DNA from: Serratia rhizosphaerae | GTDB taxonomy: Bacteria; Pseudomonadota; Gammaproteobacteria; Enterobacterales; Enterobacteriaceae | Direction: 5' to 3' | DNA length: 24,000 bases | Assembly: GCF_009817885.1 (NCBI RefSeq) | Contig: NZ_CP041764.1 | Location: forward strand, 1,093,542 to 1,117,541 | Shown: positions 1-24,000 of the stretch, piece by piece | How the letters are laid out: every line of letters begins with the position of its first letter | How positions within the stretch are numbered: the stretch's first letter is position 1 | Made by a program: the position numbers and the translations under genes | The notes under the pieces: generated by a model | Databases searched by the model: none | Seen by the model: only the letters and a program-made list of their open reading frames with translations | What the model was told of the DNA's origin: nothing

Positions 1-112
1 AATAACAGAGGTTGCTATTTCCCCCGGCGCCCCATTCAAATTTTTCCATGCTACAGAAAAGAATATAGCCGCCAATCACCTTATCAGCGTTCTTCATGGT
101 CATTTTTTTCAC
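1..112 (-). CDS. Small double-glycine-leader peptide, paralog 2 (5' part only; ORF still open at the left window edge)
   Basis: The reverse strand reads AAGGAtattacaGTGAAAAAAATGACCATGAAG..., giving an SD 7 nt before a GTG at 112. Translation is MKKMTMKNADKVIGG/YILFCSMEKFEWGAGGNSNLCY... with no stop before position 1. The RBS and first six codons are almost identical in nucleotide sequence to the 508..717 gene. It is absent from the ORF track because it is truncated. Confidence 0.5.
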   Translation of the reverse strand, partial: MKKMTMKNADKVIGGYILFCSMEKFEWGAGGNSNLCY

Positions 113-343
113 TGTAATATCCTTATATGATTACATTGATATATCAAATAAGAAAAACACCAACCCTACAGGGATAAAATATATGGATGGCACTTCCCCT
201 ACATCATTAAGTCTAATCACTAATGCTGAAAGAGTAAATTATTGTCAACGCAAACAGAGAATAACGGGATATAGCTGACTATTTAAATGGAATACTCGCG
301 AGATTCAAAAACGTGATGGCATTGAAGACAAATAAAACATCAG

Positions 344-362
344 GGGGTAAAAATAATACCCC
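344..362 (-). terminator. Terminator-like hairpin downstream of the 508..717 peptide gene
   Basis: The reverse strand reads GGGGTA-ttatttt-TACCCC (6-bp stem, 7-nt loop), followed by a T-rich tail (ctgatgttttatttg). Confidence 0.4.
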
Positions 363-473
363 TCCGGTAGAGGGAGGGAATCAGGTCACATCAACAAGGT
401 GAATCGCCAAGCCGATACCAACCCGCTGTGATATTGCTAAGAATGGCGTTATTGAAGTGAACGAAAGCGGCCA

Positions 474-496
474 GGGTGCGGCGGTCCGCCGCACCC
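474..496 (-). terminator. GC-rich hairpin immediately after the stop codon of the 508..717 peptide gene
   Basis: gggtgcggcgg-t-ccgccgcaccc is a near-perfect palindrome (effective stem about 9 bp). It starts 11 nt after the TAA stop. The trailing T-tract is weak (ccgctttcgtt). Confidence 0.4.
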
Positions 497-507
497 GGTA
501 AAACAGA

Positions 508-717
508 TTATTTTGCAGCTGGAGCCGCGGTGGCAGAGCAGTTGCCCATTGGCACATAGAACATGACTTTCGTCGGCTGACCAAACTTATTGGTGCAGTT
601 TCTGACGGCGGTACAAGCTTCAGCGCCGCCTACCGTGGTTTTCTCAAAGGTGGTCGCTGTACAGTTATAGAAACCGCCGATGATGTTGGAAGATTCCATC
701 ATGGTCATCTTTTTCAT
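508..717 (-). CDS. 69-aa small peptide with a putative 15-aa double-glycine leader and a 54-aa four-Cys core (candidate class II microcin/bacteriocin-like precursor)
   Basis: This is the internal ATG of track ORF 508..780, preceded by AAGGAtaacaaaATG. Sequence: MKKMTMMESSNIIGG/FYNCTATTFEKTTVGGAEACTAVRNCTNKFGQPTKVMFYVPMGNCSATAAPAAK. It has no hydrophobic Sec signal. The core is rich in Gly, Ala and Thr. The flanks are AT-rich and two hairpins lie downstream. Confidence 0.6.
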   Translation of the reverse strand: MKKMTMMESSNIIGGFYNCTATTFEKTTVGGAEACTAVRNCTNKFGQPTKVMFYVPMGNCSATAAPAAK

Positions 718-1118
718 TTTGTTATCCTTAATAATGATATTAGTGTGTTTGCATAAGAAAATATCTTGATTTACTTTCAATAATAACCAAGATAAATATG
801 ACTCTCACGCAAATTAATTATATGGATCGATAAAAAAAAGAGTCAATGTCATTCCACTACCGCCGGCCACAAACAGAAACACCCCCAATTAAAAGCAAGA
901 ATAATCTCAAAAGCATACCCTTTTTATATGCACAAAATAAATGATACATAAAGTTATAAAGCGAAAAGCTTATCGTTTATCCGTCCGCCCCTTTATACCG
1001 AACAATAAAAAATCGGCGACAAGCACTGATACGCCCCACCACCACCTTACGCACAGACTCGTCCTCTCTTCTCAGCTAGTCTGACGGGTGATAACAACCT
1101 GTGATTGAGGAGAAAAAC

Positions 1119-2606
1119 ATGAACCATCAGCCTGCCGCCACGGACTTTCGCCAGTTTATCGACTACTTGCGCGCGCATCAGGAACTGCTGGAGATTGACG
1201 TCGCCGTCAGCCCTGAGCTGGAAGCCGGCGCGATTACCCGCAAGGTTTATGAAACCGGAGCCCCGGCGCCGCTGTTTCAGGCGCTGGAGAATAACCCGCA
1301 CGGCTTCAGGATCCTCGGCGCGCCGGCTGGATTAAGCCGCCGCGACGGCCAGCGCTATGCCCGTCTCGCCGCCCACTTCGGCCTGCCGAAAAACGCCACG
1401 CCGCGCGAAATACTGGAGACGATTATCAGCGCCGGCGATCGGACGCCTATTACGCCGGTTCAGGTCAGCAACGCACCCTGCAAGCAGAACGTGCTGCTGG
1501 GCGATGACGTCGATCTGCACCGCTTTCCCATTCCGCTGCTGCACCAGGAAGACGGCGGCCGTTACTTCGCCACTTACGGCTTCCACGTGGTGCAGTCACC
1601 CGACGGCCGCTGGGACAGCTGGTCCGTGGCACGCGCCATGCTGCACGATCGGCGCACGCTGGTCGGCCCGGCGATGGCGCAACAGCATATCGGCATGATC
1701 CATCAAATGTGGCGTGAACAGGGCAAGAATACCCCTTGGGCGATGGTGCTGGGCGCACCGCCGGCGGCGATGGCGGTCGCCGGTATGCCGCTGCCCGCCT
1801 GGGTCAGCGAACCGGGCTATATCGGTGCGCTGACCGGCCAGCCGGTGGAGGTAGTCAAATGTGAAACCAACGATCTGTACGTGCCGGCCTCGGCGGAAAT
1901 CGTGGTGGAAGGCGAGATCAGCGTCGGGCAAACCGCGATGGAAGGCCCGATGGGCGAGTACCACGGCTACGCGTTCGCCGAAGGTAAGCCGCAGCCGCTG
2001 TTCCACGTCAAGGCGGTGAGCTATCGCGATCGCGCCATTTTGCCAATCTGCGTCGCCGGTACGCCGCCGGAAGAAAACCACACGCTGTGGGGCACCATGA
2101 TTTCCGCCGAAGCGCTGAAACACTGCCGCCAGCAGCAACTGCCGATCGATATGGCCTGGTGTTCCTATGAGGCCGCCACCTGCTGGCTGGTGCTGTCGGT
2201 GGATATCGACAAACTGGCGGTGCTGAACACCGACGCCGACAGCCTGGTGCAGCTGATTGCCGAAAAATTTTTCAACTCGCACGTCGCCTGGCTGGTGCCG
2301 AAAATTCTCCTGGTCGGCAACGATATCGATATCACCGATATCAATCAGGTGGTCTGGGCGCTGGCGACCCGCAGCCATCCGAAACGTGATTTCCATGACT
2401 TTAGCGACAGCCCCGGCATTCCCATGGTGCCGTATCTGGACGCCGAGGATAAACAGGCCGGCAGAGGCGGTAAAATGATCATCAACTGTCTGTTCCCGGA
2501 AGCATTCGCCGGGCGACAGCGCGCCACCACCGCCAATTTTGAACACTCCTACCCTGAGACGATCAAACAGCAGGTAAACCGCCGCTGGCGCGATTACGGC
2601 TTTTAA
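1119..2606 (+). CDS. UbiD-family prFMN-dependent decarboxylase, Fdc1 (phenacrylate/ferulate decarboxylase)-like
   Basis: 495 aa from the ATG at 1119, with GAGGAG 6 nt upstream. The track ORF starts at a GTG at 1101. Long stretches resemble Fdc1/UbiD as I recall them: EGPMGEYHGY..., ILLVGNDIDITDINQVVWALATRSHP, RGGKMIINCLFPE, NFEHSYPETIKQQVNRRWRDYGF. Confidence 0.88.
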   Translation: MNHQPAATDFRQFIDYLRAHQELLEIDVAVSPELEAGAITRKVYETGAPAPLFQALENNPHGFRILGAPAGLSRRDGQRYARLAAHFGLPKNATPREILETIISAGDRTPITPVQVSNAPCKQNVLLGDDVDLHRFPIPLLHQEDGGRYFATYGFHVVQSPDGRWDSWSVARAMLHDRRTLVGPAMAQQHIGMIHQMWREQGKNTPWAMVLGAPPAAMAVAGMPLPAWVSEPGYIGALTGQPVEVVKCETNDLYVPASAEIVVEGEISVGQTAMEGPMGEYHGYAFAEGKPQPLFHVKAVSYRDRAILPICVAGTPPEENHTLWGTMISAEALKHCRQQQLPIDMAWCSYEAATCWLVLSVDIDKLAVLNTDADSLVQLIAEKFFNSHVAWLVPKILLVGNDIDITDINQVVWALATRSHPKRDFHDFSDSPGIPMVPYLDAEDKQAGRGGKMIINCLFPEAFAGRQRATTANFEHSYPETIKQQVNRRWRDYGF

Positions 2607-2649
2607 TCCCGCGGTCTATCGCATGTGATATGGCAACAACACCCGTAGC

Positions 2650-3969
2650 CTAAAGGCGGCGCTCGATGTCCTGAGCGCCAACTGAATGCTCCCCCGCCGG
2701 CGCATCGGCGGGGAGAGAATGCGCGCCGTGGCGCGTTCTTTTCGGCATCATATTGTTCATATCAATACCCGATGGCTTCTGATAGATACCCAGCGCGAAA
2801 TAGCGGGCGGTGGCGTACATGTATTCGAAAATTTCCGACTGCGTATCTTCGTACTCGCTCCAAAACACCTTCGAGGTAAAGCAGTACACCTCGATAGGCA
2901 ACCCCTCGGAAGTCGGGCTAAGCTGGCGCACCACCAGGTACATATCATTGCGGATATCGTCACGCGCCTTCAGATACTCAAGCAGATACTTGCGGAACAG
3001 GCCCAGGTTGGTAATGCCGTGGTGGATCAGCTGTTCGTCGGACAGCGTTTCCATCTTTCCGCTGAGGTAGTCGCTCAGCCCGGCGAATTTCACCGGCGAT
3101 ACCGTTTTCAACCGCTCCAGCAGCGCGCTGTCGGCAAAGGTGATGCTGGACTGATCGATAAAGAAACTGCGTTTGATACGCCGACCGCCCGAGGAGAACA
3201 TCGGCTGCCAGTTGGTATAGGTTTCGGTAATAAAGTTCTTGGTCGGCACCCGGGAAACGGTGTTGTCCCAGTTGCGGATGGTGATGGTATGCAGCGCGAT
3301 ATCCGTCACCTCGCCGCTGATATTGTCCTGCGGCATCTCCACCCAGTCTCCCAGCTGAATCACATTGGATGACGACAGCTGGATATTGGCCACCAGCGAA
3401 ATCAACGTATGCTGGAACACAAACATCAGCACCGCGGCAACCGCACCCAGACTGGAGATAATGATCACCGGCGACTTGTTGGACAGCGTGGCGATCACCA
3501 AAATGGTGGCGATCGACGACACGATGATCTTGCCGATCTGCACATAGCCTTTGATCGAGTGGGATTTTTCGCCGTGCTTGCGGATATAGGCGCTGTTGCT
3601 GATATCCAGCAGTTCATTAATCAGCATCGCAGAGTGGATAATGAACAGCACGCCGCAGATCGCCTGAATGGTTTCCAACAGCCCTGACGGCAGCCCCTGC
3701 ACCAGTCGCGACAGGAAATAAACCGTCACCACCGGCACAATATTGGCCAGCCGTCTGGCGACCCGCATATCTTTATCCAGCGGATCGGATTTATGGGTGT
3801 GTAAGATAAAGCGTCTGACAATGCCCAGCAGGAACAGTTTACAGACCACAAAGGAAACGAAGCCGGCGAAGAGCAGAAAAGCGATCGACAACAGGGAAAA
3901 CGTCAGCGGCGTCGCCAGCAGCCAGTTCCAGATAGATAACAGCTCTTGCATGTCAGAGATCTCAATCAA
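2650..3969 (-). CDS. MscS-family mechanosensitive channel, YbdG (MscM)-like
   Basis: 439-aa ORF with N-terminal TM helices. The C-terminal region matches the YbdG pattern recalled from E. coli: IRNWDNT..PT, W....SGGRRIKRS, VRQL.P...GLP.E.Y.FT. The start is uncertain: TTG at 3969 or ATG at 3951. Confidence 0.88.
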   Translation of the reverse strand: MIEISDMQELLSIWNWLLATPLTFSLLSIAFLLFAGFVSFVVCKLFLLGIVRRFILHTHKSDPLDKDMRVARRLANIVPVVTVYFLSRLVQGLPSGLLETIQAICGVLFIIHSAMLINELLDISNSAYIRKHGEKSHSIKGYVQIGKIIVSSIATILVIATLSNKSPVIIISSLGAVAAVLMFVFQHTLISLVANIQLSSSNVIQLGDWVEMPQDNISGEVTDIALHTITIRNWDNTVSRVPTKNFITETYTNWQPMFSSGGRRIKRSFFIDQSSITFADSALLERLKTVSPVKFAGLSDYLSGKMETLSDEQLIHHGITNLGLFRKYLLEYLKARDDIRNDMYLVVRQLSPTSEGLPIEVYCFTSKVFWSEYEDTQSEIFEYMYATARYFALGIYQKPSGIDMNNMMPKRTRHGAHSLPADAPAGEHSVGAQDIERRL

Positions 3970-4122
3970 GGAAAATTCCCTGCCACAAGAATAGCGACTC
4001 TTCGCCGATTTTTTTCACCAAACATGTGATTGAGCGCATGGAACTGCCCGTTTGACGCGATATCTCCCCTCCCAGAAGTTCTGATAAGACGCGCGACCAA
4101 GCGCGCGCCATCCGACATAACG

Positions 4123-5376
4123 TTACACCGCCTCTTTGGCACCACGGCGCAGAGAAAACGGCCCGGCTCCGCTGAGGGTGAACACGGACATCAGCGTAAA
4201 GCCCAGCGTAACCAACCCCAGTACCAGATACGCGCCCTGGAAGCCGATGCTTTCATACATATTGCCGGCAAACACCGACATGAAAATCATCGCCAGCTGC
4301 TTGAAGAAACAGAAGCACACCAGATAGATGGTGGCCGAAAAGCGCACCTCAAACTGGCTGGTGATATATTTGAAACAGCCGACAATCAGGAACGGCACCT
4401 CAAACATATGCAACGTTTTCAGGATCACCACTTCCAGCGCCGAGGTGGCAAACGAGGAGCCGATAATACGCACCGACATAATGGCGCCCGCCAGCAGCAG
4501 CGCATTCTTGCCGCCGATACGGTTGACGATCAGCGGTGCAAAAAACATGATGGTGGCGTTCAGCAACTCGCCCAGCGTGGTGACATAGCCGAACACCCGG
4601 GTACCCTGTTCACCGGAGGCGAAGAAAGAGGTGAAAAAGTTGGCGAACTGCTGGTCAAACACATCGTAGGTGCAGGAGACACCCACCACGTACAGCGAGA
4701 GGAACCACAGCTTCGGCTGTTTGAACAGTTCCAGGGCCAGCTTCAGGCTAAAGGCGCTCTGATTGGCGCCCACGGCGTCCGCCACCACCGCAGAAGAGTG
4801 CGTATCGGTGCGTGAAAAGAACAGCAGCAGCGCCAGAATCACGGCACAGCCGGAACCCAGCCAGAACACAAATTCGTTGTTGATGGTAAACATAATGCCG
4901 ACGATCGAAGCGCACAGCGCCCAGCCCACGCAGCCAAACATGCGCGCACGGCCGAATTCAAAGCTGCTGCGGCGGCTGACTTTTTCAATATAGGCCTCAA
5001 TCGCCGGCGCGCCGGCGTTGTAAATAAAGCCGAGGTAAATCCCGCCGACGATCGAGCCCAGTAAGATATTGAACTGTAATAGCGGCCCGAAGACGTAAAT
5101 AAAGAACGGGGCAAACATCACCAGCATACCGGTGATCACCCACAGCAGATGTTTACGTAGGCCGAGCTTATCGGAGAGCAGCCCGAAAACTGGCTGGAAC
5201 AGCAGGGAAAACAGAGAAATACAGGCAAAAATAACGCCGGTATCCCGTTGGCTGATATGATTAATTTCGTGTAGCCAGATAGGGAAGAATGGGAAATAGG
5301 CTCCCATAATAAAAAAGTAAAAGAAGAAGAAAAAACCGAACATCCAAAAATTAGTATTTTTTAAATAATACATCAT
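4123..5376 (-). CDS. lacY: Lactose permease LacY (MFS)
   Basis: 417 aa, near-colinear with E. coli LacY ([34 protein letters not shown]...). Confidence 0.97.
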
Positions 5377-5398
5377 GGATTTCCTCAGTTAAAAAAAT

Positions 5399-5418
5399 GG
5401 GCAGGCCCAGGCCTGCCC
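5399..5418 (-). promoter_or_regulatory. lacZ-lacY intercistronic stem-loop
   Basis: GGGCAGGCC-ca-GGCCTGCCC is a palindrome sitting between the lacZ stop (5424) and the lacY start (5376). On the transcribed strand it is followed by ATTTTTTTAAC. The equivalent GGGCAGGCC...GCCC hairpin occupies the same place in E. coli, as I recall it. Confidence 0.6.
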
Positions 5419-5423
5419 GCTTA

Positions 5424-8516
<3,093 letters not shown>

Positions 8517-8524
8517 CTATCAAA

Positions 8525-8545
8525 AATTGATATCCGCTCACAATT
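8525..8545. promoter_or_regulatory. lac operator O1
   Basis: The reverse strand reads AATTGTGAGCGGATATCAATT, which matches E. coli O1 AATTGTGAGCGGATAACAATT at 20 of 21 positions. It sits 17 nt upstream of the lacZ ATG. Confidence 0.92.
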
Positions 8546-8552
8546 GATAAAG

Positions 8553-8582
8553 AACATACGGAGACGGGGCAATTTCTGTAAA
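8553..8582 (-). promoter_or_regulatory. lac promoter (-35 TTTACA, 18-nt spacer, -10 TATGTT)
   Basis: The reverse strand reads TTTACA (8582..8577), then 18 nt, then TATGTT (8558..8553). Both hexamers and the spacer length are the same as in E. coli lacP1. Confidence 0.85.
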
Positions 8583-8595
8583 GGAGTAGCTGTTT

Positions 8596-8617
8596 AATGA
8601 GTGAGCCGACTCACATT
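8596..8617. promoter_or_regulatory. CRP (CAP) binding site of the lac promoter
   Basis: The reverse strand reads AATGTGAGTCGGCTCACTCATT, against E. coli AATGTGAGTTAGCTCACTCATT. Both half-sites are intact. The centre lies about 61.5 bp upstream of the inferred transcription start. Confidence 0.88.
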
Positions 8618-8637
8618 AATGGCGCCATTTGGTGAAA

Positions 8638-8658
8638 AAATGTGAGCGCTTCGCCACA
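8638..8658. promoter_or_regulatory. Candidate auxiliary lac operator (O3-like)
   Basis: AAATGTGAGCGcttcgccaca lies between the lacI stop and the CRP site. Its first 11 nt are identical to the O2 half-site and the second half is degenerate. The centre is 113 bp from the O1 centre. Confidence 0.4.
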
Positions 8659-8674
8659 GCGCACGACCGTGCGC

Positions 8675-9751
8675 TTACAGACGTGAAACCTGCCGCGCAA
8701 GCTGCAGCAGCGATTCGGCCAACGCCTGCGGTGAAGAGGCCAGTGCGTTGAACGGCAGGACGGTTTTACGTTTGACCAGCGTGACCGGCAGCAGTTGGTT
8801 GCCGGTGACGGACTCGCCACGGGAGAGTTGCAGCAATCTGTCGACGCTGCTCAGCCCCAGCTGCGGGAAGTCCTGCTTGATGGTGGTCAGCGGCGGAATA
8901 TAGCAGGAGCTGTCTTCAGTATCGTCATAGCCAATCAACGAAATATCAGCCGCGACGCGCAGGCCGAACTCGCTTATCGCGCGCATCGCCCCCAGCGCCA
9001 TCTGATCGTTGGCGACCAGCATCGCCGTGGGCAATGTGCCATCGTTCAGCATCTGCGACGTCTGTTGAAAACCGGACATCGCACTCCAGTCGCCTTCAAT
9101 TTCCGCAACGGGCTGCAGCTGATGCTGCGCCAGATACTTATGCCAGCCCGCCAGCCGCAGCCGCGCCGAGATGGAAGAACGCGGCCCCGCCAGCAGCGCT
9201 ATGCGTTGATGACCGTGCTGCAGCAGATGTTCGACCCCCAGCCGCGCGCCGTCGTCATGAGAGAAAATAATGCTGTTAACGGGGTAGCTATCGGAAACAT
9301 CGAGGAACACCACCGGCACGTTGCCGCAGGCCTTGGCAACGGCGAGCGCATCGTCTTCATCCAGCGGGTAGTTGATAATCAGCCCGTTGACCCGCTGCGT
9401 CAGCAGGTTATGCACCGCCGCCCGGCACGCCTCCACGCCGCTGCGTTCGACCATGCCGATCACTACGCTGGCGCCGGCCTGGTCGGCGCGGGACTTAATG
9501 GCGGCAACGATTTGTGACGGCGCATGCAGCGCCAGGTTGGCGGTGACGACGCCGATCAGCGGCATCTGCTTGCCCGCCAGCTGCTGGGCGACGCGGTTGG
9601 GGATATAATTGAGCGCCGCCATTGCGGCCTCGACTTTCTCACGGGTTTTGGCGGAAACGTGGTTGGCCTGGTTAACCACGCGGGAGACGGTCTGATAAGA
9701 GACGCCCGCATGCGCTGCAACATCGTATAGCGTGACCGGTTTCACATTCAT
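8675..9751 (-). CDS. lacI: Lactose operon repressor LacI
   Basis: 358 aa, colinear with E. coli LacI (KPVTLYDVA..AGVSYQTVSRVVNQA.HVSAKTREKVEAAMA.LNYIPNRVAQQLAGKQ...). The start could be the ATG at 9751 or the GTG at 9745, which is the E. coli-like start. Confidence 0.97.
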   Translation of the reverse strand: MNVKPVTLYDVAAHAGVSYQTVSRVVNQANHVSAKTREKVEAAMAALNYIPNRVAQQLAGKQMPLIGVVTANLALHAPSQIVAAIKSRADQAGASVVIGMVERSGVEACRAAVHNLLTQRVNGLIINYPLDEDDALAVAKACGNVPVVFLDVSDSYPVNSIIFSHDDGARLGVEHLLQHGHQRIALLAGPRSSISARLRLAGWHKYLAQHQLQPVAEIEGDWSAMSGFQQTSQMLNDGTLPTAMLVANDQMALGAMRAISEFGLRVAADISLIGYDDTEDSSCYIPPLTTIKQDFPQLGLSSVDRLLQLSRGESVTGNQLLPVTLVKRKTVLPFNALASSPQALAESLLQLARQVSRL

Positions 9752-9841
9752 CCCCTGATTCCAAAGTTATCCGCGCTATCATGCCACAGCCGGCAAGATT
9801 TTTCGTCACCGGGCAAAGGAGCGCCGCAGGCCCCCGCTGGT

Positions 9842-10402
9842 TTACGGCTCAATACGTACCGGCGTACCGGCCGGCACCCGCGACCACACGTCCTGCATCT
9901 CAGCGTTGGTCACCGCGATACAGCCATCGGTCCAGTCCATACGCTGCAGCAACGGCGCCAGCCATCCCCAGCCGTTGGGCTGTCCGTGGATCATAATATG
10001 GCTGCCAGGCGAATAACCGCCCGCTTTGGCCTGCGCGATATCGTCAGCATCCGGGTAAGAGATATGCAGGCTGAGAAAATACTTGGAGCGGGAGTTGCGC
10101 CAATCGATGGTGTAATCGCCTTCCGGCGTTTTCCGATCGCCCTCGCGCGTTTTCGCCCCGCCGTCTGCTGCCCCCCCTAGTGCAATAGGGTAACTGGCGA
10201 CCACCCGGTTGTCCTTCAGCAGGCTCAACGTGCGCGACGCCTTGCGAATCAGCACCTGGTCAACCTGCTCTGCCGCTGAGCGCGGCGCCGGCGGCGCGCC
10301 GTAGCCAAAGCGCGCCATCAGCCAGTTATAAGCCAGCGGGCAAAGCACCAGCAGCATAAGAAAAACAAGCAGGTAACGCACTGAGCGTTTGAGACGATAC
10401 AT
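9842..10402 (-). CDS. Membrane-anchored YkuD-type L,D-transpeptidase family protein
   Basis: 186 aa with an N-terminal TM anchor (YLLVFLMLLVLCPLAY). The catalytic-type motif is IMIHG...(17 aa)...WTDGCIAV, which is the His...Cys signature of L,D-transpeptidase domains. Confidence 0.85.
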   Translation of the reverse strand: MYRLKRSVRYLLVFLMLLVLCPLAYNWLMARFGYGAPPAPRSAAEQVDQVLIRKASRTLSLLKDNRVVASYPIALGGAADGGAKTREGDRKTPEGDYTIDWRNSRSKYFLSLHISYPDADDIAQAKAGGYSPGSHIMIHGQPNGWGWLAPLLQRMDWTDGCIAVTNAEMQDVWSRVPAGTPVRIEP

Positions 10403-11007
10403 AAATGTGAAATATCCATAAAAATAGGCCGAACAAGGTGCTCAGCCACGGGTTCTTGAGCTAAATTGTTCGCCGCCGGTACTCCGCGACTGTTCTGCGA
10501 AAAATGGATATAGGGTTCCTTCCGTCGCAGGCCTAAGACTATATATCAACTATTCCGCAGCATATTATATGAATCCATCACCAGCGACCAAGAAAAATAA
10601 AATAATCAGGAGCTAAAGCATAGAGTAAACGAATCCCAAAAACGCTGGAAAAACGCCATAAAAACAATCAACACCAAGATTACTACAAAAACTGCAAATC
10701 AGGACCGATAGTGATTATTTAAAATATCAATAAATAAAAAACAATCATGGACAATTGAAATTATTTAATGAATGGCATAATTAGCATCAACATGTTGAGT
10801 TCGTCATTTTTGCTACCGGGCTGTTCCTCAGAACCTTCAGAGAGTGATAATTCGAATTACCCGATTCCTGCAGGAAAAACCGCCATAACAAGGTTGCCAC
10901 TAGCAACGCTCAGACAAGATTAATGAGCTTCTCTAATTAGCCCTAGCAAATTACCCCCTCTAATCAAATAAATCCCTCTGCGTTATGCTCTTCCCACTCC
11001 ACGATGA

Positions 11008-11329
<322 letters not shown>

Positions 11330-11349
11330 TCCCGCCACAGAAGAGGTAG

Positions 11350-12345
<996 letters not shown>

Positions 12346-12351
12346 GGCTTA

Positions 12352-12379
12352 AACCGGCTTGCGGCACACCGCAGGCCGG

Positions 12380-12381
<2 letters not shown>
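12352..12381. terminator. Long hairpin between the convergent AKR and LysR genes (possible bidirectional terminator)
   Basis: AACCGGCtTGCGG-caca-CCGCAgGCCGGTT has a stem of about 13 bp including one G.U pair. Neither strand has a clear U-tract. It overlaps the LysR stop codon. Confidence 0.4.
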
Positions 12382-13288
<907 letters not shown>

Positions 13289-13572
13289 TTACAACACTCA
13301 TGAAAGCCATTCATAGATGCAATCATTTTAGCCCCGTTACTAACAATAATGATAATTGATATTCTTTCCCTATCGTCAACAAACCGGAACTGGCTGGCAT
13401 TTTTTGCGGCGGTGTATATCACATATTGAAAAACGTGCGCAGATAATCAAACTCATACCGCCCCGATGGGCCTAACTGAGTGGTTCAGCACATGGCCCCG
13501 CGCACTGAGCGTCATGACAGGAAAAGACACGCCGAGCGCCTGGTCAGGACAGCGGCTATCAAGGGTGAAATC

Positions 13573-13911
13573 ATGATAAAAACAGAAGACATCATCGAAG
13601 AAATAACCCTATGGATTGACTCAAACATTCATAAGCCCCTGCGGATTGAGGATGTGGCATCCCGGGCCGGCTATTCCAAATGGCACCTGCAGCGTATTTT
13701 TTCTCAGGTGCAAAAAATCAGCATCGGAAAATATATAAGGGAGAAAAGGTTAGCACTGGCAGAAAAGGAACTAGTTGAAACCAACGCCCCGATTATCGAC
13801 ATTGTTTGTAAATACGGCTTTGATTCACAGCAGACGTTTACCAGAGTATTTTCAAGGAATTATAAGCTGCCACCGTCAAAGTACCGGGATATGAAGAGAA
13901 TGCAGGGCTGA
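13573..13911 (+). CDS. Minimal AraC/XylS-family regulator of the MarA/SoxS/Rob type
   Basis: 112 aa from the internal ATG at 13573, with AAGGG upstream. The sequence is I..WID.N...PL.IEDVA..AGYSKWHLQRIF......S.G.YIR.KRL..A...L..T...I.DI....GFDSQQTFTRVF...Y...PS.YR. It contains only the dual-HTH DNA-binding unit. The gene is AT-rich and lies inside the island. Confidence 0.85.
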   Translation: MIKTEDIIEEITLWIDSNIHKPLRIEDVASRAGYSKWHLQRIFSQVQKISIGKYIREKRLALAEKELVETNAPIIDIVCKYGFDSQQTFTRVFSRNYKLPPSKYRDMKRMQG

Positions 13912-13927
13912 AACAACACCCCTGCTC

Positions 13928-13948
13928 GCGCCTAATGGGCGTATTTTT
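13928..13948 (+). terminator. Weak intrinsic terminator after the MarA-like gene
   Basis: gcgcc-taatg-ggcgt forms a 5-bp stem including one G.U pair, followed by ATTTTTA. It lies 17 nt after the stop codon. Confidence 0.3.
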
Positions 13949-14086
13949 ATCGCTGATTGTGCATGGTAGACGCCAACCTCAGGGCGAAAGTGCCTACTCT
14001 TCGGCAAACGTGCCGGGTGGCGCCACGATGATGCAGAGTCTTGCTGGCTGCCAAACCGACCTTTATAGATGCAATAGGCATCGCTA

Positions 14087-14557
14087 TTACTCACGCTCAA
14101 CGTTGACCACCTCTCCGTTATCTTGCAGTAAATAGCGGCCGTCATATGTAATCAATAACGTACGATCATTTTTTATCTGTCTTACGGAAAACACGGCGTT
14201 CTTATCAATACAATTATCCTTGGCTTTCCTGGCATCAAAACACAGCCTGTCATACTTCCCTTCCTCTTTATAGCCGCTGCCAAAATCCCAAAAAGTAATG
14301 GAGAAACGTCCAGAATCAGGAGATGGGTTAGGTATACCATAGTTTTCACTTAACTTACCCTTATTCTCCAACCACCAGTTTATTTTACCTTTATCGGTGA
14401 GCGGAAAATTGGTTACCAAGACGTCGCTGAAGTTATCATTAGTATAAACAGCAGCAATCCCTACAGTCCGTAACGATAAATAGAGTATATATCCGACAAG
14501 TATACAACCGACTAGAAATAATGATGCATAGCGTAAAATGTCACTCCTTACTTTCAT
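14087..14557 (-). CDS. N-terminally membrane-anchored protein, DUF943-like (function unknown)
   Basis: 156 aa from the ATG at 14557, preceded by GGAGAatatt. The longer track ORF reaching 14665 adds an implausible N-terminus. The TM segment is ASLFLVGCILVGYILYLSL. The remainder (VLVTNFPLTDKGKINWWLENK...FWDFGSGYKEEGKYDRLCF) matches my recollection of the enterobacterial DUF943 family. Confidence 0.65.
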   Translation of the reverse strand: MKVRSDILRYASLFLVGCILVGYILYLSLRTVGIAAVYTNDNFSDVLVTNFPLTDKGKINWWLENKGKLSENYGIPNPSPDSGRFSITFWDFGSGYKEEGKYDRLCFDARKAKDNCIDKNAVFSVRQIKNDRTLLITYDGRYLLQDNGEVVNVERE

Positions 14558-14734
14558 AATATTCTCCATGAGCGTCCTAAAATGTATGCTAACACCGAAC
14601 GCCATAGTTAATTTCCTGCGCAACATACAAAGACAATATGGAAGCCAACGCCATAGCATTATCACCCCAAAGATAGGTTAAAGCCTGAGAAGCCGACTTA
14701 CTCACCATCAATGACACAATGAATAATACAATCA

Positions 14735-15136
14735 CTACGGAATATTTTTATCACCATGTTCTTTATTGATAACCTTGCTTTCATTATCAATAGCAAAATC
14801 AGCTTGAATCAATTTTTGCCGCTCTGCGCTGTCATTATCTAAACCATAATAAATCACATACGATTTACCTGGATTAAAATGATAACCAAACATAGGTAAA
14901 CACTGACCATACGCAGGATGAAATGGTGAATCATCAAATAATTTCCTAAATGGCTCATCCATTTCATTATAAATTTGAATCGAGGTAATACGATCGCCTA
15001 ACTTAGCAGGGTATAAGACACACGGTGAATTATCCTTTAGCTTAACATCCGCGTATACCGTTTCCGGCATACGATCGCCAGGCCCCGGACAACCAGAGAT
15101 GAGAAAAACAGAATACAAAACAAAAAACCTTTTCAT
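14735..15136 (-). CDS. Small lipoprotein; candidate periplasmic immunity protein for the upstream metallopeptidase
   Basis: 133 aa. The signal peptide MKRFFVLYSVFLISG/C carries a canonical lipobox (ISGC). The start lies only 3 nt after the stop of 15140..15685. It is a paralog of the frameshifted lipoprotein at 16066..16426. Confidence 0.75.
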   Translation of the reverse strand: MKRFFVLYSVFLISGCPGPGDRMPETVYADVKLKDNSPCVLYPAKLGDRITSIQIYNEMDEPFRKLFDDSPFHPAYGQCLPMFGYHFNPGKSYVIYYGLDNDSAERQKLIQADFAIDNESKVINKEHGDKNIP

Positions 15137-15139
15137 TCG

Positions 15140-15685
15140 TTACTTCCTTCCTGTGACAATTTTTCGATAGATCGTTGGGATAGCCCGGATATCATCATTA
15201 CCGCGGTATCTACCTTGCCTTCCTTGTACCTGAAAATACTTCCACCTGTCTATTCCATATACAATCATCAACCAGTAATCAGCAATGATGGATGACTGCT
15301 GTTCAAGAGAGTAATCGGTCAGTTTACCTTTATCGAGCTTATAGTAATAATTGGCGGCCCAACTGAATAGGCCTCTCACCCTTACCCATTGTCCATGCTG
15401 GTGTTGCCAAACGTGGCCTAACTCATGGATAAAGACATGCTTTCTCTCATCAGAGACAGAGCTTGCTGAAAAATCAGAGGAATATCCTTCTTCCCTGAAC
15501 CAAAGTTCACCATTAGGTGCCATAGCATAATCAGGACTCTGCAAACCAAAGGGAAAGTAGCTATCACAGTGTACCCAAACGCGGCTATAAACAATTCTGT
15601 TTCCAAAAACCTGACGAGCCATCGCTATTTCACCCAACGTCAATCGACGTAACGTCCCTTCCTTTATTTCCGTATTCTGCTCCAT
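15140..15685 (-). CDS. Signal-less HExxH zinc-metallopeptidase-like protein (candidate secreted toxin / T6SS cargo effector)
   Basis: 181 aa from the ATG at 15685, with AAGGA 8 nt upstream. The track ORF starts at 15727. The motif is FIHELGHVWQHQH (HExxHxxxHxH). The N-terminal block LTLGEIAMARQVFGNRIVYSRVWVH...AMAPNGELWF resembles the small 'Vgr-related' / DUF4157-like metallopeptidase domains as I recall them. There is no signal peptide. Confidence 0.78.
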   Translation of the reverse strand: MEQNTEIKEGTLRRLTLGEIAMARQVFGNRIVYSRVWVHCDSYFPFGLQSPDYAMAPNGELWFREEGYSSDFSASSVSDERKHVFIHELGHVWQHQHGQWVRVRGLFSWAANYYYKLDKGKLTDYSLEQQSSIIADYWLMIVYGIDRWKYFQVQGRQGRYRGNDDIRAIPTIYRKIVTGRK

Positions 15686-15836
15686 TCGCGTTATCCTTGT
15701 GACAATTCCAGTGTCTACGGATAACATGGTAACGATTATACAAAAATTTACTACAGAGATTGTTCTTAGCCACTTTAGCTAACATAAAATGCTATCGCTG
15801 ATCCCATCCAGCTCCGTTACTCCCTACAGCATCGCG

Positions 15837-15938
15837 GGGCGTTTTTCCGACGAACAGATCCTCAGTATTCTCCGCGAAGCAGAAGCCGGAGTTTCTGCCC
15901 GTGAGTTCTGTCGTAGGCACGCCATTTCCGATGCCACT
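15837..15938 (+). mobile_element. IS3-family (IS407-group-like) OrfA transposase fragment
   Basis: GRFSDEQILSILREAEAGVSAREFCRRHAISDAT matches the HTH_Tnp_1 N-terminus of IS3-family OrfA proteins (..RF(T/S)DEQI..ILREAEAG....ELCR.HGIS.ATFY.W). The similarity stops abruptly after SDAT. No orfB or inverted repeat is recognisable. Confidence 0.6.
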
Positions 15939-16065
15939 ACACCCATGTTCGATTTAACATCAGATAATAACTCCAACACTGAACGCTATATAAATTTGCT
16001 GTGTAACATGCCCGTCCATCATGGAAGCTATCTCTTGTGATCCCCCCAGGGAAACACCAGATATG

Positions 16066-16426
16066 TTATGACTTGCTATATGTTTTTGTTAACTTTTTAT
16101 GGTCATCGGTTATAAATTCAAATCTGTAATACTGACCGCTAAGCACGTAGAGCAGTTCATAATTCGTACTTTCCTTCAATAGTAAGGGAATACAAGTATC
16201 AGGATATCGCTTTACAATACCGTCCTCCATTGCCAGTGGCTTTTTATGATTATTTTCTGATGAGCTTAATGAGTAATACTCCAGCGTATCCCCAGGAGAA
16301 GAAGTTATACATATACGGTTTTTATCTACAGTAGCATCACCTGCCTGTTGAAAAGTAAGCCTATCGCCAGCACATCCCGTTAGAAATACAAGAAAAATAA
16401 ATAAAGAAGGAAGGATATTTAATCAC
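16066..16426 (-). pseudogene. Frameshifted small lipoprotein, paralog of 14735..15136 (orphan immunity-like gene)
   Basis: AGGAGG lies 9 nt before the GTG at 16426. The starting frame reads MIKYPSFFIYFSCISNGMCWR*. Shifting frame inside a T5 run (A5 at 16393..16397 on the plus strand) gives ...FLVFLTG/CAGDRLTFQQAGDATVDKNRICITSSPGDTLEYYSLSS...YPDTCIPLLLKESTNYELLYVLSGQYYRFEFITDDHKKLTKTYSKS*, ending at 16066. The total length is 361 nt (3n+1). Deleting one T restores a 119-aa lipoprotein with signal peptide MIKYPSFFIYFLVFLTG/C. Confidence 0.6.
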
Positions 16427-16663
16427 TTAAGAAAACCTCCTGATAAATTCTTGCATTCTCCAACCAAATAATTCACAACTGCGTCGCATCATAGTTCGTT
16501 AATACTTCCTTATCTTATCTATAAAAACAACTAGAAAACCAATATATTTACACCATAAAAAACACATAAGAACAGTCATATTAATTATTATTAATAATAA
16601 AAACATTATGACTAGTTTATATTATCGAGAATTATAACCCATTGTTACATCATGTATACTTTG

Positions 16664-16758
16664 ATCTATGGCACATTTATTAAAGCAGAGTGAGGAAACA
16701 TAAAAAATCTATGGCACATTTATTAAAGCAGAGTGAGGAAACATAAAAAATCTATGGC
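16664..16758. repeat. Perfect 43-bp tandem direct repeat (2 full copies plus 8-9 nt of a third)
   Basis: The unit tctatggcacatttattaaagcagagtgaggaaacataaaaaa occupies 16665..16707 and 16708..16750 and is identical in both. A third start, tctatggc, occupies 16751..16758. The repeat lies 64 nt upstream of the Tlde1-like start codon. Confidence 0.95.
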
Positions 16759-16821
16759 GAGATATCTAAGAAATGGAACCATGCTCGTATTTAACATGGT
16801 TATACTTAAAGGGATATTGAT

Positions 16822-17190
16822 ATGGCTTGGGTTTATCAGCAAAGCACAGGAAAATTATCTAGAAATGGAAAATTGGTTAGTATTGGGTATGCGGGCGCGG
16901 ATAAAGGAAAGAACAATCCAGAGCTTCAGAACGTGGCCAACGTTGGTCCCTTGCCGAGGGGAAAATACATCATCACCGGACGCCCATTTCATCATCCCAC
17001 CACAGGAAAATATTCCATTCGCCTGCAACCGTGCCCATCAAATGAAATGTTCGGGCGAGCTGGCTTCTTGATTCATGGTGATAGCATTGCCCGACCAGGG
17101 ACAGCATCTACCGGTTGCATTATAATGCCACTACGAACACGACAGGAAATATGGGCAAGCAACGACAGATACCTCGAGGTGATCCTATGA
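16822..17190 (+). CDS. Tlde1-like (DUF2778) L,D-transpeptidase-fold T6SS antibacterial effector
   Basis: 122 aa with no signal peptide. The sequence is W.Y.QSTG.L..NG......GYAG.D.GKNNPELQNV.NVGPLPRGKY.I...........Y.I.L.P.....FGR.GFLIHGD....G.AS.GCI. This carries the His...(S/T)xGC catalytic signature and overall pattern of DUF2778/Tlde1 as I recall it. Confidence 0.82.
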   Translation: MAWVYQQSTGKLSRNGKLVSIGYAGADKGKNNPELQNVANVGPLPRGKYIITGRPFHHPTTGKYSIRLQPCPSNEMFGRAGFLIHGDSIARPGTASTGCIIMPLRTRQEIWASNDRYLEVIL

Positions 17191-17525
17191 ATAAGCTTTT
17201 ACTGATCGCCGGGCTGATGTTCACCATCTCCGCCGGGGCAGCATCTCCCGGCTGTACATCATGGCCGATGAACATGGCTGAAGTCTGGATGAAAAATGAA
17301 AAAATTGTTGATATCGCAGATATTGACGAGGCAAAAACAGAATCCAAACTGCTGGCTATCGAGAAACATGACAAAGGAGAATACACACAGATTTATCACT
17401 TTGTATTTCATGATAAAAATGGGAATAAGTACGAAGTAATCACGCAAAATGACGCATCGGCTGAGGAGTGCTCATTAAGCGACGTTAATGTGTTCTTGAT
17501 ATCTAAAAGCACAGACAACCACTGA
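17187..17525 (+). CDS. Periplasmic small protein; candidate Tldi1-type immunity protein
   Basis: 112 aa from the internal ATG at 17187 of track ORF 17115..17525. The start overlaps the effector stop in an ATGA junction (17187..17190). It has a Sec signal peptide, MNKLLLIAGLMFTISAGAA/S. The arrangement is that of an effector/immunity pair. Confidence 0.68.
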   Translation: MNKLLLIAGLMFTISAGAASPGCTSWPMNMAEVWMKNEKIVDIADIDEAKTESKLLAIEKHDKGEYTQIYHFVFHDKNGNKYEVITQNDASAEECSLSDVNVFLISKSTDNH

Positions 17526-17705
17526 CAGCAGTAGCCATCTCAGCGGTGTCTGTCTGGAAACTGTCGTGAGGATAGGAAATACTTATGGTTGTGGATGCAA
17601 TTCAATACGATACGACTCTGATATAAAGATCTGCTGAAGTTGGCAATCAAGAAGGTGACTCGTCTGTTATGCGAGGAGCAGACGTTATAACGGACCCCGT
17701 GTATC

Positions 17706-18173
17706 TCATAAAGTTAGTTGTATATTCTTGTACATGAAAACACTTAAAGGATCTGCGATATAAGGGGGAAACGCCTCACAAACCACATATCCGCACCGGC
17801 GATATAGAGCTATAGCAGGTTGCTGATGAATACCTGTTTCAAGGCGTAATTGATGGCAAGTATTTTCTAACGCGAGACTTTCAAGAGATGTAACAATTTG
17901 CTCTCCGAGTTTACGCCCTCTATATTCTGGACGAATATAAACCCGCTTCACCTCACCAAAGCCTTCTTCCTGAAGGAGTAAAGCGCCGCAACCTGCCGGA
18001 ACTCCATACTTATCTCGTGCAATTACACATCGCAGTTTATTATCACTGACACTGGAAAAATTCAGACAGTGATTACTTTCATCTGGATACAGCTCTCTTT
18101 GAAAAGCATCAAGCTCACTCACCAGACAATCTAACTCAGAATCACCTTTGATTACTTCTGAAATATAGAACAT
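17706..18173 (-). CDS. GNAT-family N-acetyltransferase
   Basis: 155 aa. The acetyl-CoA binding motif region is VKRVYIRPEYRGRKLGEQIVTSLESLA, followed by LYRRCGY. GGGGA lies 7 nt upstream of the ATG. Confidence 0.88.
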   Translation of the reverse strand: MFYISEVIKGDSELDCLVSELDAFQRELYPDESNHCLNFSSVSDNKLRCVIARDKYGVPAGCGALLLQEEGFGEVKRVYIRPEYRGRKLGEQIVTSLESLALENTCHQLRLETGIHQQPAIALYRRCGYVVCEAFPPYIADPLSVFMYKNIQLTL

Positions 18174-18553
18174 CGGTCATCCCCAATTTATCATCCTGAC
18201 TTATGAATCTAGCACGTACATTCAGTCCTGCTGAAGATATTGACTAACCCACTGTTACCGGGATGGAGATTATTGAGTGGCTTAAGGTATCAACGTCCGT
18301 TTCTGGCGCACAGCAGACTCAGCCATGCTGGCAAACAACAGTGAGTACTGACCAAGCGTTTCAGCAACCAACCTTTGAAATCACATTCTTTATCAGCCAG
18401 GGCACTGCTCGTCAAACTTGCAATGTGGTGACATGTTGATCTTGCCTATGAATCGCTGACGCATTTGCTTTTGCCACCCAACACGAAAACGCACTTTGGT
18501 GCTGAACAAAGCAAAACGCCGAAACGATAACTTAATGATTTTATGCAGGAATA

Positions 18554-18629
18554 TGGTGCCGATAATAGGAGTCGAACCTACGACCTTCGCATTACGAATG
18601 CGCTGCTCTACCAACTGAGCTATATCGGC
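18554..18629 (-). tRNA. thrW: tRNA-Thr (anticodon CGU), thrW-equivalent
   Basis: The reverse strand reads GCCGATATAGCTCAGTTGGTAGAGCAGCGCATTCGTAATGCGAAGGTCGTAGGTTCGACTCCTATTATCGGCACCA. It is 76 nt long with a cloverleaf-compatible structure, anticodon loop TTCGTAA, and an encoded CCA. It sits downstream of proA, as in E. coli. Confidence 0.97.
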
Positions 18630-18782
18630 TTTGGGAGGTGGATCTGCGGGGCAGATCGGCGTGCGTTGAACAACTTATGCAAAAGCCGGCGATGAGTCAA
18701 TAGGCGGCTAATCGTTCGCTGAATATCTCATCAACCGTATACTTATTGTGGGCTAAATCCGTCGCGGGCGGCAGAAATAAAC

Positions 18783-18804
18783 GGGGCGCAGCATGCTGCG
18801 CCCC
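18783..18804 (-). terminator. Intrinsic terminator of proBA
   Basis: GGGGCGCAGCA/TGCTGCGCCCC is a perfect 22-nt palindrome lying 29 nt after the proA stop. On the transcribed strand it is followed by GTTTATTTCT. Confidence 0.78.
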
Positions 18805-18832
18805 GCCGACTTGGTTACCCACTCGCTACGCG

Positions 18833-20086
18833 TCAGCCGCGCACCAGATCGTCGCCGTAGCCGATCCACTTATAGGTGGTCAGCGCGTCCAGCCCCATCG
18901 GGCCGCGGGCGTGTAGTTTCTGCGTGCTGACCGCCACTTCCGCGCCCAGGCCGAACTGGCCGCCATCGGTAAAGCGGGTGCTGGCGTTCACGTAAACCGC
19001 CGAGGAGTCCACCGCGCGGACAAAGTACTCGGCGTTGCTCAGCGAACGCGTCAGGATAGCGTCGGAATGGTGAGTGCCGTGGCTGCGGATATGGTCAATC
19101 GCCTGGTCGATATCGTCCACCAGCGTCACGTTCAGATCCAGCGACAGCCATTCGTCTTCGTAATCTTCCGCCTTCACCGCAGTTACCTGCGCCGGGCCGT
19201 CCTGCAGCAGCGGCATCGCGCTGTCGCTGGCGTGCAGCGTCACGCCGGCCGCCGCCATCCGGGCGCTGAGCGCCGGCAGGAAGCTGTCGGCAATGCTGCG
19301 GTTCACCAGCAGCGTCTCCACCGAGTTACAGGCGCTGGGGCGCTGAATTTTGGCGTTCTCAATCACCGTCAGCGCCTTGTCGTAATCCACATTGTCATCA
19401 ACGTAGATATGGCACACGCCGATACCGCCGGTAATCACCGGAATGGTGGACTGCTCGCGGCACAGCTTGTGCAGGCCGGCGCCGCCGCGCGGGATCAGCA
19501 TATCGACGTAGCGATCCATCCGCAGCAGTTCGTTCACCAGCGCCCGGTCCGGGCTGTCGATCGCCTGTACCGCCGCCGCCGGCAGGCCGCACTGCTCCAG
19601 CGCCTGCTGGATCACCTTAACCGTCGCCTGATTGGTATGATGCGTCTCTTTACCACCGCGCAGGATCACCGCATTGCCGGTTTTCAGGCACAGGCTGGCA
19701 ACGTCGATGGTGACGTTGGGCCGCGCCTCATAAATCACGCCGATCACGCCCAGCGGCACGCGCCGACGCTCCAGCTTCAGCCCACTGTCCAGCAGGTTGC
19801 CGTCCAGCACCTGGCCGACCGGATCGTTCAGGCGGCACACCTGCCGCACGTCGTTGGCGATCGCCGTCAGGCGCGCCGGCGTCAGCAACAGGCGGTCCAG
19901 CAGGGCTTCGCTCATCCCGCTGGCGCGCGCCTGCGCCATATCCTGTTGGTTAGCCTGTAAAATGATGTCGCTGTCGGCTTCCAGTCTGTCGGCCATCACC
20001 GACAACACCTGATTTTTTTTCGCCGTGCTGAGCACCGCCAGTTGCCAGGAGGCCTGCTTGGCGGTCTTCCCCATCTGCTCGAGCAT
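18833..20086 (-). CDS. proA: Gamma-glutamyl phosphate reductase ProA
   Basis: 417 aa, typical ProA (MLEQMG..AKQASW.LA.LS...KN..L...). Confidence 0.98.
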
Positions 20087-20095
20087 GCTTACTCC

Positions 20096-21199
20096 TTAAC
20101 TTACGATCATATCGTCGCGGTGCACGGCCACCGGGCCGTATTCATAACCGAGAATGTCACTGATTTGCTGTGAATGGTGCCCGGCGATCATGCGCATGGC
20201 ATCGCTGTTGTAGCGGCTGACGCCGTGGGCCAGATCGCGCCCCGCCAGGTTGCGGATACGGATCACTTCGCCACGGGAAAAATCGCCCTTCACCTCGCGG
20301 ATGCCCTTCGGCAGCAGCGAGCTGCCACGCGCCATAATGGCATCGACGGCGCCGTCATCCACGGTGATCTCGCCGGCCGGCGGTGCGCCGAAGATCCAGC
20401 GTTTACGGTTCTCCAGCGGGGCTTCCAGCGCGTGGAAGCGGGTGCCCACCGGATGGCCGTCAATCACGTCGGCCACCACGCCCGGCTTGCCGCCGGCGGC
20501 GATCACCACGTCGATGCCCGCCCGGCAGGCTACGTCTGCCGCCTGCAGCTTGGTGCCCATTCCGCCGGTGCCAAGGCCGGAAACGCTGTCGCCGGCAATC
20601 GCCCGCAGCGCATCATCAATGCCGTGCACTTCGCGAATCAGCTCCGCCTGCGGGTTGTTGCGCGGGTCGGCGGTGAACAGGCCCGGCTGGTCGGTCAGCA
20701 GCAGCAGTTTGTCCGCGCCGGCCAGGATCGCCGCCAGCGCCGACAGGTTGTCGTTGTCGCCGACTTTGATCTCTGCGGTGGCAACCGCGTCGTTCTCATT
20801 GATCACCGGCACGATGCGGTTATCCAGCAGCGCATTCATGGTATCGCGCGCGTTGAGGAAACGTTCGCGGTCTTCCAGATCGGCGCGCGTCAGCAGCATC
20901 TGCCCGACGTGGATGCCGTAGATCGAAAACAGCTGTTCCCACAGTTGGATCAGGCGGCTCTGCCCTACTGCCGCCAGCAGCTGTTTAGAGGCGATGGTGG
21001 CGGGCAGTTCAGGGTAGCCCAGGTGCTCACGCCCGGCGGCAATCGCCCCGGAAGTGACAATAACAATGCGGTGACCCGCAGCATGTTGCTGTGCGCACTG
21101 GCGCACCAGCTCGACAATATGGGCTCGGTTCAGACGCAGCGATCCGCCGGTCAACACGCTGGTGCCCAATTTCACAACCAATGTCTGGCTGCCGTTCAT
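20096..21199 (-). CDS. proB: Glutamate 5-kinase ProB
   Basis: 367 aa, near-colinear with E. coli ProB ([61 protein letters not shown]...). Its stop lies 9 nt upstream of the proA start. Confidence 0.98.
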
Positions 21200-21306
21200 A
21201 ATTATTCGCCGTTGAAAAAGAAGAAATGCAGAGGACTTTGTAACAGGAGAGACGCGTTATGCCAACAGGCACAACGCGAATTCAGTGCAATTGCCGGGGA
21301 AACCGC

Positions 21307-21708
21307 CTAAGCAGAAAGTTTGATCGGCTGCTCGTTAAAATCGTCGGCAGGTTCCAGCGACAGTTCCATCCCGTTCAGCAGCTCCGCCAAACGCTGATGG
21401 AAATCCCGCAGCGTGGTTTCCAGCTTGTCTTTTACTTCAGCATCTTTAATCTTTTCCGGCTGCCATACGCCTTCTTTATTAAACAGCCCGAACTGATAAG
21501 TATAGGTAAAACGTGCATCATCCGCCTGCAGCTCAATCCACCAACCCCAGAACTCTCGCTTCTCCGGCGCGGGTTTCACGTTGACGCATACGGCCAGACA
21601 GTCAAAGAAAAACCGGTCGTTCTCACATTGCCCTTCACGCAGGTACGGCCCCAAGCTGGCAAATCGTTTCATTAGTCGGCTTTTAGGGTGACCACTCGGT
21701 AACGTCAT
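21307..21708 (-). CDS. crl: Sigma factor-binding protein Crl
   Basis: 133 aa. [57 protein letters not shown] matches the Crl family. Confidence 0.95.
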
Positions 21709-21768
21709 ACTGCAACCTCCTTAATGTAGACCCCTCTTTTTAACAAACTGTTAAAAATTAGCAACTCT

Positions 21769-23016
21769 TTAACGCATTTTGTCATTCAGCCAGCTACTCA
21801 TCTGCTGCAGCGCCTTGTGGAAGCTGCGGTAAACCGGCGCGCGTGGAATCGCCAGCAGTTTGCCGTCCAGCGACGAGGAGGCAATCAGCTGCGACTCCGC
21901 TTTTGCACTGAGCGGGTCCTGCTCCCAATAGCCGGACAGCATCGGCGTGTAGCAGCGACGGCCGAGCAGGCCCTGCATTTTCAGAGAGTAACGGTTCAGT
22001 TCCATTTTCAGCACATTATCGGAAGCGTCGGCCATGCCCATCCGGCTGGCCAGCACGTCCATATACATGTCCGGCACCTGCTGCTGGTTGCGGGCATCGC
22101 ACAAAATACCGTGCACCACCGGGCCCAGGCAGGCTACGCCGCGCAGGCGCTGCGGTTCCAGATACGCCAGCCGCACCGCCACGTTGGCGCCAAAGCGGAA
22201 GCCGAAGGCGGTCACCCGTTGATGGTCGACCCAAGGTACGCCGGGCAGCTGGTTCAGCACCTGCTGGTGCAGGAAGCTGGAATCCTGCGTCAGTTTCCAT
22301 TTGGAGGAGGCGCCGATTGACGGCATATCGATGGTCAGCATCGCAATGCCCAGCGGGGCCAGATAATCGTTAAACAGGCGGTGGTAGTCGGTCTGCAGCG
22401 TATCGAGGCTGCCGCACATCAGCACCGTCGGGAACGGCGCCTTGCCCTGCTCCGGCATATGCAGGAAGCCGGTAATCGGGCTGCCGCCTTCAATCTTGAA
22501 CTCCAGCTCCTTCAGCTGATAAGGCAGCAGCAGCGCCGCCTCTTCATAGGCGCGGTTGGCCAGCACTTCGGCCTGCTCCGCCAGCTCGTCGCCCTTCAGG
22601 TGCGGATAGCCGGCGATGCTGTAAAAGTTGGCGGCACGCAGCCAGTGCCTGCCCGCCTGCAGCGGGTCCTGCTGTTCCAGCGCGCGCTGCTGCCACTGCA
22701 TGCCCTGATGCACCCACTCGTAAATCCAGTTGCCGTTACGGTAGCCCACCACGGTATCGAGCAGGCGCTCGTCGCTGTGTTCCGCCGCGGAGGCCGCAAT
22801 GCGCGACAGCACCTCGACAATCTCCACCGCGTCCACGCCGCGCCACGACCACAACAGGCGGTTCAGCATGCGGTACCAGTTATTGGCGGTGTCGCCTTCC
22901 AGCGGCGAGTGCATGCTGGCAGAGCGGGCGTGCGGCGCACGCTGAATCAGCGTCGACGTCTCGCGGTGCTTGAATGAGGGCTTGAATAAAATCTCAGAAA
23001 GGTTGGCTTGTGCCAT
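21769..23016 (-). CDS. frsA: Esterase FrsA (fermentation/respiration switch protein)
   Basis: 415 aa. The N-terminus is [20 protein letters not shown]. The protein has an alpha/beta-hydrolase core and sits between gpt and crl, as in E. coli. Confidence 0.95.
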
Positions 23017-23279
23017 GGTAACAACAGCCTCCGTAAATCTGGCGCAGGCGAAAAACGGCCTGATGATTGCCTGTAGTGTACCTAACTCCGGCGGCGGAAA
23101 CCAAACTATCTCATTGTTAAATATGCGTTAATTTTACGCATCAATGCGGCAAAAGCGCCCGCTAGCGCACTGATAACTAATCCGTTTATCGCTAATAGCG
23201 GCGGAAAAAAGCGCCGGACGGCAGGGGAAAAAACGGCGGGAATTTACAAAAATAAAGCGGCAGGAGGCCTGAAAATGCC

Positions 23280-23302
23280 AACGCCCGGCATCACCGGGCG
23301 TT
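23280..23302 (-). terminator. Intrinsic terminator of gpt
   Basis: The reverse strand reads AACGCCCGG-tgatg-CCGGGCGTT (9-bp stem), followed by GGCATTTTC. It starts 16 nt after the gpt stop. Confidence 0.72.
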
Positions 23303-23317
23303 TCAACAGCGTGACGC

Positions 23318-23776
23318 TTAGCGGCCGCCGATCGGTGGGACGAAGCTGACGCCCATATCCCAAGGCTGTTCGATCCAGGTATCCTGCGGGATGTCGACCA
23401 CGTAGTCGTCCACCAGCGGGCGACCGGCCGGCTTGGCGAAAATGGTGACGAAGTGGGCTTTAGGATACATGTCGCGGATGGCTTTCGCGGTGCCGCCGGT
23501 ATCCACCAGATCGTCAACTACGATGAAACCTTCGCCGTCACCTTCAGCGCGCTTGAGGATTTTCATCTCACGCTGGTTGTCGTGGTCATAGCTGGAAATG
23601 CAGACGGTATCGACGTGGCGAATCCCCAGTTCACGCGCCAGCAGCGCTGCCGGCACCAGGCCGCCGCGGCTTACCGCGATAATGCCGGTCCATTTTTCGG
23701 CAGGCAGCAGGCGATGCGCCAGTTTGCGCGCTTGCATTTGCAACATATCCCAGGTAACAACGTATTTTTCGCTCAT
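23318..23776 (-). CDS. gpt: Xanthine-guanine phosphoribosyltransferase
   Basis: 152 aa. MSEKY.VTWDMLQ..ARKLA.RL.P...[40 protein letters not shown] is the Gpt pattern. Confidence 0.97.
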
Positions 23777-24000
23777 AAAAGGTGTCCCAGCCAGTGTAAA
23801 ATCGGCTTACTAAATGTTCAGGGGAAAAAAGGTTGCGCGAGATTATAGAGACTGGGCGCGCTGAATACCAGTTGAACCGAGGAATTGATCGCGAATTCGT
23901 TACCGCCCGCCTCTGGCGATTCATGCTGAAAAAGCCGGCAACTTCCTATAAAACCGCGCCCTTTTACCGATTATACAGCGTGATACGGCACGCGCACCGG

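Follow-up and report, generated by a model that had tools for sequence, protein, structure and literature searches.

Tandem orphan genes for DUF4762-family double-glycine peptides in Serratia rhizosphaerae and a conserved PCAT operon that may serve them in trans

Two tandem DUF4762-family genes at the left end of the window

The window analyzed here is a stretch of 24,000 nucleotides of Serratia rhizosphaerae (contig NZ_CP041764.1, positions 1,093,542 to 1,117,541), and its left end carries two tandem minus-strand genes, P1 and P2 (Table 1). The initial annotation had described both from the letters alone, and what it said of the sequence held throughout. Specifically, the open reading frame and translation of P1, which starts with an ATG at 717 on the minus strand, agree exactly, and P1 is 100% identical to the NCBI entry "DUF4762 family protein [Serratia rhizosphaerae]". 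P1 and P2 are paralogous as claimed (38% identity and E = 1e-12 in a single BLASTP comparison) and share a near-identical ribosome-binding and start module, TAAGGATA, 5–6 nt ahead of their start codons. Both translations begin with a non-hydrophobic segment of 15 residues that ends in [IV]IGG, and the C-x15-C spacing described for the cores is formed by C19/C35 in P1 and C20/C36 in P2; each full peptide has four cysteines, which in the P1 precursor are C19, C35, C41, and C60. P2 is interrupted by the window edge, leaving the worry that it might be a long protein in which the double glycine is incidental; full-length P2, taken from S. rhizosphaerae L001:10606-10815, has 69 residues and is not long. 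The AT-rich surroundings were likewise confirmed, with a GC content of 0.36–0.41 at the P1/P2 locus vs 0.60–0.67 in the adjoining UbiD-like gene. A blastn search of window positions 1–1100 against E. coli genomes gave no match, and an E. coli origin of the locus is rejected.

Table 1 Features of the P1/P2 locus (positions are those of the window)
Feature	Position	Strand	Basis
P1 gene, complete DUF4762-family precursor, 69 aa	508..717, stop codon included	minus	Open reading frame and translation
P1 leader, MKKMTMMESSNIIGG, 15 codons, predicted cleavage after GG	673..717	minus	Family-wide 15-aa GG leader
P1 core, 54 aa, four Cys and NKFG motif	511..672	minus	Family alignment
P1 ribosome-binding module TAAGGATA(AC)	721..730	minus	Sequence
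Promoter-like TTGACT-18-TATAAT upstream of P1, 11/12 sigma-70-like	817..846	minus	Consensus match only
GC-rich hairpin directly 3' of the P1 stop codon	471..498	minus	-23.4 kcal/mol, z = -2.9
Pair of overlapping hairpins resembling terminators, with T-runs, in the P1–P2 interval	379..359 and 362..344	minus	Scan
P2 gene, first 37 codons, cut by the window edge	1..112, GTG start at 112	minus	Open reading frame; family HMM E = 3.8e-11 (fragment)
P2 leader, (V/M)KKMTMKNADKVIGG	68..112	minus	Open reading frame and family leader comparison
P2 ribosome-binding module TAAGGATA	117..125	minus	Sequence

The tandem pair is syntenic, with both reading frames intact, in four lineages (L001, L089, L090, and L091). 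Among these, dS of the P1 and P2 coding sequences is 0.3–0.8 and pairwise dN/dS is 0.08–0.18 for P1 and 0.15–0.27 for P2; the amino acid sequence of the P1 leader is the same in all four lineages despite a dS of 0.3–0.55 in five of the six pairwise comparisons. The cysteines, the double glycine, and the ribosome-binding sites are conserved, and the DNA between the two genes is poorly conserved. We conclude that P1 and P2 are real genes under purifying selection, as the initial annotation had suggested be checked. We also considered that the pair might be decaying remnants of an old cluster duplication, that is, unexpressed or non-functional pseudogenes, as could be read from the AT-rich, poorly conserved surrounding DNA and the GTG start of P2. 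GTG starts are, however, also common among the cluster-linked copies of the family described below, and intact reading frames in all four lineages, dN/dS of 0.08–0.27 at dS of up to 0.8, and the conservation of cysteines, double glycine, and ribosome-binding sites argue against decay, which we consider very improbable.

The sequences flanking the coding regions contain candidate expression signals. The total of sigma-70-like sites in the region does not exceed that in shuffles, and the promoter-like element upstream of P1 is to be read with this in mind. Terminator-like sites number three in the region vs 0.7 expected in the scan. Hairpin terminators had been proposed at 474..496 and 344..362; the hairpins are there, and the one directly behind P1 lacks a clean U-tract. 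A similar hairpin lies 3' of a cluster-linked precursor gene. The module TAAGGATA is located at -13 in P1, P2, and P3, a third copy of the gene that lies in the cluster described below. A search for an upstream operator common to P1, P2, and P3 revealed only this module and a single 9-mer (TTTTCTTAT, at -44 in P1 and P2) as shared elements and, therefore, we do not claim that the three genes are co-regulated.

P1 and P2 share an invariant double-glycine leader with the DUF4762 family

Single-sequence word-based protein searches gave two matches for P1 and five for P2, and a profile search was needed to delineate the family. On the Pfam model PF15959 (DUF4762), P1 scores 26.6 bits with a cut-off of 27, and the precomputed annotation lists PF15959.11; P2 scores 12.7 bits, well under the threshold, and is recognized only with a broader profile. 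With a family HMM built here, E-values are 3e-21 for P1, 3e-23 for full-length P2, and about 4e-11 for the fragment of P2 in the window. An exhaustive search with a profile of P1/P2 orthologs identified 29 representatives, almost all of 58–83 residues. The family is thus not an uncatalogued one, as had been supposed, because P1 bears the NCBI name "DUF4762 family protein" and the family is represented in Pfam as PF15959; we found no mention of DUF4762 in the searchable literature.

Among 96 unique DUF4762 members (examples are MKKISAAEAANVIGGCCQTC... from Citrobacter koseri and MKKINLSEAANIVGGTFVC... from S. marcescens), each N-terminus is a leader of 15 residues with the form MKK[ILM]..x[EK]A..[IV][VI]GG. 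Glycine at -2 and -1, I or V at -4 and -3, and I, L, M, or V at -12 are found in 100% of these leaders, and alanine at -7 in 94%. The cores comprise 43–61 residues, among them four conserved cysteines, and carry the motif [DN]K[FYH]G; the family alignment shows no variation in the double glycine, in K44 and G46, or in three of the cysteines, and the fourth cysteine, C60, is nearly invariant. Because this signature is complete in P1 and P2, and profile homology points the same way, we assign both to DUF4762. Within this frame, the P1 leader has a serine at -7, which occurs in three of the 96 family leaders, and a methionine at -12, and the first core residue is F or Y in P1 and P2 vs threonine in 58% of the family. 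Genomes contain several divergent DUF4762 paralogs, and the cores differ between species on a fixed scaffold.

The calculated average masses of the cores with two disulfides are ~5.7 kDa for P1 (5668.4 Da) and ~6.0 kDa for P2 (6040.8 Da for the L001 allele). An AF2 model, of only moderate confidence overall (pLDDT 65.6), predicts a three-stranded beta-sheet core with pLDDT of about 75–79, and a Foldseek search with this model against the PDB returned nothing significant (best E = 0.05, TM 0.34–0.42).

DUF4762 genes head a conserved operon for a C39-peptidase exporter

In about 55 orthologous loci from at least 12 genera of Enterobacterales, one conserved operon begins with a DUF4762 gene, followed in order by genes for a DsbA-like oxidoreductase, an LpxL-like acyltransferase, a C39-peptidase ABC exporter (PCAT), a MacA-like adaptor, a MacB-like pump, a NodT-type outer-membrane factor, KAS, a MaoC-type dehydratase, ACP, and a short-chain dehydrogenase/reductase (SDR) that is likely a ketoreductase. 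The cluster comprises 9–11 genes, and its hosts include Serratia (among them S. marcescens), many Yersinia species, Rahnella, Pantoea, C. koseri, Trabulsiella, and other genera. Wherever the flanking sequence of these ~55 loci suffices, the DUF4762 reading frame lies 1.8–2.1 kb upstream of the PCAT gene on the same strand, as exemplified by S. marcescens and C. koseri. In locus L092, each gene from the DsbA-like one to the SDR one overlaps or directly adjoins the next, documenting that the cluster is a single, translationally coupled operon.

With the MacA model the adaptor reaches 297 bits, vs 53 bits with the HlyD model, and it is the only adaptor in the DUF4762 operon, in which we found none of the HlyD/CvaA type; with the MacB model the pump reaches 725 bits. 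The export machinery, in which a MacA-like adaptor is paired with a MacB-like pump, differs from the CvaAB type that had been named in the initial annotation. The DsbA-like protein is membrane-anchored with a CHYC active site. The acyltransferase has 315 residues, is named lysophospholipid or lauroyl/myristoyl acyltransferase by NCBI, and gives a weak match to Pfam Lip_A_acyltrans in 8 of 13 orthologs (best E = 5.4e-5); a profile search of this protein against PDB sequences gave no match. In this cluster, a PCAT stands alongside a pump of the MacAB type, a DsbA of its own, and genes for lipid building. We found no description of an architecture of PCAT, MacB, DsbA, and KAS in the searchable literature, and the conserved cluster is apparently undescribed.

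With leader and double glycine invariant in 96 of 96 members and linkage to a PCAT in ~55 loci, the proposal that P1 and P2 are double-glycine precursors for a C39-peptidase ABC exporter is strongly supported. The same data bear on the possibility that the double glycine is incidental and that P1 and P2 are small cytoplasmic proteins, for instance metal-binding ones with four cysteines, that are not exported. Matches in Pfam and NCBIfam are limited to DUF4762, with no bacteriocin-type signal model matched, and no exporter gene adjoins P1 or P2, as would suit such proteins. Yet the invariant leader length and the double glycine in all 96 members speak against a cytoplasmic function, as does the strict operon linkage in ~55 loci with genes for a C39-peptidase exporter and for a DsbA-like protein of the periplasm, and the cysteine spacing, C-x15-C-x5-C-x18-C, is not that of a CxxC-type metal site. 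We therefore regard this explanation as highly unlikely.

P1 and P2 are orphans in a genome that encodes the cluster

The window contains no exporter gene and no obvious immunity gene, as had been noted. From the orientation of P1 and P2 towards the window edge, the locus had been taken for a self-contained class II microcin cluster cut by that edge, with exporter, adaptor, and immunity genes just beyond it. In the four lineages, the 10 kb left of the window edge encode AraC, aldehyde dehydrogenase, LysE, TehB, DUF1615, a TPP enzyme, PagP, and DUF2501 proteins but no ABC transporter, no MFP, and no small conserved membrane protein, and the 10 kb on the other side of P1/P2 are equally devoid of exporter and immunity genes. 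Nor do the four lineages share a conserved reading frame, in the P1–P2 interval or next to either gene, as a candidate for immunity. Apart from the orientation of the two genes nothing favors a self-contained locus, which is refuted for these four lineages and, in our view, scarcely credible in general.

A PCAT-type exporter is, nevertheless, encoded elsewhere in the genome. In assembly GCA_035786655.1, P1 and P2 lie on contig JALLMA010000015, and a full 11-gene cluster, including the third DUF4762 gene, P3, lies on contig JALLMA010000012. For the 5,098,052-bp chromosome of S. rhizosphaerae, on which P1 is located, the cluster acyltransferase is on record as well. The cluster was located by exact-cluster look-up of the S. 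rubidaea acyltransferase; the other cluster genes of S. rubidaea NCTC12971 could not be used for this look-up because they are split by frameshifts in that assembly. A GTDB scan with the S. marcescens PCAT had given no cluster in S. rhizosphaerae, and the absence that it suggested is rejected by the find on JALLMA010000012; the scan has false negatives, as the cluster-bearing C. koseri shares none of the six search peptides. The S. rhizosphaerae PCAT, which is unlinked to P1/P2, has 717 residues and can be aligned with PCAT1 (4ry2) from end to end. The C39 domain of this PCAT, residues 1–150, is alignable with LahT150 (6mpz) and contains the H-Y-V-L-L motif and the Q-x4-E-C-G motif, the latter as QSETNECG with the cysteine at position 18, with an asparagine at the position where C39 peptidases usually carry an aspartate; judged by these features, the protein looks functional. 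No immunity gene is visible in the main cluster, including between the precursor gene and the DsbA-like gene.

Because no exporter gene is found within 10 kb on the left side and the full cluster lies on another contig, we conclude that P1 and P2 are orphan substrates. An orphan gene with the cluster elsewhere also occurs in Enterobacillus tribolii (orphan L009, cluster L045) and in the Serratia MAG JBKJYW01 (orphan L011, clusters L031, L032, and L059). When a small reading frame with this leader stands alone, an exporter gene at another place in the genome should be considered along with it.

A proposed two-step route for maturation and export

Taken together, P1 and P2 are probably functional, independently transcribed orphan DUF4762 precursors that are processed and exported in trans by the cluster. 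Cleavage and export in trans is the most likely fate of the two peptides, and DUF4762, a domain without an assigned function, gains a testable role as substrate of a C39-peptidase exporter. Specifically, the PCAT would recognize the leader shared by P1 and P2, cleave after the double glycine, and move the core across the inner membrane; the membrane-anchored DsbA-like protein would form two disulfides in the periplasm; and the tripartite MacAB-like/NodT pump would expel the folded peptide across the outer membrane and perhaps also protect the producer. Such a route would have two steps, unlike the one-step CvaAB-TolC export of classical microcins. Because P1 has a serine at -7 and a methionine at -12 and the first core residue of both peptides is F or Y, recognition in trans is no more than plausible, and because the PCAT is without an HlyD-type partner, its exact route is inferred.

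A precedent for part of this route is the E. coli enterotoxin STII (STb), which passes the inner membrane by Sec, is then oxidized by DsbA, and is exported by MacAB-TolC (PMC5985334). Similarly, the DUF4762 operon encodes DsbA-type and MacAB-type functions and, as predicted from the genes, a small two-disulfide peptide. In contrast to STII, to which the peptides are unrelated in sequence, the inner-membrane step would use a leader-cleaving PCAT instead of Sec and signal peptidase, and pump and oxidoreductase are dedicated and operon-encoded rather than housekeeping proteins. If the two-step route is real, double-glycine peptides of Gram-negative bacteria can pass through the periplasm, as STII does.

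As to activity, microcin-like interbacterial antagonism is the most likely one for P1 and P2, and we give it about an even chance. Should they prove antibacterial, the class II microcins would gain a structurally distinct family with a beta-sheet and two disulfides. Processing and export could be the same for peptides that are no bacteriocins but secreted signaling, surface-active, or envelope-associated factors, possibly lipidated, with the MacAB-like pump serving export only. Neither the orphan locus nor the cluster shows an immunity gene, the genes have a syntenic position on the chromosome, the cluster is apparently inherited vertically across many genera, the cores are under purifying and not diversifying selection, and fatty-acid-synthase-like genes and an LpxL-like acyltransferase are co-transcribed, all of which suits factors of this kind. 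Multiple divergent paralogs per genome and core divergence on a fixed scaffold are, however, typical of antagonistic peptides, and MacB-type pumps can themselves give self-protection (PMC5985334). We hold a non-bacteriocin function to be possible though rather unlikely.

The co-operonic acyltransferase, KAS, MaoC, ACP, and SDR genes are suggestive of a lipidated RiPP or hybrid lipopeptide, and the addition of a lipid to the peptide by the acyltransferase and the mini fatty-acid-synthase is speculative. A more far-reaching scheme, which we consider doubtful, makes DUF4762 a new class of secreted peptides of Enterobacterales for which one chromosomal operon would provide acylation, cleavage and translocation by the PCAT, disulfide stapling by DsbA, and ejection by MacAB/NodT with self-immunity, and for which orphan genes would diversify the products. 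In this scheme, the precursor would be acylated with its leader still in place by the LpxL-like transferase, which would depend on acyl-ACP supplied by the KAS, dehydratase, ACP, and ketoreductase of the operon, and the PCAT would translocate without a type I adaptor.

Comparison with multi-precursor RiPPs and class IIa microcins

In multi-precursor RiPP systems, such as that of the prochlorosins, unlinked precursors are served by one set of proteins, ProcM and a LahT-type peptidase. P1 and P2 resemble these in the conserved leader, the diversified cores, and the scattering of precursor genes away from a single cluster, and the C39 domain of the DUF4762 cluster is related to LahT150. Unlike prochlorosin-type systems, the cluster encodes no lanthipeptide or other known RiPP-tailoring enzyme, and the only candidates for such a function are the DsbA-like protein and the LpxL-like acyltransferase.

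With class IIa microcins (MccV, MccL, MccN, and a recently expanded set), the peptides share a Gram-negative host, ribosomal synthesis, a size below 10 kDa, a 15-residue double-glycine signal with hydrophobic residues at -4, -7, and -12, a core that is predicted from its sequence to contain disulfides and to be otherwise unmodified, and a PCAT with a C39 domain in the genome. They differ in that P1 and P2 have no sequence similarity to verified microcins and no adjoining immunity gene, and in that the operon includes a dedicated DsbA-like protein, an LpxL-like acyltransferase, and four fatty-acid-synthase-like genes. Unlike CvaAB-TolC microcin systems, it has MacA/MacB-like proteins and a NodT-type outer-membrane factor and no HlyD/CvaA-type adaptor. 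P1 and P2 matched no microcin or bacteriocin model in Pfam and NCBIfam, the latter of which presumably includes a bacteriocin-type signal model, a scan that is uninformative for such short motifs. The family motifs were not found in the available parts of the supplements of microcin-mining papers. Validated microcins with multiple cysteines that depend on DsbAB do exist, namely EN82 and EN112. Several unlinked precursor genes per genome have been reported for S. marcescens microcins (PMC13101503; PMC12219008), and the same holds for DUF4762. P1 and P2 conform to the size and signal criterion for class II microcins (<10 kDa; a signal of 15–19 residues ending in G-[GAS]). The published regular expressions for microcin signals (Motif 1 and Motif 2, Parker et al. 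2025) require [IL] at position 4, where P1 and the P2 of the window have methionine and thus fail; Motif 2 is matched by the L001 allele of P2 and by 69 of 95 family leaders.

P1 and P2 form a conserved pair of DUF4762 genes

The two minus-strand genes at the left end of the window (nucleotides 1–1100), P1 and P2, share TAAGGATA 5–6 nt ahead of their start codons (see the table below). Re-translation of P1 reproduced exactly the peptide in the initial annotation, and this peptide is 100% identical to an NCBI entry named 'DUF4762 family protein [Serratia rhizosphaerae]'. The P1 and P2 products are paralogues (38% identity, E = 1e-12). An exact look-up found P1 in assembly GCA_035786655.1, contig JALLMA010000015 (locus L001). 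P2 is complete there and has 69 aa and four cysteines, as P1 does, which excludes a long protein. The P1/P2 region is rich in AT (GC 0.36–0.41 vs 0.60–0.67 in the adjoining UbiD-like gene). A 9-mer, TTTTCTTAT, recurs at −44 from both start codons; it could be a duplication remnant or a common regulatory element.

Features of the P1/P2 region, the remaining window and the compared loci (window positions unless a locus is named)
Feature	Position	Strand	Details
P1	508..717	minus	ORF, ATG at 717, 69 codons
P2	GTG start at 112	minus	37 codons in window, then past left edge
Promoter-like site	846..817	minus	11/12 consensus match, upstream of P1
Hairpin	471..498	minus	−23.4 kcal/mol, 3' of P1 stop codon
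Terminator-like hairpins	344..379	minus	site scan
9-mer, P2 copy	156..164	minus	
9-mer, P1 copy	761..769	minus	
Three successive ORFs	14087..15727	minus	DUF943 (192 aa), DUF7480 (133 aa), 195-aa ORF without Pfam match
P3 (cluster DUF4762 gene)	L092		66 aa; MKKVTLPAAEAVIGG, then predicted cleavage site; core begins TCKKNC
Hairpin after P3	L092:9150-9220		GGATGTGGC...GCCACATCC plus T-run, ahead of DsbA-like gene
DsbA-like	L092		225 aa
Acyltransferase	L092:10001-10948		315 aa
PCAT	L092		717 aa
MacA-like	L092		384 aa
MacB-like	L092		649 aa
OEP	L092		466 aa
KAS	L092		420 aa
MaoC-type dehydratase	L092		274 aa
ACP	L092		82 aa
SDR	L092		243 aa
Four-gene insert	L091:3279-7247		TetR, FUSC-type efflux, MFP, Ytca

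The remaining window is ordinary chromosome (UbiD-like decarboxylase, MscS-like channel, lacYZI, YkuD, regulators, tRNA, proBA and frsA) and contains no exporter gene; the three ORFs beginning with DUF943 are followed by ~2 kb (15.7–17.7 kb) without a long confident ORF. Past the window edge, 10 kb of L001 encode an AraC regulator, an aldehyde dehydrogenase, LysE, TehB, DUF1615, a TPP enzyme, PagP and DUF2501; neither an ABC exporter nor an adaptor or immunity-like ORF occurs in this interval.

The tandem is syntenic in four lineages, i.e. S. rhizosphaerae L001 and L091, Serratia sp. FGI94 (L089) and one more assembly (L090). Across these, dN/dS (Nei-Gojobori) is 0.08–0.18 for P1 and 0.15–0.27 for P2 at dS of 0.3–0.8, and the P1 leader protein sequence is unchanged although synonymous sites differ. 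Because the genes are syntenic and under purifying selection while the DNA between and around them is weakly conserved and gapped, we conclude that P1 and P2 are both functional genes. No other small ORF near them was conserved in the four-lineage comparison, and they thus lack a conserved immunity gene as neighbour. The neighbourhood itself is variable: compared with L001 and the window, L091 carries a four-gene insert at the junction of the MscS-like and UbiD-like genes, and in the FGI94 lineage lacY is followed by a metallo-beta-lactamase-fold gene.

The DUF4762 leader is invariant in length

Against the Pfam DUF4762 model, P1 scored 26.6 bits, just beneath the threshold of 27 bits, and P2 12.7 bits, far beneath it. 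Exhaustive profile searching with HMMER, based on P1/P2 orthologues, gave 29 representatives, nearly all of 58–83 aa. Their alignment shows no variation at the GG, three of four cysteines, K44 and G46, and almost none at the fourth cysteine (C60). Among all sequences gathered (96 unique), the leader is exactly 15 aa in 96/96, with G at −2 and −1, I/V at −4 and −3 and I/L/M/V at −12 in 100%, Ala at −7 in 94% and Glu at −8 in 59%. It is the classical double-glycine leader with hydrophobic periodicity. The initial annotation had described the E-L pattern at −8/−7 as missing, which is only half right, as the wider family has E-A there.

The cores are 43–61 aa, mildly basic and rich in Thr, Val, Cys, Lys and Gly; 64 of the 96 have four cysteines and the others five or six. 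About one quarter, including peptides of L007, L036, L046, L058 and L092, have one or two extra cysteines right after the GG (TCKTC, CCQTC or TCKKNC), giving five or six, and an odd count leaves one thiol unpaired close to the new N-terminus. An AlphaFold2 model of moderate confidence (26-sequence alignment; mean pLDDT 65.6, core 75–79) has a three-stranded beta-sheet core and, at low confidence, a leader helix; Foldseek found no significant structural relative of this model in the PDB.

DUF4762 genes head a conserved PCAT cluster

In S. marcescens, a DUF4762 gene heads a same-strand array in the order DUF4762, DsbA-like, ~315-aa protein, PCAT (C39-peptidase-containing ABC exporter; Peptidase_C39 + ABC_membrane + ABC_tran), MFP, MacB-like ABC, OEP, KAS and ACP, and Citrobacter koseri has the same array beside unrelated flanking genes. 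A scan with the S. marcescens PCAT, covering a single genome for each species, gave ~55 orthologous loci (55–100% identity) in Serratia, Yersinia, Rahnella, Enterobacillus, Pluralibacter, Izhakiella, Ewingella, Pantoea, Buttiauxella, Trabulsiella, Kalamiella and Enterobacter. The family HMM detected a DUF4762 ORF on the same strand 1.8–2.1 kb upstream of PCAT in every locus with sufficient flank, and the order of all nine genes is kept (tblastn). The adaptor is MacA-like (297 bits for the MacA model vs 53 bits for the HlyD model), the pump MacB-like (725 bits) and the outer-membrane factor NodT-type. The DsbA-like protein contains a CHYC motif and is anchored in the membrane at its N-terminus.

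The ~315-aa protein matches the lipid A acyltransferase family weakly (8/13 orthologues, best E = 5.4e-5) and is named lysophospholipid or lauroyl/myristoyl acyltransferase by NCBI; no sequence relative was found in the PDB. Its orthologues share invariant APxHxxSD, FPDxxPDxT and LWHxHSLxFIN motifs, and the label 'ABC transporter' in some records is a misannotation. Outside the S. marcescens group, the clusters also encode a MaoC-type dehydratase and an SDR (short-chain dehydrogenase/reductase, likely ketoreductase), which complete a mini fatty-acid synthase.

S. fonticola RP0009 (L026, L034, L036) and GTA-SR07 (L033, L039, L067) each have three separate paralogous whole clusters with a different precursor in each. 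In S. rubidaea NCTC12971 (L060, LR590463.1, 8600-16700), the DsbA-like, PCAT, MacB-like and OEP genes are each broken into at least two ORFs, either through frameshift errors in the assembly or because the cluster is decaying.

The S. rhizosphaerae genome contains a complete cluster

S. rhizosphaerae was not among the matches of the one-genome-per-species scan, which has false negatives: C. koseri was missed because it shares 0/6 search peptides. Two S. rhizosphaerae proteins fall within 90%-identity clustering of the S. rubidaea acyltransferase, and one of them is recorded on the 5,098,052-bp chromosome that also bears P1. The full gene cluster (L092) lies on contig JALLMA010000012 of the assembly that carries P1/P2. 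Its successive genes overlap or abut along the whole array, in keeping with a single operon. Over aligned regions, P3 shares 41% identity with P1 and 37% with P2, and all three genes share the RBS module. Orphans, i.e. DUF4762 genes away from a PCAT cluster, are also paired with cluster(s) in Enterobacillus tribolii (at species level) and with clusters within a single Serratia MAG assembly.

Over its entire length the L092 PCAT aligns with PCAT1 (4ry2), and its C39 domain aligns with LahT150 (6mpz) and keeps both motifs, Q-x4-E-C-G and H-Y-V-L-L. At the third position of the catalytic triad, Asn ('NP') replaces the usual Asp ('DP' in LahT150). This holds for 51/51 orthologues matching the motif pattern (PCATs of L092, 10970-11400, and L012-L067) and gives a papain-like Cys-His-Asn arrangement in this group.

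Thus, the sequence observation on P1/P2 in the initial annotation is confirmed, and its reading as a class II microcin-like locus holds for leader type and exporter type; the exporter does not lie past the left edge as implied there but in the cluster on another contig. P1 and P2 belong to the uncharacterised DUF4762 family and are orphan genes for double-glycine precursors with putative bacteriocin activity; their cognate cluster combines PCAT with DsbA, MacAB/NodT and lipid-building genes. Precursor-gene hairpins, present 3' of P3 and of orphan P1, fit the attenuator common after bacteriocin/RiPP structural genes.

A proposed maturation route and relation to microcins

Starting from the directly observed gene content and linkage, leader conservation and intact PCAT in the same genome, we infer a route in which PCAT would recognise the common leader of the precursors, cut after G15 and, as it comes with no type I adaptor, deliver the core to the periplasm. 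There, the anchored DsbA-like protein would make two disulfides in the core, and the MacAB-like/NodT pump would expel the peptide once folded. Enterotoxin STII offers a parallel: DsbA oxidises it before it leaves the cell through MacAB-TolC (PMC5985334). MacB-type pumps are also able to give self-protection against peptides (PMC5985334), which could explain the missing immunity gene. That the acyltransferase and FAS-like genes lipidate the peptide is speculation.

In their leader and their use of a PCAT, P1/P2 would work like class IIa microcin precursors, but they differ in having no adjoining immunity gene, and the cluster differs in having no CvaA-type adaptor; DUF4762 peptides have no sequence similarity to verified microcins. 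In the searchable literature we found neither a mention of DUF4762 nor a description of the DUF4762-PCAT operon. P1 fails the published signal regexes of Parker et al. with a Met at a position requiring [IL], and Motif 2, as interpreted here, is matched by 69/95 family leaders. Enterobacteriaceae members may, therefore, already be among the 1060 unvalidated 'EN' hits of Parker et al. 2025. EN82 and EN112, both multi-Cys and DsbAB-dependent, could even be relatives.

Follow-up and report, generated by a model that had tools for sequence, protein, structure and literature searches.

A Tpe/Tpi-type metallopeptidase and lipoprotein pair, very probably an orphan T6SS cargo effector and its immunity protein, on the chromosome of Serratia rhizosphaerae

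A small low-GC islet beside proBA

The 24-kb stretch of S. rhizosphaerae DNA analysed here (the window) contains a small islet with a GC content of 36-45%, compared with ~60% in the flanks. The islet lies between the gene of an AraC-family regulator and a GNAT acetyltransferase gene that adjoins proBA. Its genes and gene remnants are listed in Table 1; the three minus-strand genes for a metallopeptidase, a lipoprotein and a DUF943 protein, on which an earlier first-pass annotation had focused, were all found where that annotation had placed them. A megablast search of the islet against E. coli genomes gave no match, so there is no annotated counterpart to borrow from. A promoter and terminator scan of 13800-17700 scored no higher than shuffled sequences (12 vs 11.9 and 4 vs 2.7, respectively) and yielded no usable operon boundaries.

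Table 1 Features of the islet, with positions counted from the first nucleotide of the window
Feature	Position	Strand	Basis
Orphan DUF943 gene, 156 aa from MKVRS, N-terminal membrane anchor	14087..14557	-	Pfam DUF943
tpi-like gene, 133-aa lipoprotein, predicted cognate immunity	14735..15136	-	DUF7480, NF045617
tpe-like gene, 181 aa (21.4 kDa), putative stand-alone gluzincin metallopeptidase effector	15140..15685	-	VgrG2b C-terminal domain homology
IS3-family transposase remnant (HTH_Tnp_1)	15789..16040	+	Pfam PF01527, 2.2e-07
Second, orphan Tpi-type (NF045617) lipoprotein gene, inactivated 5' end	16066..16425	-	Comparison with L083/L084
Tlde1-domain (L,D-transpeptidase-like) T6SS effector gene, 122 aa	16822..17190	+	Pfam Tlde1_dom
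Candidate Tldi-type periplasmic immunity gene, 112 aa	17187..17525	+	Position and hydropathy only

The peptidase sequence, read from ATG 15685, includes FIHELGHVWQHQH. This start is preceded by AAGGA 8 nt 5' of the ATG, its position is common to most of the aligned peptidase homologues, and the resulting length of 181 aa is also given by the gene callers in six related contigs; an alternative ATG upstream, at 15727, leads to a peptidase of 195 aa. The N terminus is devoid of a hydrophobic stretch, with a maximal Kyte-Doolittle mean of 0.54 over 15 residues for segments starting at residues 1-30, which bears out the earlier statement that the protein lacks an export signal. In the public record (WP_111737661.1) it is labeled 'type IV secretion protein Rhs'. 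The ATG of the lipoprotein gene follows 3 nt past the peptidase stop codon. The signal sequence of the lipoprotein, MKRFFVLYSVFLISG, runs up to the cysteine of a lipobox (L-I-S-G/C) with Pro at +2. Both the lipobox and the tight spacing had been described before, and both were seen again here.

On the other side of the peptidase gene, the remnant of an IS3-family transposase separates it from the frameshifted orphan tpi-type gene; complete IS genes are found nearby in the sister strain L082. The GTG start of this second Tpi-type gene is thrown out of frame by a 4-nt insertion (CCTT). Its intact counterpart of 118 aa in L083 and L084 matches NF045617 (E=9e-17), and the copy in the window is 95.6% identical to this version over residues 5-118. 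The frame was broken independently by indels of +4 nt here and -11 nt in sister strains, and both lie at one CCTT/TCTT tract in the signal-peptide region. Going by this sequence pattern, the indels could reflect slippage-driven on/off switching and not decay.

A neighbouring Tlde1-like pair, also reported by the first-pass annotation, is real. The product of 16822-17190 matches Tlde1_dom (E=1.6e-12; 48.4 bits, cut-off 30.1) and is publicly labeled 'tlde1 domain-containing protein'. Its stop codon is overlapped by 4 nt by the start of the next gene, whose product of 112 aa has a signal-like hydrophobic segment at the N terminus and matches no Pfam or NCBIfam family. The further neighbours of the peptidase-lipoprotein pair are themselves T6SS items by Pfam, a Tlde1 domain and DUF943. 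A small low-GC islet of T6SS toxin and antidote genes, comprising the peptidase/lipoprotein pair, the DUF943 gene, Tlde1/Tldi1 and the decayed second Tpi gene, is the best explanation for this assembly.

The peptidase and its lipoprotein partner

The peptidase had to be identified by sequence and fold searches of the PDB because no NCBIfam model matched it and Pfam gave only sub-threshold matches to DUF6782, Peptidase_M78 and eCIS_core (E 0.1-0.2), which are generic HExxH families. The match to eCIS_core (PF13699), which we take to be DUF4157, had E=0.17, scored 12.5 bits (cut-off 22) and spans the HExxH region only. Annotation as DUF4157 does not define the VgrG2b-type metallopeptidases, although it is frequent among them according to Wood et al. 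(PMC6899460). With phmmer, residues 13-140 of the peptidase were aligned to residues 99-230 of the PDB chain 6h56_A, the C-terminal domain of VgrG2b (E=5.4e-25, 91 bits). The fold comparison that had been proposed gave the same answer: Foldseek, run with the AF2 model of the peptidase (pLDDT 86.7, pTM 0.85) against the PDB, returned 6h56_A with E=1.1e-9, a probability of 1.00, a TM score of 0.60 and 36% identity. This was the sole significant fold match; the next ones had E>1. Judged by these comparisons, the peptidase and the C-terminal effector domain of VgrG2b are genuinely homologous, which goes beyond mere analogy and makes the VgrG2b precedent stronger than was assumed when it was first invoked.

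In an alignment of 31 peptidase homologues, H87, E88, H91 and E128 are invariant, and H95 and H97 vary. E128 pairs with the glutamate in the 6H56 segment 'NIEQQ'. Counting residues identifies this glutamate as E983, the third zinc ligand of VgrG2b (PMC6899460). H87, E88, H91 and E128 are, therefore, the predicted zinc-binding and catalytic residues. Of the motif HExxHxxxHxH that had been read from the sequence, the HExxH part holds; the variable H95 and H97 rule out its extension to a longer zinc motif.

The lipoprotein matches Pfam DUF7480 (E=1.7e-22, 80 bits, cut-off 27) and, from NCBIfam, NF045617, 'putative T6SS immunity periplasmic lipoprotein' (E=9.4e-29, 99.9 bits, cut-off 43); a PDB sequence search with it found nothing. 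These shared curated profiles place it, by sequence, in the Tpi/PA0261 family of cognate immunity proteins, in keeping with the partner role assigned to it at first reading. C39 and C79 are invariant among 84 aligned mature homologues and probably form a disulfide.

Across genomes the two genes belong together. A homologous small gene lies immediately downstream of the peptidase gene in 75 of 80 genome loci, and 83 of 85 downstream-gene products carry a lipobox, followed by Pro at +2 in 56 of the 83. This bears directly on the idea of a housekeeping cytoplasmic zinc peptidase that lies by chance beside an unrelated lipoprotein gene, for which the weak Pfam matches to generic HExxH families could be quoted. 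Against it stand the strong and specific homology to the VgrG2b toxin domain, the near-invariant lipoprotein partner, the location in a low-GC islet and the presence of several paralogous peptidase copies per genome, in variable islands. We regard a housekeeping role as effectively refuted by the sequence and fold matches to 6H56 together with the linkage to the lipoprotein gene, and give it practically no credence.

An orphan DUF943 gene next to the pair

The third gene had been described as encoding an N-terminally anchored, DUF943-like protein about 180 nt downstream, and this was confirmed: the gene begins 177 nt 3' of the lipoprotein gene, its product matches DUF943 (PF06092) with E=1.2e-52, and the hydropathy of the anchor peaks at 2.55 (Kyte-Doolittle, 15 residues) at residue 13. 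Its inclusion in one module with the peptidase did not survive. Such a three-gene module, in which the DUF943 protein would either add to the immunity against the peptidase or assist the peptidase as an adaptor or accessory factor, could be argued from its orientation on the same strand 177 nt on, without a convincing terminator in between, and from its place beside the pair in 6/6 closely related contigs. However, DUF943 is found near the pair in just 4 of the 80 homologous loci. In both of the four that were inspected, the Enterobacter loci L009 and L014, it occurs in arrays, and those of L009 have adjoining DUF3289 genes. Experimentally, DUF943 neutralises DUF3289 (colicin M-like) T6SS effectors, as in the pair T6EC1/T6IC1 (PMC11148199), and in Klebsiella the two are co-linked 780 times (PMC12469244). 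Moreover, sister strains carry two tandem DUF943 genes, of which the one in the window is a clean recombinant; the copy number and sequence of DUF943 change by recombination while peptidase and lipoprotein stay 99-100% identical. On the grounds of co-occurrence and the published partnership with DUF3289 we reject the three-gene module as very improbable; the DUF943 gene is separate from the peptidase module.

When the window and six sister contigs were searched by tblastn with the full DUF3289 protein of L009 (Pfam match 1.5e-103), neither a DUF3289 gene nor a remnant of one came up. The DUF943 gene thus stands here as an orphan immunity gene and not as part of a complete pair. It is a clear member of the family with its N-terminal anchor, but unlike T6EC1/T6IC1 it has no DUF3289 companion and is a chimera of two tandem paralogues. 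Its product would serve as an orphan, recombinant immunity protein when other bacteria attack with DUF3289 (colicin M-like) effectors, and from its sequence the chimera could have acquired a new specificity or combine those of its two parents.

Delivery by the T6SS and relation to known pairs

The core of the earlier reading, a toxin devoid of an export signal but active in the periplasm, countered by a lipoprotein and delivered by the contact-dependent T6SS, is supported by homology at the level of the family. For VgrG2b-Cter/PA0261 of P. aeruginosa (PDB 6H56) as well as Tpe1/Tpi1, periplasmic toxicity requires the catalytic glutamate (PMC6899460). The pair in the window shares with VgrG2b/PA0261 a homologous catalytic domain with HExxH and a downstream Glu ligand, and an immunity gene directly downstream whose product faces the periplasm and has conserved cysteines. 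In P. aeruginosa the toxin domain is fused to the VgrG spike and PA0261 is a soluble periplasmic protein, whereas here the peptidase is free cargo and the immunity protein a lipoprotein. PA0261 depends on DsbA for its stability, and its enterobacterial homologues are outer-membrane lipoproteins (PMC6899460).

Stand-alone relatives are also on record. In S. enterica subsp. arizonae, competition and heterologous expression demonstrated antibacterial activity and protection for the pair SARI_02727 (189 aa) and SARI_02726 (DUF7480, NF045617), and AF3 predicted their interaction with a high confidence score (PMC12992299). They have the architecture of the window pair, in which the gene of a stand-alone peptidase of ~185 aa precedes that of a DUF7480/NF045617 lipoprotein (PMC12992299, PMC6899460), but SARI_02727 is encoded within the T6SS cluster SPI-20, whereas no T6SS core gene lies near the small islet that carries the orphan pair studied here. 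Tpe1/Tpi1 of A. baylyi (ACIAD0053/ACIAD0054) likewise consists of a stand-alone cargo metallopeptidase of the same family and an adjoining immunity gene; the periplasmic toxicity of Tpe1 depends on its catalytic triad (PMC6899460), and testing Tpe1 required low-salt medium. Tpi1 is anchored to the inner membrane by a transmembrane helix, in contrast to the lipid anchor found here. Orphan pairs of a 'VgrG2b toxic domain' and a lipoprotein have been described in LptG-YjiA multi-conflict islands of Serratia (bioRxiv 10.1101/2024.01.28.577318). They come from the same genus, have the same architecture, lie away from T6SS clusters and are likewise misnamed in public records, as 'Rhs IV effector' or 'type IV secretion protein Rhs'; the chromosomal site is a different one, since the islet described here extends from the AraC-family gene to GNAT-proBA and has Tlde1/Tldi1 and DUF943 as neighbours.

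The 24-kb window has no T6SS core genes, and most homologous loci are orphans in housekeeping surroundings, so that the T6SS link of the window pair rests on family-level evidence. A check for co-occurrence with T6SS genes, as had been suggested, revealed hcp within 10 kb in 21 of the 80 homologous loci; in 18 of these 21, hcp lies on the same strand, at most 1 kb past the immunity gene. Large ORFs beside homologous loci were inspected for VgrG, Rhs and PAAR, and eight of nine were housekeeping or unrelated (among them kinase, nitrite/nitrate reductases, helicase, autotransporter, MCP and MscS). The sole exception is L045 from Yersinia rohdei, in which the pair is flanked by a ClpB/ClpV-type AAA+ ATPase gene (Pfam AAA_2, ClpB_D2-small) and vgrG.

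The orphan state could also mean that the pair works independently of a T6SS in its host, as a toxin-antitoxin-like or other conflict module (anti-phage, or with another export route), or that it is a relic no longer delivered. In line with this, the family loci often lie in 'multi-conflict' islands with CdiI, colicin D, GmrSD or Wadjet genes, and VgrG2b-type members occur in Sphingomonadaceae, taxa that rarely have a T6SS (Wood et al., PMC6899460). However, a homologous Serratia pair gave no phage protection (bioRxiv 10.1101/2024.01.28.577318), and T6SS dependence was shown experimentally for three homologues. The hcp linkage and the arrangement in L045 point in the same direction. With an immunity protein that faces the periplasm and a toxin without a signal peptide, only arrival of the toxin from outside makes sense. 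The intact catalytic residues of the peptidase and the 99-100% identity of both proteins among sister strains also speak against these alternatives. We consider a T6SS-independent role improbable and hold with high confidence that peptidase and lipoprotein form an orphan T6SS cargo effector-immunity pair of the Tpe/Tpi (VgrG2b-Cter/PA0261) family.

Modelled on the characterised Tpe/Tpi homologues, the zinc peptidase of 21 kDa would be produced without a signal peptide, taken up by the T6SS and injected into the periplasm of adjacent Gram-negative bacteria. It most plausibly travels as Hcp-associated cargo, which is favoured because of the size of the peptidase and because hcp genes follow many family members. 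Tpe-Tpi-Hcp trios make up about one fifth of the homologous loci, and stand-alone Tpe proteins of ~21 kDa may be cargo of the Hcp lumen. In the target cell the HExxH...E active site would cause envelope damage and lysis; the activity suggested for VgrG2b is release of lipoproteins from membranes. As stated in the first-pass annotation, no substrate is established, and this is still correct for the Tpe/Tpi family. Sister cells would be shielded by the co-translated lipoprotein, which is predicted to bind and block the peptidase and is probably sorted by Lol to the outer membrane, facing the periplasm and stabilised by its disulfide.

The description of the module as uncharacterised does not stand: Tpe/Tpi pairs have already been tested, including stand-alone cargo with lipoprotein immunity in Enterobacterales (PMC6899460, PMC12992299), and orphan Serratia copies are on record (bioRxiv 10.1101/2024.01.28.577318). 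Within a T6SS toxin family that has been characterised before, the pair is nothing out of the ordinary. Its import is small beyond correct annotation, and this copy gives no special handle on the substrate of the family. The label 'type IV secretion protein Rhs' misnames the protein and is better replaced by Tpe-type T6SS metallopeptidase effector, with a Tpi lipoprotein, and the DUF943 gene is better annotated as an orphan anti-DUF3289 immunity gene. It is tempting to speculate that the islet may be a site of active remodelling of orphan immunity genes; that it remodels such genes and that stand-alone Tpe proteins are delivered via the Hcp lumen is, taken jointly, a rather doubtful proposition. 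On a small scale, the islet illustrates the accumulation, recombination and decay of T6SS toxin and antidote genes outside T6SS clusters.

A VgrG2b-type peptidase coupled to a predicted cognate immunity lipoprotein

The peptidase gene tpe, the lipoprotein gene tpi and a DUF943 gene are all on the minus strand, and the sequence confirms their placement in the first-pass annotation. The 181-aa peptidase start is the one called in six closely related sister contigs and shared by most homologues; an upstream ATG at 15727 would give 195 aa. As had been claimed, an export signal is missing, and hydropathy analysis revealed no N-terminal hydrophobic segment. The peptidase carries FIHELGHVWQHQH and gave no match above threshold in Pfam and NCBIfam. 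A sequence search of the PDB led to 6H56, the VgrG2b effector domain from P. aeruginosa (E=5.4e-25, residues 13-140). With 31 homologues as input, AlphaFold2 gave a confident model (pLDDT 86.7, pTM 0.85), and the structure search with it, as proposed in the first-pass annotation, returned 6H56 as the sole significant PDB match (E=1e-9, probability 1.0, TM 0.60); the next matches had E>1.

H87, E88, H91 and E128 are among the residues invariant in the 31 aligned homologues, and E128 aligns with Glu E983 of VgrG2b in the sequence alignment with 6H56. Since E983 is the third zinc ligand of the VgrG2b domain (Wood et al., PMC6899460), the peptidase is a gluzincin. The proposed HxH extension of the zinc motif does not hold, as H95 and H97 vary across the homologues. 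VgrG2b had been named as a precedent; from the sequence and fold matches to 6H56 and the E128/E983 alignment, it therefore represents the actual family. The peptidase has the gluzincin domain type of VgrG2b, its active site is intact, and it lacks a signal.

The lipoprotein gene indeed starts 3 nt past the peptidase stop and encodes the expected lipobox (LISG/C, Pro at +2). Its product has a Pfam match to DUF7480 (1.7e-22), and in NCBIfam it reaches 99.9 bits (9.4e-29; cut-off 43) with NF045617, the model named 'putative T6SS immunity periplasmic lipoprotein'. The peptidase is translationally coupled to a lipoprotein from the cognate immunity family. Locus counts, here and below, refer to the best 80 of 416 confirmed relatives, which are mostly from Enterobacterales, often with several copies per genome. 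In 75 of the 80 loci the peptidase homologue is directly followed by a homologous small gene on the same strand; 83 of 85 such proteins have a lipobox, with Pro at +2 in 56 of the 83. C39 and C79 occupy the positions of two cysteines invariant across 84 aligned homologues, which fits the reported DsbA dependence of the immunity protein PA0261 (PMC6899460).

Features in and around the tpe-tpi pair (window positions)
Feature	Position	Strand	Properties	Public name
DUF943 gene	14557-14087	-	Pfam 1.2e-52; 177 nt after lipoprotein gene	DUF943 family protein
tpi, lipoprotein	15136-14735	-	133 aa	putative T6SS immunity periplasmic lipoprotein
tpe, peptidase	15685-15140	-	181 aa from ATG with AAGGA-N8 ahead	type IV secretion protein Rhs
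IS3-type transposase HTH remnant	15789-16040	+	PF01527 2.2e-07; between tpe and frameshifted tpi-type gene	
Second NF045617-type lipoprotein gene	16066-16425	-	highly divergent; upstream of tpe	
Tlde1-domain effector gene	16822-17190	+	122 aa; Pfam 1.6e-12	tlde1 domain-containing protein
Candidate Tldi gene	17187-17525	+	112 aa; signal-like N-terminus; 4-nt (ATGA) overlap with Tlde1 gene	

The DUF943 gene

DUF943 had been put forward as a third component of the module, but it is present in just 4 of the 80 loci (best 80 of 416 relatives) and its published partner is another family: experiments support DUF943 as the immunity protein for DUF3289, a T6SS effector resembling colicin M (PMC11148199), and Klebsiella has 780 instances of linkage between the two (PMC12469244). 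Five-gene DUF943 arrays adjoin the tpe-tpi pair in two Enterobacter loci (L009, 2068-7542; L014, 8417-15386). That of L009, in which a full-length DUF3289 gene (283 aa) and two truncated ones alternate with the DUF943 genes, is a typical effector/orphan-immunity array. A DUF3289 remnant was found neither in the window nor in the six sister contigs. Two tandem DUF943 genes are present in all six sister contigs and one in the window, and DNA and protein comparison with the sister contig L082 (10580-11564) identified the latter as a clean chimera: residues 1 to ~65 derive from copy 1 and ~100 to 156 (about 55 residues) from copy 2. For the neighbouring peptidase and lipoprotein, identity to the sister contigs is 99-100%. 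The best interpretation of the window's DUF943 gene is that of an orphan immunity gene subject to recombination rather than a third part of the peptidase module; it belongs to a different toxin-immunity system.

The low-GC islet and its surroundings

An islet at ~13.9-17.6 kb, which contains all the features tabulated above, has a GC content of 36-45%, compared to ~60% in the flanks. It is preceded by ubiD, an mscS-like gene, lacYZI, genes for an L,D-transpeptidase and an aldo-keto reductase, and LysR-family and AraC-family genes, and followed by GNAT, proA, proB, crl, frsA and gpt. The second Tpi-type gene is most closely related to the immunity genes that accompany the hcp-linked Tpe proteins. 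It is intact in the sister contigs L083 and L084 (118 aa, NF045617 match 9e-17). The window copy has gained 4 nt (CCTT) within its signal-peptide codons, so that its GTG start is no longer in frame; L081 and L082 have independently lost 11 nt at this tract, which likewise disrupts the gene. These frame breaks could reflect decay or slippage-type switching. The 112-aa protein had no family match in Pfam or NCBIfam; its gene is presumably a Tldi-type immunity gene. Between proA and the Tldi gene, L082 holds complete IS genes together with a restriction-modification gene of type IIG (N6_Mtase/Eco57I; 5331-7610), and L083 a different insertion (DUF3987, antirestriction, DUF932).

Two further observations concern the rest of the window. 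The low-GC first kilobase contains a 69-aa Cys-rich ORF (508-717, minus strand; MKKMTMMESSNIIGG/FYNC...) with a double-glycine-like motif past residue 15 and a borderline DUF4762 match (5.5e-06, 26.6 bits, cut-off 27); its product could be a small peptide that is secreted or bacteriocin-like. Just 5' of the intact aldo-keto reductase gene, two short ORFs of 63 and 60 aa overlap each other (11020-11329, plus strand). They had no Pfam match at E<=0.01 but look like pieces of another aldo-keto reductase gene that has been disrupted.

T6SS linkage and the Tpe/Tpi family

The 24-kb window contains no T6SS core genes. As regards the proposed co-occurrence with T6SS, 21 of the 80 loci (best 80 of 416) have an Hcp gene (PF05638, cluster representative 7.9e-26) no more than 10 kb away, 18 of them on the same strand and at most 1 kb past the immunity gene. 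The majority of the loci are orphans in unrelated housekeeping contexts. The tpe-tpi-hcp trios in about one fifth of the loci (L049, L054, L058, L062, L063, L065, L069-L071, L077-L080 and others; hcp at about 10860-11400) suggest that delivery of this subgroup depends on Hcp. The Yersinia rohdei pair (L045) is flanked by vgrG and a gene for an AAA+ ATPase of the ClpB/ClpV type (Pfam AAA_2, ClpB_D2-small). Further orphan pairs are present in S. rubidaea genomes. In one (L087, 10001-12486) four DUF7480 immunity genes in succession lie behind one tpe, where L088 has a single one; a lone further DUF7480 gene lies 6 kb off (3958-4359), and the island also holds CdiI_2, an HNH/ScoMcrA-like gene, colicin D with its immunity gene, and JetB. 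This Proteobacteria-type locus also occurs in records labelled Vagococcus sp. WN89Y (L005) and Chryseobacterium sp. 18061 (L062); upstream ORF sizes in L005 agree with dsbC-recJ-prfB-lysS identified in other loci, and contamination or mislabelling of both assemblies is probable.

Wood et al. (2019, PMC6899460) solved 6H56 and demonstrated that VgrG2b-Cter kills from the periplasm, dependent on E936, and is bound by its periplasmic immunity protein PA0261; lipoprotein release from membranes was a suggested activity. In many Enterobacteriaceae the domain is a stand-alone cargo effector followed by a PA0261-homologous lipoprotein, of which SARI_02726 fractionates with the outer membrane, and the name Tpe/Tpi was proposed after A. 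baylyi Tpe1/Tpi1 (PMC6899460). SARI_02727 (189 aa) and SARI_02726 (DUF7480, NF045617) were validated by competition and heterologous expression in 2026 (PMC12992299). In a survey of Serratia, cargo effectors with a 'VgrG2b toxic domain' were described as orphans that have a lipoprotein for immunity and carry the annotation 'Rhs IV effector'; one such pair did not defend against phage (bioRxiv 10.1101/2024.01.28.577318).

By analogy with these characterised homologues, a T6SS would carry the peptidase of the window into the periplasm of adjacent cells, where the peptidase would cause envelope damage dependent on zinc and the catalytic Glu. The lipoprotein, without Asp at +2, would be Lol-sorted to the outer membrane, stabilised by a disulfide, and would bind and block incoming toxin in sister cells. 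Loading in the Hcp lumen appears to be the most likely route for a Tpe-type peptidase, because of its size of 21 kDa and because hcp is so often downstream.

By exact sequence matching, the window belongs to Serratia rhizosphaerae of the S. rubidaea group, and the genes correspond to QHA86433-QHA86436 in a 5.098-Mb record. Judged by their public names, the module has already been annotated, with the exception of the effector, whose name is a legacy misnomer. The effector/immunity reading was right at its core, but the module is not uncharacterised, since the family is published and the genes are annotated: the pair is an ordinary member of a characterised, already annotated family.
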